The position numbers and the translations under genes were made by a program. Positions 1 through 64,000 of a stretch of DNA of 64,000 nucleotides are shown piece by piece; the first letter of the stretch is position 1, and each line of letters starts with the position of its first letter. The notes beneath the pieces were generated by a model. It had not been told where the DNA came from. It ran no database searches and was given only the letters and a program-made list of their open reading frames with translations. Origin of the DNA: a virus (lineage: Duplodnaviria; Heunggongvirae; Uroviricota; Caudoviricetes); the IMG/VR virus record IMGVR_UViG_3300021400_002728, positions 293,154 to 357,153 of that record; one strand, 5' to 3'.

Positions 1-115
1 TAGACCATTGCCCATCAGATAATAACTCATCTTCATCATGCTCTTCATTAGCATATTTCTTTACTAATGTCATAAGGCTCGGCATGAACTCCTCTATAAA
101 TTTTTCATCGAACAT
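1..115 (-). CDS. Hypothetical protein, 5' part only (MFDEKFIEEFMPSLMTLVKK...), runs off the left edge
   Basis: ATG at 115 preceded by GAAAGGA RBS and a consensus promoter at 139-167; open to the window edge. Confidence 0.7.
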   Translation of the reverse strand, partial: MFDEKFIEEFMPSLMTLVKKYANEEHDEDELLSDGQWS

Positions 116-138
116 TTAATTAATTTCCTTTCATTATT

Positions 139-167
139 ATTATAACATGATTTGCACAAAATGTAAA
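139..167 (-). promoter_or_regulatory. Sigma70/SigA-type promoter TTTACA-N17-TATAAT
   Basis: Exact hexamers, 17-bp spacer, TG extended -10; same architecture recurs 8 times in the window. Confidence 0.75.
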
Positions 168-230
168 TAGTTTCGAAGTATAGCTGACATCCTGCAAAAA
201 TTACAGAATGCCAGCTGTAGAAGGTAGACT

Positions 231-1247
231 TTATGAAAGTCTATTATCAGACATTTCGCACAGTTTATCATATACCAAATCCATAGACTGTACAATCTGT
301 GGATGTGGTGAACCTGTTGTTCCATGCTTTCTAAGATTGATGACATGCTGCCACTCAACTTCATTAGCTGTTATAATAATCTCAGTTTTTACACTAGTAG
401 GAAGTACATCTCTAGCAAACTGAGGCTTTACTTCAAGCTTAAGTAACTTAAAGTAATCGTACTCTGCTTTTTCACATGCATCTTTCCATGTTTTGAACTC
501 TTCAGAGTCTTCAGCAAATTCATTAGGACGAATGAAAGTAATTTCATTTCCAAACTTATCTTTAGAATAGTTACAGTATCTAGTACTCTCCTGAGCAAAA
601 CTGCAGAGTCTATGACGTACAAACTCATGGGTAATACCTCTATCACATACAAATAATACAGTATGAACGAGATGTCTCATGATAAGCTTATCTGCAATCG
701 CTTTATCCGTAAATGTATCATAAGCATATTTCTTAAACTGATCTCTACTAAGAACTTCAATCTTATTTCCAGTGAATTCAGCAGGGAATATAGTTACTTC
801 ACCAATATCATCAAATACTTCAGGATATTCTGCATTAAGCTTTTTATGTACAAGCTTAGATAAGTTACTACATGAAGCTAAGAACTTCTCATCAAATATA
901 CCAATAAAAGATCTAAATGATCCAGAAATTACAAAGTTAGAACCACAGTCAGAAATATTAATAAAATTCTTAAGAGGGAAATTAGTTCCGTCTATATCAA
1001 TATCATTGTTGTATACTGCCTGTGAAAATGGTACTGCTATTTCAGTAGGTACTAACATAATAACATGTGCATGCTCAAGCATTGCTGTGTGACCTGACTT
1101 TTTAAGCCCCTGAACAAACTTAACTGCGCTATCGTCAGTAATGTTGTTTTCAGACTTATAGCAAGTACGTCCGGCTTTCTCCATAAACTGATATGGAGTT
1201 AAACCGTTTGCATCTAAATAAGTAGAAGATGGTTCGATAATTCTCAT
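231..1247 (-). CDS. thyX: FAD-dependent thymidylate synthase ThyX
   Basis: RHRLCSFAQESTRY (RHRx7S signature), GHTAMLEH, AGRTCYKSE. Confidence 0.93.
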   Translation of the reverse strand: MRIIEPSSTYLDANGLTPYQFMEKAGRTCYKSENNITDDSAVKFVQGLKKSGHTAMLEHAHVIMLVPTEIAVPFSQAVYNNDIDIDGTNFPLKNFINISDCGSNFVISGSFRSFIGIFDEKFLASCSNLSKLVHKKLNAEYPEVFDDIGEVTIFPAEFTGNKIEVLSRDQFKKYAYDTFTDKAIADKLIMRHLVHTVLFVCDRGITHEFVRHRLCSFAQESTRYCNYSKDKFGNEITFIRPNEFAEDSEEFKTWKDACEKAEYDYFKLLKLEVKPQFARDVLPTSVKTEIIITANEVEWQHVINLRKHGTTGSPHPQIVQSMDLVYDKLCEMSDNRLS

Positions 1248-1266
1248 TTTTCTAATTTCCTTTCTA

Positions 1267-1626
1267 TTAATTTAACGCTTTATTTATAGCTTCTAATACG
1301 CGATCAGCTTGAAATGGTTTTACAATAAAATCTTTTGCACCAGATTGAATTGCTTCAATAACCATCATTTGCTGACCCATAGCAGAACACATAACAACCC
1401 TTGCATCTGGATCAACTGCTTTAATATTTTTCAGACCTTGCAGACCATCAATTTCTGGCATGGTTATATCCATAGTAACAAGATCTGGATTGACTTCTTT
1501 ATATTTTTCTAATGCCTCTCGACCATTTGTAGCCTCTCCAACAATTGTATGCCCATTTTTTACTAAAATATCTTTTAGCATCATTCGCATAAATGTTGCA
1601 TCGTCTACTATTAAAATTTTAGCCAT
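1267..1626 (-). CDS. cheY: Chemotaxis response regulator CheY (Firmicutes type), orphan
   Basis: ILIVDDATFMRMML...DLVTMDITMPEIDG...VMCSAMGQQ...AKDFIVKPF; stand-alone 119-aa receiver domain. Confidence 0.9.
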   Translation of the reverse strand: MAKILIVDDATFMRMMLKDILVKNGHTIVGEATNGREALEKYKEVNPDLVTMDITMPEIDGLQGLKNIKAVDPDARVVMCSAMGQQMMVIEAIQSGAKDFIVKPFQADRVLEAINKALN

Positions 1627-1645
1627 TACTCCACCTCGCTAAATA

Positions 1646-2080
1646 CTACTGTGCGATGTCTTTTTTATCATCATTCAATAAAAACTTTGGAATCCTATCT
1701 GGATTCTGCTCATAAAACTCTTTTCTGATTTTATTACATCTTTCATAGCTTGTACTATTAAATAGTTCATCTACATATTTAACTACTTCTTCGAAAGATA
1801 ACTTTTCAAAATACTCTGTGTTAGGTATACGATTCATATTATAATGTGTATGCAATGAAGTTTCAAGCGAATATAAATAAGTCATAGGACTAATCGCTAC
1901 TCTTAAAATTCGGTTTCCACCATTATTACTTCCAGATAAAGATCTGAACCTTTGAATAGGATTAGTCGTACGACCTATTTTAATATTTCCTTGTGGATAA
2001 TTCTGAAGTACATATATGTACAGTTGATTCTCATCTGCAACAGTTTCTCGTATATCTGAAAGATTCATATATACATTCAT
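1646..2080 (-). CDS. T5orf172-like GIY-YIG superfamily nuclease
   Basis: YIYVLQ...NIKIGRTTNPIQRF...LETSLH...EYF pattern. Confidence 0.7.
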   Translation of the reverse strand: MNVYMNLSDIRETVADENQLYIYVLQNYPQGNIKIGRTTNPIQRFRSLSGSNNGGNRILRVAISPMTYLYSLETSLHTHYNMNRIPNTEYFEKLSFEEVVKYVDELFNSTSYERCNKIRKEFYEQNPDRIPKFLLNDDKKDIAQ

Positions 2081-3723
2081 TTTATTTCCTTTTTATATTG
2101 CATTTTTATAGTACCACAGTCATATACTTGTAACCAGCCACATCTACGCATATTCTGAGATTCTGTTTCATTTGGGTTAAAATCAGATCCTAGCAATTTA
2201 GATAATTTATGTTTTTGTGCAGCTATACGATTAAGTGCTATATTACCTTTATAATATTTATATGATGGACCAGAGGTACTGATGATTGTAAAACCTAATG
2301 TTTTATAACCGTTTCCAGAAAATATAGCTCTATCTACATAAGATATAAGTTCAGTATATGGTTGATGTTTCATAAGTTTAGAGAACCCACCAATAACTTG
2401 AGTATTAAGTTTGGTACACATTCTAAGTAATTCTATTTCATTTTTCTTAAATCTAGAACTACCAATACATATTAACTGAACTAATTCATCATTATAGTAT
2501 AAACCTAATCTATAAGTAGATTTTACTTTTCCTTGTATATGATTGACATTTAAGAAATTGTCAGCTTCATTATGATCTACTTCTTGTATTTTACACTGTC
2601 TAGCATATATTTTAGTTTCATATTCACCTAATGCAGACAATATAATAGATTTACATATATCAGTTTTATTTATCCAGTCATAATCTGTAATATGAATCAG
2701 TCGTATACCAAGTTCTTCACATGCTATAGACTTATCTAAATGATAGTGTGACTCAGTACCAGCATTAGCTGAATGATACCAAATTCCATCTACTTCTATA
2801 GCTACTTTTATGTCTGGTAAATATACATCTAATTCTTTTGGATTAATAACTGATCTAGTATTTCTAATAATAGTTTTATTATAATGTTGTTTAACAAATG
2901 ATGCGATATTATTTTCTATAACTGACTTTCCAGTACTAGTAGGTTCATGTTTTAATATTTCATCTATATCAGAAATTTTAACATAGTATCTATCATTATA
3001 TAATAAAAGTCTATTATGAAATACTGAATCTTTTACACTATAACTTACATCTAATTCAGTTAATGGTATACATGCATTTTGACTACAGAATTCTTTACTT
3101 TTTAATTCTCTAGTTTCTTTTATTTTGGCTTGAGCTTTTTTAGACGCTCCGCCATTTTCACATCCATATCGTTCTAAGCATGTTTGCTTTATCTTATTTT
3201 TGCCATATTCTGATGCAAATATATTTTCACTACCATATTTTTCTACATTATTTTTCTTAATTTTATCTTGTATTTTTGTAGATGAAAATGGATTAATTGC
3301 ACCATATTTTCTTAGACAAGTTTCTTGTCGTTTTTTAACAGTAACTTCTGATGATATAGCATCTTTACACTTTTGTCGAGTCGAACTAAGTTGTAATATA
3401 GAAGCTACTCCATATTTTTTCATATTAGTTTCTCTTATTTTATCCATTTTTGCTTGACGCTTTTCATCAGTCATACTTGATTTAATTTTATCTTGCACAT
3501 CTGGATCTAAATTAGCACACTTAGATGAACAATATACTCTATATCCATCTATTGCACTTATAAAAGATGTAGGCTTTCCACATATTTTACATTTACCATC
3601 TGTATCAACTTTTATATATTGATCATAATAGTTTTTAGCTGTTATATTATGTGAATGTGTTAAGTGTGACGGTATGCCTAATTTATTTTTTAATTCTTTA
3701 CCACATATCTTACATATAATCAT
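2077..3723 (-). CDS. Free-standing putative homing endonuclease (C2H2/Cys-rich N-terminus, KYG-xx-N repeats, Vsr/PD-(D/E)xK-like nuclease, Hef-like C-terminal region)
   Basis: CKICGK...SHLTHSH, YCSSKC, repeated TCLxKYG units, ELDVYLPDIKVAIEVDGIWYHS. Confidence 0.75.
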   Translation of the reverse strand: MIICKICGKELKNKLGIPSHLTHSHNITAKNYYDQYIKVDTDGKCKICGKPTSFISAIDGYRVYCSSKCANLDPDVQDKIKSSMTDEKRQAKMDKIRETNMKKYGVASILQLSSTRQKCKDAISSEVTVKKRQETCLRKYGAINPFSSTKIQDKIKKNNVEKYGSENIFASEYGKNKIKQTCLERYGCENGGASKKAQAKIKETRELKSKEFCSQNACIPLTELDVSYSVKDSVFHNRLLLYNDRYYVKISDIDEILKHEPTSTGKSVIENNIASFVKQHYNKTIIRNTRSVINPKELDVYLPDIKVAIEVDGIWYHSANAGTESHYHLDKSIACEELGIRLIHITDYDWINKTDICKSIILSALGEYETKIYARQCKIQEVDHNEADNFLNVNHIQGKVKSTYRLGLYYNDELVQLICIGSSRFKKNEIELLRMCTKLNTQVIGGFSKLMKHQPYTELISYVDRAIFSGNGYKTLGFTIISTSGPSYKYYKGNIALNRIAAQKHKLSKLLGSDFNPNETESQNMRRCGWLQVYDCGTIKMQYKKEIK

Positions 3724-3747
3724 AATAAATTACTCCTTTCTATTATG

Positions 3748-3757
3748 ATTAAATAGC
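3748..3757 (-). promoter_or_regulatory. Recurrent GCTATTTAAT box abutting a -10-like hexamer (other intergenic copies: 6286-6295, 17660-17669, 21562-21571, 28402-28411, 39524-39533, 55241-55250)
   Basis: Identical 10-mer in 7 intergenic regions, same orientation, each followed by an AT-rich TATAAT-like sequence and then a gene. Confidence 0.6.
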
Positions 3758-3783
3758 CTTTAATACTATCTTAATATGCGGTA

Positions 3784-4575
3784 TTAATGAACTAATGTAT
3801 CATACATCATAACTGGTGTATTTTCTTCCATACATCCGGTACCACCGCAAATAAGTATACTGGTACTTGGTACAGTTTCATATAACTCGTCATTCTTATT
3901 TTGATCGTTAAGATACCAACCAATTGGACTGACTTTTTGCGTATTTGGATTAATCGTAAGTCCCATAGGAACGATATTCCAGAACTTATCATCATTAGGT
4001 GTAAATGAAGCTCTATTAGGAATAGGCTGTCTCTTTTTACACTCTACCATGATAACACCTTGGTCAATGAATGTTTTGATATAGTAGTAAGAATAATGAA
4101 TTGATTTATCTGACATTTCAGTAACAAATTCTTTCTTATCTACTTCCTTACCAGATCTATCATAATTGATATAGATATATCGACTATCATAGAAGATAAT
4201 TGAGGTACCCAAGCGTTTTTCAGCAATTTCATATACCCAATCATCAAAAGGTGCTTTTCTTAAAAATATCATTTTTACTAATATACCAAATGCTAAAATT
4301 ACTAATGAGATTACGACTAAACCAATACATATGTAAAGTCGATAAATCTTATTTGCAGTAATAGCTAAGAATATTGGATTCTGTGTCTTAACTGCTAAAA
4401 TTGCTGCACCAAAAGCAAGGGCAGCCATGACTAATCCGAAGATAGATAAAAATCTGCAAACCTTAAACATCTTATAGGCAATTTGATGTTTAGGTTGCAC
4501 ACCTTTTAGGACTTGGACGTCATCATGGGAATCAGCCATACTATCATGGACCTGTTTAGCTTCCTGTTGTGCCAT
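3784..4575 (-). CDS. N-terminal half of an FtsK/SpoIIIE/TcpA-like membrane ATPase fused to a 16-aa split-intein N-fragment
   Basis: Two TM helices, IVPMGL...PIGWYL...SILICGGTG (start of Walker A), then CMEENTPVMMYDTLVH-stop resembling intein block A. Confidence 0.75.
   Translation of the reverse strand: MAQQEAKQVHDSMADSHDDVQVLKGVQPKHQIAYKMFKVCRFLSIFGLVMAALAFGAAILAVKTQNPIFLAITANKIYRLYICIGLVVISLVILAFGILVKMIFLRKAPFDDWVYEIAEKRLGTSIIFYDSRYIYINYDRSGKEVDKKEFVTEMSDKSIHYSYYYIKTFIDQGVIMVECKKRQPIPNRASFTPNDDKFWNIVPMGLTINPNTQKVSPIGWYLNDQNKNDELYETVPSTSILICGGTGCMEENTPVMMYDTLVH
3787..3834 (-). mobile_element. Split intein N-fragment (Cys1, block A only)
   Basis: C-M-x-x-N-T-P-V-x-M-x-D matches intein block A pattern CLxxxTxVxxxD; begins mid P-loop (GGTG|C). 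Confidence 0.75.
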
Positions 4576-4611
4576 GTTCTTTATTTCCTTTCATTTTACT
4601 ATAATTTCCAT

Positions 4612-4977
4612 TCAATATACATCATCAACTATATGGAATACCTCTCCATCTATCATTTCGATATGTATTCGAACTGTAGTTTTAGTTGATTCTTCAAAAG
4701 ACTTAATAAACTTATCAAGAACCTTTCCATATACTGTACCAAATTTCTTTGGATCTGTAGTAGGATAACATTTACCCTTCAGCCTGCTACAATACTGATC
4801 AAATCTTTTATACCAATCAGTAGGTAGTTTTTCTACCTCTACTACATCATCTTCAAGATCATCAATACAGTCTTTGGCATCAGATTCATCAGCAGCAGAC
4901 ATAATGTAGTTACCACTTCCATCTCTAATTATACATCCATCTTCAGTTATCTGGATCTCATAACCATTGTACTGCAT
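4612..4977 (-). CDS. Hypothetical protein
   Basis: ORF with AAGGAG RBS in operon context. Confidence 0.65.
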   Translation of the reverse strand: MQYNGYEIQITEDGCIIRDGSGNYIMSAADESDAKDCIDDLEDDVVEVEKLPTDWYKRFDQYCSRLKGKCYPTTDPKKFGTVYGKVLDKFIKSFEESTKTTVRIHIEMIDGEVFHIVDDVY

Positions 4978-4991
4978 TTGTCTACTCCTTT

Positions 4992-5342
4992 CTATAGTTC
5001 ACCTTCATATATTCCTGCTTCTTTTAATTTGTTTAGCATTTCCCATTGTGCATGTGTCAAGGGTTTATCATCTGGTTTAGTAATAGCACCACTCCAAATA
5101 GATACACATCCAGACATATTACATAACCATGTAACGAAGTCGAAGTAGTAGTCCTCTGGACACATATCAGCTAACTCCGACCTCGAAACATGTAATTGAT
5201 CACAACATATAGCAATCAGTTTTTCCTGATGTGATGGTACGGCGTATTCCACTGTGCCGTCTGGGAACATAACTACTTCCAAATAGTGCACATAGTGTTG
5301 CTTATGCTGTTCAATATCAAATTTAGAATATAAATCGTACAT
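4992..5342 (-). CDS. Hypothetical protein
   Basis: ORF closely coupled to the SPFH gene. Confidence 0.65.
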   Translation of the reverse strand: MYDLYSKFDIEQHKQHYVHYLEVVMFPDGTVEYAVPSHQEKLIAICCDQLHVSRSELADMCPEDYYFDFVTWLCNMSGCVSIWSGAITKPDDKPLTHAQWEMLNKLKEAGIYEGEL

Positions 5343-5346
5343 TTAA

Positions 5347-6225
5347 TTATCCTTTTATACTTTCAATTACTCCTGCTAAAGATGCAATGTTTGAAGGAAT
5401 AACAATCTTCTCAGCTTTACCATCTGCAGCTTTCTCAAACGAATCAAGTGCCTTAAGCTGTACAAACTGATCTGCACTGATTCCAGCTTGTTTAAGCATA
5501 TTAAGACCATCAGCTTCAGCCTGCTTATGAAGTCTAATATTTGCTGCATGACCTTCAGCTTCAAGTTCAAGCTCTTTCTTAAGTGCTTCAGCTCTAAGTA
5601 CTCTAGCTTCCTTTTCACCTTCTGCTTCAAGAATAGCCGCTTTTTTCTGACCTTCGGCAATGAGGATCTGTTCTCTTCTTTCACGCTCGGCTTTCATCTG
5701 CTTTTCCATTGCATTCTGAATTTCTGCAGGTGGCATAATGTTCTTAACTTCTACTCTATTTACCTTAATTCCCCAAGGATCTGTAGCTTCATCAAGTACA
5801 CTCTGCATTTTAGCGTTAATAGTTTCTCTTGACGTAAGAGTCTCATCAAGTTCCATCTCACCAATAATATTTCTAAGTGTAGTTGCAGTTAATGATTCAA
5901 GTGCAAAGAAAGGATCTTCTACACCATAAGTAAACAGTCTAGCATTAACTACTTTATAGAATACAACTGTATCAATATGCATAGTTACATTATCTTTAGT
6001 AATAACTGGCTGAGGTGGATAATCACCAATCTGCTCTTTAAGTGAAACCTTTCTAACTACTCTATCTACGTAAGGTAAAATAAAATTTAACCCTGCAAGT
6101 TTAGTTGAACAATATTTTCCGAGACGCTCAACTACATATGCATGTTCCTGAGGAACGATTTTAATTGTAAATACAAGTAATGTGATGATTAAAGCCATCA
6201 ATAGAATAATAATGAATACTGGCAT
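5347..6225 (-). CDS. SPFH/band 7 (QmcA/stomatin-like) membrane protein
   Basis: N-terminal TM, VVERLGKY, QPVITKDNV, TTLRNIIG, WGIKVNRVE, AMEKQMKAERERR; start moved to ATG 6225 after GAGGAG. Confidence 0.92.
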   Translation of the reverse strand: MPVFIIILLMALIITLLVFTIKIVPQEHAYVVERLGKYCSTKLAGLNFILPYVDRVVRKVSLKEQIGDYPPQPVITKDNVTMHIDTVVFYKVVNARLFTYGVEDPFFALESLTATTLRNIIGEMELDETLTSRETINAKMQSVLDEATDPWGIKVNRVEVKNIMPPAEIQNAMEKQMKAERERREQILIAEGQKKAAILEAEGEKEARVLRAEALKKELELEAEGHAANIRLHKQAEADGLNMLKQAGISADQFVQLKALDSFEKAADGKAEKIVIPSNIASLAGVIESIKG

Positions 6226-6251
6226 AATTATTTCTCCTCTCAATAAAAAAT

Positions 6252-6277
6252 GGAGTGACTGTTTTTACAATCACTCC
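6252..6277 (-). terminator. Intrinsic terminator
   Basis: GGAGTGATTGT-AAAA-ACAGTCACTCC stem followed by ATTTTTT. Confidence 0.6.
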
Positions 6278-6297
6278 TCTTTTATATTAAATAGCTC

Positions 6298-8817
6298 TTA
6301 ATTTTTTGGTTTTACATTAAGGTTAAGCTTAATTCTAGGTTTTTCAACTGTAGAACCTTCATCAGGAACAGCTTCGATCTGAAGTTCAACCATATTACTA
6401 GTCTGCTCAGAAGTATTGTTTACTGTAGTATTAACTGCAGTATTCATCATATTCTGAATCTTTTCTTCAACGTTCTGAGGAATAGTCGGTGGAACTATCT
6501 CGGTAGGGAATACAAGATCTTCTTTAGTAATCATATACTTGTTAGCTTCATCACCATTGAAATTAGCTATATGCTGCTTAACTGAATTATTGAAAATTCC
6601 CTGAATATCTCTAATTCTGCACTGCCAATTTCCAAGATATTCCCAAACAGTATTTCTTGCTTCATCAGTAGTATTAAATCCCTTATTTATAGCAAGCATA
6701 TCAAAGATCTGAAGTAACTGACTATTATCATAAGTAGGGAATTCATATACTAATGTAAATAGATTCTTCATAGAATCGATTACGGGTGAAGCATAATCAC
6801 CAAGAACGATAGTTACATCAGTATTCTCATTGATAGCAGTATTGATTGCTGAAACTGCTTCACCAGAGAAGTTATCATTATTTTCAACTAACATATTATA
6901 GTTCTTAATATACAGTACACCGCCAGATGCATAAGAGATAATTGCTTGAGCTCTCTTAGCAGTATGTCCTACGAATGAACCTTTAAGAAGTTCTGCAGGA
7001 ATTTCGAGGTACTTATTCTCTGTGATGTAACCTAACTGGTAAAGATAACCAGTAAGGATCTTTGTAATAGAAGTCTTACCACAACCTTCATCACCAATAA
7101 GAAGTACTTTCTGATGAGTAATCTGATTGTAGAACTCTTTCTGACTTCTAAGAATATCGATCTCTTTCTTAAACGAATCAAGACCAATAAGACATGCAAG
7201 ATCTCTATCAGGATCTTCAGAACCAACCTTCATTCTAGGCTTAAGTTCTGACAATCTAATAATCTGCTCATCTAACTGATCTGCTGCTGAAGCATTCTTT
7301 AATTCATGCTGAAGTACTTTTCTACGAGCATCTGCATAAATCTGAATATCTTCAGAAGTAATAATCTGATTGTTATTACCTGTCTTGGTAACTCTATCTA
7401 CGTAGTTATCCATAATAGCATCAACTGCGTTACGAACTGTACGAGCATTACCAAAGGCTTTAGATTTCTTTTCAAGAGCAAATGCATCTTTAAGAAGTGG
7501 AATAGCTTCATCACTAAGTTTGTAAGAGTTCTTATTATAATCTTTAATGAAGTAATTGAAAATGTCAATCATTTCATCTTCGGTATAATCAGGGAAGTAG
7601 ATAGTATGCTTTACACGAGAAGTAAAACCTTCGTTAGTAGCAAACAATCTAGTCATCTGCTCTTCATAACCGGCTAAGATACAAACAAAATCTTTACGAT
7701 GATCTTCCATTGCTTTCAAAAGAACACCAATTACATCGAAGCCTCTCTTTTCCATAAGATATGCTTCATCGATGAATAGTACTCCACCGTATGCATATTC
7801 AATAATTGCCATTGCGCGGCTTGTATCACCTGCGCAAAGGTAATCACCAGAGATTTCTATATATTGATTATCTTTAATGTAACCTAAATCATAAAGGATC
7901 TTGGTAACGATACGAGCAACGGTTGTTTTACCAGTACCAGCAGAACCAAGGAATGCTAAGTGACAACCATTATTTGAATCTTTACCAAAGAACTTAATTC
8001 TATTCTTGAACTTCTCAATCTGATCTTTAACTGAATCAAGACCGATCATATCATGAAGTTCCTTATCAGAATCTTTTGCACCTTCAAATATCTTAGTATC
8101 AATGTCCTTAGGAAGGTATTCTGATCTCTTCTTATTAGGATTCTTTGCATCTACAATAGGTGTAGTTCCATTTTCTTCAGAATCTTCCATATTAAGGAAA
8201 GGACAATTACAAGGAAGATCAAACATTACTGAAACATAAGGAGTAGCATGACCTGCCTGTTTAAGATAATCATCTACGCAGTTAAGAATAATGTTTGGAT
8301 CAATGTTAGGTTTTGTAAAGTATACCATTGCGATAGTCTTCATTTTTTCAGAAGTTCTATACGTCATAGGAACAGTAGTCATAAAATCATTAAGATTAGT
8401 TTCGATCTTCTTAAGGGTTGATTTCTGTCCACGGTATACTAAGAACTTGAATAAGATTCCAAGACCTATACAAATTATAAAAGCAAGAATTGCAGGAAGT
8501 ATAGCACCTTTTGCACATGTTCCAAGTTCACCCTTAAGTGCGTGTACAAATCCGAGTTTAATCATATTTCCAATAAGTGCAACTATCCATGCAAAAACAG
8601 ATAACACTAATGATATACCGATAGTTTTAGGTAAACTTCTCAGTACACCACCAATGAATTTTTCCTTATTATAACAACCAGTCATAAATGGAGTGTCATA
8701 ATCTGGAACTATTTTTAAGTTTTTGTAAAAGGCAGTTAACTGCTTCTCATATTTTTCAACAACCTTAGATTGTTCATCTAATGCAGTAAACCAGTCTTTT
8801 CGACTTCGTATTTCCAT
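6298..8817 (-). CDS. Membrane-anchored tandem AAA+ ATPase, CbbX/SpoVK-like
   Basis: Two TM helices; MIGLDSVK, GSAGTGKTT, GGVLFIDEAY, ILAGY, FGNARTVRN; second degenerate AAA module GDEGCGKT with Walker B lost (VLYIKN). Confidence 0.85.
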   Translation of the reverse strand: MEIRSRKDWFTALDEQSKVVEKYEKQLTAFYKNLKIVPDYDTPFMTGCYNKEKFIGGVLRSLPKTIGISLVLSVFAWIVALIGNMIKLGFVHALKGELGTCAKGAILPAILAFIICIGLGILFKFLVYRGQKSTLKKIETNLNDFMTTVPMTYRTSEKMKTIAMVYFTKPNIDPNIILNCVDDYLKQAGHATPYVSVMFDLPCNCPFLNMEDSEENGTTPIVDAKNPNKKRSEYLPKDIDTKIFEGAKDSDKELHDMIGLDSVKDQIEKFKNRIKFFGKDSNNGCHLAFLGSAGTGKTTVARIVTKILYDLGYIKDNQYIEISGDYLCAGDTSRAMAIIEYAYGGVLFIDEAYLMEKRGFDVIGVLLKAMEDHRKDFVCILAGYEEQMTRLFATNEGFTSRVKHTIYFPDYTEDEMIDIFNYFIKDYNKNSYKLSDEAIPLLKDAFALEKKSKAFGNARTVRNAVDAIMDNYVDRVTKTGNNNQIITSEDIQIYADARRKVLQHELKNASAADQLDEQIIRLSELKPRMKVGSEDPDRDLACLIGLDSFKKEIDILRSQKEFYNQITHQKVLLIGDEGCGKTSITKILTGYLYQLGYITENKYLEIPAELLKGSFVGHTAKRAQAIISYASGGVLYIKNYNMLVENNDNFSGEAVSAINTAINENTDVTIVLGDYASPVIDSMKNLFTLVYEFPTYDNSQLLQIFDMLAINKGFNTTDEARNTVWEYLGNWQCRIRDIQGIFNNSVKQHIANFNGDEANKYMITKEDLVFPTEIVPPTIPQNVEEKIQNMMNTAVNTTVNNTSEQTSNMVELQIEAVPDEGSTVEKPRIKLNLNVKPKN

Positions 8818-8864
8818 AATTTACCTCCAAATACAAAGACAATGCTAGTTTATTCTTATTATTT

Positions 8865-8893
8865 ATTATAACAAGAAAAACTAGCATTGTAAA
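8865..8893 (-). promoter_or_regulatory. Promoter TTTACA-N17-TATAAT overlapped by an inverted repeat (8839-8890)
   Basis: Exact hexamers, 17-bp spacer. Confidence 0.75.
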
Positions 8894-8922
8894 TAGTTTT
8901 TTCAATTATTTTTTATTATTTT

Positions 8923-9534
8923 TCAATTATTTTTTACTATATTTATCTGCTCATCATCTTTTAGACCGTATCTATCTCTAAGAGCCTTTTCTACATTGCT
9001 AGTATTATTAAATAGCTCGTATACTTCACTATCAAGCATGTGATCCCAATAGTCATCATCATTAGTTTCAACATGAATTTCAGTCAACTGGCCGAAGAAG
9101 TATGCCGCAAATGTATCTACCTTAATTGCATCTTTTACAAATACAATTTCTACCCAATCACTTTGATTATATCCACGCGCAGTATTCTGTTCTAAATCAA
9201 GACCGGGATTGATGATCTGCGCAACTTCTACAATAAATTCAGTATCATCACTATATCTACAGTTCTGATATGCCTTATAAACTCTTTCAAGCTGATCTTT
9301 GGTGTAGCTATCTTCATATTGCATAAGATCGTCAACATCCCAATCATAATTATCTAAGTCTGCAATAAGTTCTTTAGCTTTATTCCACCAAGATGCTTCT
9401 TCTATAGAAGAATATTCACGGTTTCCAATAACTACGACTTTCTCATCAAAGTCTTCACATACATATTCTTTCCATTCATCATGATTATATAAGAAGCTAA
9501 GATCTCCAGCTCCATCAAATGTAATTGTTGCCAT
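8923..9534 (-). CDS. Hypothetical acidic protein
   Basis: AAGGAGG RBS, 203-aa ORF. Confidence 0.7.
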   Translation of the reverse strand: MATITFDGAGDLSFLYNHDEWKEYVCEDFDEKVVVIGNREYSSIEEASWWNKAKELIADLDNYDWDVDDLMQYEDSYTKDQLERVYKAYQNCRYSDDTEFIVEVAQIINPGLDLEQNTARGYNQSDWVEIVFVKDAIKVDTFAAYFFGQLTEIHVETNDDDYWDHMLDSEVYELFNNTSNVEKALRDRYGLKDDEQINIVKNN

Positions 9535-9552
9535 GACGATTCCTCCTTAATT

Positions 9553-10143
9553 TTAAGTTTCATATCTACCAGTATCAGTAGAAATACAGAAACATGGTAA
9601 TTCTCCAACAAGTTCAATTTTATTTATAATCATTCCATTACAATAAAGTTCTGCGTTATACTTACCAATAAGATAATCCATACCTTTACAAGTAAGCCAA
9701 TATGTATTCTCATCTACTTTCTGAGGTTCACTCTTAACGACAACCTGCTTAAGATAGATTCTTTTAACCTTATCAAAATGAAAATCATAAATTTCAGTTT
9801 CAGCGTTTGTTATAATAGGATCTACCTGTACATTGATAGGCTCATTATAACAGAATTTTTCTATAATTGATTTTTCTTCTAGTGTGAGTTCTTCATCACT
9901 AGAAATATCATAACTTTCCTCAAGTGGTACAAATGTACAGAACTGATCAAGTTCTGCTTTTGCTTCTTTAGGAAGTTTACTTACATCTATAAGTAATACA
10001 TGATTATAAGCGCATGTAAATTCTTCATTTCTATTATATGTGATCTTGCAGCAAAGCTCAGGATGTGTTCTATGAATCTGAGTAACTCTACTACCATCTT
10101 TCATAATATCTCCGACTTTAACGTCTTTCCACTGTTTTACCAT
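9553..10143 (-). CDS. Stand-alone intein/Hint core fragment lacking block A and block G (candidate middle piece of a three-part split intein)
   Basis: KQWKDVKVGDIMKDGSRV (post-block-A motif), EEFTCAYNHVLLI (block B His), YWLTCKGM, IINKIELVGELPCFCISTDTGRYET-stop (block F with Cys); own GGAGG RBS. Confidence 0.75.
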   Translation of the reverse strand: MVKQWKDVKVGDIMKDGSRVTQIHRTHPELCCKITYNRNEEFTCAYNHVLLIDVSKLPKEAKAELDQFCTFVPLEESYDISSDEELTLEEKSIIEKFCYNEPINVQVDPIITNAETEIYDFHFDKVKRIYLKQVVVKSEPQKVDENTYWLTCKGMDYLIGKYNAELYCNGMIINKIELVGELPCFCISTDTGRYET

Positions 10144-10507
10144 AAATTCCCTCCGATATGTCTAGTTGACTAAACTTATCATACTTATCAATATATCTAG
10201 TAAGTTTTTCATACTGTTTGAAAATATCTGTTTCTAAATAATCAAGCATAATCTGTCTAGCTTTTTCATCATCTCGTTCATAAAGCAGGATAAATTTACC
10301 ACCTAGCACAGTACCTATATCAGATTTTGCATATACTTTACCATGACCATTTTCAGCACGTGTATATACAATAATATAGTTTCCTTTTCCATATTTGTTT
10401 TCAGCAAACTTAAATGGACTAGGATCTTCTTCAGTATACTGCTCTTTTACTACTTCTATTAAACCTTTATCGTATTCAAAATAGTAGTGGTAAATGTCTT
10501 TTTTCAT
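10118..10507 (-). CDS. Hypothetical protein
   Basis: ORF with RBS; overlaps the start of the intein-core gene. Confidence 0.65.
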   Translation of the reverse strand: MKKDIYHYYFEYDKGLIEVVKEQYTEEDPSPFKFAENKYGKGNYIIVYTRAENGHGKVYAKSDIGTVLGGKFILLYERDDEKARQIMLDYLETDIFKQYEKLTRYIDKYDKFSQLDISEGIYGKTVERR

Positions 10508-10518
10508 AAGTTCCTACC

Positions 10519-11100
10519 TCAAAATCCTCTACGTTCAAATTCCTCTTCGGCTTCAAATCTTGAAGCTAACATAGCAAATTTACGTACTTTATCTAGATCT
10601 TTACATCTGATAGTTATTCTTATTATATTTGTATTAAGACGAGTATCTATACCTTCTTCAATAACTTCGATATAATTAAAGTTTGCATCATCACCTAAAG
10701 CATCTAATGCCTGTACATAAGCTTTACGTGTGTGATTTCCAATAGAATATCCGTCATAATTTACAAGTTTATAATTAGTAGATGCAGCCTTACCTTCATA
10801 TAGCATGAAATATGTTCTTAACGAAAATTGACTTATATTATTATCTGGATCAAATCTATCAGGATCATCAATCCATTCACGATAAAATTCATCAATAGTA
10901 TAATCATCTTTAATCTCTTTAAGCGCATATTCATATGCTAAGTAAAAAGCTCTTAATTCTAATGGCTGACTATCTGCTTTAACTAATTCAGTTTTAACTT
11001 TATACTGTTTAAGTACATCTTCTGTTCCAGTGATAGTAGCGCCTGTATCAAGTGTTCCAGTATATAATGTTTTTGCTTTAATTTCTTCTAAAGTTAACAT
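10519..11100 (-). CDS. Hypothetical protein
   Basis: AAAGGAG RBS; first gene after the promoter at 11143-11171. Confidence 0.7.
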   Translation of the reverse strand: MLTLEEIKAKTLYTGTLDTGATITGTEDVLKQYKVKTELVKADSQPLELRAFYLAYEYALKEIKDDYTIDEFYREWIDDPDRFDPDNNISQFSLRTYFMLYEGKAASTNYKLVNYDGYSIGNHTRKAYVQALDALGDDANFNYIEVIEEGIDTRLNTNIIRITIRCKDLDKVRKFAMLASRFEAEEEFERRGF

Positions 11101-11142
11101 GATAACTCCTTTCTATCTTAATAAAGGCACTATCTTATTATA

Positions 11143-11171
11143 ATTATAACAAGATAATGCCATTATGTAAA
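11143..11171 (-). promoter_or_regulatory. Promoter TTTACA-N17-TATAAT overlapped by a hairpin (11121-11166)
   Basis: Exact hexamers, 17-bp spacer. Confidence 0.75.
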
Positions 11172-11184
11172 TAGTTTTTCCATA

Positions 11185-11613
11185 TCAGTCGTTTCTTACA
11201 AATTCAAAAATATAATCATTAGATTCCCAATCAAATGATGCCATAATCCATTCATTATCCCAGTCAGAGTCCTCATAACCCTCAAGACCTTCATCTTCAT
11301 AGTTAGCAAACTCCTGCTGTTCGAATCCTTCTCCAAGACCATCTGAATTCTGACCAGATACCCACTCACTAATAGGTTTGAGTTCTGTAGCAGATAATGC
11401 TCTTGATGTAGTAAGTTCAATATTACCAGAATCTTCATCCTTAAGATGCCACTCAATTTTCTCTACAGCATTTCTTACATCTTCTGGAATACGATCATCA
11501 TCTTTAAGATACTGAGTCATATCATCTTCTGTAAGATATTCTTGTGCAGCTGATAAATCATTTACACATGCTGTAAGTTTGAAATATGTTCTATAAATAT
11601 ACATAATTCTCAC
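11185..11613 (-). CDS. Hypothetical protein with GQxSDGxGEGFEQ motif
   Basis: EWVSGQNSDGLGEGFEQQ; motif recalled from Firmicutes mobile-element proteins. Confidence 0.65.
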   Translation of the reverse strand: MRIMYIYRTYFKLTACVNDLSAAQEYLTEDDMTQYLKDDDRIPEDVRNAVEKIEWHLKDEDSGNIELTTSRALSATELKPISEWVSGQNSDGLGEGFEQQEFANYEDEGLEGYEDSDWDNEWIMASFDWESNDYIFEFVRND

Positions 11614-12104
11614 TCTCCTTCTTCATAGGTCCATAATATACGGAAGACTTCTTCTACAGCTTCACACTGAGAATTAGTATCAGACTCAAATGTAGTCTTA
11701 TTACCATCTTTATCATATACAATTAACTCATAACTTGGATAATCACAAATAAGTCCTTCAGTGATTTCTACATTATTTGTATTAAAGTCATCCCATAAAG
11801 TATAGATAGTTGATACATCTTCATCTTTAAGTCTAATTCTGTCTTTAGTGCCATCTGCATATTCTTTATTGACTTTACCTTCAGATGTAATGTAATAAGT
11901 AACTATTTTAGAATCATACTCTTCCTGCGACATTGAACCACCAGGATAGTCAGTTGCTTCGAATAAAAGTCTTTCCTGTAATATAGTAGTATTTCCATCT
12001 GCTGTAGGTTCTACAGATCCAGTAGGTGTATTAGTAGCCATATTAGTACAACTAGTTACAGATAACATCAATACTGCTATTAAACTAATGATTATTTTTC
12101 TCAT
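11610..12104 (-). CDS. Putative lipoprotein
   Basis: MRKIIISLIAVLMLSVTSC signal peptide with lipobox Cys. Confidence 0.7.
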   Translation of the reverse strand: MRKIIISLIAVLMLSVTSCTNMATNTPTGSVEPTADGNTTILQERLLFEATDYPGGSMSQEEYDSKIVTYYITSEGKVNKEYADGTKDRIRLKDEDVSTIYTLWDDFNTNNVEITEGLICDYPSYELIVYDKDGNKTTFESDTNSQCEAVEEVFRILWTYEEGE

Positions 12105-12406
12105 CCTTGCTCCTTACAGTACTTTTCTTTGTGTTCCCGTACTACAGAATCTTTTGCAAATCCAAGAAGATCTTTATTATCACGTTTGATTTTGTATGAT
12201 TTTGGATTTGAATTTAGTTCAGTTACAAATATAAAATTACCTTCTGATGGTGTACACCCAAATCCACCAGTACAAAGAACAAGTTGATATTTTTCATTTT
12301 GATATTCCGGTTTAAAGAAATCTTCTTTTAGAATTACAAATCGTCCCTGTAAATCTGAATTATACACATTTTCATCTGTACAATCTTTCAGTGTATACAT
12401 AAGCAT
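12101..12406 (-). CDS. Hypothetical protein
   Basis: ORF with GGAGG RBS; KPEYQ...TGGFGC motif. Confidence 0.65.
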   Translation of the reverse strand: MLMYTLKDCTDENVYNSDLQGRFVILKEDFFKPEYQNEKYQLVLCTGGFGCTPSEGNFIFVTELNSNPKSYKIKRDNKDLLGFAKDSVVREHKEKYCKEQG

Positions 12407-12412
12407 TCCCTC

Positions 12413-12712
12413 CTATTTTAGTCGGTCGGGATTGTACTTATCATTAAGCCAACTTTCAAGAATTATGTTAAAATCTTCTCTATTAACTATATCAAACCAA
12501 TCTCTTGGACATAAAGCTTGATAACATTTTGTCTTATTGAGAATAGTTGTCCACATCCATCCTTGTCCGGCGTCAAGATAACAATCGCCAACCTCATATA
12601 GTTCCTTATTAGGACTATTTTTTGTCATAAGTGCTGCAAATTCTTTCAAGCTTTGATACTCTTCAGAATCTTCTTTAAAGGTACATTCCATACCTTGATG
12701 ATATTTTCCCAT
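12413..12712 (-). CDS. Hypothetical protein
   Basis: ORF with GAGGAG RBS. Confidence 0.65.
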   Translation of the reverse strand: MGKYHQGMECTFKEDSEEYQSLKEFAALMTKNSPNKELYEVGDCYLDAGQGWMWTTILNKTKCYQALCPRDWFDIVNREDFNIILESWLNDKYNPDRLK

Positions 12713-12714
12713 AA

Positions 12715-13050
12715 TTACTCCTCAACTATATCAAAATACATATCAATCGGTTCATCTTCAAAATAAAGATCACACTCAATATTCTTATACTCTACTGTAC
12801 AATCTAAATTAGGATTGCTAGGTTTCTTTAATGTACAACGAGCATTTCTTGGAATATATACATCAATTCTATCTCCAGTTTCAACTAAGTCTAATCCATA
12901 AGACTCGTCAATATTATCTAATTCGAGATTATCATTAGTAAGATTATCCCAACACTCAGAATATGAATTTAACGTTTTAGTATAAATACATAATGGTTGA
13001 ATTACAAATACTGTTAATTTACCTTTGCTATTAAGTGCATCTAATAACAT
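12715..13050 (-). CDS. Hypothetical protein
   Basis: Start moved to ATG 13050 after AAAGGAG. Confidence 0.6.
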   Translation of the reverse strand: MLLDALNSKGKLTVFVIQPLCIYTKTLNSYSECWDNLTNDNLELDNIDESYGLDLVETGDRIDVYIPRNARCTLKKPSNPNLDCTVEYKNIECDLYFEDEPIDMYFDIVEE

Positions 13051-13072
13051 AATTATCACTCCTTTCAAGTTT

Positions 13073-13342
13073 TTATAAGAACCACCCGCACATCCACACT
13101 TTTTCAAACCAATTATAAATTGCTACTACATCTCCAGATCCATCTCGTTTATATACCATCATGGCAAATGTTTCTGCATCATCATAGTTACTAAAACGAT
13201 CGTCTATATTTGACCATAGCAATTCAGTGGTATGCTCACTTAAAAATTGTTTTAACGCTCTTTTAGAAGATCTATCAACTTCTTTAATCTCTTCAAAAAG
13301 ATCGGCTTTGATATAGCATACCGAATATCTATATGAAGCCAT
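13073..13342 (-). CDS. Hypothetical protein
   Basis: TAATG overlap with the upstream gene. Confidence 0.6.
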   Translation of the reverse strand: MASYRYSVCYIKADLFEEIKEVDRSSKRALKQFLSEHTTELLWSNIDDRFSNYDDAETFAMMVYKRDGSGDVVAIYNWFEKVWMCGWFL

Positions 13343-13692
13343 TATACCGTTAAGAATTGGTCAGTTTCGCTATCTAATACAAAACTGCCCCATGATCCTT
13401 CATAGATTGTGCTTTTGTCTTTAGTGTCGATGGAAGTAACAGCTCCAGTTAAAAACTTTCCTTGTTCTGCGATTATATTCTTAGGTGAATCTGATCCTTT
13501 TGCATAAAGCACTACAACAGTATCACCTATCTTTATTGGTTGTTTTCCATATCCATTTTGTAACATTCTACCTTTGACTACAAATGTATTGCATAAATCA
13601 CAACATCTACTTTCATAATCATCTTTAGCGCATAATGGAAATGGATTATTTCCCCATTGTCCTACTGGTTTTCCACATATACAACAATTCAT
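13342..13692 (-). CDS. Hypothetical Zn-binding protein
   Basis: CCICG...GNNPFP...CCDLCN Cys pattern. Confidence 0.65.
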   Translation of the reverse strand: MNCCICGKPVGQWGNNPFPLCAKDDYESRCCDLCNTFVVKGRMLQNGYGKQPIKIGDTVVVLYAKGSDSPKNIIAEQGKFLTGAVTSIDTKDKSTIYEGSWGSFVLDSETDQFLTV

Positions 13693-13726
13693 AATTATTT
13701 ACCTCTTTAATTTACCATATATATCT

Positions 13727-14188
13727 TTAGAAATCTAAATAGATAGTAAAGATATTATCATAAGTCTGATGTTCAACACAATATTCAAAACTCATATCTT
13801 CACCCATATCTGGATTAGGTCTGAAATCGTTTTTAAGTTTAAGATCAGAAAGTTTATCTTTAATAATATCAATTGCCTGCTTTAAGTTCTTGATATTATC
13901 TTCACAAAGTTTTTCACAAATAGTATAATGGAATCCAGTACCACAATTTCCGCACATACTAAGTGAATGGAACTCTACCATATTTTCACCTCGATTAGTT
14001 CTTATAAGTGAAAGTACTATTCGGGTCTTTTCTACTCCACCTTCAATTTCTTTCATAAGAAATTCCTGAAGTTCATCTTCAAATTTCTCTTCTCCAACAA
14101 TCTTCTGAATCTTTGCAGCTACATCACAAAATGCTTCAGATGTGTCTTTTGCCTTTTTAAGCTCATCTAAATTAAATGCCATTGTCAT
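13727..14188 (-). CDS. Hypothetical protein
   Basis: GAGGAGG RBS. Confidence 0.65.
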   Translation of the reverse strand: MTMAFNLDELKKAKDTSEAFCDVAAKIQKIVGEEKFEDELQEFLMKEIEGGVEKTRIVLSLIRTNRGENMVEFHSLSMCGNCGTGFHYTICEKLCEDNIKNLKQAIDIIKDKLSDLKLKNDFRPNPDMGEDMSFEYCVEHQTYDNIFTIYLDF

Positions 14189-14196
14189 ATCCTCCT

Positions 14197-14562
14197 CTAA
14201 ATGCTTATAAGAAATATGTCTTCTGCTAAATCGAGATACTCTACTTTATATTCATCTAAATTTGATTGATACTTAGTAAAGTTATTGATAATTATATTAT
14301 TTGAATATATACCAATATCAGTATCATCAAAATCTAATAATGTTTTAATGAATATAAATATTTCATCAAAAGAATATTCTTTAAGATGACGTTCATCAAA
14401 TGAATGATAATCTACGTCATTTATAATTAAGTCTCGCTTAGATCTCCATTCTTCTTTAAGAAGAGCACCCATATCTTTGAATGTAAATAGACATTGAACA
14501 GTATAGTAGTTCATATCAAAATTTACTATATGTGGTTGTGCCCTAAACTGCTTTACATTCAT
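14197..14562 (-). CDS. Hypothetical protein
   Basis: GAGGAG RBS. Confidence 0.6.
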   Translation of the reverse strand: MNVKQFRAQPHIVNFDMNYYTVQCLFTFKDMGALLKEEWRSKRDLIINDVDYHSFDERHLKEYSFDEIFIFIKTLLDFDDTDIGIYSNNIIINNFTKYQSNLDEYKVEYLDLAEDIFLISI

Positions 14563-14566
14563 AATA

Positions 14567-15211
14567 TTACTCCTCTAATCCATGATCATATAATGCATTT
14601 TTAAGTTCGTCTTCAAGTTCACTTAAACGATCATTATTGAGATCATCTGTATCACTAGATACTAACTTAACATCATTCTCAAACTGATAGAATATTTCAA
14701 CTGTAGTGTTTGGATTCTGTTCTTGTACTTTCTCATAGATAATTCTTTCAAGCAGAGCAACTGGCACTAATTCCTTTATAGTAATACCGTCTCTAGTTTG
14801 GAAGTTATCTTCGAAAGGTTGATTAGCATCCATATACAATCTTCCATAAACAGTTATATCATACTTAGCTGTTACTCTAGTAGTGTAATTAAATACTACA
14901 TTTGCATTAGATCTATCAATTTCTTCTATATTACCTTCTGACTTAAATACTTTAAGATTATCTTCACGAAGTTCTACTGATATACTATTATTCTCAGTAT
15001 CTTCAATATATTTTGCGATTATATCAGGAATTTTGATACTATGCATAAATGATTCATAATTCATCATTCCTTTTTCACCAGTGATAGTGTCTATTCTAGT
15101 TTGACCGTTGTACTTTTTAATTGTTGCTGGACATTCTAGAATTTCTTCTAATCTAACTTCAAAATCAGCTTTAAGCTGTACTTTTATATCTTGATATAGT
15201 CTCATAATCAT
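14567..15211 (-). CDS. Hypothetical protein
   Basis: 214-aa ORF in operon context. Confidence 0.65.
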   Translation of the reverse strand: MIMRLYQDIKVQLKADFEVRLEEILECPATIKKYNGQTRIDTITGEKGMMNYESFMHSIKIPDIIAKYIEDTENNSISVELREDNLKVFKSEGNIEEIDRSNANVVFNYTTRVTAKYDITVYGRLYMDANQPFEDNFQTRDGITIKELVPVALLERIIYEKVQEQNPNTTVEIFYQFENDVKLVSSDTDDLNNDRLSELEDELKNALYDHGLEE

Positions 15212-15263
15212 TTACCTTTTAATCGTCTGATAATATTTTATTCATTACTAGATTATCTAACTC

Positions 15264-15488
15264 TTAATCTTTTGGTGCAAGTTCTTTAAGATCAAACTCA
15301 TGAAGTTCATCTGTATTAAGAACTCCATCTAATAAAATAAATGTTCCCCAAGTTCCTTTTTCATTCTGTCCTTCACGTGTTTCTAGAACATGAAGATCTT
15401 TTGGAATAGTACCAGGACCGGTACCATGTAGTGTAAAATACCAATATCGTCTTTCTTCATATGGTCTTGCATCTGAATATCTTTCCAT
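15264..15488 (-). CDS. Small protein resembling the DarA C-terminal (polyvalent-protein-associated) domain
   Basis: YWY...GPGTIPK...WG...LNTDELHEFDL pattern; recognition by eye only. Confidence 0.45.
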   Translation of the reverse strand: MERYSDARPYEERRYWYFTLHGTGPGTIPKDLHVLETREGQNEKGTWGTFILLDGVLNTDELHEFDLKELAPKD

Positions 15489-15506
15489 AGTCTACTCCTT
15501 AATAAG

Positions 15507-15695
15507 TTAGGTTGCTTCTATAATTAACTTAGGTCCATTTTCACCTTCTCTGAAATTATCAAGTCTAATATTTCCTAAAGCTGGTGATAATTCAATTTTA
15601 GCATCATCAGGAACTGTAGCTAAGAAGGATTTAAGTTCTCTAACTGTTTTGTCCTCAAATTGATGAATATAGAATAAGGGCATCTGTGAACTCAT
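15507..15695 (-). CDS. Hypothetical protein
   Basis: Start moved to ATG 15695 after AAGGAG. Confidence 0.55.
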   Translation of the reverse strand: MSSQMPLFYIHQFEDKTVRELKSFLATVPDDAKIELSPALGNIRLDNFREGENGPKLIIEAT

Positions 15696-15708
15696 ATTAT
15701 TTCTCCTT

Positions 15709-16308
15709 TTATACTGGTTCAAATGTCTTATAATTAGTTACTTTACCATATTTATCAAATTCGAACCAAGCAATTTGATAAATACAATAACAGTCTACTC
15801 CATGAATTTCTCTATGATCAAATGTATGGTGATGACCATAAATAATAGTAGCAGGTCTATTTCTTTTAATATATTCAAGAATACCTTTAAGACCACAATG
15901 AGCTGAATCTTCTAGAATACCACAATAACCATAAGGTCCATCATGTGAAAATAGAATATCTGCATTTGGCATATTATTGAATTGTTTTATAGATTGTTCC
16001 TGTGTATAACCATAAACTTGACTTTCTTTGTACTTATGTGATCCTTGCCATCCAGTAAAAGATGGTAAGCTGCCAATTCTTTTCGCATGTAAAGGAAATG
16101 CGTCTTTATGGATCATCATAGTTGGCATATCATGGTTTCCATTTAATCGATACACAGGAACATTAAATTCTTCTATTGCTTGGTTTATATCTCCAGTAGA
16201 ATGATCTCCTAGCATTACTACAACGTCATACTCTGGAATTTCATCTTTGTATTTTGTATAGACAGTGTTAAAAACACCATGAGTATCTGTGATTACTAAT
16301 ACTCTCAT
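15709..16308 (-). CDS. Calcineurin-like metallophosphoesterase
   Basis: DTHG, LGDH, GNHD, SHDGP, GHHH motifs. Confidence 0.88.
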   Translation of the reverse strand: MRVLVITDTHGVFNTVYTKYKDEIPEYDVVVMLGDHSTGDINQAIEEFNVPVYRLNGNHDMPTMMIHKDAFPLHAKRIGSLPSFTGWQGSHKYKESQVYGYTQEQSIKQFNNMPNADILFSHDGPYGYCGILEDSAHCGLKGILEYIKRNRPATIIYGHHHTFDHREIHGVDCYCIYQIAWFEFDKYGKVTNYKTFEPV

Positions 16309-16324
16309 CTATTCTTCCCTTCCA

Positions 16325-16546
16325 TTAAATAAACATCTTCTTCGTGAAATCGTAATACTCATCTTCAGTAGCTTCTTCAATTTCAGCAGTATTACTCATT
16401 CTAATTATACCCTCTTGAGCAAATTTCTTGAACCAATTCTTAGCATCTGATTTATCTTTAGCCATTATCACACAAACAATTGCTTTGGATGTAAAAAGTT
16501 CAGCATTTGCATCAAATTCAGTTGTTTCCACTAACTTATAATACAT
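16325..16546 (-). CDS. Hypothetical protein
   Basis: ORF in operon context. Confidence 0.55.
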   Translation of the reverse strand: MYYKLVETTEFDANAELFTSKAIVCVIMAKDKSDAKNWFKKFAQEGIIRMSNTAEIEEATEDEYYDFTKKMFI

Positions 16547-16553
16547 AAGCTAA

Positions 16554-17006
16554 TTATCCTTTCCAAAATTTTCCACAATATCTAGCATACGCTACTAATT
16601 CAGACTCAGTTGCTGGTTCAAAGTCATCTTCACGATACTGATACGTACCATACTTATTGACAAATTCAAGGATAGCATCAATGTCCTTGCCAATAATTAC
16701 TGGAATATGCTCTACATCAGGTGGAAGACCAATTCTTCCCCACTCAGTACGATCATATCTAACCTTTCTGATAATCCAATCTGGCTGAGTATCAAGTAAG
16801 TAGTTAATGTAATCTACAAAAGCTACCTCTTCTTCTTTCCACTCTACATTATCGAGATTATCTTTGACAGGTGCACCACACATATCACAGAATTTAGGCT
16901 TATAATTAGGACCAGCATTAATAATGTGTCTACAATTATCACAATATACATTAGTACAAATTGTAGGAGAATTTCCATACTTTAAATATACTTTGTACTC
17001 AACCAT
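16554..17006 (-). CDS. Hypothetical zinc-ribbon protein
   Basis: CDNC...FCDMCG. Confidence 0.65.
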   Translation of the reverse strand: MVEYKVYLKYGNSPTICTNVYCDNCRHIINAGPNYKPKFCDMCGAPVKDNLDNVEWKEEEVAFVDYINYLLDTQPDWIIRKVRYDRTEWGRIGLPPDVEHIPVIIGKDIDAILEFVNKYGTYQYREDDFEPATESELVAYARYCGKFWKG

Positions 17007-17018
17007 ATCTCTACCTCT

Positions 17019-17267
17019 CTAATTAAACCATATTTTTTCCTCTCTATCATAAATAGAGGCGTCATCACTACTTCTATGAGAATCTACATATTTCATGGCA
17101 CATTCATTTGCATCATCTTCTGAATCAAATTCACCAAGTTGATCACCATAATCCATAGGATCACGACGTCCAGATTCAAGAGCATCAAATAATTCTATAC
17201 CCATATCATCTGCATAGCTTTCTTGGCAATCACTATCAAAGCCGTATACGACATAACGTTTATCCAT
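17019..17267 (-). CDS. Hypothetical acidic protein
   Basis: Start moved to ATG 17267 after GGAGG. Confidence 0.6.
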   Translation of the reverse strand: MDKRYVVYGFDSDCQESYADDMGIELFDALESGRRDPMDYGDQLGEFDSEDDANECAMKYVDSHRSSDDASIYDREEKIWFN

Positions 17268-17284
17268 GACTCCAACCTCCTTAA

Positions 17285-17605
17285 TTACATTTCCTGCCAA
17301 CCATAACTATCACAATACCACATACGAGAATCGTCAAGAATAACGATGTCTGATGTACTCATTGAATGAGCTTTGTAGTCAGTAGGACGCTGCATATTGA
17401 ATTTATAAAACAACTGTTCCAATATCTCCTCATCTGTATGATTTCCAAAATCTTCTTCGTACTCGTATTTCTTTTCATAGTACTGTTTAAGATCACGCTT
17501 AAGATCTGGAACGACCTTAATTACATATGAATAATTCATAAAGGAGAGATCGTGTCGCTCGTCAATATCTTCGCGTACATGATAAATTTCAACTTTAGTC
17601 ATCAT
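17285..17605 (-). CDS. YodL-like domain protein
   Basis: LEQLFYKFN...RPTDYKAHSMSTSDIVIL...YCDSYGW matches the YodL pattern. Confidence 0.8.
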   Translation of the reverse strand: MMTKVEIYHVREDIDERHDLSFMNYSYVIKVVPDLKRDLKQYYEKKYEYEEDFGNHTDEEILEQLFYKFNMQRPTDYKAHSMSTSDIVILDDSRMWYCDSYGWQEM

Positions 17606-17673
17606 TGTTTTATCCTCCTTTTATTTTTGTATGTATTTTCTAATTTCCATTCTATTTATATTAAATAGCTTTT

Positions 17674-18036
17674 TCAATTTTGTCGCATTGTGTTGCTGTC
17701 AACGATGTCATCGAACCATTTTGCACCAATTTCAAATCTAGCGGCAAAGATGAGATTAGCATCTTTAATATCGTCTAACTTAACTGATACTATATGAATA
17801 TCATCAGGATATGCGTTATTTCCTGTAAGTTTATATATATCATTCATCAACTTACCTGATATAATATAGAAATCATCTGTCATCATCTTAGCACCATGTT
17901 CTTCAAACCAACCTCTTAGTGCTTCAAGATTGTCGTCATCTGTATTAAAACCAACCATAGTAAAAGCTGATCCATCATAAAGATCTTTAAGGTCTGATTC
18001 TTTACAGTTAATTTTATTGATTCCCATATTTATCAC
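17674..18036 (-). CDS. Hypothetical protein
   Basis: ORF with GAGG RBS. Confidence 0.6.
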   Translation of the reverse strand: MINMGINKINCKESDLKDLYDGSAFTMVGFNTDDDNLEALRGWFEEHGAKMMTDDFYIISGKLMNDIYKLTGNNAYPDDIHIVSVKLDDIKDANLIFAARFEIGAKWFDDIVDSNTMRQN

Positions 18037-18043
18037 CTCTCTA

Positions 18044-18274
18044 CTATCCTAAAAGTTCCTCAGCACATAACTGAATTGCATAAGCATTCTTTGCTATTTC
18101 AGATTCTGACATTTTAGTAAGCTCCGTTAAAAATTCTTCTACAGTCATATCACAACTATATTCAACTTCACCTCTATGTCTCATACACTTAGGACAGCCA
18201 CCACAGATTTCTGATGGATTTTCTACATCACCATCTGAATTGCATCCACTGCAATACCATTTCATTCTTAGCAT
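18044..18274 (-). CDS. Hypothetical Cys-rich small protein
   Basis: CSGC...CGGCPKC. Confidence 0.55.
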   Translation of the reverse strand: MLRMKWYCSGCNSDGDVENPSEICGGCPKCMRHRGEVEYSCDMTVEEFLTELTKMSESEIAKNAYAIQLCAEELLG

Positions 18275-18286
18275 GATTAAATCCTC

Positions 18287-18781
18287 CTATACTAAATCCC
18301 TAAGAGTTACTTCATTTACATGCTCCATCTCTTCTGAATCTAAAAAATTCAATACTTCTCGACTAGTCATTGGTTTAGTGTCAAATAAAACTGCCCAAAT
18401 AACATCATTAGACCAGACATCTGTGATATACGCACCATCAACATCATCAACATGCTCATTAATGTCACCACTAATTTTCCACTGTTTATCTGAATATTTG
18501 CTAAATACTATATCTTGTATTTCTTTTAGAGATACACCTTTTGCAGTAGTAGTATCATGTAGACTATCTTGTTTGAGAGCTTCCCAGTCAAAATCATCTT
18601 CGTCATATTTATCAAATAACGATATAATATTGCTTTTTGGTACTAAATCATACATATCAATAGACAGTATAAATTTTTTATCTGTAACTGCTTCTATTTC
18701 ATTTTCAGGAATTTGTGTTATATCTATATCATAACCATCTCTATACTTTTCAAATCTTTCCATAGTTATACCTCCAAGCAA
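18287..18781 (-). CDS. Hypothetical protein
   Basis: ORF; likely start at MERFEK after GGAGG. Confidence 0.6.
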   Translation of the reverse strand: MLGGITMERFEKYRDGYDIDITQIPENEIEAVTDKKFILSIDMYDLVPKSNIISLFDKYDEDDFDWEALKQDSLHDTTTAKGVSLKEIQDIVFSKYSDKQWKISGDINEHVDDVDGAYITDVWSNDVIWAVLFDTKPMTSREVLNFLDSEEMEHVNEVTLRDLV

Positions 18782-18969
18782 ATTTTAATATAACCACCAC
18801 ATTTGTAAACTTTCTCTGAATTATCCCACTTCCAATCAGCGTCTTTCATGGGTTCATAATCTTCAATTCCTTTATAAATCTGACTTTCATTTTCATCATA
18901 TACGATAACAATATCATCTTCAAATTCTATTTGTTTTCTTGCGTATGTCTTATATCCTCTTTTCATCAA
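18766..18969 (-). CDS. Hypothetical protein
   Basis: AAGGAGG RBS. Confidence 0.55.
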   Translation of the reverse strand: MMKRGYKTYARKQIEFEDDIVIVYDENESQIYKGIEDYEPMKDADWKWDNSEKVYKCGGYIKICLEV

Positions 18970-18978
18970 TCTACCTCC

Positions 18979-19632
18979 TTATAGAATACCTACATACAAT
19001 GCAGGTTGTTTCTTAAAATATGACCAGAATTTTGTTCCATAATCATAATGCCACCATTCAGAAGGAAGATTAGTGAATCCAACTGATGTCATTGCTTCAT
19101 ATAGAATTCGTCTATTATTTGTTATTCTGTTGTTTGCAGATTCAAAATGACTTGTCCAAGCTTTATTAGTAAAATCATCGAACTTTGTACCCATATCTAC
19201 TTCCATATTTTTGTATACAAGAGTTAGATCAACTGAACCACCAGTATTGTGAATAGATGGTTTATTTATATCATAAGATGGTTTACTAACAAATATACTT
19301 GTTATATCATCAAGATCTTTATCAGATATGTTAGGATCTGACATTTTTATCTGATTTCTATACTTATCCCATAAATATTGTTGAACAGCTATAGGACGAT
19401 ATGCATCGTAGATCTTAAATCTATAACCTTCAGGAAGCTTAGACTCTGCTTCTTTTAACAGTTCCACTACTGATTTTCTAGCTAAACAATCCTGTAGTGA
19501 ACCTGGTATGTTTTGTAGATAGTATTGAGATTCACATATAAATCCATTTTCTGATAATGAAACTAAAGGCTCATCTAGAGGATCTATCTCAAAGGTATCT
19601 ACTACAGGAAAATCAATAGTAGGAATATTCAT
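18979..19632 (-). CDS. D-alanyl-D-alanine dipeptidase (peptidase M15D, VanX/DdpX-like)
   Basis: IYDAYRP, SIHNTGGSVDLTL, DMGTKFDDF, EWWHY. Confidence 0.9.
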   Translation of the reverse strand: MNIPTIDFPVVDTFEIDPLDEPLVSLSENGFICESQYYLQNIPGSLQDCLARKSVVELLKEAESKLPEGYRFKIYDAYRPIAVQQYLWDKYRNQIKMSDPNISDKDLDDITSIFVSKPSYDINKPSIHNTGGSVDLTLVYKNMEVDMGTKFDDFTNKAWTSHFESANNRITNNRRILYEAMTSVGFTNLPSEWWHYDYGTKFWSYFKKQPALYVGIL

Positions 19633-19647
19633 TTGTAAGTTACCTCA

Positions 19648-19965
19648 TTAGTCCTCTATATTCAATAATCTAGGATTATAGATGTAGAATCGATTATCAT
19701 CGTCAGTAGGTACAAAATATGCAGTCATCTTAACATATTTTCCTTCTGCAAAAGCAAGTTCTTTAGCAAAGTTAGAATCATATTCTGTCATATCAGCATT
19801 CAATGAAGCATCATAGATATAAACATTTGATCCATCTCTAAATGTAAATGCATCATGATTCTTTCCTTTATAATAATCAGTATTTGCTACAGATTTAAGT
19901 TGTAATGTCTTTGTTTCTCTTTCACATTCAACTTGATTACCGTTAGCTGTTCTAAAAGTCTTCAT
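19648..19965 (-). CDS. Hypothetical protein
   Basis: AAGGAG RBS. Confidence 0.6.
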   Translation of the reverse strand: MKTFRTANGNQVECERETKTLQLKSVANTDYYKGKNHDAFTFRDGSNVYIYDASLNADMTEYDSNFAKELAFAEGKYVKMTAYFVPTDDDNRFYIYNPRLLNIED

Positions 19966-19977
19966 ACTTGATTCTCC

Positions 19978-20289
19978 TTAATGAGTTCCAAGCATAACAT
20001 CCCATGCTTGATACCAATATTTACTTTCTGAATCTTCATTTGACCAGAATTCTGTTTCCATTACTTCTACTTCAGCTGGAAATTCTACATTATGATATTT
20101 AGCCTGCGCCATTACTGTTTGCTTCTGCATTACCTCATACCAAACTGCACCATCATCAAATACATATGTTTTGTGATAGTATTCTGCAGAAGATCCTTCA
20201 GTTTCACATTGGAACTCGTTATTATGTTTTCTAAAGAAAGTTCGCTTTATATCATTATATTCTTGTTCAGTTACAATATCCATAATCAT
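19978..20289 (-). CDS. Hypothetical protein
   Basis: AAGGAG RBS. Confidence 0.6.
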   Translation of the reverse strand: MIMDIVTEQEYNDIKRTFFRKHNNEFQCETEGSSAEYYHKTYVFDDGAVWYEVMQKQTVMAQAKYHNVEFPAEVEVMETEFWSNEDSESKYWYQAWDVMLGTH

Positions 20290-20294
20290 TCTCC

Positions 20295-20582
20295 TTATGC
20301 AACTTCAATTTTATCCAAAGTAAACGGTTCTAATTCTGGATGAGTTTTGAGTAGGTCTCTAATGTTCTTATCAAGCTTTTCTTTTAATTCTTCAAGATCT
20401 ACATCTTTTTTACCTGAACACATCCACTGACTTTTATAATTATCCATTACTTCAACTTGTTCATTGAAAGCACTGACAAGAATAATTCCATATTCTCTAA
20501 GAATTTCATTGAACTCAAATTTAGTGTCCCACTTAACAAAACTATTATAGCCACCATTGAGTGTAAGAATAATATTAAACAT
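20295..20582 (-). CDS. Hypothetical protein
   Basis: GGAGG RBS; follows the promoter at 20602-20630. Confidence 0.65.
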   Translation of the reverse strand: MFNIILTLNGGYNSFVKWDTKFEFNEILREYGIILVSAFNEQVEVMDNYKSQWMCSGKKDVDLEELKEKLDKNIRDLLKTHPELEPFTLDKIEVA

Positions 20583-20601
20583 GTAATACCTCCATAATGT
20601 T

Positions 20602-20630
20602 ATTATATCACGTAATCATGGAAATGTAAA
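20602..20630 (-). promoter_or_regulatory. Promoter TTTACA-N17-TATAAT
   Basis: Exact hexamers, 17-bp spacer. Confidence 0.7.
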
Positions 20631-20684
20631 CAAATTTTTAGCATGTAATCATGGAAATGTAAACAAATTTTTAGCATGTAATCA
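20612..20684. repeat. Perfect 33-bp tandem duplication (2.2 copies)
   Basis: GTAATCATGGAAATGTAAACAAATTTTTAGCAT at 20612-20644 and 20645-20677, plus GTAATCA. Confidence 0.95.
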
Positions 20685-21117
20685 ATCTTTTTGCACGAGC
20701 ATAGTCCTCATTGTCTAAACCATTCCACAATACTTCAAATGCATCACCTTGCTCATATTTATCATCAAAATTGAGATGCTTCTCATCATTTACGTCTGCA
20801 TAGATTCTATATCGAGTAGATTCACTGAATTTATTTTCAGCTTCTTCTAAGTAGATTGTCATTACTCTACTTAGATCTTCTTTTAATTTAATTATGCATA
20901 CTCTCTCACGATTATATTCATTGAAGTGTACAAAACTATCTGCATCTTCACAATTTCTAAATTCAATAACAAATAGATTTTTATATTCATCTAATCTTTC
21001 TATAAGTATAAGAAAGTCTTCAGCATCAAGTATATAATCTACATCTACATAGTCGTGATCTTTACGTGATTTGTGGTGGTTTGAATTATGCAACGCATTA
21101 TATGTTGTTGATACCAT
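20671..21117 (-). CDS. Hypothetical protein
   Basis: GGAGG RBS. Confidence 0.6.
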   Translation of the reverse strand: MVSTTYNALHNSNHHKSRKDHDYVDVDYILDAEDFLILIERLDEYKNLFVIEFRNCEDADSFVHFNEYNRERVCIIKLKEDLSRVMTIYLEEAENKFSESTRYRIYADVNDEKHLNFDDKYEQGDAFEVLWNGLDNEDYARAKRLITC

Positions 21118-21143
21118 AATTTAACACCTCCATAATGTTATTA

Positions 21144-21482
21144 TTATGCTAATACATCATAGTCGTATTTAGTATAAATTATTTCAGGGTGTTCATCAAT
21201 AATCATAAGTGTTTTAATATCAAGTGCATGCTTTACATCTTTAAAATATCCTTTGAACTCAACTATATAAGCAAGTAATGAAGTTACATAAATTCTTGGC
21301 CATTCTCTTGCAACAAGTTCTTTTATATACTCACCATCTTTATCAATTTCTACTTTTTGAAGATCAATTTTTTCTTTACCAGTCTCAATAAGTATTTTAG
21401 AAAATGCACCATAAGACATAACAATATCAATAAGCATTTCATCATCTATTTGGTTCTTTTCATTTAACTCATATAATGTCAT
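21144..21482 (-). CDS. Hypothetical protein
   Basis: Start moved to ATG 21482 after GGAGG. Confidence 0.55.
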   Translation of the reverse strand: MTLYELNEKNQIDDEMLIDIVMSYGAFSKILIETGKEKIDLQKVEIDKDGEYIKELVAREWPRIYVTSLLAYIVEFKGYFKDVKHALDIKTLMIIDEHPEIIYTKYDYDVLA

Positions 21483-21581
21483 ATCATAACCCTCCATATA
21501 AAACAAAATGCTAACCTCAATTAAGAGATTAGCATTTTTCACATTCTTACTTATTATTATAATTAAATAGCACTTCAATGT

Positions 21582-24101
21582 TTATAGTTCATCAATCTTT
21601 TTTGTAAAAAAGGATGATGATTCAACTTTGATCTTTATAGTCTTTCCATTTACCTTAGCTGTAAGTGTAGCCTTACCTGCATTATCAGTAACTACAATCT
21701 CCTGATTAGAATTTACATATGCTACAGAAGGATTATTACTCTTAAAGATAATTGGTCTAGACATTTCAATTGAAGCAAACTCCAGTGGAATTATATTATT
21801 AGTAGCAGATACAACCTTATATGTCTTCTTAGATAATGTCACACCTTCATTTACAATTGACGGATCTTCTACAAATACTTTTATGTTGTATTCATTTCCA
21901 TCCTTATTTGTAGTAAGTGTGACGGTACCAGTCTTAAGAGCTTTAATCTTATTACCTTTTACTGATACTATTGTATTATCTGAAGACATCCAATTTTTAA
22001 GACCTTTGATCTTAATTGTCTTAGAGCTATTTACATTGATATGTAAGAGTCTATTTGCTGATATAGTAGGTTCTTTTACCTTAACCACACAATTAAATCT
22101 AGATCCATTTACACATGCAGAAATAGTCGAAGTACCTTTATTTAAGGCAGTTATTGTACCATCTTTATCAACAAGTACTGCATCTGGATTACTGCTATAC
22201 CAGAATGTGTTATACTTGTCAGATAAACCAGTTGATAAGTCTACTACTTTACCTGCATCCAGAGTCATCTTTTTAGTGAGTTTAGACTCTTCAATATGTA
22301 CTGCTATCTTCTGTGTACCATTTGTAATCAATACTTCTTTATCTCCTGTTGCCTTTTTAGCAGTAGCGATATTCTTTTTACTGATCTTAAAGTACTCAGA
22401 ATCTGTACTATTGACTAATGTAAATGCACCTATATCAAATTTCTGACCTTTTACTAAATAAATGTCAGTAGTAAATGATGTTATAGATGGAGCAGGATTA
22501 AAAGGATCTTCAATTGATGCAGGTGGCATCGGTGGTCCAATAATTAACTCACCAGTAATGGTTGCAACCTGTGTACACTGTAAGCCTTCTGTACATTCCC
22601 ATACAATAGCATACTTTCCAGGACCATCTACAAATGTATCAATTCCAGGACCTGAAATAGGATAAGCTTCTCCTGAACCATTATAACTAACATTAGCTTT
22701 AGCTCTATCCCACATCTGTTTAATTGTACCATCTTTTGTAAGATCCCAACTTATATCATTTGCAGATAAAGTTACAGTTCTAGATGGTCTCTTGTATGTT
22801 ATAGTAGCAGTTAAAGTGTGCGTCTCATATAATAACGAAGCCTCATAAGTTTTAGATGATGATGTAGAATCAATTAACTTAATTGTTTTTGTAGTAATAG
22901 TCTTCGTCGATACATCAGACCCGCGCTCTATCCTGATTGTCATTTCACAAGATGTAGGCATCTGATTGAAACTTCCATTCCATTTAGCAGATTGTACTTT
23001 ATATACAGCTTCTGGTGCACGGAACTCTTTATGAGCTGAAAGTATCTGTTCATTAAAGAATAGGAATGCTTCATACTGTACATATGTACCATCTTGATTC
23101 TTAGCAGACATTGATATGTTTGTAGTTTCTTTTACTATCTTTTCTGCATTCGGATTAGCTTCATCCTGTAATGTAAATTCAGCTTTAGAAGGAGCTTCTG
23201 TAAGACTTCCACCTGTCCAAACTACGTCTATTACTTTATAGACTGTTTTAACTATAGGTGGATCAATTGTTTTATCGTATACACGAACATCAGCGTACTC
23301 ATTACCATTAAAGGTTACTTTAGCTGTGAAAGTTGCAGATTCAGTTGTCTCTTCGGTAAGAATAGCATTACCAGTGACGATCGCTTTGTTATTCTGATAT
23401 ATTGTACCGTCATAAGTAGGTAAACTTAATAACGAAATCATATATCCAATTATCTTATCTCGACATTTTCCAGTATCAATATTAGACAAGTTTTTAACAC
23501 TATTCAGTGCATCCATTATATCTTTAGAAGCAAAACCTGATTTGTTCTTAAAATATGTTTCAACTTCTGCTAACCAAGCATGTGCTTCTTCTGAGGAACC
23601 ATCTGTAAACCCTTGACCATTATTGATAAGTTTTACAACAGTAGCTTCATCTATATGATTAGACTTCTCAATGTTGTAATTATAGTTGGCCCTTGCAGAG
23701 TCTTTACTTATACGATTAAGTATATCTATAATCGACTCTTTATAACCATTTGTTGCAATACTTTCTGAGTTTCTTGCAGATTTGATTAGATTATCTAAAT
23801 CTGTATACTCAGCAGGATGAACTATCTCATTGTAGTAGTAGACATCTTCTAACCACTGCCATGCATGGAAACATGAATCATTTACGGACTTACATCTACC
23901 GGCCAATGTTGCAACTGGTTCGGTATATGTAAATACAAAATCGACATTCATGTTCTCTGAAGGCTTTTTAGGCCAAGCAGCTTCTTCTAACTTCCACTTA
24001 TCATAAGCGACTATACCGTCTGCTTGAGCTGTGATTGGAACGCCTGTGAAAATCATAATAGCACTAAGTAAGAATGTAATTATACGATTTTTGAGCTTCA
24101 T
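21582..24101 (-). CDS. Secreted protein with C-terminal bacterial Ig-like (Big_2-type) repeats
   Basis: Sec signal ending TAQA; repeated WxSSNPxxVxVxxxGxITAxxxGT units. Confidence 0.8.
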   Translation of the reverse strand: MKLKNRIITFLLSAIMIFTGVPITAQADGIVAYDKWKLEEAAWPKKPSENMNVDFVFTYTEPVATLAGRCKSVNDSCFHAWQWLEDVYYYNEIVHPAEYTDLDNLIKSARNSESIATNGYKESIIDILNRISKDSARANYNYNIEKSNHIDEATVVKLINNGQGFTDGSSEEAHAWLAEVETYFKNKSGFASKDIMDALNSVKNLSNIDTGKCRDKIIGYMISLLSLPTYDGTIYQNNKAIVTGNAILTEETTESATFTAKVTFNGNEYADVRVYDKTIDPPIVKTVYKVIDVVWTGGSLTEAPSKAEFTLQDEANPNAEKIVKETTNISMSAKNQDGTYVQYEAFLFFNEQILSAHKEFRAPEAVYKVQSAKWNGSFNQMPTSCEMTIRIERGSDVSTKTITTKTIKLIDSTSSSKTYEASLLYETHTLTATITYKRPSRTVTLSANDISWDLTKDGTIKQMWDRAKANVSYNGSGEAYPISGPGIDTFVDGPGKYAIVWECTEGLQCTQVATITGELIIGPPMPPASIEDPFNPAPSITSFTTDIYLVKGQKFDIGAFTLVNSTDSEYFKISKKNIATAKKATGDKEVLITNGTQKIAVHIEESKLTKKMTLDAGKVVDLSTGLSDKYNTFWYSSNPDAVLVDKDGTITALNKGTSTISACVNGSRFNCVVKVKEPTISANRLLHINVNSSKTIKIKGLKNWMSSDNTIVSVKGNKIKALKTGTVTLTTNKDGNEYNIKVFVEDPSIVNEGVTLSKKTYKVVSATNNIIPLEFASIEMSRPIIFKSNNPSVAYVNSNQEIVVTDNAGKATLTAKVNGKTIKIKVESSSFFTKKIDEL

Positions 24102-24244
24102 TTTGTAATTCTCCTTTTAATATTTAATTGTTCGATATGATAGTATTTCAACTATATTTGTAAACTTCTTCTCACATTAGCCTCACCTCCTATAAAATAA
24201 ATGCTTAGCCTATCTCTAGACTAAGCATTACTTCAATCTTATAC

Positions 24245-24484
24245 CTAACCCATAAAATGCATAATTAACACAGTTATATCAAATGCTAATATAAACATAA
24301 ATGGGATAACTCCACCAAAGAAAAATTCTTTGACATCACTTTGTGCTACAACAAGTGTTCCAGCTTTATACTGAGCAATTTCTTCTTTACTGAAGTCATC
24401 ATCTACTATTGTATAAAGCTTTTCTATTTTCTTCCAAAATGTGTTATTCATCATCTTATCCTCATTCATCTTGTAATTCAACAT
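24245..24484 (-). CDS. Small membrane protein
   Basis: C-terminal hydrophobic helix. Confidence 0.5.
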   Translation of the reverse strand: MLNYKMNEDKMMNNTFWKKIEKLYTIVDDDFSKEEIAQYKAGTLVVAQSDVKEFFFGGVIPFMFILAFDITVLIMHFMG

Positions 24485-24490
24485 TTTGTT

Positions 24491-25525
24491 CTACATAATT
24501 TCTTTTAGATAGCTAATATAGAACTCTATTTCTTGTCTAGACCATAATACTACATAATTAAGATTATTCTTCTTTGCAGTATCTCTCTTTTTTAGATCAC
24601 TTTTTGTCCAAACATTAATAGCATTAGCATATTGTTTGTGTCCATTTTTTGCCTTATCTTTCCATATAGCTAAAGTATCTAGATCTGCTTGATTATTTTT
24701 ATCAAAGAAGTGGTTATTATGTGACCAATATATGTTAAGTTCTACATAAATATCATAATCAATTAAATAAAAATCACAATAAAATGGATATTTTGCTGAA
24801 CTATATTGTGTCTTAAATCTTATACCAAGATTAGTTAATTCTTTCTCAAAATAATCTTCATCACTAGAATAATTACCATTCTGTCTCATAGTAGCATTAG
24901 CCTTTATTCTTGCATCTCTGCTATTACCTGGATTAGTTGTTCCATATTTTTTAATAGATGTAGATATAATCTTGTCTTTTACTGATGGAAGTTGATAAAC
25001 ATTAGTATATTGTTCACCATATTTGCGTTTGATTGTACTAACTATACTCTCTTTATGAGAAGCTGATTTATTATAGCAAGTCATACAACCAATTCCAATT
25101 AAATGTTTTGTAGTTTGTTGACAAACTTCACACCATTTTACTGTATCTTGTTCATGAGCTTTTTTCATATTTACTGAACCTGTTTTTAATCCTACTTTAC
25201 TAGAAGCTATTCTAGCTTTTTCAGACTTATTTCGTTCAATAATATGTTGTCTAGCTTGTTCTATATTTTTAGGATTACTTCTAAAAGTTTGACTCTGTTT
25301 TTCTATTTTGTCAGAATCTTTATTAGAACATTTACTACTACAATATGTATAAAAACCATTTGCAAGATTTATAAATTTAGTATCATTTCCGCAAACTTTA
25401 CATGTATGGTTACTGTCAATATACTGTATATAGTACAAATCAGATGACATTTTATGTGTTTGTCTAATATGTGAACTTAAAGCTTTATAGCCTATAAAGT
25501 CTTTTTCACAAATTTTACACTTCAT
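24491..25525 (-). CDS. Free-standing putative homing endonuclease (C2H2 N-terminus plus Vsr-like nuclease)
   Basis: CKICEK...SSHIRQTH, YCSSKC, KYGxxN repeats, YPFYCDFYLIDYDIYVELNIYWSH; start overlaps the stop of the fractured ATPase gene. Confidence 0.75.
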   Translation of the reverse strand: MKCKICEKDFIGYKALSSHIRQTHKMSSDLYYIQYIDSNHTCKVCGNDTKFINLANGFYTYCSSKCSNKDSDKIEKQSQTFRSNPKNIEQARQHIIERNKSEKARIASSKVGLKTGSVNMKKAHEQDTVKWCEVCQQTTKHLIGIGCMTCYNKSASHKESIVSTIKRKYGEQYTNVYQLPSVKDKIISTSIKKYGTTNPGNSRDARIKANATMRQNGNYSSDEDYFEKELTNLGIRFKTQYSSAKYPFYCDFYLIDYDIYVELNIYWSHNNHFFDKNNQADLDTLAIWKDKAKNGHKQYANAINVWTKSDLKKRDTAKKNNLNYVVLWSRQEIEFYISYLKEIM

Positions 25526-26807
25526 CTGATTGTACCTCCACAGACTGATCTATATAGATCGCTTTTCCACCACCAGTTTGATAAATATATGCTGCATCAA
25601 ACGGATATGATTCTCCTCCATTCCACTTATTATTCTTAGTATCTGTAAATAAGAATAAATGATTATCAGAGTTAATCATAAAACAACGTACAGATTTATT
25701 CTTAACTACTTTTACATCTGAAATTAAATAATCTGTAAGATTTCCAGGAATAATGTCACCAGATTTAACCTCTGATGCAGTTACTGGACATATTTTATCT
25801 TTTCGTAAAATTGCTAATTTATGCACATCATCTGCATATAAAACTATACTATCATCACTATACTGACTCATTGCCTCTAATGTAAACTTATACAGTTTAT
25901 TAGATTCATGAATTTCGTATACTGCAAGTACTTTGACTGGTTTATTTCCATATCCAAATACTTCATCACCGACTTCAATCGTCTTTATAGTTTTATATCC
26001 TTTAGTAGTAGGTACTATTGTATTTAACCCTAAAGGAGAACCTACACATAACGCCTGAGGTGCAGATGGTGTATCAACAGTTTTAGCAATTTTGCCATCT
26101 TCATATATGTAGTTAGATCTACCTTCATTCTTGATCGAGTTCAAATTCCAGGAAACTTCTCCAAGTCCTGAAAGACCAATAGGAATAAATTCAGGTGGTC
26201 TTAACCAACTACCTTTATATTTTGCAATATGAGGTGGAAGAGGTGTACCAACAAAGGCACATTCTCTTGCAGCAAAGTCAAATTCATTAACCCACTCATA
26301 GTTAGGTAGGTACTTATTCAATGACAAACACAAGTTAACTGCAACTTGTTCCTTAAACGTATTAGGATTGATCTTAATCGTGATCTTGTTAATTTTAGTA
26401 CCTTCATAACCTAGTTGGAAAGGTGGATTGTTAATGTCTTTTAATTCAAATTCGCCAGTTTCTTTATTTTTAACCTTCGAATCGTTAGAAATAACTGGCT
26501 CAAGAACTCCAAATACTGCTAGCAATTCTTCTCTTTGTTTGGCGACTATAACTTTTTTAATAGTAGCAAGAATTACCATCGTAATCAAAATACCAAATGC
26601 ATAAAGGCCTAATAATACCCAAAATATTTTATGACCTTTAAGTGGTAAAACTTGGAATAGTACACCTAAACCAAAAATTCCTACAAGTATAAGGGCATCT
26701 CTTTTTGAATATTGATAACCAACACTATTGCCGTCGCTGATGTTCAGTATTTTATTAGTCGCAAACTGAGCAATAGCAACGACTAAGAAAAATACAAATA
26801 TAAACAT
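25515..26807 (-). CDS. N-terminal half of an FtsK/SpoIIIE/TcpA-like membrane ATPase with a complete cis intein and a terminal split-intein N-fragment, both in the P-loop
   Basis: Three TM helices; FIPIGL...VSWNL...PQALCVGS|[153-aa intein]|TGGGK|AIYIDQSVEVQSDEV-stop. Confidence 0.8.
   Translation of the reverse strand: MFIFVFFLVVAIAQFATNKILNISDGNSVGYQYSKRDALILVGIFGLGVLFQVLPLKGHKIFWVLLGLYAFGILITMVILATIKKVIVAKQREELLAVFGVLEPVISNDSKVKNKETGEFELKDINNPPFQLGYEGTKINKITIKINPNTFKEQVAVNLCLSLNKYLPNYEWVNEFDFAARECAFVGTPLPPHIAKYKGSWLRPPEFIPIGLSGLGEVSWNLNSIKNEGRSNYIYEDGKIAKTVDTPSAPQALCVGSPLGLNTIVPTTKGYKTIKTIEVGDEVFGYGNKPVKVLAVYEIHESNKLYKFTLEAMSQYSDDSIVLYADDVHKLAILRKDKICPVTASEVKSGDIIPGNLTDYLISDVKVVKNKSVRCFMINSDNHLFLFTDTKNNKWNGGESYPFDAAYIYQTGGGKAIYIDQSVEVQSDEV
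25518..25562 (-). mobile_element. Candidate split-intein N-fragment (Ala1, 15 aa)
   Basis: AIYIDQSV directly after GGGK resembles Ala-start block A (ALxxDTxV) at the GK|S/T insertion site. Confidence 0.55.
25578..26036 (-). mobile_element. Mini-intein, class-3-like (Pro1, block F Cys, C-terminal Gln, +1 Thr)
   Basis: PLGLNTIVPTTKGYKTIKTIEVGDEVFG; YADDVHKL; VRCFMINSDNHLFLF; YIYQ|T; removal restores GSTGGGK. Confidence 0.85.
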
Positions 26808-26885
26808 GCTTTCCTCCTTATACTAGTATTTGAAGTGTAGTATATAAAGTTTTATGAATATTCTATTTTTCATAAGCATTCACTT

Positions 26886-27371
26886 CTAGGATTCTTCTAC
26901 ATCTGCAGAAAGCAACTTTCCAGTCTTTACATCAATAATTCGCTGGTTAGACGATCCTCTAAAGGCGAGTGTAGTATCTTTAAGGTCTACTCTAAATTCA
27001 CCATCAACTACTACATCAACATACTTCATTACTTCTAAGTCTTTTGAGTCTCTATATAAATTTCCAGTATAAAGCCAGATCGTTTTATCTGGAAATCTTT
27101 CTTTGAACTCTTTGCATAATTCAGTTACCTCAGGTAGATTTTTCTTGTATAATGGATCTCCACCTGAAAGAGTTAATCCATCAATTTGATCAGTTATACA
27201 GTTAAAGAGATATTCTTTAACTTCTTTTGTAAATGATTGACCAGCATTAGGATTCCAAGATTCCTTGTTATGACACTCCTTGCAATGATGATGGCAGCCT
27301 GCAACAAACAGGACAGTTCTCCAACCTTCACCATCTGCTAAGCTGGTTCGGTAAATAGTCATATAATTCAT
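26886..27371 (-). CDS. nrdG: Anaerobic ribonucleotide reductase activating protein (radical SAM)
   Basis: DGEGWRTVLFVAGCHHHCKECHN, GLTLSGGDPL, DVVVDGEF, FRGSSNQR. Confidence 0.93.
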   Translation of the reverse strand: MNYMTIYRTSLADGEGWRTVLFVAGCHHHCKECHNKESWNPNAGQSFTKEVKEYLFNCITDQIDGLTLSGGDPLYKKNLPEVTELCKEFKERFPDKTIWLYTGNLYRDSKDLEVMKYVDVVVDGEFRVDLKDTTLAFRGSSNQRIIDVKTGKLLSADVEES

Positions 27372-27691
27372 AATTTGCCTCCATTGATAGGCCACCTTTT
27401 ACCTATCAATTTTTTGTTTAATTTTATATTGTTACTTTATTTATCTAATTATTTTGAAAATAAAATTAGACTTAATATAATTGATCCAGCAATAATATAA
27501 AATATATAAGTTTATAATAAAAGAATAAATAACAAATGCTAAAAACAGTTTAGATAATGTGTGTTTGAACTCTTTCACTACAGAATCTGTATTATCAATA
27601 TTTAATTTAGCTTGTCCTCTTAATATAAATCTTATCATATCATTTATCAATGCTGAAAATTCAATTCCATTTTATAATGATGCATTGATTC

Positions 27692-27892
27692 TTATGATAA
27701 AATTTCAAATACATTAAGTTTAGCTTCACCATATTCTGTCAGCTTATCTATAGCTTTTTGTGCAGACTCGACTGAAACAAATTTCTTTGCTTCATTTTCA
27801 TTAGAAGTATTTACAAAATGCTTGTTTTTATAATCAATATACTTTATAAATCCGCTCTCATGACTATAAGTATTTGTCCACTTAATCTTCAT
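27692..27892 (-). CDS. Hypothetical protein
   Basis: GAAAGGA RBS. Confidence 0.55.
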   Translation of the reverse strand: MKIKWTNTYSHESGFIKYIDYKNKHFVNTSNENEAKKFVSVESAQKAIDKLTEYGEAKLNVFEILS

Positions 27893-27924
27893 CTTTGTAA
27901 TTTCCTTTCTTTAGATTTTCTGTA

Positions 27925-28224
27925 TTATCTAGCATTCTCATACATTTCAGAGATGCGAGACTCCAGCTCATCAGTGTTCTCATTTTCATTTACATCAAAT
28001 AACTCATCACTATTACCACCAAATTTTTCAGCAATGCACTTAGAGCACATATATCTAGTTGTAAATATATTGTGGTATGAGTTAGGGAAAAATTCAGGTG
28101 GGAAAATATTAGCGATTTCTCTTTCTCTTTGCATAATTTCCTCAAATTTGTCCTCAGTAATAAAAGTTACTTTATTCTCACCACAAGATGAGCATGTGAA
28201 TTCAAATCTTTTTAAGCGTACCAT
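27925..28224 (-). CDS. Hypothetical Zn-binding protein
   Basis: CSSC...CSKC; start ATG 28224 after AGGAGG. Confidence 0.6.
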   Translation of the reverse strand: MVRLKRFEFTCSSCGENKVTFITEDKFEEIMQREREIANIFPPEFFPNSYHNIFTTRYMCSKCIAEKFGGNSDELFDVNENENTDELESRISEMYENAR

Positions 28225-28426
28225 GATTATTATCCTCCTGTAGTCATTTATAATACCATTTGTAATAGTTTTCTTCTTAATATATAAATTATAAAACAAC
28301 ATAATTAAAGTTCCCAGAAGTCATCCTAGGAACTCCAAATGATATAAAATGAGTGCAATAGTTATTGCTTCCATTGCACTCATCCATACTTTAATTATAT
28401 AATTAAATAGCTCTTATTTAAGCTTT

Positions 28427-29725
28427 TTAATCAGCGAGCTCAACAAGATATCTGCAAGCTACCTGAGCTTTATCATACACGATAACTTCATCTCTTCGAA
28501 TGTATGAAGCAGAATTTGCGTGAGCATGTACTGACTGATAACCCATCTTTCTGAACTTCTCAAACTTCTTACTGTCAAGATCACAAACACGGATTTCTCC
28601 ATTAATTCGATCGTAGTTATTAGTGCAATCAAATGAATTGCCCTTAATAACAGCATTTACAAACATCCATCTGGACTGACGATCTGAATCTCTTCTTGTA
28701 TAGTTCCAAGACTTATTAGGACTTGGTGCACTATAGATACCATCACCAAATGCAGATCCGCAATAAGCTGCGTTTGCAGGTCGAATGATAAGACCGTTTG
28801 CCATGATCGAAAGAACGTTTTCAGCACCAGTACCATGCCAGTACAACTTAATGTTTGTATCACAATCTTCAAGACCGTTGGTCTTAAGATACTCAGCAAA
28901 CTCAGTATCTCTTACCGGATTTGCAACTTTATATACATGCTTAACTCTGAAAGATCCGGAATCAGATTCTTTCTTAAGTTTATCTTCGATCATCTTAACT
29001 TCCTTAGCAGTTGCAGTAGTAAAACCAAAACCAAATGCCTGCGAAATAGTATTTACACCATCTGCATTATTAGTAGCTTTACTCTGAAGGATAATGTTAT
29101 CCAACAGTGACTGCTCATTACTGATGTACTTATCGAGATCTTCGGCTTTAGGAAGCTGTGTAGGATTATATACTGCATCTCGTACATTTTTGATCTTTCT
29201 AGGAATGATCGTCCAGATCTTTAACAGTGCTTTATTAAACTGATCTGCGCATTCTTTAATAAAGCTTGCCTTTGTCTGAGAACTATCTGCAACTCCCTTT
29301 TTCTTACACCAGTTTTTATAACTATCTGATGTAGCGAAGTCGTTCTTAACAGTAGTAAGTGTATTGATAAGATCCTGAACTTCGGCGATTGTTGCAGGAT
29401 TCAAAGTTCCGATATCAGTCTGATTAGAGACGTACTGTCTTGAAATGGCGAGTAGATGATTGAGCAGCTTCTCAATTTCTGGATCATTCTCAGGTTTGTA
29501 ACCTTTCGTAACTGTCGTCGTCTTAGAAATGTCTTGATAACCTTTCTTCACCTTTGAGTTGTACTTAGATGACCAATCCTTAATAGGATAAGTAGTCTTA
29601 GTTCCATCAGTACCAACTCTTCCCCATGTTACAGTGAAAGTTCCATCATTGTTGTCATGCATGTGATAGAACTTGTTGTGATTGTCTGCGGTTACCATAA
29701 TGAGCTTTACATCTGCATTCGCCAT
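28427..29725 (-). CDS. PARP-like ADP-ribosyltransferase with WGR, helical regulatory and catalytic domains
   Basis: HNKFY...TWGRVG (WGR); WTIIPR; LYWHGT, AFGDGIYSA, KSWNY, DEVIVY (H-Y-E triad). Confidence 0.88.
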   Translation of the reverse strand: MANADVKLIMVTADNHNKFYHMHDNNDGTFTVTWGRVGTDGTKTTYPIKDWSSKYNSKVKKGYQDISKTTTVTKGYKPENDPEIEKLLNHLLAISRQYVSNQTDIGTLNPATIAEVQDLINTLTTVKNDFATSDSYKNWCKKKGVADSSQTKASFIKECADQFNKALLKIWTIIPRKIKNVRDAVYNPTQLPKAEDLDKYISNEQSLLDNIILQSKATNNADGVNTISQAFGFGFTTATAKEVKMIEDKLKKESDSGSFRVKHVYKVANPVRDTEFAEYLKTNGLEDCDTNIKLYWHGTGAENVLSIMANGLIIRPANAAYCGSAFGDGIYSAPSPNKSWNYTRRDSDRQSRWMFVNAVIKGNSFDCTNNYDRINGEIRVCDLDSKKFEKFRKMGYQSVHAHANSASYIRRDEVIVYDKAQVACRYLVELAD

Positions 29726-29798
29726 ACTTTTACCTCTTTTCTTATATCTTACACTGTGTATTGTTGGTATATAACTAACTTTATTAGATCTTAAATTT

Positions 29799-29827
29799 AT
29801 TATATCAAGAAATAGTATAAATGTAAA
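29799..29827 (-). promoter_or_regulatory. Promoter TTTACA-N17-TATAAT upstream of the PARP gene
   Basis: Exact hexamers, 17-bp spacer. Confidence 0.75.
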
Positions 29828-29850
29828 TAGTTTCTAAAATATTTTTAGCT

Positions 29851-30060
29851 TTATACTTCAGGAATTTTTACTCCGAGTTCCTTAGCAATAACTGCAAATG
29901 CGAAAGCCACTTCTCTACGTTGCGACTCTGAAAATTTCTCTGCGATATTTGCAGTATCACTATCGCCTTCTAATGTTTCATTAACAGTTTTAACTAACTG
30001 TTCAATGGGGTACATTTTTTCCTTAATATAAAATGCTGATATGTGTTTATCCATAATCAC
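29851..30060 (-). CDS. Hypothetical protein
   Basis: GGAGG RBS. Confidence 0.5.
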   Translation of the reverse strand: MIMDKHISAFYIKEKMYPIEQLVKTVNETLEGDSDTANIAEKFSESQRREVAFAFAVIAKELGVKIPEV

Positions 30061-30443
30061 GCCTCCTCAAAATGATATGCATTAGGTTGCATTCCGTAAG
30101 CACAAAGAAACTCTTCATATTTATGATGGATAATTATATCTTCACCAAATTTTGCAATCTGTACACGACATGCATTATGATATGAAGGATTTGTACTACC
30201 ATAACATTCAGGTTCAAGATCAAAACTAACAATAAATTCATGATCTACTTTATCTGAATATTCTTTTTCATGATAGTCAACTTCAATATTAGTAATAATA
30301 ACATGATATTCTTTAAGCCAATCATGAATATTACTTCTAAGTCTGCCCTGAATACACCTCATTTTTTCATGTGTCATTTCATTTGGATAATTTATATAAA
30401 ATTTGAACATATACTTTACTCCTCTATGAGAATATCTAAACAA
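30057..30443 (-). CDS. Hypothetical protein
   Basis: ORF; likely start at MFKFY after AGGAG. Confidence 0.55.
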   Translation of the reverse strand: MFRYSHRGVKYMFKFYINYPNEMTHEKMRCIQGRLRSNIHDWLKEYHVIITNIEVDYHEKEYSDKVDHEFIVSFDLEPECYGSTNPSYHNACRVQIAKFGEDIIIHHKYEEFLCAYGMQPNAYHFEEA

Positions 30444-30640
30444 CCTTCAGTAATACCAGCTACAGTTACATCAAAATTCTTAAAGTTATTGTCAGGCCAC
30501 TCTTCATCTACTTTAGTAGAATATTGATAGAGCTTTCCTTTATAGATAATTTTATTAGCTGAAACTGGACCACTAGATAAAAGTTTAATGATTACTGGTG
30601 TGTCATTACTAAAAATTCTTGTAAATTCTCCAAGTGTCAT
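30416..30640 (-). CDS. Hypothetical protein
   Basis: AAGGAGGTGA RBS. Confidence 0.55.
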   Translation of the reverse strand: MTLGEFTRIFSNDTPVIIKLLSSGPVSANKIIYKGKLYQYSTKVDEEWPDNNFKNFDVTVAGITEGCLDILIEE

Positions 30641-30707
30641 ATTCTCACCTCCTTAAGCAAAAACAAATGCCAATGCTATTTTATAAGCATTGACATTTTT
30701 CTCATTC

Positions 30708-31262
30708 TTACATAATTTCTTCAGGTGTTCCAATCGGATTTACATACTTACCACCATTAGAGCCAGATTCAATTTTATAGTCATCAATCCAATACTTAAT
30801 GTTATTTCTCTTAGCATTGAGTCTAATAGATTTATCAAATCTACTGCGAAGGATTCCATCCTTAGGTGTCTGAATATATGCATGAATGGTACCGTCGTCA
30901 CCAACCTTATCACGATCCATATAGATGGTGTGATATGACTCGTATTCTTCTACACTTTCAATGAATCCATCAATAGTGTCATCAATTGTATCTGATTTTA
31001 TAAGTTTAAAAGTTTTAATAACGCTTCTATGTCTAAAGCTATAATCATCAACAATATTAAGACTATCTGTTACACCTGCAAGTGCGATCTGTATTGTTTC
31101 AATCTTTCCAAGCATCTGAGAGTTCTTCATATACTCTCCATTATCTAACTTTTCAATACATTTGTCAGGCATATCAAGGATTTTTCCTGAACCGATATCT
31201 TCAATTTCCCAACCAGAAGGTGATGTTGCAGATCGCTGAACCTTAAAAATTCTCTGTACCAT
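30708..31262 (-). CDS. Hypothetical protein
   Basis: AAGGAG RBS; downstream of the promoter at 31357-31385. Confidence 0.65.
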   Translation of the reverse strand: MVQRIFKVQRSATSPSGWEIEDIGSGKILDMPDKCIEKLDNGEYMKNSQMLGKIETIQIALAGVTDSLNIVDDYSFRHRSVIKTFKLIKSDTIDDTIDGFIESVEEYESYHTIYMDRDKVGDDGTIHAYIQTPKDGILRSRFDKSIRLNAKRNNIKYWIDDYKIESGSNGGKYVNPIGTPEEIM

Positions 31263-31356
31263 AATAGTTTTTCTCCTTTAAATAAATTCTATTTTTCGAT
31301 CTTTATTAAAGTAATTTCTCTATTATATATAAATAGTTCTTTATTACTATATCATT

Positions 31357-31385
31357 ATTATAATATGTTTTTTATTATTTGTAAA
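31357..31385 (-). promoter_or_regulatory. Promoter TTTACA-N17-TATAAT
   Basis: Exact hexamers, 17-bp spacer. Confidence 0.7.
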
Positions 31386-31406
31386 TAGATAAATCACAAA
31401 AAATAT

Positions 31407-31438
31407 AGGCACTGCCCTCAATTAAGAAGGCAGTACCT
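31407..31438 (-). terminator. Intrinsic terminator after the nrdD/endonuclease operon
   Basis: AGGTACTGCCTTC-TTAATT-GAGGGCAGTGCCT stem followed by ATATTTTT. Confidence 0.65.
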
Positions 31439-31449
31439 ATTTGTGTTAT

Positions 31450-32343
31450 TTAACAATTCGAACAAGCTGATCTAATATTTGTTACTTCTCCATGATGCTT
31501 TACACGATGCTGAACTTCATCGATCTTTCCATCATTGAATGCTGTGAGAAAATCCTCTATCATATTAGATTGATTCCATAATACAATATAATTTAATTGT
31601 TTACTATATTCTTTTTTACGTATATCTAGACTTGTCCATACATTTATAGCAATTTTGTAGTACTTACTATTTTTACTTTTCCACATATTTAATTTTTCTA
31701 TATCTTGTTCATTAGTTTCATCAAAATAATGATTATTATGCGTCCAATGGAAATTACATTCTATAAATAAATCTAATGACTTAATATAAAAATCACAATT
31801 AAATGGATAACGTTCATCAGAATATTGTCTTACTATATCAGTTTCTTTAAATATAGTTAACAAATACTCATAAAATTTATCTTCAGCTTTAGATGAACAA
31901 AACGTATTATTTTTACGTTTTGTGTCATTTTGACGTTGAATCATTTCTTTCGAATGAACTTTTTCAATAACATTAGGTTGATTAAATGGATTTTTTACAC
32001 CATATTTTAATAAACACGTTTGTTCAACTTTTTGTTTATACTTAGTTGTTTTATGTCCTTTACTAATATTATTACACCATTCTTCAGTAAAGACTCTACC
32101 TTTTAAGGCTTTAGATAAATTTTGTTTATGCTCTTTAGAATCAGGTAATTTTCCATATCTAAAACCATCAGGTAATGGTTCAGAAGCTTTTATACACTTC
32201 TGAACCATACCATTAGTTATCCATTTAGTTCCTTTAGTAAAAGAACCATAGTTTGTTCTACCTCTAATAAAACCTTCTGGAATAGTATCAGTATCATAAA
32301 ATTTTTTATCTATGATACCATTTGTATACCAATGTTTTATCAT
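31450..32343 (-). CDS. Free-standing putative homing endonuclease (WxTNG repeats, NUMOD3-like segment, Vsr-like nuclease) ending in a duplicate NrdD C-terminus
   Basis: WYTNG/WITNG repeats, YPFNCDFYIKSLDLFIECNFHWTH; C-terminal AFNDGKIDEVQHRVKHHG; TAATG overlap with the nrdD stop. Confidence 0.78.
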   Translation of the reverse strand: MIKHWYTNGIIDKKFYDTDTIPEGFIRGRTNYGSFTKGTKWITNGMVQKCIKASEPLPDGFRYGKLPDSKEHKQNLSKALKGRVFTEEWCNNISKGHKTTKYKQKVEQTCLLKYGVKNPFNQPNVIEKVHSKEMIQRQNDTKRKNNTFCSSKAEDKFYEYLLTIFKETDIVRQYSDERYPFNCDFYIKSLDLFIECNFHWTHNNHYFDETNEQDIEKLNMWKSKNSKYYKIAINVWTSLDIRKKEYSKQLNYIVLWNQSNMIEDFLTAFNDGKIDEVQHRVKHHGEVTNIRSACSNC

Positions 32344-35138
32344 TATGAACATCCTTTACATACATTAGCAAAATCGTCTGCATTAACTGTACCATGGTGT
32401 TTTACTCTATGTTGAACTTCATCAATCTTTCCGTCATTAAACGCATCAAGATAAGATTCAGTAATATAACCAGTAACTCTTCTAAGTCTCTGAATGTTAG
32501 TACTCTTACATGCTGGACATTCATTTCCAATCTCACCAGACCAACCGCAATCTCTACAAGTATCAAGACTAAGATTGATTCCAAGATAAGGAATATCCTT
32601 TGACATAGCATACTGAACGAGCTTTCTAAGAGCTTTAATATTCTTGCTAGCTGCAGTATCAATTTCAACATAAGTGATACATCCAGCATTCGAATATCCA
32701 GTAAGCTGAGCTTCAAGATCAATCTTCTCAAATGGAGTCATATCGTGCCATACAGGAATATGTATAGAGTTAGTAAAGAACTCTTTATCAGAAACATCCT
32801 TAATTACTCCATATTTTGATCTAAACTTGCTAAGAGATGTATGACAAAGAGACTCTGCAGGTGTATAGTAAACACCAAAGTTAAGATGAATTGTCTGTCC
32901 CTGAATTGTATATGTGTCTGCTTTGTATTCAGCACACTTCTTATTAAAGAGAGCTTCAATTCGCTTTGCTAACTCCATACCCTCTTTAGTAGTATGATCC
33001 TTACCAATAAGAATCTGAAGAGTTTCAGCTACACCAATCTGGCCAATAGCAAGTGTACCATGTTTAAGTGCTGAAATGATTCCTTCCTTAGGAATATATC
33101 CAAGCATTGTTCTGTTCTGATACATAAATGCTGCAGAAGCAGGACTCTGACTTGCAATAAGTTTAAATCTTTCTACAAGACCATCTTTACACTCTTCGAT
33201 CTTTCTAGTAAGAATATCAAAGAAGTCCTCAATGTTCTTCTCACCAATACGACCTTTAGCCTTCATAGCAAGAGTAGGAAGAATAACTGTAGCAGGAGCT
33301 AAGTTACCACGACCATCTTTCTGATTTCCTGAATAGAAATAATCCTTAGGTGGACGATTATACTTAATAATTTCATCAATAATATAGTTGAAATTAAAGT
33401 TTGCATCATACCCATTGTATGTTCTACACGTTTTATCTAATGTTACCATTAGCACTGACTATATCTTCTACTTAAATGTTAATTCATTTAATCACAATTC
33501 GCACATGTGAGGATTTCTCCATAGTCTTCCGCTTTGGTTCTCAGGTGGGTCTTGTTTCCTTCTTCCACCGACGGTGCTTATCTCCGTCCCTACTCCCTTA
33601 CATTCATCGGGGATAGTCGATACACTTTACCATTAAGGTCTTAGCACGGTCTCATCAATCATTCATTACACATACAAATAATGAAGGACCTAACCGTTAG
33701 CCACATTTCTGTGACACCCTCGAGCGAGGTTCAAAAGATTTTAGATGAGCTGCAGTTTACACTTACCCATCGTGCTCATGATTTCTACAGGATCAATGAT
33801 AGTCTCATCAATTTCAACTACATCTTCATTAAGAACCATCTTATAATGTCTAGCTTCATTTTTATTTTCCTTAACCCAATTTGCAAGCTTAGTCATCTTC
33901 TCTTTAGATAACTTAGCAAGACAAGCTCTCTTATGCTCTACATCTTTCATTCTGCCAGCAGTATCAATTGACCACTGAGCATTTACATAGTTAGGATAAA
34001 ATCTCTTTGCAGTACATCTAAGTGCCTTAAGGAAAATATCATAGTTAGGTGTGCCAGGCATACCATTAATGTCTGTATGATACTGCAAGATACCACAAGG
34101 GAAAATAGGTGTCTTATGAAGAGGACCTGTTCCATCAAGTGTAGCATCAAGAATAGCATGAGAAACCATTCTACCTTCAGTAAGTGTACAAGTACCATAG
34201 TTGATAGAACTAAATGGTAACTGCTGTCCACTTCTTGACTGAAGAGAGTTGAGATTATGTACAAGAGCTTCAGCTCCCTGATGTACTTCTCTAACAGTTA
34301 AGTCATAAGCATACTGGAAGCAAGGATCATCTTTATAGTCATCAATAGAAAGATCTGCACAATTAGCAGGTACTTTCCAATCTTCATGCTGAATATACTT
34401 CTTACCATCACGAAGATGCTTAAAGAATGACCATCTAACACTAGGAATAGCTGACCAGTCTAAGTGAGTATAAGCAACTCCACCAAACTGTTGAAGTGAT
34501 TGAACCTGCATATAAACTGCTGCCTGCTGAAGGAATGTGCTAGCAGATTTTGCAGGTCTAATATCTGTCTGTTTGATATGAACACCATCTCTATTCATAT
34601 TATCAATAGGAATAGACAAACAGTTATGCATTCCTGACGAATAAGAATCAAGATCATGTGTATAGACTTCGTTGTTATTATGATTGTCTCTGAAAGTTTT
34701 ACTCATAGTCTTAAGAGCATTGTCTTTAAGAAGGACTCTAGCTGCTTCATTCATTCTTCCTGAGAAAGATCTTTCATCACAGTTAGCATTAGAGTTCTCT
34801 ATATTAGAACCACTGAGTTTCTTTTCAAAGGCTTTAATAATGTCTGACTGATAGACATGTTCTTTCTGTCTATCATAATGATATGTAATGTAACTCTTGG
34901 CTACTTCTTTATAAGCAGTCTGCATCAGACGATTTTCTACCATGTCTGATAATTTCTCTGCTTCTACAATATTTACATTTTTCTTTGTGAGTTCTTCTTC
35001 TATCTGATCTGCAATTCTATTAGCCATAAAATCTGGTACATTTTCAGATTCAGTAGCAGCAGAAGCTAATTTTATGGAATTAACAATTTTGGACTTATCA
35101 AAGTCCTCTAACTTTTTATTATATTTTCTAACTCTCAT
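32343..35138 (-). CDS. nrdD: Anaerobic (class III) ribonucleoside-triphosphate reductase with ATP-cone; two exons 35138-33765 and 33428-32343 (819 aa spliced)
   Basis: ATP-cone, HNCLSIP, QQFGG, STMG|CRT thiyl-Cys motif restored by splicing, CRDC...CPAC, RRVTGY glycyl-radical motif. Confidence 0.95.
33429..33764 (-). ncRNA. Group I self-splicing intron in nrdD (336 nt, no ORF)
   Basis: 5' exon ends in U, intron ends in G; P1 GAUGGGU/GCUCAUC with U-G at the splice site; P10 CUGCA/UGUAG; P7 GACUA/UAGUC with AAGAUAUAGUC; excision restores in-frame MGCRT. Confidence 0.92.
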
Positions 35139-35152
35139 AGCTAGTGGTCTCC

Positions 35153-36727
35153 TTATAAATACTGATCTACATTATCTATTGGCATAGTTAAGTCTAATTC
35201 TTCAATAGGCTTAACTGCATCATAATCCTCTTCTTCGATTTCAGGTTCTTCTTCCTCTATCTGAGGTTTCATTTTAACCTTCTTAAGAATTTCAGAATAT
35301 GGTGCAATACGATATACTTCTTGAGTTCCTTTCTTATTAAAGATAGGATATTTTGAGATAAATAATGCAGTAGGTTTGAATGTACCTATTGCACCCTTGT
35401 ATGGTTTTCTCAAACTCATAATATCGTAACTCTTATCAAATTTTTGAACGCCTGCAAGTAGCTCTGCAGTCTGTTGTGTTGCACCAGCGTGAATAATATA
35501 ATTGTTAATAGTACCAAGAATTGCTTGAACAAAATGTTCACCAGCATTCATAGCAATTTGGTTAACGTCAAGAATAGAGAATACTGTTTGTACTCCACCA
35601 GATCTACCTTTTTCAAGTAAGTCTTTAATAAGTATAGATGATTCAAGTGTACCAAACTCATCTACACAGAGTAATAACTTATCTGGATAATGTCTTCTTG
35701 TACCTCTATCCATAATATCAGTAAATACAAACGAACTTAACTGATTGGCTAGTGCTTTATTAGAACTAGTGAAGCTGAAACAAATTACAAATGGAGAATC
35801 AATCTCAAATGTAAAGTTTGGATCGTCACCAAACAAGAGTTGAGCTTTAGATGTTAACAGTATTTCAAGTGACTTTTGCAAGTTATTGAAACCATCACGT
35901 TCATTCTGTTGTGGACGATATGACTGAGCAAACTTATATAAACCTGCTATATAGTTTGTTGTTTCACTATGTTCATCTCTGTAACGGTCATAATCTCTAA
36001 TAAGATTCTGAATAGCTAACTGCATGGACGTTTTATAGTGCTCATCTGCACCATCTGTAGACCACCTACGAGTGTTCATCAGCGCTTCAACCTTACCTGT
36101 CTCATCGAGATTTATAAATGGATCATAAGTGAATGTGCAATCTCTAGCACTGAATTCATAATAAGGAAGACCCGCTGATTCAGCAAAGCCTTTCATCTCA
36201 TCAAGAATATCATCTTCACCCTTATAATCAAAAAATACTACTGGTTTGCCTTCGTCTATTCTTTGCTTGAGAATAGTCTTCATAGTGGTAGTTTTACCTG
36301 AACCAGTTGATCCTGTAATGAATGTTTCACCAGATAGAATAGTATTATCTAATTCTATCGCTCTCATATTATATTTGATTTCATTGTGATTAACTGGCAG
36401 AACTCGACCAATAACAAGTTCTTTTGGTCTATGAAGTTTGTTGAAAACGGCGCTAACACTAAATATCCTTCCGGAATAATCTAGGTCAGCGCCGTCGCTC
36501 ACATGGTTTCTGTACTTAATGAACATGAGAAATGCAATTAGCAGTACTGAGTATATAATGGTAAACCAACCAAAAACAAAGTAGCATACTACTCCAAAGA
36601 ATCCCTGATCCAGCAATATGACTGGAATTGTCTTTTTCCTGCATAAAATCATGTTTTCACAAGCAATGACGAGAAGAACTACCAAACCAATTAACGATTT
36701 AGTTAGCATTTCGTGCATTGTTGTCAT
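35153..36727 (-). CDS. VirD4/TraD-like type IV coupling ATPase
   Basis: N-terminal TMs, FITGSTGSGKTT, VVFFDYKG, LLCVDEFG, EKGRSGG. Confidence 0.8.
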   Translation of the reverse strand: MTTMHEMLTKSLIGLVVLLVIACENMILCRKKTIPVILLDQGFFGVVCYFVFGWFTIIYSVLLIAFLMFIKYRNHVSDGADLDYSGRIFSVSAVFNKLHRPKELVIGRVLPVNHNEIKYNMRAIELDNTILSGETFITGSTGSGKTTTMKTILKQRIDEGKPVVFFDYKGEDDILDEMKGFAESAGLPYYEFSARDCTFTYDPFINLDETGKVEALMNTRRWSTDGADEHYKTSMQLAIQNLIRDYDRYRDEHSETTNYIAGLYKFAQSYRPQQNERDGFNNLQKSLEILLTSKAQLLFGDDPNFTFEIDSPFVICFSFTSSNKALANQLSSFVFTDIMDRGTRRHYPDKLLLCVDEFGTLESSILIKDLLEKGRSGGVQTVFSILDVNQIAMNAGEHFVQAILGTINNYIIHAGATQQTAELLAGVQKFDKSYDIMSLRKPYKGAIGTFKPTALFISKYPIFNKKGTQEVYRIAPYSEILKKVKMKPQIEEEEPEIEEEDYDAVKPIEELDLTMPIDNVDQYL

Positions 36728-37215
36728 TCATTCTGTACCTCACTATTTTGATTATTTTCACTATCTCCATCTGTGGTTGTATCTGATTCTTCATCTTCGG
36801 AATCAGTATTTTCGTCGTCATCCTGCATACCATCACCATCAATTACATTAGCAGGATTAACAACATCAGGTGCATCTTCATCCTTTATTTTGTCACCAGT
36901 TTGACCAGTTGGATCCCAATATACTCCATCTTCATTGGTAACTATACTTCCACCTTCAAACCAATTGGAAACAGTTTCGCCTACATTATGTGACCAATTA
37001 AAGATAAATTTTAGAACACCAGTCTGGCTAACTCCACCAAGAATGACAAATAAAAAGACCAGTATGCCCAGTACTACTCCAATTGCCTTCCAAATATCGT
37101 CATAATTGGCTCTTGCTTGAGCAGTTTCATTTCTATGTTTCAAACTTTGCCAAGCCTTTGGAAGCACTACAGTAGTTTTTTCTTTGCTTTTCTTTTCCTT
37201 AGCCATGCTAGTCAC
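36724..37215 (-). CDS. Membrane protein with acidic tail
   Basis: Single TM helix, D/E-rich C-terminus. Confidence 0.65.
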   Translation of the reverse strand: MTSMAKEKKSKEKTTVVLPKAWQSLKHRNETAQARANYDDIWKAIGVVLGILVFLFVILGGVSQTGVLKFIFNWSHNVGETVSNWFEGGSIVTNEDGVYWDPTGQTGDKIKDEDAPDVVNPANVIDGDGMQDDDENTDSEDEESDTTTDGDSENNQNSEVQNE

Positions 37216-37223
37216 TCCTTTCT

Positions 37224-37814
37224 TTATTTAGTCAATTGTTTCTTTATGTCTTCCATTCCGACATGCTGTCTGCCAAATACTTTGGCAAATATATCATCTT
37301 CTGTAAAATTTCCATATGATCTAGAATCAGCTGAATTCTGTCTATTATCACCTAAACAAAAATAGTGTTCATTATCTAGAGTAACACTAAAATCGTCAGT
37401 TCCACCATAGTTATAGGCATCATATGTCGGTTCACCATTTATATAAAGTGTATTTCCTTTATATTCAACAGTTTCACCAGGTAGACCAATTACCCTTTTA
37501 ATTAGAGTCTTTTGTGCATTGTCTGAGTAGATTACAACTACATCAAATCGCTGTAAATAATTATAATGTCTTTCAGCTAACAATATGTTAGCATCTTGAT
37601 AATTAGGTTCCATAGATGGACCTGCTACTAATACTATTGTGTATTTAATATTAAATAGCATTACAAGGACTATAGCAATCATTAATATGATACACTTGAT
37701 TTGTTTATACCAAGGTTTCGTTTGTGGAACAATTTCATCTTTTTCTATTTCTTCAACATTTTCTTCTTTAGTTGTTTCAACTTTTACTTCTTCATCCATT
37801 ATTCGCTTCCTCAC
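37224..37814 (-). CDS. lepB: Signal peptidase I (S26)
   Basis: VAGPSMEPN (Ser), LIKRVIGLPGE (Lys), LGDNRQNSADSR. Confidence 0.9.
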   Translation of the reverse strand: MRKRIMDEEVKVETTKEENVEEIEKDEIVPQTKPWYKQIKCIILMIAIVLVMLFNIKYTIVLVAGPSMEPNYQDANILLAERHYNYLQRFDVVVIYSDNAQKTLIKRVIGLPGETVEYKGNTLYINGEPTYDAYNYGGTDDFSVTLDNEHYFCLGDNRQNSADSRSYGNFTEDDIFAKVFGRQHVGMEDIKKQLTK

Positions 37815-38916
37815 TTTGTGTACTCTTTACAGTAGAATCAAGCAACATTTTATATGCAGATTCTTCCTTAATAGAATAATTAGTAATTCTCTGTGCTGGA
37901 GCTGTCCAAGGCGCTACGAATAATCTACAAGTTCCAAGTCCTTTTGCTTCTTTATACGCTTTTTTAACTTGTTCTACAATATAATTATTGCCACACAAGT
38001 ATAATAAGAAACCAAAGACCATATTATCTTTATAAGACTTCATAATTTTATCATAACGATTACCAGTCTTAGCAGAGAGTTCCATTTCAATTGCCCAACT
38101 TTGCGGCTGTCCATTAGGTAGTCTAAATGCTGGAATTACTAAGTCAGGACGCTGTGTATAGATCCCATCTTTATTCTTTTCAGGATCTTCTGTAGCTAAT
38201 GTAAAGAGTGAATAGTCTTGAAATTCTGCAGTAAATTTTGCTTTATTTCTAATAGACTGAATAAGTTTGTCTTGACCTTCTCTTACTGAAGCAGCGTCAA
38301 TTTTGCCTTTATATTCTTCTTCAGTAAAGATAGGTACACCAACTTTCTGTTGTGATTTGATCTTTAATGGATGATATGTAGGTAAGCATTGTGCTTCACT
38401 CTTTTGAATAAAATACCAAATTTCTGATGTAGGATTTCCCATCATAACATCAAACATAATCTGCATTTCTGCACATGTATGATTAAGTAAATTAAATGGA
38501 ACATCTACATATCCAGGTCTATTTTTATGTTCTATTCCATTTTTATCAACCCAGGTAGAATCATAAATATCCATTAAATCAAATAAAAAGTAGGTTGGTC
38601 TGATAAACACACCAGTTGAACCAGTCTGTGCCCATACTAAACCAACTCTAATAAATCTCTCAATCTGATTATAACCGTTAGTTGCATATACTTCATACCA
38701 CTGCTGAATTAACCAAGCAGGAGCCCATCTAAAACGAGCTATAATATAAAGTACTACTTCATCAAGAGTATAAATAGAAGCCACGTCATCAATCGTTTTG
38801 ATCTCGACGTGATCTGCATACATATTTACATGAGGTGTAACTTTTGGATATCGATAGTATGTATTTTTTACAGCTTCTTCATCCTGTATTTCTAGTAATT
38901 CTAATTGACTTCTCAT
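37792..38916 (-). CDS. Replic_Relax-like protein (wHTH plus PD-(D/E)xK nuclease; putative relaxase)
   Basis: LLNHTCA, RPDLVI, WAIEMELSAK...RY..I...Y, LLYLC; located near the coupling ATPase. Confidence 0.65.
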   Translation of the reverse strand: MRSQLELLEIQDEEAVKNTYYRYPKVTPHVNMYADHVEIKTIDDVASIYTLDEVVLYIIARFRWAPAWLIQQWYEVYATNGYNQIERFIRVGLVWAQTGSTGVFIRPTYFLFDLMDIYDSTWVDKNGIEHKNRPGYVDVPFNLLNHTCAEMQIMFDVMMGNPTSEIWYFIQKSEAQCLPTYHPLKIKSQQKVGVPIFTEEEYKGKIDAASVREGQDKLIQSIRNKAKFTAEFQDYSLFTLATEDPEKNKDGIYTQRPDLVIPAFRLPNGQPQSWAIEMELSAKTGNRYDKIMKSYKDNMVFGFLLYLCGNNYIVEQVKKAYKEAKGLGTCRLFVAPWTAPAQRITNYSIKEESAYKMLLDSTVKSTQSEEANNG

Positions 38917-39455
38917 TCTTTAATCTCAACTTTCTGAACAGTGTATCTTTTACCGTCAGTTGCTACGAAATCATTAATAGCTGTAAAGTAGATATAAGGA
39001 ATTACTGGAATTACTGCCCACAATATAATCCACCAAGGATTTTTCTTGTGTTTCATTGTGAACTGCCACATCATCATGCACCATAAAACTAATGTTATAA
39101 GAGCAAATGCTATCAGTACATACTTAGTAGCTACTGCAATAGTTCCTATAGTTGTAGGTACCTGAACTTCTACTGTACTAAATTCACCTTCAGAAGAAGG
39201 TAAAGTAATTGCATAAGCATATGTCTGCATAATCCAGATTTCGTATCCAAAACAGAAGGCAAAGTATAACCAAAATACTACATGTGATATTCCATTAGCA
39301 ATAGCTAATTTTTTACATCCTACAGACTTTCCTAATTTATATTTATTAAATCCTGGTATAAATGCTTGCTTAACAGGTATACCTCGTTTATAGAACATAA
39401 TGGCTCTACATACAGCACATATAATAGTTAATATAAATACTGCACCAATTGTCAT
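38913..39455 (-). CDS. Multi-pass membrane protein
   Basis: Four hydrophobic segments; AFIPGFNKY motif. Confidence 0.65.
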   Translation of the reverse strand: MTIGAVFILTIICAVCRAIMFYKRGIPVKQAFIPGFNKYKLGKSVGCKKLAIANGISHVVFWLYFAFCFGYEIWIMQTYAYAITLPSSEGEFSTVEVQVPTTIGTIAVATKYVLIAFALITLVLWCMMMWQFTMKHKKNPWWIILWAVIPVIPYIYFTAINDFVATDGKRYTVQKVEIKE

Positions 39456-39553
39456 TTTTCTAACTTCCTTTCTAAAATCATCATTCTTTATCTACTAGAA
39501 TGATATCTATATTGCATATTATTATTAAATAGCTTTTGAGATAAAAACACCCC

Positions 39554-40924
39554 TTAAGCGAGTGTTTTAGCTAGCTCAAGGAGTGCTGTTCTTTCATTTT
39601 TAACCTGATCATCAATAACTGCATCAAAGAGACTTTTAAGAATTTGACCTACAAGAGGACCTGGCTTGATGTTGAGTAGATCGATAATATCTTTACCACC
39701 AACCTCAAGGTCAGTGATCTTGAAAGCATTTTCCTGCTCTACTACAATATCAATATTTTTCTTAAATATCTCAAATCTCTGAAGCATATCGTTCCAAGCA
39801 TCTTCTTCACCTACAGGACATCTATGGTCCATAATATCAGCTTCTTTAAGGAAGATCCAGTCTCTTACAAGTTCTTCACTAGTATTGACGATAAATCTTC
39901 TAATGTGTTTGTATTCAGGACTAACCGTATCATCGTGATGAAGAATAAGATCAATAATCCGTTCTCTTTCTCTTACAGAAAGTCTAAGGTCTTTTTCAAA
40001 TACTTCTCTTGCAATATCTACACTGACAAGCTGATGTCCGTAGAAATGATCACAATTGTATTCATCATCATGAACTCTACTAGCAGGTTTACCAATATCA
40101 TGAAGCAGTGCCGCAAGCTTAATCTCAAACTTATTAGACTTGCAACCATCTACAACATAAAGAATATGCTCGTAAATATCATGAGGATGCCATCTACTAT
40201 TGTGAGGTGCACCAATACAAGGTTTCATCTCAGGAATGATAACACTCACAATATCAGAAAACTCAGTGAAGATTTCTCTAATAGGATTACCACTTACAAG
40301 CATCTTACGAAGCTCATCAGTGATTCTTTCTTTAGAGATACATTCATCAAGTCTCTTAAGAACTTCAACATCATGCATTGCAACCTTAGTAGAATCTTCA
40401 ATAGTGAAGCCATACTTAATTGCAAATCTCATAGCACGAAGAACTCTAAGAGGATCTTCAATGAATCTCTGTTTTGCATCACCAACACAACGAACAATAC
40501 CTTTTGCAAGATCATCTCTACCATTGAAAGGATCTACGAATTCGTTCGTAACAGGATTCTTAGCAATAGCATTCATAGTGAAGTCACGTCTTGCAAGATC
40601 TTCTTTAAGTGAAGGTGTGAAAGTAACAGTATCAGGATGACGTCCATCATCATACTTACCATCAATTCTATATGTAGTCACTTCATAGAAGTCAGAGTCT
40701 TTGTTAACTCTAACAGAAACAGTACCATGTTTCAGGCCTGTATCTATGTGTGAATTAAATAGTCTTTGAACCTGTTCAGGTAATGCATTAGTAGTAATGT
40801 CTATATCTTTTGCATCACGACCCATGATAGAATCTCTAACGAATCCACCAACAAGGTAAGCCTCAAATCCATTCTTGATTAAGACTTCTGAAACTTTAAT
40901 TGCATTTTCTAACATCTTGTCCAT
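39554..40924 (-). CDS. cca: CCA-adding tRNA nucleotidyltransferase (class II) with HD domain
   Basis: YLVGGFVRD, DIDITT, EVTTYR, EDLARRDFTMNA, EDPLRVLRAMRF, ALLHDIGK. Confidence 0.92.
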   Translation of the reverse strand: MDKMLENAIKVSEVLIKNGFEAYLVGGFVRDSIMGRDAKDIDITTNALPEQVQRLFNSHIDTGLKHGTVSVRVNKDSDFYEVTTYRIDGKYDDGRHPDTVTFTPSLKEDLARRDFTMNAIAKNPVTNEFVDPFNGRDDLAKGIVRCVGDAKQRFIEDPLRVLRAMRFAIKYGFTIEDSTKVAMHDVEVLKRLDECISKERITDELRKMLVSGNPIREIFTEFSDIVSVIIPEMKPCIGAPHNSRWHPHDIYEHILYVVDGCKSNKFEIKLAALLHDIGKPASRVHDDEYNCDHFYGHQLVSVDIAREVFEKDLRLSVRERERIIDLILHHDDTVSPEYKHIRRFIVNTSEELVRDWIFLKEADIMDHRCPVGEEDAWNDMLQRFEIFKKNIDIVVEQENAFKITDLEVGGKDIIDLLNIKPGPLVGQILKSLFDAVIDDQVKNERTALLELAKTLA

Positions 40925-40952
40925 ACTATCACCTCAATTTCATTATAGATAT

Positions 40953-40981
40953 ATTATAACATGAAAAAGATGTGATGTAAA
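40953..40981 (-). promoter_or_regulatory. Promoter TTTACA-N17-TATAAT upstream of cca
   Basis: Exact hexamers, 17-bp spacer. Confidence 0.75.
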
Positions 40982-41016
40982 TAGTTTATATTTTAATTTT
41001 GTGGACTTCTTCTAGT

Positions 41017-41178
41017 TTATATATCTAATTCATCCATTTCCACTTCAGCGTCTAATGAGGTATCACCAGAGGTCTTAGGATAAACCATTGTATATTTATG
41101 ATTTACATATTTAACTATGATTATAGTTATCACCGTGAGTACACTAAGTACTGCTAGGATAGTATATAGCCTGCTCAT
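41017..41178 (-). CDS. Small membrane protein (53 aa, not in the ORF track)
   Basis: GGGAGG RBS; MSRLYTILAVLSVLTVITIIIVKY... with one TM helix. Confidence 0.55.
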   Translation of the reverse strand: MSRLYTILAVLSVLTVITIIIVKYVNHKYTMVYPKTSGDTSLDAEVEMDELDI

Positions 41179-41200
41179 ATAAAGTTACCTCCCAATATTT

Positions 41201-41890
41201 TTATTTTACAATCTTCTTTTTAGACCCTCTTCTCAAATTCTCTTTTCTAGAGGGTCTTGCGGCAATATGATTAAATTTAGGTTGGTAAGATTCAATCATT
41301 GCTTGCTCCGCATAAGTAAGAAGTTCATTAAACTCAAATTCATCTTTAAGTTTAGGAACTCTAAACAAAGTCTTATAAGATAGATCTGGAAGGTTATAGT
41401 TCTTTGCCATCTCATAATATTTGAACTCTACCTTATGAGGCATCTTACTAATTGAAATTCTTTGTTTATGAAGTTTAGTTCCATTAATCTGGAATTTTGC
41501 TTTCTTAAAATTTTCTTTGTGCTGTTTGATTCTCATTGAAATATTGACACTTTGACCTACATACAAACAAGTAGATCCACAGAAGATTCCATAGATTCCC
41601 GCAGTATTTGATATTCTCTGCATAAATTGAGACTGGTATCTTCTATTCAAATGAGTTAATCTTTTTCTATATGGATATAAGAAATGTGTTTTAGTGATCT
41701 TATCACCAAATCTATCCTTATTATCCTTAACTAAATAAATAGCAGTTTTTAGTTCTAAACATTTTTGGCATTGTCGATTTATAAACCAAGTATTGCCATG
41801 TATTTTACAAGTATCTTTGTATTTTGTATCTTTGTGATCCCAACATACAACATACTTGCCGCTATTACATCCGCATATCTTGCATTTCAT
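41201..41890 (-). CDS. GIY-YIG endonuclease
   Basis: AGIYGI...LYVGQSVNISMRIKQH...EQAMI...PKFN. Confidence 0.82.
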   Translation of the reverse strand: MKCKICGCNSGKYVVCWDHKDTKYKDTCKIHGNTWFINRQCQKCLELKTAIYLVKDNKDRFGDKITKTHFLYPYRKRLTHLNRRYQSQFMQRISNTAGIYGIFCGSTCLYVGQSVNISMRIKQHKENFKKAKFQINGTKLHKQRISISKMPHKVEFKYYEMAKNYNLPDLSYKTLFRVPKLKDEFEFNELLTYAEQAMIESYQPKFNHIAARPSRKENLRRGSKKKIVK

Positions 41891-41916
41891 TTAGCGACCT
41901 CCTTACTAGAAAATAT

Positions 41917-42189
41917 CTAATGATTTTTTACCTCCGTCCATGCGGCTTTCAAATGTTTTTCTATTTCTGGTAAGTTAGACTTAGCACAATAATAAGCTGT
42001 ATATGTAGCAGTTATTCCTTTATCACCTAAATATAATACTAAATTTAAGCCATTTTTATTAGTAGTAAAGTATGGATATATACTATCCCATGTTTTATCA
42101 CATAATTTTTGATGGATTATATAATGATCTTTTTTATATAACGAATATCCACGCTTTTTTACAGTACCATATTTATCAAATAAACACAT
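41917..42189 (-). CDS. Hypothetical protein
   Basis: ORF with RBS. Confidence 0.5.
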   Translation of the reverse strand: MCLFDKYGTVKKRGYSLYKKDHYIIHQKLCDKTWDSIYPYFTTNKNGLNLVLYLGDKGITATYTAYYCAKSNLPEIEKHLKAAWTEVKNH

Positions 42190-42209
42190 TGTCTAACTTC
42201 CCTCTTTCA

Positions 42210-42407
42210 TTAATTATTTTCTAGTTTTTTAAGTGCACTTTGATATACTTGTGGAATATATTCATAAATCATTCCTTTATCATTACATACTTGTACACCA
42301 GTTATACTACTGATGGTCTGACAAAATTTTTTGATCCTTTCAATATCCTGAGATTTAGGTCTGAAACGATCATCAAATAATGCTTCACGCTCCTCTTGAA
42401 TATTCAT
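42210..42407 (-). CDS. Hypothetical protein
   Basis: AAGGAG RBS. Confidence 0.5.
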   Translation of the reverse strand: MNIQEEREALFDDRFRPKSQDIERIKKFCQTISSITGVQVCNDKGMIYEYIPQVYQSALKKLENN

Positions 42408-42560
42408 CTGCCAATTCTCCTTTTATATATAGATTTGACTTTCGTCAATTATTTTCAAATTTAGTAGAGGGCCTACTGAAATAGACCCTCTGAATAGTAT
42501 TATGTTAATTCATTAAAATTTTCTTCAGTCTAAACATTAATTTGAGTTAGTTCAGATTTC

Positions 42561-43214
42561 TTACTCTGTAATTGTTATATAACTTGTTGCAGTTGCTCCA
42601 TCTGTAGATGTCCAATAAATTGGAAATGTTCCAATTCCATTAATAGCTCCGGCATCACATACTACCGTTCCAGAACTACTATCTAATGCACTATTTAATG
42701 CCGCTTCAATTGCAGCAGTTCCACCACTAGCTGAAGCAGTTACATCATGTACTTTTATATAAGCCTGTACTTTTGGTTGATCTGTAACAGAAGGTTTATT
42801 TTCTCCACTATTAGTAGAAGGCTTAGTGTCAGTTTTAGGCTGTTCTGTATTCTTATTATTATTCTTAGCGTCTTCAGCTTTCTTAGTGTCTTCCTCTGCT
42901 TGTTTATCTGCCTCTTCTTGTAATTCCTTGATCTTATCATCTAACTCAGACTCAATAGTAGTATATGCAGCATTATATGCTTCTTCATATACTTCATCAT
43001 AAAGCTCTTGTCGAACTTCTTCTTTAACTTCTTCTTTTAACTCTGCTTTAATCTCTTCTCTTAAAGCATCATTACTAGTTGTAGTCTCTACAGTAGGTTT
43101 AGCCTGTTGAACTGACCTTGAACTTTTTGAACCTATATAGTAACCAGTCACTCCAACAAATCCTAAACATACTATAAACGCTCCTATAAGAAGTATTATA
43201 GTAGACTTCTTCAT
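42561..43214 (-). CDS. Membrane-anchored coiled-coil protein with C-terminal Ig-like module
   Basis: N-terminal TM, E/K coil, GTFPIYWTSTDG...ITITE. Confidence 0.7.
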   Translation of the reverse strand: MKKSTIILLIGAFIVCLGFVGVTGYYIGSKSSRSVQQAKPTVETTTSNDALREEIKAELKEEVKEEVRQELYDEVYEEAYNAAYTTIESELDDKIKELQEEADKQAEEDTKKAEDAKNNNKNTEQPKTDTKPSTNSGENKPSVTDQPKVQAYIKVHDVTASASGGTAAIEAALNSALDSSSGTVVCDAGAINGIGTFPIYWTSTDGATATSYITITE

Positions 43215-43273
43215 TCTAATACCTCCTTACATTTTAATATAGAGGTCTCCTAAATAATTAAGAGACCTCATGT

Positions 43274-44461
43274 TTATTCTGTTAAAGTTACATATTGTGT
43301 ACAAGATAATGATCCATCAGGTGTTTGCCAATTTATAGTATATGTTCCAGGACCATCAGGTTGGTACGACAAAAATACTCCGCCAGTTTCAGGACTACAA
43401 TATGCGTTATTTTTATCATAGTCATAGTAATGAATATGAGATTGAGCTCTCATTAAAAATGCTTGCATGACAATTGGATCACCACCAGGTGGACCATCAA
43501 CTGACATTGACCAAGTAAAACTATCAGCAGTTAATTGTGGATGTTTTATTGTATTAGTTCCATCATCATTTATACCTGCATCTTGATCACCGTATCCAGA
43601 ATCATTATCATTGTTAGGATTATCATCATCTCTATTAGTTTGTTCTGTTAATTGATTTACTTGTTCTTGTCGCTCTATAAGATCTCCAACATCTCTATTA
43701 GCAATAGTTTGTTTAACTAATAAAATTTGTAAATCAATTTTAGATATATTTCCAGAACTATCTGTAGCAGTATAAGTTACAATAATATTATCGTCAGAAC
43801 TACTATCAAAATTCGGTTTTTCAGGATATGTTATAGTTATATCTTTTAAAGCTGAATAGTTATCAGTTATAGACATAATATAATCTTCTGCATTCCAATT
43901 TTTAGTATCATTAGTATATCTACGTAAAGTAACATTATGATACAGACCTTCACTAGTTTTAGGAAGTTCTTTTCCAGTTTTAGGATCTTTAAGAGTAACT
44001 ACAGGTCCAGTAATATCTTTAACTCTAACTGAAAGAGTAGTTGTATTATGTTTTACTCTATTATTAGAATTATATGTTATTATATAATCACCAATTGTAG
44101 CAGTATCTACATTTCCTTCAATAGTAAATGAATAAGCTTTATTTTCTGGATCTATAAAAGATTCATATTCTCGAGTATTAACTGTATCAATATAACTATC
44201 TGCAATAAAGTTAAAGTTCTCTTGATTATATGGAATTTCAATGTAAAATCCATTATCATCTTGACTTACATTTTTTAACATAATTTGAGGATTAGTAAGT
44301 GCATCATAAATAAAATCTCGTAAGAAAAATCCAGCGACGCATACATCAATAACTGTTATTACGGTTATCGCAAGTATGATTTTTGGTGCTTTACTTATAT
44401 GTATCTCACCAAATACGACGTCAGCGTCACCTTTATATTTCCAGGTAACAGTTTTGCTCAT
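43274..44461 (-). CDS. Membrane-anchored Ig-like (DUF5011-type) surface protein, paralog 3
   Basis: WxYKG N-terminus, TM, RDFIYD, VDTATIGDYIITY, DITGPVVTL. Confidence 0.7.
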   Translation of the reverse strand: MSKTVTWKYKGDADVVFGEIHISKAPKIILAITVITVIDVCVAGFFLRDFIYDALTNPQIMLKNVSQDDNGFYIEIPYNQENFNFIADSYIDTVNTREYESFIDPENKAYSFTIEGNVDTATIGDYIITYNSNNRVKHNTTTLSVRVKDITGPVVTLKDPKTGKELPKTSEGLYHNVTLRRYTNDTKNWNAEDYIMSITDNYSALKDITITYPEKPNFDSSSDDNIIVTYTATDSSGNISKIDLQILLVKQTIANRDVGDLIERQEQVNQLTEQTNRDDDNPNNDNDSGYGDQDAGINDDGTNTIKHPQLTADSFTWSMSVDGPPGGDPIVMQAFLMRAQSHIHYYDYDKNNAYCSPETGGVFLSYQPDGPGTYTINWQTPDGSLSCTQYVTLTE

Positions 44462-44479
44462 ACGTATTTTCCTTTCTTT

Positions 44480-45535
44480 TTATTGATGTGCATGCGAAGC
44501 TCTATGTTCAATCCATTCTGATTCTGGTACTTTTGCTCCACATTCTGGACAAGTATATATAAGATTATCTGAGTTTCCTCCTCCATTATTGTTATTATTT
44601 CCGCCACCACTAGAAGGTTTAGTAACAATAATAGGTTCTTCTTGTTTTTCATTCCATTCACTAATACGAGCTTGAAGTTTGTCATATAATATATCAGAAT
44701 CTAGACTAACTACTATACTAAGAATTTCTGAACTTATATTACCAAATTCATCTGTAGTAGTAAATTCTATAGAATAACTTTTAGTAGGAAGGTCAATAAG
44801 TTCTAAGTATCTATTTTGTAGTTCTTCCATTTCTTCTAAGCTATATTTTTCTATATTTGTATCAAACTCACTTGTATCAATATATAAATTTTGAATGTCT
44901 AGTAATTGTACAGAATTACCTGATATAGTAATTTCATAAGTTAGGTTATCTCTTAAATAACTATTAGAAGATTTATCATCGGATATTGACTGAATAAAAT
45001 TCATAGGATCAAAAGTTTGAATATCTTCATGATTATAGTAAAGAGTAACTTCATTTGTTTTAAGTGTAATAGTAGGTGCAATTTCATCTTTAGGAGTTAG
45101 AACTGTAACATTCATAGTAATCTCATTTTCTTGAATGTGATTAGAAGAATGATAAGTAACAGTGTATTGTTCAGGACGTTGTGTATCTACATTACTGTCA
45201 ATTACTAAAGTATATGGAAATTCTATAGATTCATCTGTAATATTATTTAGTGATTCTATAAACTTATCATATTTGATAGTTTTAGTTTTATCAATGTAGT
45301 CCAAAGGATCAAAATCACTTTGGTATTGAACTACTATATTATCTTTAATAAGAACTATATGCGGATTATTGAGTTTGTCGTAGATAAAATCTCTTTTAAT
45401 AAAGCCAATAATACCAATAACAATGACAGCTAGAACTATAAAGGCAGTCAATATTTTTGGTAAAGGGCTTGCATGTCGCTCACCAAGAGTAATATCAGCT
45501 TCGCCCTTATAATTCCAGGTCATTGTTTTACTCAT
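44480..45535 (-). CDS. Membrane-anchored Ig-like surface protein, paralog 2, with C-terminal C2H2-like motif
   Basis: WNYKG, TM, RDFIYD, DEIAPTITL; ends CPECG...HRASH. Confidence 0.7.
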   Translation of the reverse strand: MSKTMTWNYKGEADITLGERHASPLPKILTAFIVLAVIVIGIIGFIKRDFIYDKLNNPHIVLIKDNIVVQYQSDFDPLDYIDKTKTIKYDKFIESLNNITDESIEFPYTLVIDSNVDTQRPEQYTVTYHSSNHIQENEITMNVTVLTPKDEIAPTITLKTNEVTLYYNHEDIQTFDPMNFIQSISDDKSSNSYLRDNLTYEITISGNSVQLLDIQNLYIDTSEFDTNIEKYSLEEMEELQNRYLELIDLPTKSYSIEFTTTDEFGNISSEILSIVVSLDSDILYDKLQARISEWNEKQEEPIIVTKPSSGGGNNNNNGGGNSDNLIYTCPECGAKVPESEWIEHRASHAHQ

Positions 45536-45558
45536 ATTATCTTAATTTTCCTTTCATA

Positions 45559-46692
45559 TTATTCTGTAGTTTCTTCTATATAGTCTTCTTCTACATGTGT
45601 ATCATCTTTTACGGTGATCTTTTGTGTACAAGTTAGACCATCAGTTGTACTCCAAAGAACTTCATAGGTACCTGGTTCAGTGATATTTTCTGTTACAAAA
45701 GCACCAGAAACAGGATAGAATGATTCTTCTCCATTATAATCAATGAGTTCCATAGCAGCTAATACAAATCCATCCGAACCACTAGATAAAGGCCAAATCA
45801 TATCATTAGCTTCTATACTAATAGTAGGAGTTTCTGTAATAGGTTCTGGATCATCTTCCTTAGTTCTTTCCCAGTTACCTAATAAAATATTCAATTCACG
45901 TTCCATAGCATTGATTCTCTCTTTTTGAGATTCTGCTACAGCATCATATTTATCCATTACTGTAAGAGGAAGTCTAGCAACACTAGAGTTACCTGCTTTA
46001 TCTACTGCAGTATAGATAATTTCAAAGTTTTGTATTCCTTTTCCATTTTCGAGATCGATATCCTGACCAGTATTATCAAGTTTTATATCTTTCTCTTCAT
46101 AGAAATCATCTGTTACAGACACTAAATAGTCATTAGCATTAAAGTCTAAAGTACCTAAAATATCATCACTATTATGAGCGCCTCTAACTAATATAATAGG
46201 ATCATATTCACCACTATCGTTAAAAGTAGATTTTAGTTTAATTACAGGAGCAGTTAGATCTTTAACATGAACCATTACTTTAATAGTCTGTTCAGACATT
46301 TTATTGGCTGAATGATATATTAAGGTATAATCTCCTATAACATTTGTATCAACACTACCTTCTATAGAATAAGTATAGTTAGTGTTATTAGGATCCATAA
46401 ACTCTTCATATTTTAATGTTGTTTCATCGTTTATATAATTTTCCGGATGAAACTCATACTTGTATGGTAGATTCAAATAATAACCATTTTCATTAATATT
46501 TGCATACAACTGTATTTGAGGATTATTCACTATATCATAGATATAATCTCTTAAAATGAAAGCAGCGCCGCCTATAGCTACCAATACAAGTGTAGTAAAA
46601 ATAGCAATAATAGTAGGTAAAGGACTATTCGCCTTAGCACCAAAGGACGCAGTAGGTCGGCCTTTATAATACCATTCTTGTATTTGACTCAT
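45559..46692 (-). CDS. Membrane-anchored Ig-like surface protein, paralog 1
   Basis: WYYKG, TM, RDYIYD, VDTNVIGDYTLIY, DLTAPVIKL. Confidence 0.7.
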   Translation of the reverse strand: MSQIQEWYYKGRPTASFGAKANSPLPTIIAIFTTLVLVAIGGAAFILRDYIYDIVNNPQIQLYANINENGYYLNLPYKYEFHPENYINDETTLKYEEFMDPNNTNYTYSIEGSVDTNVIGDYTLIYHSANKMSEQTIKVMVHVKDLTAPVIKLKSTFNDSGEYDPIILVRGAHNSDDILGTLDFNANDYLVSVTDDFYEEKDIKLDNTGQDIDLENGKGIQNFEIIYTAVDKAGNSSVARLPLTVMDKYDAVAESQKERINAMERELNILLGNWERTKEDDPEPITETPTISIEANDMIWPLSSGSDGFVLAAMELIDYNGEESFYPVSGAFVTENITEPGTYEVLWSTTDGLTCTQKITVKDDTHVEEDYIEETTE

Positions 46693-47540
46693 ACGACTCC
46701 TCTTCCTTTCAAGAAAATTAATGCTATTAATCCTATATCAATTGCTAGAACTACAATATCTAATATAGTATTGATTAGTCCACCAGTTGTACAAGTAATA
46801 GGAAGTTTGCATTTAAACCAACAATGCCCACCTATTGGTATAGGCCATAAAAGTGGTACACCACCGTCTGCGAAGAAATCCTCCAGACAGTGAAATATAT
46901 AGCCAAAACCTATGCATAAACCTAAGATTCGTAAATGATCATAATCCAAAGTAAATGTATAGAGAAGTACAAGTACTGGAAGAATATAACTTAATAGTTT
47001 AGGTAGTTTGAATAATTTTATAATTCGATATAAGATCATATCACTACCACAAAGAACTGCCATAAATAAAACTACCATAAAGAATAAGACTGCAACATTA
47101 CTTTGTAAGAATCCATCAAATGTTTCTTCTTTAATCCCACCAAATATTGTAGTTTCACCTGTAGGCATTCCAAACCAAAATAAGCATAAAATTCCACCAC
47201 CTGCGACTAATGTATGCCAAAAATATCTATGTGGAGTCATCGGCATTCTTTCTCTTCTTGTATGAACTAGTGTCCATATAATAGAGCTTGTGGATTGCAT
47301 AAAGATAGTGATGATACTTCCCATAAATCCTAAAGTAGATCCAGCAGAACTAGAACAGTTATCTAGGTCTGGAAGTAAAGCCCCACCAACAAGAACCGTT
47401 AATCCAATAATAAAGAATAAGATGTTATCTTTCAATAGCCAAAGTGTTTCTTCGAAGACATTTACAGGAATAAGCAAACAAATGCATAAAAACATCACGG
47501 ACAATAGTGCGTGCGTTTTTCCCATAAATCCCTTAACCAT
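46689..47540 (-). CDS. YdjM-like membrane metal-dependent hydrolase
   Basis: MGKTH, GALLPDLD, HRYFWHT, HCLED...GVPLLWP. Confidence 0.8.
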   Translation of the reverse strand: MVKGFMGKTHALLSVMFLCICLLIPVNVFEETLWLLKDNILFFIIGLTVLVGGALLPDLDNCSSSAGSTLGFMGSIITIFMQSTSSIIWTLVHTRRERMPMTPHRYFWHTLVAGGGILCLFWFGMPTGETTIFGGIKEETFDGFLQSNVAVLFFMVVLFMAVLCGSDMILYRIIKLFKLPKLLSYILPVLVLLYTFTLDYDHLRILGLCIGFGYIFHCLEDFFADGGVPLLWPIPIGGHCWFKCKLPITCTTGGLINTILDIVVLAIDIGLIALIFLKGRGVV

Positions 47541-47610
47541 TGTTTTAATTTCCTTTCTCTTAAAATAGATGACGACCGCATATTGCTATACGGCCGCCAT
47601 ATAAGTAGTT

Positions 47611-50600
47611 TTACTGTCTACCGCCATTATTATCAGTGTTATTTCCATAAATACCACTAATTGTACGACGATCTTGACGCATTGCGTCCATTCTAGCTTC
47701 ATCAGCTGTGTACTCAGATTTCTGTGCACCATGCTCATGACTGATAGATTGAGTCTTCTGATCAATAATATCATTCATTGCCTGCTGAGCTCTCATAGCT
47801 TCACCTTGTCTAGCTTCAGATGCTGATACAGTTTCTCTCTGATTGATTACAGAACTCATATCAGGTTGCTGCTGTGGTGTAGTACCATACATTCCTGCTG
47901 CGACATTTCTCTGAGGAGGAGTGTTAGGTCTAGTTGGAACAGGTCCATTAGCTCTACCAGGTTGTGGTTGTGCCTGCTGAGGTCTAGCATTTTGCATAGA
48001 CTGAGGTGTAGGTCTAGCTGCCTGTTGAGGCTGCTGAGTAGGATTAGTTGCCTGTTGAGGCTGAGGTGTAGGTCTTGTTGCCTGTGGCTGCGGTCTAGAC
48101 TGTTGAGGTCTAGCAGCTTGTTGAGGCTGAGGTCCAAGATTATCTAATCCTTCTAATACACTACCATCGCTCTTACCACTAGGTGTTGGTGCTTGTGCCT
48201 GTGTATTGTTATACATAGACATTGGCTGAGGTTTAGGTTGTGCTTGAGCTTGAGGTTGTGGCTGACTCTGTGGCTGAGGTGCAGATTGAGCACCTGGCTT
48301 AGTCTTCAAGTTAATTGTAGTTTTAGAAGCTGCTGCTTCTTGTGCGCTAACAACTGAAGCCATATCATTTCCACTGTTACTACTACTGCTACCACTACCA
48401 GAATCAGTTTTACCATTAGGAGTATAGTTATTGATAGCACTTTGAAGCTGTTCTTGTACAGATGCAGAACGTACAACTTTACCAGCATCGGATTTAGCTT
48501 GAGCATATTGACCCTTAACTGCAGCCTTCTGCTCACCATGGGCTTCATTTTGTCTATCAACCTCTTTATTCCATGCTTCAACCGCTGCATCATACTCTTC
48601 TTGAGATTTAGCTTCTTGCATATTCTTCATTAAGCCTTCTCTAACGTGAGCATCTGCAGAATGCTTATCTTTATCATAGTGCTGAGAAACTCTATCAACA
48701 ATATCTTTGATTTCTTCCTGAGCTTCTCTAGATGATTTAACATCTTCACCATTCTGAAGTTGTTTTAACTGAAGCATAGCTGCTGCCTGAGCAGATGCTG
48801 CTTCTTTATTAAGCTTCTGAGTAGATCCACGACCAATCTTACCTTGAAGAGTAGTATTATTAACTTCATCTGACATAGTATTAATAGCTGAAGTAAGTGC
48901 TGCTTCAAGCTCATCTTTATGCTTAGCAACTGCAGCGTCTTTAGTAGCATTCTTGATCTTTTCATCAATATTACCACCTGTAGCAGAATCATAATCGATC
49001 CCACGTTTTGCCAGAGCTTCTCTAGCTGCACGCTCCTTAATAGCTTCTTTAACTTTCTCTTTTTCAGTAGTAATCTGCTGAGTCTTAGCGGCAATTTTCT
49101 TTTTATACTCAGCTAATCTAGCTTCATCTTCTTCAGCCATCTTATGAGGTTCTTCGCCTTCTTTAAGCTTAGCATTAAGTCTCTGAAGTTCTTCTCTTTG
49201 TTTAATAAGGTCTTTATAGTCAGCGTTATTCTGTAATTCTTCTAACTCTTCTCTATGACCTCTATGATCAGCTACCATACGTCTTTCTTCTTCAGTAAGC
49301 AATGCATCATCAAATGTAGTATCACCATACTCATCTGTACCAGTAATAGCATCAGTTAAAGTACGATTAACTTCATTGTTGACTGCGGTATTTTCTTTTG
49401 CAGCTTCAGCATACATTGCCGCACGTTTCTCTTCAACGATACTTTCAGCATTTTTACGTATCTGTGAAGCGGCAGTAGCTTTGCTAATCTGACGATCTTT
49501 ATTAAGCTTAGTATGCATTCCAATAAGACCTTCATGCTCATTACCTTCTGCAAATACTGCATTAGTACCAGTATGCATAAGCTTAGAAAGTGCATTACCT
49601 TTACGTGATTCAACGATAGCTTTACCGTCTTTATCATAACCAACAACTTTACCTGACTTATCATAAGCATCTACTGCTTCTCTTGATTTCTGCTTAGCCC
49701 AGTTCTTAAATGCTCTTCTCTGATCAACAAGTGCTGGAGAAATATTTCTTTCAGTTCTCTCCATGACCTGTTTAATTTTCTGAGCAATTACAGGGTTAAA
49801 GTAAAGTAATAATAGCAATAAGCCTAAAGTTGCCAATAATGCAAGAAGTGTAGGCTGGAACATTGCACATACTGTATAAAGAATAATATCAAAAATAATA
49901 GAATATATAGTAATCTCTAAGAATGATACTAACAACATTCCGAGAATACCTTTACCAGTCTGAACTAATTTCTTATTTGATGTAAGAATTAATGGACCTG
50001 CAAGAATCATACCTAATAATGCAATAAATAACTGAATTTTAGCAATAACTACATTAAGTGCATACTTAAATAATACTACAGCTAACATTGCTAATACAAC
50101 TGCAAATAATAATAAGCATAACATTCTTGCACCACCACCAGGTGTAGCAAATGCAGCAACTGTAGTTATAATTCGCTGTTTAACTGCAGCATCAGATGTA
50201 TTATTATATTGTGTTTGTAAATAAGTCATCATAGATGACATTTTATTATAACAAGATTGTGTATCTGTTGATGGATATGTTTTATTCAAACTTGTTTTAC
50301 TAGTGGCACTAGAATTAGCAAACCAATAGTAATAACCTAAGTTTTCATTAAAATCATTATGCATATTAGCACCACTTACACCAGATAAGTAGCTAGATGC
50401 CGTAGATCCGCCTGAATCACCAAACTTATCAAATTTAAGATCATCTATATGATTTGTATTAAACTGACAGCATAATTGTAAATCAATAAATGCTTTATTA
50501 ACTAAAGCCATTTCACACATTTGTGTAACTTCTGTTTCACGAGATGCGTCAGTTATATCAATTGAAAATGCATCACCGTCACCACCTGTACTTATAGCTT

Positions 50601-51531
50601 CAGCAGCTGAATACATTACTTTATTTGCTAAAGTTGATACAGTAGATCCGAGTGATGAAAGTCTACCAGTTAAACAAATACCAATTATAATAGCACCAAG
50701 TGCTATAGTACCAATAATTTCCCAAATACCTTGAGTTTTATCTTTACCTCTAACCCATCTTATAGCAAATGCAGCTATAGTAAAGATTAAAACTATAAGA
50801 CAAAAACCAGTAAATGCCGATAATTTAGCATGATCACCATCATATAAGAAATTCTTAGTCATGGTTTCATTTAGTTTATCTAAGTGTAAAAGACTCATAA
50901 TAAGATCCATACTAAGATTCTTTGCTCGTATAATAAGACTAATAATAAGAACAGCTAACCATGCAAGATGCTGTAAAATCCAATATCCAGCCATTCCTAA
51001 CCACAATAAAAATCCGGTAGTTGTTTGAGAAGCTGCATACAATCTTAATGATGTTACTCCACTAGCATTTACTTCTTCTGCTGTTGGAACATTCTTAAAC
51101 CATTCTGCAGATACACCACTACCCCAGTATTCAGCTGCACTTGGAGTATGTAATGCACCATAACTAGGATTACTACCAGTTGCAGATGTGCCATCTTCTG
51201 CGTAGTAACCTGCCCAACCTTCTACATATTCATCGTCTTCATCATAAATAGCGTCATATGGAAATTCACCATGATATGCCGCTAAACTATGAGTAGCGCC
51301 ATAAGTAACATCCATACTAACCTTTTTAACTGTTATTCCAGTAGTATCATATGGATATGTATCTACAGCAGATGAATTCATTTTATTATCTAGGTTATTC
51401 CAGTTTTTATCCGATTTCTGAAAGCTAGTTGATGCACTGGCTATAGCAAAACTGAATATTGTACCAATCATCATTAATACTACTAACACAATAACTGGTA
51501 AAAAAGTATTTAGTATTCGTTTTTTATTCAT
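47611..51531 (-). CDS. Large polytopic membrane protein, VirB6/TrbL-like, with coiled-coil and Pro/Gln-rich C-terminus
   Basis: Signal/TM, many TM helices in two clusters, long charged cytoplasmic tail; context of transfer-like genes. Confidence 0.55.
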   Translation of the reverse strand: MNKKRILNTFLPVIVLVVLMMIGTIFSFAIASASTSFQKSDKNWNNLDNKMNSSAVDTYPYDTTGITVKKVSMDVTYGATHSLAAYHGEFPYDAIYDEDDEYVEGWAGYYAEDGTSATGSNPSYGALHTPSAAEYWGSGVSAEWFKNVPTAEEVNASGVTSLRLYAASQTTTGFLLWLGMAGYWILQHLAWLAVLIISLIIRAKNLSMDLIMSLLHLDKLNETMTKNFLYDGDHAKLSAFTGFCLIVLIFTIAAFAIRWVRGKDKTQGIWEIIGTIALGAIIIGICLTGRLSSLGSTVSTLANKVMYSAAEAISTGGDGDAFSIDITDASRETEVTQMCEMALVNKAFIDLQLCCQFNTNHIDDLKFDKFGDSGGSTASSYLSGVSGANMHNDFNENLGYYYWFANSSATSKTSLNKTYPSTDTQSCYNKMSSMMTYLQTQYNNTSDAAVKQRIITTVAAFATPGGGARMLCLLLFAVVLAMLAVVLFKYALNVVIAKIQLFIALLGMILAGPLILTSNKKLVQTGKGILGMLLVSFLEITIYSIIFDIILYTVCAMFQPTLLALLATLGLLLLLLYFNPVIAQKIKQVMERTERNISPALVDQRRAFKNWAKQKSREAVDAYDKSGKVVGYDKDGKAIVESRKGNALSKLMHTGTNAVFAEGNEHEGLIGMHTKLNKDRQISKATAASQIRKNAESIVEEKRAAMYAEAAKENTAVNNEVNRTLTDAITGTDEYGDTTFDDALLTEEERRMVADHRGHREELEELQNNADYKDLIKQREELQRLNAKLKEGEEPHKMAEEDEARLAEYKKKIAAKTQQITTEKEKVKEAIKERAAREALAKRGIDYDSATGGNIDEKIKNATKDAAVAKHKDELEAALTSAINTMSDEVNNTTLQGKIGRGSTQKLNKEAASAQAAAMLQLKQLQNGEDVKSSREAQEEIKDIVDRVSQHYDKDKHSADAHVREGLMKNMQEAKSQEEYDAAVEAWNKEVDRQNEAHGEQKAAVKGQYAQAKSDAGKVVRSASVQEQLQSAINNYTPNGKTDSGSGSSSSNSGNDMASVVSAQEAAASKTTINLKTKPGAQSAPQPQSQPQPQAQAQPKPQPMSMYNNTQAQAPTPSGKSDGSVLEGLDNLGPQPQQAARPQQSRPQPQATRPTPQPQQATNPTQQPQQAARPTPQSMQNARPQQAQPQPGRANGPVPTRPNTPPQRNVAAGMYGTTPQQQPDMSSVINQRETVSASEARQGEAMRAQQAMNDIIDQKTQSISHEHGAQKSEYTADEARMDAMRQDRRTISGIYGNNTDNNGGRQ
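47930..48290 (-). repeat. Low-complexity coding repeats (QPQ/ARPTPQ) in the VirB6-like protein
   Basis: Recurring TGAGG(T/C)TG and CCTGTTGAGGCTG units on the + strand. Confidence 0.7.
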
Positions 51532-51548
51532 TTTACTAATTTCCTCCT

Positions 51549-52073
51549 TTAGCCAGCATTTGCGCCAGATTCATAATATTCCCATTCTTCTAATGATACA
51601 CATCTTAAGAAACTGTGCATTTTAGTTGCGTCATAACTACATACATAAGTTTTCTTTGTACCATCTTCAAACGTAGTTTCTACATAAACTTGAAACTGAT
51701 TAGATGTATCTAATATTTCTTCTGAAGAAATTTTTCCATGCGATTCTTCATCAGCAGCAGCTCTTCCATGTAATTTTGATATCATAGAAGATTTATCTGC
51801 AGCTTGTTCATTAGTAAGTCTTTCTGCATGATAAATATTGATATCACCAATTTGAATCATCTTTTCAGTAATAACTTCAGTTTCTTCTGAATTTTCTTCG
51901 ACAGGATCTTTTATATCCTCTCGATCTTTAACTTCATTATATGCATAATTATGCTCGCTAGTAGAAGGTTCTTCTTCTACAGGTCTCTTATGAAATATCG
52001 CAATACATACAATTGCAATAACAAAGACTGAGAGAATAATAGATACTAAAATAATTTTTGTTTTTTGATTCAT
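51549..52073 (-). CDS. Membrane-anchored hypothetical protein
   Basis: N-terminal TM; AAGGAG RBS. Confidence 0.65.
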   Translation of the reverse strand: MNQKTKIILVSIILSVFVIAIVCIAIFHKRPVEEEPSTSEHNYAYNEVKDREDIKDPVEENSEETEVITEKMIQIGDINIYHAERLTNEQAADKSSMISKLHGRAAADEESHGKISSEEILDTSNQFQVYVETTFEDGTKKTYVCSYDATKMHSFLRCVSLEEWEYYESGANAG

Positions 52074-52087
52074 ATCTTTTATTCTCC

Positions 52088-53458
52088 TTAAAATACATTA
52101 GCTATATAACAAATCTGTGCAATTCCATAATTTCCATTTCTATTGCTGCCAGAATTGAGTAAAGCTCTTACTTGTATATCTTTCCAAACAAAATTTCCAC
52201 TACCATCCATTGGTCCTTCATATCCTCCAGCTAATCCTCTAGCAGAATCAATTCCATACCAAAGTCCAGTAGATTCTTCATATTTAGTAATTAAGATAGC
52301 ATGATTTCCTTCACCATCTCCATCATAATCAAAATAAAGCAATATACCAGCGTCACCACAAACATTAGGATCGCATAAAAGATCTTTAATAGTATCACCA
52401 GTAATAGCTGTACCACCTGGAGACGTATTTTCAATACATAATATTGAATCTACACCTAAAACTTGTGACCAATAAACAGCCCAAGATGAACCTGCGCCGT
52501 TATTTGGAATAGATAAGTCAAATACCCATTTATCACTATCAGCATTAGATAAATAATAATCACTTGTAGCATCCCATGCAGATAGATCTAATGATTCATC
52601 TCTTAAATATCCCCAATTGGCCATTGTCCAACCACCTACACCATTTTTACTTGCAAATGCAGCTGCACCATTAGCTGGGCTACCACAAGTAGTATCAGTA
52701 ACTGCAGATGTACCACCATTAATTGCTTTTCTAATAGTAACAGGCGTAGATACTAATGAAGAATCAAGAGTTTCACCACACATTTGATACTGTCCAGTTT
52801 CATCCCAAAGATAATCAAAGAAATTTAATCCTTGTGATGTATAGTATCTCATAAACATATTTGCGGTTGCACAATCAGTACATGGGCCAGAACCATCTTG
52901 TATAATATAATGTCCATTAAGGTTTTCAAGATCAAATCCTCTGTCTCCACAATATTGCTGATATACAGCAGTTTTCTTTAAAGATGCACTTGCTTCTGTA
53001 TCACAATAGTAATGTGGTGTAGGAGATACTGACTCTATTATACTAATAGCAAATAATGTACCATTATATAATACTAGTACAACAGCCGTTACAATTGCTA
53101 TTGGATATGCATGTGCTGCTACCCATGAAGCAACTTTTTGAATCTTTAAAAACATCTCTTTCATTTTCTTATAAAATTCATAACTTTTAAATTTTTGAGA
53201 TGCTTTATTTGCTATAAGTCCAGCCTTACCTTTAAATCCCTTTGCATTTTTAAATTCTTGTCCAAAAGCTTTTGCATTCTTAAAGCCTTCAACAGGTTTA
53301 GAGTGCATAAATTTTTGTTTTTCGAGGTCGATTTTATCACTTACTCCCTTTTTAACGCTATCGGCAGCATTTTTTGGAGCATTATGAGCACGTTCTTTTG
53401 CATTATTAAATGCGCGTGTCCAACGATTATCGCCTCCAGTATTACTACCTTGTCCCAT
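52088..53458 (-). CDS. Membrane-anchored papain-fold (C39-like) peptidase, possible transfer-associated wall hydrolase
   Basis: QDGSGPCTDCATA (Q...C), NHAILIT (H), GIDS (D); TM near residue 120. Confidence 0.5.
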   Translation of the reverse strand: MGQGSNTGGDNRWTRAFNNAKERAHNAPKNAADSVKKGVSDKIDLEKQKFMHSKPVEGFKNAKAFGQEFKNAKGFKGKAGLIANKASQKFKSYEFYKKMKEMFLKIQKVASWVAAHAYPIAIVTAVVLVLYNGTLFAISIIESVSPTPHYYCDTEASASLKKTAVYQQYCGDRGFDLENLNGHYIIQDGSGPCTDCATANMFMRYYTSQGLNFFDYLWDETGQYQMCGETLDSSLVSTPVTIRKAINGGTSAVTDTTCGSPANGAAAFASKNGVGGWTMANWGYLRDESLDLSAWDATSDYYLSNADSDKWVFDLSIPNNGAGSSWAVYWSQVLGVDSILCIENTSPGGTAITGDTIKDLLCDPNVCGDAGILLYFDYDGDGEGNHAILITKYEESTGLWYGIDSARGLAGGYEGPMDGSGNFVWKDIQVRALLNSGSNRNGNYGIAQICYIANVF

Positions 53459-53463
53459 AAGCG

Positions 53464-53769
53464 TTAACCCTCTCTAAGTACTGATAAAATACTCTCTTGC
53501 TGTTTCTTATTAAGACCTGAAGACAGAGATGAAATAAATCCTTTAATCTTTTCTTCATTTGCCTTAATTGAGAAATTAGCATCCTTTTTGTCAACGGTAC
53601 CACTAATATCAATATAGTTCATACCGCCCTTCTCGTGTCGTACTGCAAGTGCAGCATTATCGAGAACATGACAACAACGTTTCTTACCTACATTCTCGTC
53701 AGAAGCATAGCATATACTACATCCACCGTCCTTACGAGCACGCATCATTCCCTGTGCCATTGTCTTCAC
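53464..53769 (-). CDS. Hypothetical Cys-containing protein
   Basis: CSIC...RCCH; GGAGG RBS. Confidence 0.6.
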   Translation of the reverse strand: MKTMAQGMMRARKDGGCSICYASDENVGKKRCCHVLDNAALAVRHEKGGMNYIDISGTVDKKDANFSIKANEEKIKGFISSLSSGLNKKQQESILSVLREG

Positions 53770-53782
53770 CTCCTATATTATT

Positions 53783-55159
53783 TTACATAAATTCTCTAAT
53801 TACCCAAGTTCCGCCATTCTGCTCTACTAACATATATGTTTCAAGAGTATATTTGAAACCTGTATCTGTAATAATTGAATATGCAACATGTACATTATAA
53901 CCTAAATAATTAGGCTCAGAATATGCCTGAAAATCTTCAATTTGAACAAACTGTGCATTATAGTTATTAAACTTACGGAAGTTCTGGAAATCCTGAGATG
54001 TATCAGTAGTTCCCTCATATAATGCTTTAAGAGTATTGTTTACCTTAGTCTGCATTTTACTTGTTGTATCTTCATCAAGAAGCTTATCTTCATCAAAAGC
54101 AAATACAGGATCTACAGTAATCTCTTTAAAGTCAACCATATCAGTTTCTACTAATGAGTAAAGATTCATTTCATCAACAATTGCATAACCTGTAGTTACA
54201 ACAGTAGTCTCATCAGTATCATACTGATATGCAAGTTTTACTGGTACATAGAAACTGTATCTTTCTCTAATAACTTCACCAGATTCCATAATTGCACCAT
54301 TACTTGTCATGTAATAGTGTTTTGCCTCACCAGTCTGATTTACCTGATAATCAACAGATGTATTAGGAATTTCTAACTCTTCTTCAGGTTCTGGTGTAGG
54401 TGTTGCTTCAGCTACTTCTGTTTCAGTTTTTTCAACAGGAATAGGATTTCCTTCATCATCTAATACTAATTCACCATTTTCATCTACAACATACTCAATT
54501 TCAGTCTCTTCAGTTGTTTCACCTTCAGTAGTATCAGTTACTTCTTCTGTAGGTGCTGGAGTAGGTGTAACAGTTTTTTCAACTGGTTCAGAAGTCTTAG
54601 ATAAATCTGCGCCAAATCCACTTCTCTTTAACTGTTCAATAATATTTTTATCTGTAACAGGTTTATCATTCATAGTAGTAATAATATCTACTGAGAAATA
54701 TACCTGTGCTAAAGTAGGACTAAGTTTTCTTACTTTGAAAATATAGCAAGAATCTTTATCAACTTCTACAGATGCAATATTTACTCCTTGACCGGCTCTA
54801 TTATCGTTGTAATATTTTAAGAATAAGTTTTCACAATTATCTCTAATATAACCATCAAGACCTTCACTAGGATAAATATCTGTATATCTAGCACTATTAA
54901 CTATACCAGCTACATCATCTTCGGTTAATCCTTGTTTAAAGAATGTGTTATAAGTACCAAATGTGATGAGTATACCAGAAACTAATACAATTAGCAAAGT
55001 AATGATTACTTTATTTGTTTTCTGTTTACTATGTAATGCCTGTAATTTCTTTTGTCTTTCAAGTATAGACGCCTGAATTTCGGCTTCTTGTTCTCGCTCC
55101 TTTTTTGCACGTTCTGCTTCAAGTTCTTCAGGAGTTTTTCCTAAAACGAGTTTACCCAT
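53783..55159 (-). CDS. TcpC/VirB8-like conjugation protein
   Basis: N-terminal TM, two alpha/beta domains separated by a P/T/E linker, ends in YMLVEQNGGTWVI (NTF2-like edge strands). Confidence 0.5.
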   Translation of the reverse strand: MGKLVLGKTPEELEAERAKKEREQEAEIQASILERQKKLQALHSKQKTNKVIITLLIVLVSGILITFGTYNTFFKQGLTEDDVAGIVNSARYTDIYPSEGLDGYIRDNCENLFLKYYNDNRAGQGVNIASVEVDKDSCYIFKVRKLSPTLAQVYFSVDIITTMNDKPVTDKNIIEQLKRSGFGADLSKTSEPVEKTVTPTPAPTEEVTDTTEGETTEETEIEYVVDENGELVLDDEGNPIPVEKTETEVAEATPTPEPEEELEIPNTSVDYQVNQTGEAKHYYMTSNGAIMESGEVIRERYSFYVPVKLAYQYDTDETTVVTTGYAIVDEMNLYSLVETDMVDFKEITVDPVFAFDEDKLLDEDTTSKMQTKVNNTLKALYEGTTDTSQDFQNFRKFNNYNAQFVQIEDFQAYSEPNYLGYNVHVAYSIITDTGFKYTLETYMLVEQNGGTWVIREFM

Positions 55160-55281
55160 TAAATAATTTCCTCCTATGCATGAAATATCGATTAAAGCCA
55201 GTCATTCCAACTGGCGTTGGATTTGACATTTGTATATATTATTAAATAGCTCTTCACATAAAAGATTTATTTTAAAGGCTA

Positions 55282-55310
55282 TTTACATGCAGGTATATAG
55301 AAATTATAAT
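55282..55310 (+). promoter_or_regulatory. Plus-strand promoter ctaTTTACA-N17-TATAAT (only one seen on this strand)
   Basis: Same consensus as the seven minus-strand promoters. Confidence 0.6.
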
Positions 55311-55362
55311 TCAAATAATTAAGTGTCCTTAGTGGTCAACTAAGAATACTAGAGATATATAA

Positions 55363-55405
55363 ACGAAAACCTGATAGTAGATTTTGGTCTACTACCAGGT
55401 TTCGT
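55363..55405 (-). terminator. Intrinsic terminator of the adhesin gene
   Basis: ACGAAACCTGGTAGTAGAC-CAAA-ATCTACTATCAGGTTTTCGT stem with T-rich tail. Confidence 0.7.
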
Positions 55406-55440
55406 CATAAGATGAGAGTAAGAACTAAAACAGTTCTATA

Positions 55441-58400
55441 TTAGAATCCAGAATCATTGTGACCATCGCCATCAATTTCTTCTGTCATCATACTAGTCAT
55501 GGCCTCCATTACGTCTTCCTCAACATCTTCATCTACATTATCTGTAGAATCATTGTCAGTTACAGTCTTTTTTCTTCTGGTTGCGAAGAAAGCACCTATG
55601 CAAAGTACACCAAGAAGTGAAAGAATTGTAATAGGAAGGATTGGTAAGTTATCACCAGTCTTAGGAGGAATGATAATGATCTTATCGAACATCTTAAGAT
55701 TGATTGCACAGATACCATCAGATTCCTTCAATGAAGTATCTTCAGTATAATCTGTCTTATCTTCACTAGCTCCATAATAAGGTGAACCCTTAATAGGAAT
55801 TACAGTGTTGCAAATCTTATATCCAAATGGTGCTTTGGTTTCCTTAGCGTAGAATATCTGATTTTCATCATAGGTGATGATGATAAATTCAACTTCACCA
55901 TTCTCGTTAGTCTTACCAACGCAATCATTACCATTTATATCCTTAGCAATCTGTGTGCAGTTCTCATCTGTAAAGATTGTAATCTCTGCATTTCTAAGTA
56001 CATACACATGATTGTCAAAATCAGACTTGACAAGCTTAACATGAAGTTTCATGCTAGTATCGAATGTCTGTTTCTCATCATTGATGTCAGAGTGTGTTGC
56101 AACTCTTACATTATTAAGATACATATCCTCGAATACAACTACTTTTCTACCAGCTACAAGTCCAGCATTGAACTTGAACGTAACATTAACTGTTCCAGAA
56201 GCAAGTCCATCTTCACCAATTGTAGAGTTTTCTTCAGTAGGAGTGATTTCTGCACTTGCAGTAATCTTATTACCTTCAGCATCCTTTACGTACTCGTACT
56301 CTTCGTCTTCACCATATTCTCTCTTGAATACAAGTGTACCTGTTACAGTATACTTCTTTCCAGGAACAAGGTGTTCATAAGAAACGGTATCAATAATAGT
56401 CTGCGTCTGAGTACCATCTAAGAATACCTGAGTGTTTCCATCCTCATCCTTAACAGTAGTTCTAACTTTAGGAATGTAAATTGTCTGATCTTCATCAGAA
56501 ATGTCTTCGTGCTTAGCAACAGCTTCCTTATTTGGCGTACCATCTTTCTTAGCACCAACATATAAGCATTCTTCGAATACTACTAATGTTTTACCTTCAA
56601 GACCTGTTGTATCAAGGGTAAAGATAACTTCTACCTTACCAGAAGATTCTGCAGGTAAGAATCTGGTAACTGCTGTAACGGTCTTACCGTCAATTTCAAG
56701 GGCTTTTCCAGTTTCCTTATCCATTACAATACCAGACATATCATACCATACACCAGGGAGTAACTTGTTATATTCAACAACATCAACAATCTGTACAGTT
56801 TCGCCATAAGGTACAACCTTTTCACGATATTCTATACCCTTGTTTTCTATTGCTCTTACATAACCGTTTGCTGTAGTACCAATTTCAGGAACGAATGTCC
56901 ACTGCCACTGATCATCGATTTCTGAGTGAGTAGCAACCTTGATTTCATTGTAGTAGCAGTCCTCAAATGCAACTACGTGAGTTCCCTTGAGCGCTGTAGA
57001 ATCAAATGTAAATACAAGATCTACGTTACCAGAAGCAATCAACTTACCATCACTAATTGTTACCTGAGTATCAGGTAAGTCCTTAGGAATGAATGTCTTT
57101 GTAGCAGTAATTCTGTTGCCATCTTTGTCAAGTATAGGTTCTCCAGTATCAACGTTTACAAGGTAACCTTTGATTGTGTATTCCTTATCTGCCTGCAAAC
57201 TTACGAATGTAACAGTATCGGTAATAGTCTCTTTAGTATTCCAACGTGATACATGATCACCAATAACAGTGTCAATCAAGTGTGTGAAGATTCTAGGAAT
57301 AAGAATAGTCTGTTTCTCATCTTCAATGTCTGCGTGAATTGCGTACACATGACTAGGCTCTTCATCAGAGATGCATCTTTCGAATGCAATGATCTGTGTA
57401 CTCTTGGTAACATTGATCTTCTCTTCATCAGAGATACCACGCTCTGTACGAGCCTCTTCTTCAGTGTATTCATTAGTAATAACTCTAGTATCATCATTAC
57501 CAGATACATCTGTAGGCTCTACGACAGGATTTCCATCATCATCAACTTCAGGAGCAGTACCAGTATCGGTTACTGTTCTATTAATGTTAAGATGATCTTT
57601 GTCAAGATTGTGGTCAAAATCATGTAACTGATCAGCAGGAATTGTGAATGATACTTCTACATCGCCTTCACCTGTATCAGAAGCTGTGAAAGGAACATCC
57701 TGAGTAATAAGCTCAAGAGTATCTTCAGATTCATTTGTCAAGTGGTAAGGCTCACCAGTACTCTTATCCATCAATACGCACTGCATAATGTATTTCTTAC
57801 CAGGAACAAGACCTGTGTAGTGTACATAGTCAGTAACAGTAGTATCTTCCTCAAGAGGAACCACATGAATTTCAGTATGAGATTCTAAGAACTCAGTGTG
57901 AATTTCAGGGATAACGATGGTCTGCTCAGCATCGTTGATGTCGTTATGATATGCATAGCAATCATTAGGAACAGCAACAGTCTCGTCAGGAACATAAGTG
58001 TTATTTGTACCAAGAAGCATGTACTCATAAACTACGAATGTACCACCATTACGTGCATCTGTCTTGTTGAGGTTGAGCTCGATGTCGAACTCGTCATCAA
58101 CTGCGATAATACCTACACAACCATCTTTTCCACATTCGCACTTGTACTCAACTGCAGCACCTGTAGCTACGCTTGCAGGAGACTTGTAAGGAGTATACTG
58201 TATAAACTTAGAACCATCAGCAAGGTTTACAACCGGCTTTCCAGTATCTTTGTTTATAACGATAGTTACTAATGTGTAATCAGTGTTAGGTGTAATCTTG
58301 TTCATGCTTACGGTATCTTTAATCTTCCAATCGTATGTAGAAGGATCTTCAGCATGGAGATACCAGTCATCACCTGTAGCATTGTTACCACTTATGGTGA

Positions 58401-61400
58401 TTGTGTGTTCTCCGGTTTCAGCATCAACAGCAGTAGTATGAAGGTCAGGTACAGTTACCTGCTGCTCTACGTTAGTAAAGTCATCCTCAATGAGAACTTC
58501 ATGTCCTTCTGTATCAAATTCACCGAAGTACAGTCTTTCTTCGAACATGATGGTCTTACCCTTGTACTTAGTTGCATCAATAGTGAGATCGATGTCTACG
58601 AGGATAGGCTTGTCATCAGTACCAAGAAGTAACTGAGTAAAGTCTGTTCCGTTTCCATCAGGATACTGCTTGAAGAAAGCTTCTCCACTATTCTCTACGC
58701 CATTGATTGTAGTAACATAAGGAGTAATTACCTTACCATCAGCGTCACGTTTAACGTCAACAATAACTTTCTTTGTAGCTGTGAACTGCTTACCATCTGC
58801 ATCGACAATAGGCTCACCAGTTTCACCATCTACAGCAGCAATTCTTAATGTAAATGTGCTAGGAATGATGTCAGTAATAGTATTGTCTGTGTCTTTAAGA
58901 TTACTCTTAATAACAGTATCAAGTCCTACGTTCTTAATCTCAACAGTATCAGTTATAGTCTGGTTAGGAGCTGCCTGAATCTGTCTATCCTTTGCATTTA
59001 CTGCTGCTTCTGCTGCAGGATCTGCAACTGTAGAAACTACAGTGGTTCTGAATGTAGGAAGGTGCACAGTCTGTCTCTCATCATAGATGTTGTTGTGAAC
59101 AGCATACTTAAATTCAGTATTATCACCTTTAGTCATAGACTCGAAGCATACCCATGAAGGATCACTCTCCCAATCCAGTGCAGTTAATACCTGCTTAAAT
59201 GTAATAGGAATCTCAATTGTACCATAAGCTCTGCCTGTTACAGGATCAATTGTTGAGTTGTTTGCATCTGGAGTAATTGTTCCAGTTGCTACTACAGGAT
59301 TTCCTTCAGCGTCAAGTACAGGCTGTTTGGTCTCCTGATCCATAAGCTCAGCAGTGAATACCCAAGGCTCACCTACTTTAAGATTCTTAAATGTTACAGT
59401 ATCGTATACAGTTACATCTGCATACTCTCTAGATACAACCTTGTAATTAGTTCCTTCATGTCTATTAACAAGATGTGTTTCAATTTCAGGAATAGAAACT
59501 GTCTGCATCATATCGTTAAGATCTTCATGAAGTGCAATAAGTACTTCGGTAGTACCATCATCGTTGAGATAGTAGTTATCATTTGTTATAGTATCATATC
59601 TGATCTGTTTTGCACAGTGATGATGATTACGTCTCTCATGATATTTAGATTCATCATAAGAAGTGAATGTTTCTCCACACTGTACACAAGTGTATACTGT
59701 ATGTCTAGCATCCATTTCTGATCCAGGACCAGGAACGTATTTACCATCTGCATGTACGCCAGCATGACCAGGAAGTTCCATATAAACTCTTTCGCATACT
59801 ACAAGATCACGATTAGCGTACTGTCCAGAGTCTATAATGTTGTACTGCATTTCTAAACTACCTTCAGTATCAGTTAAGCTGAAGTTTTTAGTCTCATGAG
59901 CTACATAAGGAGTATCAAGACCGTTGTTTTTATCAACGACTCTATTACCCTCTTCATCGTAACCAACAAGATATACATAACCTTCAACTCTGACATCGAT
60001 AGCTTCTGCAAGGTTACTATAGTCAATTCTATCTCTAAGTATTGCATCATTCTTAATCAAGTTACCATCGAGATCCCAAGATCTACCATTAGGAAGAATG
60101 CCTTCTTCTCCATCTTCTGACATAGCAGTAGTGTCGATCTGAATCCATCTAATGTTCTCTTCTTCTTCATCTAAGTCGAAGTTGTGACAAGTAATTACAG
60201 GACCACTTGCATCATATAAGTAAGTCTTTATGTAAACAGTCTCAGCGTCGTTAGGCATGTTAGGAATAATCCAATCCATTATACCAAGATCGCTAAATGT
60301 AATCTCACCGTCACAAGGTCCCTCAAGTGAGTGCTGTAAGATAGTATTTGCACCATTGTTTTCGTAAACAATATCAGTACCATATACTACATGATCAAGA
60401 TCTTTGTCAATGAGAATTGCAACAAGACCAGTTGAACAATCATGTCCATAAATGTCTTTTACAACTGTATCATTACCATTTTCATCAACATAAGTAAGTT
60501 TTGCTGTAAATCTATAGTTATGTCCATCTCCAAGATTGCTATAAACAATCTTATCATCAATAAGAGTATAACCTACGATTTCACCATCAGCATTATAAAC
60601 AAGGTTTCCAGTGTTTTCTGCATTATTAACGAGAGGCATTCCTTCTTCGCCATAAGCGTATCCACCGATACCTGCAACTCTTGTACGAGTAGTTTTGTCT
60701 GTTGACTCAGTTGAAAACTTAATAACTCCTACATACTGAGACTTTTCATCTAAGTACTGGTTATGCTGTTTTAATAAGCTCCAACCCTGTGTACCCATAC
60801 TCTTATAAAGATCAACTGCAAATACAAGTTTCTCGCCTTCCTGCATCATAGATGTATCAAGATTGAAATCCTGAATAATGCTTAAGTTGTAAAGAGTATC
60901 AATACGGTTGTAAGTAGGATCATGCTGAGGAGCATATTCCTGCGTAAAGTTACCATCAGCATCACGGAATAATACGTAATTATTGTCAACAACTGTGAAT
61001 GAACCATGTTCAGTGACAAATGTACCAGGCATTACACTTTCAAATGTTGTGTTTGCGTTTCTAATAGTATTATAGGTTCTTCCACCTTCAGTATGAGTAT
61101 CACCAGTAAAGTCAAGTGTACACATATCAGAAGTATAAATCTTCTCTATAGGATTACCATCTTCATCGCATCTCCAGATATAAGTTATATATCCGTATCT
61201 CTGAGTAGTAGTAAGACCACCAAAGGTAACTGTATCACGAAGTAAGCCATCAGAATCAGGAATAGTAGAGTTAGTCTCTGTTATCGCATCGATAGCTTCT
61301 GATTCAATTGTAAGAGGTACGTCTACACCGATATCCCAGTCGTCAAGATAGAATACAGGATTAGGATTATCATGAATTACTCTAAGAGTAGAACTGATCA

Positions 61401-64000
61401 TATCATAATCTTCTGTGTTCCACATAATGGTTCTAACCTGACCATTACCAAGATTTATTTCTTCCTGAGCACCTTCGCCATTCTTAGGATATCCGTATTC
61501 TGTAACACGAGGAATCTCCTGAATTACGTAAGTACCGGCAAGTAAAGCACCTCTTTTATTAGTAAGATATTTACTGTTAGGCTGTTCAAGGGCAAGCTCA
61601 CCAAACCAAATATTACCGGTTGTAGCGTTCTTAAGATCTTCCTTAGTACCTGTCCAAACTAACTTATTAAGAGTTGTATCAAATGTTACATAACTATCAT
61701 ACTGATTTACATTATTAACAGTCTTAGGACGTGCATCCCAGTTTCTAGAATCAAATGTTGAATCGAAATCAAGAACCATTACGTGCTGTTCAATTACATT
61801 ATAACTACCATCTGCGTTCTGAATAGGATCACCGTTCTCGTCAGATTCCACAAGAGAAACTAACCAAGGAACATATGCCATAAGTCTACCATCAAGGTTA
61901 ACTTTCTGCATTCTGAAGTCACCACGAATAGGTAAGTCACTCCAAGTAAACTGAAATTCCTGAGGAACATAGGTAGGACCATACTGCTTATTAGTAGTTA
62001 ATCCATTATAACCACGAATTGTTCTATCATCTTCTGTATGAGTTTTATAAGCTGAACCAATTTGATGTTTCCACTCAGGCTGAACAACAAAGTAATTAGC
62101 AATGTTTTCATTCCAAGTGTACCATTCATTAGCTCTATCATCGTTACCAAAGTATTGACCTTCCTGACCAGCAATACCGTTTACAGCAGTACCAGCTTCC
62201 TTAGCCTGGCAATCTTTAGTCCAATCTTTATATGCAGCCATAGCTTGGTCATTCCATACAAAGTGAGGCTGAATACTATTACCATAGCATTCTTTCTCGA
62301 TGAGCTGACCATTATTATCTGCGATATTGATTGTTCTAACCTGTGTATTATAAGACTGATTAATACGAAGCTCATATACTTCATAAGTACCATAAGGCAA
62401 ATGCTCGATGAAACATTCACCATTCTCATCAGTTTCGAGAACTGCAATTACTTCATTAGGTGCAAAATATCTATCCTCAGCATTAGCAAGATCTTCTGTA
62501 TAAGGATAGCATACAGACCAATAAGATCTATTTACGATAGCAAACTGAACATGATTAAGTTTATTAGAACCTTGGTTATGACCTGTAATCTTAGTCTCAT
62601 CATCAATCTTACGAATTCTGATATTACCATAGACTGTTTCATTATCCCAAGTATCTTCACCATTATCATCTACAGTGTATAAATCACCCATAGCAATAAG
62701 TTCACCAGCAGTAGCAGTTCCTGCACCACCATTTGATACATTACCACCATTGTGATCATCGCTACCTGTACCTGTATCATGAAGTGTGTAGTAGAAGTAA
62801 ATGTCACCTCTATAAAGCATAGAAGGATTTCCATTTACAGCTGTACGTATTGAATTAAGCTGGCTATTTGTTCTGTAGTTAGCAAAACAGCTTGTACCAA
62901 GCTTAGTTGAAGTATCATAGTTTTCGCCAACCTGGATAGTAGCATCAGATCTTAACTCACGAATCTCATATTGACCGTAAGGAAGACCATAGAGTGATAC
63001 GTATCCCTGCTCATAACCCTTAGTTAACTCATCTGTAGCAACATTAGACTTCTGATGTGAAGTTAAAATAGCAACTACACAACCAGGATTAATTGCTACA
63101 TTATCTCTGATTTCAACATAAGGCTGATCAGAAGTAGGCATTAACTGTGTATACTTATTGAACATCTTAACCTGGTCATCAGATCTGTTAATTACAACGA
63201 ATCTAATATCATTCCAAGTTGAATCGCCCTGAGGATGATCTGTAGTAAAGTGATATACACTATCTCTCTTCCAGAATGAAAAACCGTCACGATATACATC
63301 GTCAGTATAACGACTTGTACCAGTATTATACGGATCATTATGAATAGCTAATGCACTAGAAACAGTATTATGAGGAGTTGAATGATTGATATCAGTTAAA
63401 TCATAAGTAATAGAAATGTTATTCCAATAGAAGGAATCATTTGCGTAAATACTTGTACCTTTATTTACTGAATTCCAATTCTGACCAACGCTAATTTCAG
63501 CATCACGTCTTAACTCAACAACTTCATATGTACCATAAGGAAGACCATAGATAGCAAAATAACCATCTACTTTCGCTCCAGTATGTGTACCAGCTGTAAC
63601 TGTGCTAGGTCCATTATGAGTAGTAAGAATTGCAACTACTTCGCCAGGAGCGATTCTTGCATTCGCATTACCAGTACCAATACCAGCAATTGAAGTACCA
63701 CCAGGAATGAACTGTACGTTAGGAACGTTAAGTACAGTATTAGTAGCATTCCAATTAGGATCAACCTGTGATAACTGATTAATATCAGACTGAAGAATTT
63801 CAACTTCATATGCTGATCTATTGATAACTGCAAATCTAATACCGTTAGCATTAGAGTCACCTTCAGTTACCTGTAAGTAATCTTCATCTAACTTATAACC
63901 CTGGAAACCATCTACAAATGCTTTGTTCTCTGCAATATGATCAGGATTTGAAGTAGGTGTATTATAATTCCAAGTAAAGTGACTCATACTTGAGCTACTA
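55441..64000 (-). CDS. Giant cell-wall-anchored adhesin (SpaA-like and VaFE/TQ repeats, PPKTG sorting signal); 5' end lies beyond the window
   Basis: Repeated LPYGxYEVxELR and VxFE...HxDxxDxxQT units; PPKTGD-TM-RRKK; frame open to the right edge. Confidence 0.88.
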   Translation of the reverse strand, partial: SSSSMSHFTWNYNTPTSNPDHIAENKAFVDGFQGYKLDEDYLQVTEGDSNANGIRFAVINRSAYEVEILQSDINQLSQVDPNWNATNTVLNVPNVQFIPGGTSIAGIGTGNANARIAPGEVVAILTTHNGPSTVTAGTHTGAKVDGYFAIYGLPYGTYEVVELRRDAEISVGQNWNSVNKGTSIYANDSFYWNNISITYDLTDINHSTPHNTVSSALAIHNDPYNTGTSRYTDDVYRDGFSFWKRDSVYHFTTDHPQGDSTWNDIRFVVINRSDDQVKMFNKYTQLMPTSDQPYVEIRDNVAINPGCVVAILTSHQKSNVATDELTKGYEQGYVSLYGLPYGQYEIRELRSDATIQVGENYDTSTKLGTSCFANYRTNSQLNSIRTAVNGNPSMLYRGDIYFYYTLHDTGTGSDDHNGGNVSNGGAGTATAGELIAMGDLYTVDDNGEDTWDNETVYGNIRIRKIDDETKITGHNQGSNKLNHVQFAIVNRSYWSVCYPYTEDLANAEDRYFAPNEVIAVLETDENGECFIEHLPYGTYEVYELRINQSYNTQVRTINIADNNGQLIEKECYGNSIQPHFVWNDQAMAAYKDWTKDCQAKEAGTAVNGIAGQEGQYFGNDDRANEWYTWNENIANYFVVQPEWKHQIGSAYKTHTEDDRTIRGYNGLTTNKQYGPTYVPQEFQFTWSDLPIRGDFRMQKVNLDGRLMAYVPWLVSLVESDENGDPIQNADGSYNVIEQHVMVLDFDSTFDSRNWDARPKTVNNVNQYDSYVTFDTTLNKLVWTGTKEDLKNATTGNIWFGELALEQPNSKYLTNKRGALLAGTYVIQEIPRVTEYGYPKNGEGAQEEINLGNGQVRTIMWNTEDYDMISSTLRVIHDNPNPVFYLDDWDIGVDVPLTIESEAIDAITETNSTIPDSDGLLRDTVTFGGLTTTQRYGYITYIWRCDEDGNPIEKIYTSDMCTLDFTGDTHTEGGRTYNTIRNANTTFESVMPGTFVTEHGSFTVVDNNYVLFRDADGNFTQEYAPQHDPTYNRIDTLYNLSIIQDFNLDTSMMQEGEKLVFAVDLYKSMGTQGWSLLKQHNQYLDEKSQYVGVIKFSTESTDKTTRTRVAGIGGYAYGEEGMPLVNNAENTGNLVYNADGEIVGYTLIDDKIVYSNLGDGHNYRFTAKLTYVDENGNDTVVKDIYGHDCSTGLVAILIDKDLDHVVYGTDIVYENNGANTILQHSLEGPCDGEITFSDLGIMDWIIPNMPNDAETVYIKTYLYDASGPVITCHNFDLDEEEENIRWIQIDTTAMSEDGEEGILPNGRSWDLDGNLIKNDAILRDRIDYSNLAEAIDVRVEGYVYLVGYDEEGNRVVDKNNGLDTPYVAHETKNFSLTDTEGSLEMQYNIIDSGQYANRDLVVCERVYMELPGHAGVHADGKYVPGPGSEMDARHTVYTCVQCGETFTSYDESKYHERRNHHHCAKQIRYDTITNDNYYLNDDGTTEVLIALHEDLNDMMQTVSIPEIETHLVNRHEGTNYKVVSREYADVTVYDTVTFKNLKVGEPWVFTAELMDQETKQPVLDAEGNPVVATGTITPDANNSTIDPVTGRAYGTIEIPITFKQVLTALDWESDPSWVCFESMTKGDNTEFKYAVHNNIYDERQTVHLPTFRTTVVSTVADPAAEAAVNAKDRQIQAAPNQTITDTVEIKNVGLDTVIKSNLKDTDNTITDIIPSTFTLRIAAVDGETGEPIVDADGKQFTATKKVIVDVKRDADGKVITPYVTTINGVENSGEAFFKQYPDGNGTDFTQLLLGTDDKPILVDIDLTIDATKYKGKTIMFEERLYFGEFDTEGHEVLIEDDFTNVEQQVTVPDLHTTAVDAETGEHTITISGNNATGDDWYLHAEDPSTYDWKIKDTVSMNKITPNTDYTLVTIVINKDTGKPVVNLADGSKFIQYTPYKSPASVATGAAVEYKCECGKDGCVGIIAVDDEFDIELNLNKTDARNGGTFVVYEYMLLGTNNTYVPDETVAVPNDCYAYHNDINDAEQTIVIPEIHTEFLESHTEIHVVPLEEDTTVTDYVHYTGLVPGKKYIMQCVLMDKSTGEPYHLTNESEDTLELITQDVPFTASDTGEGDVEVSFTIPADQLHDFDHNLDKDHLNINRTVTDTGTAPEVDDDGNPVVEPTDVSGNDDTRVITNEYTEEEARTERGISDEEKINVTKSTQIIAFERCISDEEPSHVYAIHADIEDEKQTILIPRIFTHLIDTVIGDHVSRWNTKETITDTVTFVSLQADKEYTIKGYLVNVDTGEPILDKDGNRITATKTFIPKDLPDTQVTISDGKLIASGNVDLVFTFDSTALKGTHVVAFEDCYYNEIKVATHSEIDDQWQWTFVPEIGTTANGYVRAIENKGIEYREKVVPYGETVQIVDVVEYNKLLPGVWYDMSGIVMDKETGKALEIDGKTVTAVTRFLPAESSGKVEVIFTLDTTGLEGKTLVVFEECLYVGAKKDGTPNKEAVAKHEDISDEDQTIYIPKVRTTVKDEDGNTQVFLDGTQTQTIIDTVSYEHLVPGKKYTVTGTLVFKREYGEDEEYEYVKDAEGNKITASAEITPTEENSTIGEDGLASGTVNVTFKFNAGLVAGRKVVVFEDMYLNNVRVATHSDINDEKQTFDTSMKLHVKLVKSDFDNHVYVLRNAEITIFTDENCTQIAKDINGNDCVGKTNENGEVEFIIITYDENQIFYAKETKAPFGYKICNTVIPIKGSPYYGASEDKTDYTEDTSLKESDGICAINLKMFDKIIIIPPKTGDNLPILPITILSLLGVLCIGAFFATRRKKTVTDNDSTDNVDEDVEEDVMEAMTSMMTEEIDGDGHNDSGF

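Follow-up and report, generated by a model that had tools for sequence, protein, structure and literature searches.

The window, the stretch of 64,000 nucleotides analyzed here, encodes a free-standing 196-aa protein. It is probably the central part of a class-3-like intein that is naturally split into three pieces and whose splicing would restore the Walker A loop of an FtsK-like ATPase. The observations behind this proposal are the fold of the protein, its boundaries and their conservation, the junction at which its putative partners meet and the co-occurrence of the pieces, and from them we infer binding, chemistry and splicing. The virus record to which the window belongs (hereafter G000; positions 293154-357153) is 394,266 bp long, carries direct terminal repeats, and has a GC content of 32%, 39 tRNA genes and the standard bacterial code. 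The features on which the argument turns are listed in Table 1.

Table 1. Features of the window that bear on the proposed three-piece intein (window coordinates; junctions are marked by a slash).
Feature	Coordinates	Strand	Evidence
Free-standing Hint (intein) core, 196 aa, no extein	9553..10143	-	ORF call, AF2 model, structural matches, homologue lengths
Ribosome-binding site GGAGGG, 5 nt upstream of ATG	10149..10154	-	Sequence reading
N-terminal Hint half, residues 1-53, starting just past block A (KQWKDVKVGD)	9985..10143	-	Alignment, family counts, structural alignment ranges
Acidic insert, 93 aa, residues 54-146, alpha/beta domain directly after block B	9706..9984	-	Model secondary structure, charge, conservation
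C-terminal Hint half, residues 147-196: YWLTC strand, helix, block F ..LPCFCISTDTGRYET	9556..9705	-	Family counts, block F alignment
FtsK-like ATPase N-fragment, 430 aa	25515..26807	-	ORF reading, relatives
Proposed IntN tag (block A only), 15 aa, AIYIDQSVEVQSDEV	25518..25562	-	Directly after TGGGK, C-terminus of FtsK-like N-fragment
Zn-finger gene, putative homing-endonuclease family, directly downstream of 430-aa fragment	24491..25525	-	Weak zinc-finger Pfam matches
Second FtsK-like N-fragment, 263 aa, end GGTG/CMEENTPVMMYDTLVH, Cys1 tag at 3787-3834	3784..4575	-	Sequence, relatives

The reading frame of the core opens with ATG, closes with TAA and lies on the strand shared by almost every gene of the window. 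The initial annotation had credited it with a ribosome-binding site of its own and had placed the AAGGAGG box of the next gene right past its stop; the former was located as given in Table 1 and the latter at 9542-9548, followed by the ATG of the next gene (9532-9534), the last two within 21 nt of the stop. No frameshift is required to account for this ORF, as had been argued from these signals. The motifs quoted at that stage were likewise recovered in the translation, namely KDVKVGD (residues 6-12), TCAYNHVLL (residues 43-51), YWLT (residues 148-151) and IELVGELPCFCIS (residues 176-188). Block B reads C[A/S]YxH[IV][LF]L across the family, so that the T-x-x-H signature of this block retains its invariant His (His48, codon 10000-10002) and has Ala or Ser in the position of the Thr (B:7). 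The acidic insertion, formerly put at roughly 90 aa, measures 93 aa and contains 21 Asp or Glu residues against 11 Lys or Arg; its conservation (0.64) is lower than that of the two Hint halves (0.75 and 0.80), and in an exhaustive structure comparison it matches ferredoxin-like folds weakly (residues ~47-171, Z 4-4.9).

No sequence match to the 196-aa ORF was found in Pfam, PHROGs or the PDB, and its Hint fold was revealed by structure only. An AlphaFold2 model built from a 38-sequence alignment (A1) has a mean pLDDT of 92 and forms a Hint/intein domain. Its best Foldseek rows are inteins, the best 23 re-aligned PDB rows are all Hint domains, and so are the best 27 rows of an exhaustive comparison against 48,161 chains (inteins, hedgehog and BIL domains); above Z 5, every structural row is an intein, hedgehog or BIL domain, save one tied at Z 5.2. 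The closest structure is 6bs8, a class 3 DnaB intein (Z 8.5, with an rmsd of 1.9 A across 96 residues), and next come MchDnaB-1 (PDB 6riy, Z 8.2) and gp41-1 (Z 8.1-8.2); the best rows have an rmsd of 1.9-2.1 A over 96-97 residues. Model and structure comparison together place the protein in the Hint superfamily. In every case, the structural match begins at intein residue 13-23, and it spans residues 13 to 117/118 of ~125 in gp41-1 and 13 to 136 of 145 in MchDnaB-1. A match that runs from about residue 13 to about eight residues short of the end implies that both terminal strands are absent, block A at the start and block G, with its His-Asn, at the end, which is what the initial annotation had expected of a structure prediction when it described an intein core with neither splice-junction block. 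The 196-aa protein, whose start corresponds to intein residue ~13-14, has no block A with a residue-1 junction fused to an N-extein, and its C-terminal Hint half stops where block G would start, the chain ending ..GRYET at the end of block F with no His-Asn and no +1 residue of a C-extein to follow.

These boundaries are not peculiar to the window. A search of 5.8 billion proteins returned 103 relatives of the core at 56-95% identity, on contigs of up to 532 kb, and, fragments aside, all of them are 190-200 aa long with the exception of one of 213 aa. The family start is M(x)K(x)WKDIKVGD and about 96% of its members end in TG[RK]YET; 37 columns of alignment A1 are invariant, those of His48 and Cys186 among them, and the CFC motif of block F is present in 97 of 98 members. 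The core family occurs in about 100 phage-like genomes. No extein-bearing homologue was found among longer proteins, in itself weak evidence. Fixed ends across the whole family imply that the window copy is not a private truncation, and the possibility, entertained at the outset, of a unique truncation of full-length inteins fails, since about 100 homologues have the same two boundaries.

The candidate N-side partner of the core is the 430-aa fragment, in which N-terminal hydrophobic (putative membrane) stretches precede a domain leading into an FtsK-type Walker A; there follow a contiguous Pro1 Hint domain inserted at VGS/TGGGK, the TGGGK itself, the tag and a stop codon. Homologues of this fragment in the complete phage genomes G001-G003 and in metagenome contigs likewise end in TGGGK plus a tag. 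Among 120 cluster representatives, 99 have a tail of 9-23 residues after TGGGK, with the consensus [A63/S36]-I-Y-[IV]-x-Q-x-[VI]-[ED]-[VIL], in which Gln6 is found in all 99 and position 1 is Ala in 63 and Ser in 36. The invariant Gln6 and the fixed hydrophobic pattern indicate that the tag is under selection, and the alternation of Ala and Ser that position 1 is not a required nucleophile, a property shared with class 3 inteins. The N-tag looks like a block A. Seven of the 120 representatives are unsplit and read TGGGKSVTLRNVIFHCIEHNNK across the junction; the sequence of unsplit relatives across the split point is TGGGKSVTLRNVIFH, the TGGGK running on into SVTLRN. The contiguous Hint domain of the 430-aa fragment (25578-26036, minus strand) is a separate element, inserted two residues into the Walker A. 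It starts with Pro (VGS/PLGLNTIVPTTKG..), has a Cys at block F:4, ends ..YIYQ/T in the window copy and ..YTYN/T in relatives, and has the look of a class-3-like intein whose first residue is Pro and whose last is Gln. Relatives of 251-276 aa that lack it read VGSTGGGK plus the tag.

A C-side counterpart was found at ~231.3 kb of G000, where a short gene preceded by an AAGGAGG box encodes METAKRGLISHN/SVTLRNVIFHCI. The gene starts M..(K/R)GLISHN/SVTLRNVIFH, with a tag of 10-15 residues, and the corresponding starts are MSTNKGLISHN/SVTL.. in G002 and MSMKSNKKKGLISHN/SVTL.. in G003. By its sequence, the C-tag is a classic block G, its last two residues being His and Asn and the next one Ser+1. 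The uninterrupted TGGGK/SVTL of the unsplit relatives, taken with the tagged fragments, marks a true insertion point in the P-loop. Since both tags together amount to only ~21-29 residues, neither forms a Hint domain without a body, and the parts missing between them appear to be exactly the content of the 196-aa protein. Blocks A (tag), B and F (core) and G (C-tag) each occur once, on three polypeptides of which the middle one is extein-free, and the three pieces are found together in G000-G003, the genomes in which the C-tag was sought. A three-chain complex prediction (core, N-fragment tail and C-tag) scored 0.58, against 0.52 with chain 1 replaced, and is given no weight for or against binding. 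An 'ET' fission scar, suggested by the end of the core (..YET) and the start of the C-tag (MET..), was ruled out, as the overlap is not kept in G002 or G003. Further pieces of the TGGGK ATPase are scattered.

We postulate that the acidic N-tag and the basic C-tag would dock onto the core by strand complementation, completing the Hint fold as its first and last strands. A block F Cys of the core, most likely C184 (C186 lies on the same face), would attack the K/A(S) bond and take the N-extein as a thioester; given that Ala and Ser are interchangeable at position 1 of the N-tag, this Cys is the most likely initiating nucleophile. The acyl group would move to Ser+1, cyclisation of Asn would release the C-tag, and an O-to-N shift would yield TGGGK-SVTL..., that is, an intact P-loop. 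The core, extein-free, would be chemically unchanged when the reaction ends, which leaves room for turnover. A protein that has no extein and emerges unchanged from a class-3-type pathway may even act as a true multi-turnover enzyme, and it is tempting to extend the proposal to a natural intein-derived ligase acting on any proteins with N- and C-tags of ~10 residues, with three mutually orthogonal core/tag sets rebuilding two multiply fractured ATPases; this broader scheme we put forward tentatively and consider unlikely to hold as a whole.

Class 3 inteins use a block F (C2:4) Cys (PMC7891396), through a pathway described for MP-Be DnaB (PMC2807308) and AceL NrdHF (PMC7891396), and the 196-aa core would seem to belong with them in part. 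The Cys that had been assigned to F:4 is present; by alignment with the contiguous Hint domain, it is more likely C184 (codon 9592-9594) than C186 (codon 9586-9588), since CFMINSDNHLF of that domain aligns with CFCISTDTGRY of the core, and C184 aligns too with the Cys of a 118-aa core described below. The two Cys share one face of their strand. The remainder of the WCT triplet deviates, with Leu or Phe rather than Trp at B:12 and, in the proposed C-tag (GLISHN), Ser rather than Thr at G:5. The W-x-T motif noted earlier does exist, as YWLT, but its Trp is the one ordinarily found in the strand that follows block B, and the motif is not part of the triplet. The position of the block F His is occupied by an invariant Gly192 in the 196-aa core family.

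In G000, short tags mark three junctions and three Hint bodies are encoded as free proteins; genome scans with TIGR01443 and PF07591 missed every one of the short tags. At the Pro-start junction, a further fragment of the second ATPase ends ...IQNN/PLSIDTLVEVKD (Pro1 tag) in G001 and G002, and a gene at G000:195.5 kb reads ..MDKNMIFTHN/C... A core of 118 aa (G000:238533-238889) has a Trp at B:12 as well as a Cys at F:4. It aligns collinearly with the Pro1 contiguous Hint domain (E 1e-5), and Pro tag plus 118-aa core reproduces the first 24 residues of that domain in register; the best match of its model (pLDDT 71) is the class 3 MchDnaB-1 intein (Z 8.8, 28% identity). The Pro1 tag accordingly appears to pair with the 118-aa core. 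A low-stringency tblastn for the remaining pieces of the second ATPase gave only noise, and a match at 234.4 kb (SKSYLEKNIV...) was rejected as an ATPase piece because it lies in an unrelated long ORF.

For the TGGGK/S junction, ten of ten split contexts (G000-G003, L002, L051, L052, L053, L056 and L057) have a homologue of the 196-aa core at a distance of 1.4-15 kb from the split gene. Two of these, L056 and L057, are devoid of the contiguous Pro1 Hint domain. Conversely, no core homologue was detected within ±10 kb in either of the two unsplit contexts, L054 and L055 (tblastn, complemented in L054 by a profile search); these two contexts are relatives of one another, and the stretch inspected in each was ±10 kb. 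Gene distance alone was rejected as a partner test, for genes with an Ala-tag and with a Cys-tag are both often within 10 kb of the core, and, distance being uninformative, partners were assigned through the split/unsplit comparison and a rearrangement in G003. The view that the core would suit the Ala-start fragment at 25518-25562 is backed by the TGGGK/SVTL junction, by Ala/Ser at position 1 and by co-occurrence with the split.

The initial annotation had also remarked that the core lies nearer the Cys-start fragment at 3787-3834, and it does, being ~5 kb from that gene in the window and 4-8 kb from it in L001, L009, L010, L051 and L052. The 16-aa tag of this fragment is block-A-like and in register with the core start, which would fit a core serving the Cys junction, but we deem such a pairing very improbable. 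Full-length relatives read GGTGSGKS at this junction and others have a canonical IntN of ~90-100 aa there, and the C-partner, at G000:268.6 kb, opens with an IntC of 41 aa in which blocks F and G are both present (...SVFHN/SGKS). Since this IntC has a block F of its own, which that of the core would duplicate, the Cys junction needs a piece with block B and without block F. Exactly this gap is filled by a 164-aa protein (G000:285871-286365, minus strand), which over its C-terminal ~90 aa shares 50% identity with the canonical IntN found at this site in relatives, minus block A. The 164-aa protein is kept in G001-G003 at a distance of 5-11 kb from the Cys-tag gene. This holds for G003 too, in which the Cys-tag gene is 5 kb from the 164-aa protein and 100 kb from the 196-aa core. 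It is kept as well in L054 and L055, which preserve the same syntenic block with the Cys-tag fragment and, as noted above, have no homologue of the 196-aa core nearby. The Cys-start fragment thus appears to be better served by the 164-aa core than by the 196-aa core. With bodies available for the other two junctions, the 196-aa core is left, by elimination, to serve TGGGK/S, and its preference over the 118-aa core at this site would rest on association and homology.

Two further explanations dispense with splicing at TGGGK/S. The core might be a catalytically dead Hint clamp or regulator that binds both tags and either keeps the two ATPase halves in contact or sets the timing of their assembly, and the non-canonical Ala/Ser at B:7, the Gly192 in place of the block F His, the lack of Trp at B:12 and the frequent Ala at tag position 1 all speak for it. 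We consider this a serious rival, if an unlikely one, though a P-loop interrupted between its Lys and its Ser would scarcely work unspliced: a Walker A left broken at GK/S and encumbered with two peptide tags is hard to square with ATP binding. Moreover, His48, Cys184/Cys186 and the ..SHN/S junction are kept across a divergent family, which is unexpected for a mere clamp, and a working class 3 intein with a deviant triplet exists (MCT, in AceL NrdHF; PMC7891396). The core might instead be a domesticated or selfish Hint-fold remnant whose role, exerted for instance through the acidic insert, is unrelated to the fractured ATPases. Such a remnant would agree with the absence of Pfam, PHROG and PDB sequence matches and with a 93-aa insert that carries no assigned role, but the boundaries of the core match exactly the two strands found as tags at the insertion junction, the core co-occurs with the split junction, and its Hint halves are more conserved than the insert, so that we regard this explanation as improbable. 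A spliced P-loop assembled around the 196-aa core remains our preferred reading.

The C-extein gene of G000 has in-frame stops shortly past the junction, in a 21-nt stretch with two stops, and this copy may hence need translational bypass or may be defective. The stretch is a candidate for programmed bypass (G000:~231,215-231,262, minus strand, equivalent to L038:1215-1262). Twelve codons past GLISHN/S, the frame reads ..CAT TGT ATT TAG GCG AAA GCC TAA AGA ATC GAA.. (FHCI, stop, AKA, stop, RI EHNN), whereas unsplit relatives read FHCIEHNN at this site; the 21 extra nt are flanked by matching Ile codons, ATT for take-off and ATC for landing, and the TAG right after the take-off codon falls within a 7-bp hairpin with a GAAA tetraloop (-9.3 kcal/mol, z -3.1). 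The reading frame of G001 stops at the same TAG, and the insert is absent from G002. The bypass of T4 gene 60 has a similar layout of take-off, stop in a hairpin and landing. The last fragment of the second ATPase (~195.5 kb) has a single in-frame TAG after ATT (..THN/CAARI, stop, VVAGRLEQ..) inside conserved sequence. Genome-wide recoding of stop codons was rejected, since ORFs in code 11 tile the genome and long ORFs end in TAA (241), TGA (48) and TAG (23). One of the 39 tRNA genes (G000:114279-114350) encodes a suppressor tRNA with anticodon UUA.

Genes of the putative endonuclease family adjoin the broken ATPase genes. Besides the Zn-finger gene downstream of the 430-aa fragment, a related gene comes after the 263-aa fragment (2077-3723) and contains DUF7487, and the position of these two genes next to the fragments corresponds to a fractured-gene layout. 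At least seven copies of the family were counted (2077-3723 and 24491-25525 in the window; G000:170149-171190, 178322-179389, 231304-232410, 266128-267162 and 268598-269671), mostly next to broken ATPase genes, and DUF7487 was seen only in the copy at 2077-3723. A 60-aa ORF at 171187-171369 is a decayed duplicate of the start of a neighbouring DUF87/VirB4-like ATPase gene, and the endonuclease ORF at 178322 runs in frame into a copy of the tag of the host gene (..VQNNPLSADTLVKTKD). In the C-extein gene of the first FtsK-like ATPase (G000:264384-268601, minus strand), the ATG of the IntC overlaps (ATGA) the stop of an endonuclease-type gene, and the gene is interrupted several times, by ORF-less stretches and by another endonuclease gene. 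The Cys-tag gene at L051:16557-17701 is broken between ..ILI and CGGTG by ~360 nt with no ORF, probably an intron. The N-terminal ~75 aa of the 164-aa protein have the appearance of a second, partial Hint copy, YKITLDDGSFIIADENYKLTLF resembling block B. Elsewhere in the window, an NrdD-like ORF (33741-35138, 465 aa) covers positions 4-401 of a 718-position profile, the NrdD proteins of relatives being 824-855 aa long; with such partial cover, this gene for an anaerobic ribonucleotide reductase may likewise be fragmented. Two 839-aa ORFs (6298-8817 and 21582-24101) were rejected as paralogues, as they match different Pfam families (AAA+ and Big_2).

If the proposal is correct, the fragmentation of inteins goes further in nature than is known, and essential-looking ATPases of giant phages would be assembled post-translationally from scattered genes, possibly adding a layer of regulation. 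It would also make available ready-made and probably orthogonal ligation systems, in which each partner bears a tag of ~10-15 residues and catalysis is left to a core of its own; small tags with a separate core are the format wanted for protein labelling and logic gates.

Inteins are known as one-gene or two-gene elements, and the IntN of atypically split inteins comprises ~16-25 aa. In the atypically split natural VidaL intein (PDB 6vgw) and the consensus Cat intein (PDB 6dsl), as here, a short N-tag supplies the first strand or strands and the rest is provided in trans, and the model of the 196-aa core aligns to VidaL from chain residue 23 onward. In VidaL-type inteins, however, the large fragment extends through block G to a fused C-extein, whereas the one described here stops before block G and is extein-free. 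Closer in architecture are the engineered three-piece inteins (Ssp DnaB, Rma DnaB, Npu DnaE and gp41-1), which are functional (10.1101/2023.01.30.526203) and which also consist of N, M and C pieces with an extein-free M, all three having to assemble for trans-splicing. Those are laboratory constructs of class 1 in which a larger share of the fold is usually retained by the N or C pieces, while the present system is natural, conserved in about 100 phage-like genomes and class-3-like, with tags of ~10-15 residues on each side. A 2023 preprint on Npu DnaE and gp41-1 states that the splitting of inteins into more than two fragments is unproved in nature (10.1101/2023.01.30.526203), and a full-text literature search for natural three-piece, tripartite or free-standing inteins found engineered cases only, so that the three-gene layout proposed here would so far have been reported for laboratory-made inteins alone. 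The class 3 inteins MP-Be DnaB, MchDnaB-1 and AceL NrdHF have in common with it the conserved block F:4 Cys and a non-essential residue 1 (Ala/Ser), but they are encoded by one or two genes, whereas here the intein is divided over three genes and the WCT triplet is incomplete. Finally, fractured genes (Dassa et al. 2009, PMC2677866) show the same association of a host gene broken at an intein site with an adjoining free-standing gene of homing-endonuclease type; in those cases the intein is split in two and its halves are adjacent, whereas the pieces considered here lie 15-90 kb apart and the body of the intein would constitute a third gene.

Follow-up and report, generated by a model that had tools for sequence, protein, structure and literature searches.

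Class 3 inteins are described as a monophyletic clade. The founding member is the DnaB intein of mycobacteriophage Bethlehem (MP-Be DnaB; PMC2807308), in which only Cys F4 is essential at both temperatures and mutants of Thr G5 show mild effects (PMC2807308; PMC5222942). Exchange of Trp67 for Leu in this intein is on its own inactivating at 30 °C and is rescued at 15 °C, and exchange of Trp for Phe leaves half of the splicing at 30 °C (PMC2807308; PMC5222942). Hoffmann et al. define class 3 operationally by two features, the lack of an N-terminal nucleophile and the presence of Cys at F4 (PMC7891396). A census of 1702 class 3 inteins gives W-C-T, the original signature of Trp B12, Cys F4, and Thr G5, for 1685 members and F-C-V for 7, with a few others and with neither L-C-I nor F-C-T among them (PMC7891396, Table S1).

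Departures from the signature are known in active inteins. AceL NrdHF splices within minutes with M-C-T and without His at F13 and G6 (PMC7891396). Inteins that end in Gln splice as well: those of Pab and Mma PolII do so slowly, and for the Chilo iridescent virus (CIV) RNR intein Gln is a better terminal residue than Asn (PMC4031507). The mini-intein described here carries L-C-I and ends in Gln, and by analogy with these precedents its substitutions would not be disqualifying.

The mini-intein and its divided host gene

The intein lies in a window of 64,000 nucleotides, the whole stretch of DNA analysed, which corresponds to bases 293154–357153 of a 394,266 bp phage record with direct terminal repeats at its ends. 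It is carried by an ORF at window positions 25515–26807 (minus strand), which encodes 430 aa. The features of the locus are listed in Table 1.

Table 1. Features of the intein locus and related genes, in window coordinates.
Feature	Position	Strand	Evidence and remarks
N-extein, aa 1–257	26037..26807	-	ORF; membrane-anchored N-part of FtsK/SpoIIIE-like ATPase, ends in first Walker A half (...VGS)
Mini-intein, 153 aa, Pro1 to Gln153 (protein residues 258–410), without endonuclease domain	25578..26036	-	Intein-less alleles; family HMM and alignment; AF2; Foldseek
Block B core: Asp326 (B7), His329 (B10), Leu331 (B12, Trp position of WCT)	25815..25832	-	phmmer alignment to MchDnaB-1
Block F: Cys375 (F4, presumed first nucleophile; 25683–25685) to His383 (F13)	25659..25685	-	Aligned to Cys segment of Msm DnaBi1 block F
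Block G end: Ile408 (G5), Tyr409 (G6), Gln410 (G7, codon CAA)	25578..25586	-	Column counts of intein alignment
Micro-extein TGGGK, five residues	25563..25577	-	Thr411 is +1 nucleophile, rest completes Walker A to Lys; same in intein-less alleles; invariant in alignments
15-residue Ala-start tail, intein block A-like	25518..25562	-	Putative N-tag of second, split intein at GK/S; outside cis intein; stop codon 25515–25517
Free-standing homing-endonuclease-like ORF, 344 aa	24491..25525	-	PHROG 3339 homing endonuclease, E 7.5e-6; start overlaps stop of ATPase piece
Free core gene	9553–10143	-	Ends just after block F

Translation of the intein segment gives a domain that starts with Pro and ends with Ile-Tyr-Gln, flanked by ...VGS and TGGGK.... 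The intein-less alleles have N-parts of 94–96% identity. Two of them, P0032 and P0033 (both 274 aa, with 95–96% identity in the N-part), have ...VGS directly joined to TGGGK, and locus L022 is intein-less at the DNA level too, with VGS directly followed by TGGGK. The in-frame insertion missing from these near-identical homologues is therefore exactly residues 258–410, and its junctions cannot shift, since the flanking Ser and Thr differ from the terminal Gln and Pro, respectively. The initial annotation had deduced the same boundaries, with Pro1, a final Gln, and Thr at +1, and the alleles reading GS/TGGGK now fix them. A +1 nucleophile (Thr411) and a cyclisable last residue (Gln410) are both present. 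Rfam, applied to the window at gathering thresholds, gave no RNA family, and the insertion thus shows no sign of being an intron.

The host protein is recognized through its relatives. The 430-aa protein has no Pfam match at E ≤ 0.1, and PF01580 (FtsK_SpoIIIE) scores above cut-off in contiguous relatives, from the aligned P-loop onward (P0112, E 3e-10; L012, E 7e-12). The ORF ends 20 residues past the intein, with TGGGK, the 15-residue tail, and a stop. The tail is kept in all short forms of the host protein and, judged by its sequence, serves a three-piece split intein as its N-tag, five residues downstream of the cis intein. At approximately 231.3 kb of the genome, a block-G-like tag ending in His-Asn is followed by Ser and then by the stretch that comes after GK in the contiguous relatives. 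A free class-3-like Hint core of 118 residues, with His-Gln-Trp and Cys F4 and without the first and last strands, is encoded at 238536–238889, and the Walker B piece of the ATPase lies at 265.5–266.2 kb. With the cis intein at S/T and the split intein at K/S, two breaks fall within the Walker A loop GS-TGGGK-S.

A free core gene is present in the window also (Table 1), and it does end just past block F, as had been noted from the letters. A second candidate, window ORF 10118–10507, was picked up as a weak tblastn match and rejected because its translation is not Hint-like. The free cores in the window and at genome 238536–238889 are distant from the cis intein (family-profile hmmsearch E 1e-11; about 22% identity by tblastn).

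Class membership and the Gln-ending clade

An AF2 model of the intein, made with a 66-sequence alignment, has a mean pLDDT of 91.4 and a pTM of 0.86, and together with the mapped block residues it gives a Hint fold with blocks A, B, F, and G. In the PDB, the top Foldseek ranks go to the class 3 inteins MchDnaB-1 (6riy, 6rix) and Msm DnaBi1 (6bs8), and gp41-1 comes next. There were 45 matches at E ≤ 0.001, and the approximately 40 listed are nearly all inteins, with a few BIL and Hedgehog Hint domains. The top sequence matches found by phmmer in the PDB, 6rix, 6riy, and 6bs8, are the same class 3 inteins. The PF14890 profile matches nowhere in the genome, and PF07591 gives no more than a sub-threshold match here. 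BIL domains lack a +1 nucleophile and reside in variable regions of non-conserved proteins, whereas this domain keeps Thr+1 and is inserted inside Walker A.

The block residues were placed by alignment to the solved structures and to a close relative. His329 aligns by phmmer to His65 (B10) of MchDnaB-1, which puts Leu331 at the Trp position B12, and Cys375 aligns to block F of Msm DnaBi1. Relative P0118 ends in Thr-His-Asn, followed by Thr, at positions that here have Thr replaced by Ile, His by Tyr, and Asn by Gln. The readings of the initial annotation that block F Cys is present, that block B Trp is replaced, and that Ile-Tyr-Gln stands in place of Thr-His-Asn are thus all borne out. The extra loop that it placed between blocks F and G is real as well: solved class 3 mini-inteins have approximately 130 residues, and the modelled F–G segment has no regular secondary structure, with a pLDDT of approximately 95.

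Several class 3 features are found. Position 1 is Pro and not Cys, Ser, or Thr, F4 is Cys375, the +1 residue is Thr411, where Ser or Thr is preferred, and the nearest relatives by both sequence and fold in the PDB are class 3 inteins. The two other positions of the signature differ, with Leu331 in place of Trp at B12 and Ile408 in place of Thr at G5. By its sequence, the intein is class 3 according to the definition of Hoffmann et al. and to its nearest relatives. It is best called a class-3-type variant and not a canonical member, because only one of the three positions of the original W-C-T signature is retained; the earlier label of an atypical class 3 intein with an incomplete WCT triad was appropriate.

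At E ≤ 0.001, a search of 5.8 billion proteins gave 129 homologues, and the best 120 among them were examined. Seventy-seven of these 120 have the insertion, approximately 35 are short forms (251–276 aa) without it, and a few are contiguous proteins of FtsK/SpoIIIE type. Among the 77 inteins from the best 120 of 129 homologues, Pro1, Asp B7, His B10, Cys F4, and His F13 are each found in 77/77. Position B12 is Phe in 62, Leu in 12, Trp in 2, and Ile in 1; G5 is Thr in 58, Ile in 13, and Val in 6; G6 is Tyr in 56, Arg in 15, and other residues in 6 (His once); and G7 is Asn in 65 and Gln in 12, with no other residue. The family triplet is F-C-T, not W-C-T, and the norm for the end is Tyr/Arg-Asn. 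The penultimate Tyr, which had been listed as non-canonical, is indeed present as Tyr409 but is not special, since Tyr or Arg is the family norm. Thr+1 is invariant in sample alignments of 25 and 66 sequences. The F–G loop is a family-wide feature not peculiar to this copy, and Trp395, Gly397, Gly398, and Tyr401 within it are near-invariant in both clades, A and B. The same intein family occurs in contiguous, unsplit ATPases (P0118, L012) and in split ones, and an Asn-ending relative, L014, has a cis intein and a split-intein tag in one P-loop.

The present copy belongs to clade A, a monophyletic group of 13 proteins with L-C-I and Tyr-Gln, in which intein identity goes down to 63%. The sole exception to Gln is P0002, which is nested in the clade and ends in Asn, apparently by reversion from Gln. 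A switch between the two residues needs two substitutions, because Asn is encoded by AAT or AAC and Gln by CAA. The last ten intein residues are nearly invariant within clade A. Nineteen positions differ systematically between clades A and B. The clade-specific swaps include the pair 51/53, Phe-Leu vs. Leu-Phe, and a change of Ile to Phe both at F5, beside Cys F4, and at position 130. In the alignment, these changes in the core look like active-site repacking and not random decay.

An intein-only search of 1.84 billion representatives gave 126 proteins at E ≤ 0.001, and no Gln end outside clade A was found among its near-full-length matches. A tblastn search of 50,697 deposited phage genomes gave no match. 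Scans with degenerate DNA patterns for the block G end of clade A found only the L009 contig among viral contigs and nothing among genome contigs.

Purifying selection and horizontal movement

Codon tests were made on the three clade A DNA sequences, this copy, L009, and L016, the latter two being from different metagenomes, with codon counts by Nei-Gojobori. In the intein, there are 15 synonymous and 6 nonsynonymous changes relative to L009 (dN/dS 0.097; P under neutrality 1e-6), and 14 and 2, respectively, relative to L016 (dN/dS 0.034; P under neutrality 2e-8). The N-extein is strongly constrained too, with dN/dS of 0.036–0.050 in the comparisons with L009 and L016. The intein is under purifying selection. 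Relaxed selection among homologues, which the initial annotation had named, together with a lack of splicing or cleavage, as a sign against its proposal, was not found; over the three DNA sequences of clade A, dN/dS is 0.03–0.10. Such constraint on the Hint domain would also fit a cleavage-only or regulatory role.

Synonymous divergence is distributed unevenly along the gene. The dS of the intein is 0.16–0.17 vs. 0.54 and 0.96 for the neighboring N-extein (Fisher p 6e-5 and 8e-11), i.e., 3–6 times below that of the flanking gene. The tract of low divergence starts at most approximately 10 nt from the N junction and ends at most approximately 20 nt from the C junction. In the comparison with L016, mismatches occur at nearly each third base up to nt 771, thin out at nt 772, where the intein codons begin, and are dense again from nt 1246, just past the conserved TGGGK.

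Protein identities to this copy are incongruent as well. P0002 is 99% identical in the N-extein and 75% in the intein, P0004 and P0005 are 79 and 94–95% identical, and P0007 and P0011 are 62 and 93% identical, respectively. P0012 and P0013 have 90–91% identity in the N-extein and only 40–42% in the intein, which is that of the other clade, and P0032 and P0033, with N-exteins of 95–96% identity, have no intein. The incongruent identities and the junction-bounded tract indicate that the intein has passed horizontally, as one unit, between diverged alleles of the host gene.

Mobility of the intein probably depends on an endonuclease acting in trans, because the intein has none of its own. A candidate is the downstream endonuclease-like ORF (Table 1), which has at least 12 paralogues in the genome. 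All three clade A loci with DNA have a free-standing endonuclease gene 50 nt downstream, and the version in L016 is a different variant. The gene is partial in two clade B loci and missing in 10 other intein-bearing and 3 intein-less loci, so that a whole or partial copy is found in 5/15 intein-bearing loci vs. 0/3 intein-less loci. This association of the endonuclease with the intein is suggestive only. Mobilization by ORF 24491–25525 is hypothetical, because a variant is found in L016 and many intein-bearing loci are without it.

Proposed splicing pathway, alternatives, and known systems

The domain is best explained, at a probability of roughly 70%, as a splicing-competent class-3-type cis mini-intein between Ser257 and Thr411 in the Walker A motif of a phage FtsK-like ATPase fragment. 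Its boundaries, fold, conservation, selection, and transfer are shown by the data above, and the chemical steps and the means of transfer are what we infer. By analogy with MP-Be DnaB, Cys375 (F4), aided by His329 (B10), would attack the Ser257-Pro258 bond and hold the N-extein as a thioester, and the N-extein would then move on to the hydroxyl of Thr411 (+1). Gln410 would cyclise to a glutarimide instead of the usual Asn succinimide, with probable assistance of His383 (F13), because the penultimate residue is Tyr, and an O-to-N shift would restore GS-TGGGK. The lineage has swapped the accessory residues of the signature, with B12 changing from Phe/Trp to Leu, G5 from Thr to Ile, and G7 from Asn to Gln, together with compensating changes in the core. 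The Gln step may slow splicing.

The initial annotation had considered a slow or conditional intein, and a variant of class 3 chemistry whose Gln step may be slow agrees with the purifying selection, the invariant core, the end restricted to Asn and Gln, and the horizontal spread. Its stronger proposal of a new mechanistic variant claims more than the data show, as Cys F4, His B10, and Thr+1 are all kept; a new mechanism is not required, because every obligatory nucleophile is present. Counting against splicing competence, three of the four residues that the annotation had listed are truly non-canonical, and L-C-I is missing from the census of 1702 inteins. Taken together, the locus looks like an active, horizontally mobile mini-intein of class 3 type in which the active site has been repacked and Gln cyclises, not like decay.

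Splicing could instead be conditional or order-dependent, requiring a trigger such as prior trans-splicing at GK/S, low temperature, or redox state, or the domain could mainly cleave. The slow Gln ends of the Pab and Mma PolII inteins (PMC4031507) and the temperature dependence that Trp B12 to Leu brings to MP-Be DnaB (PMC2807308) are in favor of such control, as is the second intein site five residues on, which leaves the precursor with a C-extein of only TGGGK and the 15-residue tag; the selection data do not distinguish splicing from regulated splicing. However, the intein family is found also in contiguous ATPases (P0118, L012), which argues against dependence on the split context, Gln supports splicing of the CIV RNR intein better than Asn does (PMC4031507), and no sequence feature of the intein points to a sensor. 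We consider this control unlikely. A further reading, in which a class 3 lineage that has given up both accessory residues of W-C-T and the terminal Asn splices via Cys F4 with Gln cyclisation and uses a slow Gln step to order cis splicing and three-piece trans-splicing five residues apart, so that the P-loop is completed last, is quite unlikely.

An inactive relic, in which the loss of Thr G5 and Asn G7 abolished splicing and the ATPase fragment is tolerated or non-functional, is very unlikely. All three block G positions differ from Thr-His-Asn, the host gene is broken into several distant pieces, and an inactive class 3 pseudogene is known, Arsp-FB24 Arth_1007 (PMC3196547). That pseudogene, however, lacks Cys F4 and His B10 (PMC3196547), which are both kept here. 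A relic is also at odds with dN/dS of 0.03–0.10 in the intein and 0.04–0.05 in the N-extein, with catalytic positions that are invariant and a last residue that is only Asn or Gln in the 77 inteins (best 120 of 129 homologues), with the persistence of Gln over a clade of only 63% intein identity, including a two-step reversal to Asn, and with the recent transfer of the intein into diverged alleles. Finally, the initial annotation had raised the idea of an intermediate toward a split intein, with the break at the F–G loop. The extra loop does sit where the free cores of this genome end (window 9553–10143; genome 238536–238889), and three-piece split inteins exist in the genome. But the loop is conserved in both clades through the four near-invariant residues named above and is predicted to be ordered, none of the 77 intein-bearing homologues (236–753 aa; best 120 of 129) ends in it, and the free cores are only distant relatives, which makes such an intermediate highly improbable. 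The coincidence probably reflects a surface loop at which the Hint fold generally tolerates breaks.

If the mini-intein splices, Cys F4, His B10, and a +1 hydroxyl would be enough for the class 3 pathway, and Trp B12, Thr G5, the penultimate His, and the terminal Asn would be replaceable all together in nature. The meaning of a "class 3 signature" in annotation would become narrower, and a compact, Cys1-free scaffold of 153 residues with a different C-terminal chemistry would be available for protein engineering. The locus is a clean natural case of an endonuclease-less mini-intein exchanged between phage genomes in junction-precise tracts. From its sequence, this copy appears to form half of a P-loop whose completion takes two separate protein-splicing events, and if the Gln step orders both of them, the ATP-binding loop would be complete only once all fragments have met.

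Compared with MP-Be DnaB, the intein has in common the phage origin, Pro1, Thr+1, the obligate Cys F4, His B10, and a P-loop NTPase as host (PMC2807308). MP-Be DnaB is 341 aa long with an endonuclease domain, the full W-C-T, and an Asn end (PMC2807308), in contrast to the 153-aa mini-intein with Leu B12, Ile G5, Tyr G6, and Gln G7. MchDnaB-1 and Msm DnaBi1 (6rix, 6riy, 6bs8; PMC7664689, PMC6195587) share Asp-x-x-His in block B and Arg-Cys in block F, and their folds match at TM 0.80–0.84 on target with 22–29% identity. Unlike the present intein, they start with Ala, have W-C-T and a Thr-His-Asn end, and are without the F–G loop of approximately 17 residues. The split class 3 intein AceL NrdHF (6zgq; PMC7891396), which is phage-like metagenomic, is an active precedent for a B12 residue other than Trp (Met). 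It differs in being naturally split in two and in keeping Thr G5 and the Asn end while lacking the F13 and G6 His (PMC7891396), whereas the present intein is contiguous and keeps His F13.

The Gln in place of Asn is shared with Pab and Mma PolII and the CIV RNR intein, where a glutarimide completes splicing; these are class 1 inteins with Cys1 (PMC4031507, PMC8175363). No report of a Gln-ending class 3 intein was found in the literature searched. Within the family, the Asn-ending clade B inteins of other jumbo phages (P0118, L014, and others) have the same insertion site, GS or GA before TGGGK, with Pro1, Cys F4, and the F–G loop, and often also the split-intein tag five residues downstream. 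Clade B inteins differ in having F-C-T (or F-C-V, W-C-T) and a Tyr/Arg/His-Asn end, and are 40–47% identical to the intein described here.

The putative split intein at GK|S

The Ala-start tail that follows TGGGK, the free Hint core and the block-G tag with its His-Asn end look like the N-terminal, middle and C-terminal pieces of a three-piece split intein at GK|S, five residues after the site of the cis intein. Once both splicing events were completed, the P-loop would match that of contiguous FtsK-like relatives, for example P0112.

Features of the phage genome and of a related locus (window, positions in the stretch presented; genome, positions in the whole 394-kb record, outside the window)
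Feature	Position	Strand	Remark
Ala-start tail after TGGGK, 15 residues	window 25518-25562	-	candidate N piece
Free class-3 Hint core, 118 aa	genome 238536-238889	-	candidate middle piece
Block-G tag, ~15 residues, His-Asn end before Ser	genome about 231340-231240	-	candidate C piece
21-nt insert, middle ATPase piece	genome about 231246-231226	-	
Non-coding insert of ~400 nt separating two exon-like parts, middle ATPase piece	genome about 231160-230760	-	
NrdG-like radical-SAM activase	window 26886-27395	-	Pfam Fer4_12, E 8e-45
ORF with WGR-like start and PARP-like catalytic end	window 28427-29725	-	by eye
Homing-endonuclease-like paralogues (examples)	window 24491-25525; about 3110-3715; about 31560-32140		
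Contiguous FtsK-like protein, 780 aa	L012:3001-5343 (IMGVR_UViG_3300045988_155053)	+	

Other interruptions of the ATPase genes

In some intein-less short homologues (P0098, P0099, P0107, P0108, and P0110) the shared sequence stops at TGG or TG, two or three residues sooner, and short unrelated tails follow, which suggests that the same P-loop has a third site of breakage or insertion. The other FtsK-like gene of the window (3784-4575) is likewise cut, after GGTG, and carries a Cys-start tag. Two inserts are found in the middle ATPase piece. The shorter, of 21 nt, can fold into a perfect hairpin (6-bp stem, GAAA loop) and has two in-frame stops between an ATT and an ATC codon; these features make it a candidate ribosome-bypass element. 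The longer insert looks like an intron.

Neighboring genes and homing-endonuclease-like ORFs

At least 12 paralogues of a zinc-finger homing-endonuclease-like ORF are dispersed across the 394-kb genome, and several of them adjoin pieces of fragmented genes. Among the genes near the cis intein, an NrdG-like activase is found, together with an ORF that, by eye, looks like a WGR domain at its start and like a PARP catalytic domain at its end.

Free-standing and contiguous intein relatives

Homologues of the cis intein occur as free-standing proteins of 149-170 aa, almost without exteins (P0122, P0125, P0131), some having Lys or Asp, not Asn, as the last residue. They could be fragments cut off at contig edges, copies in decay, or Hint proteins that stand alone. 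The contiguous protein of the related locus L012 has two cis class-3-type inteins. The first occupies the same site as the cis intein of the window and has a Tyr-Asn end. The second, located downstream of the Walker B/arginine-finger region, has a Pro start, the W-C-T residues and a Thr-His-Asn|Cys end; it is similar to the free core of the phage genome, and may represent the unsplit state from which a split form arose.
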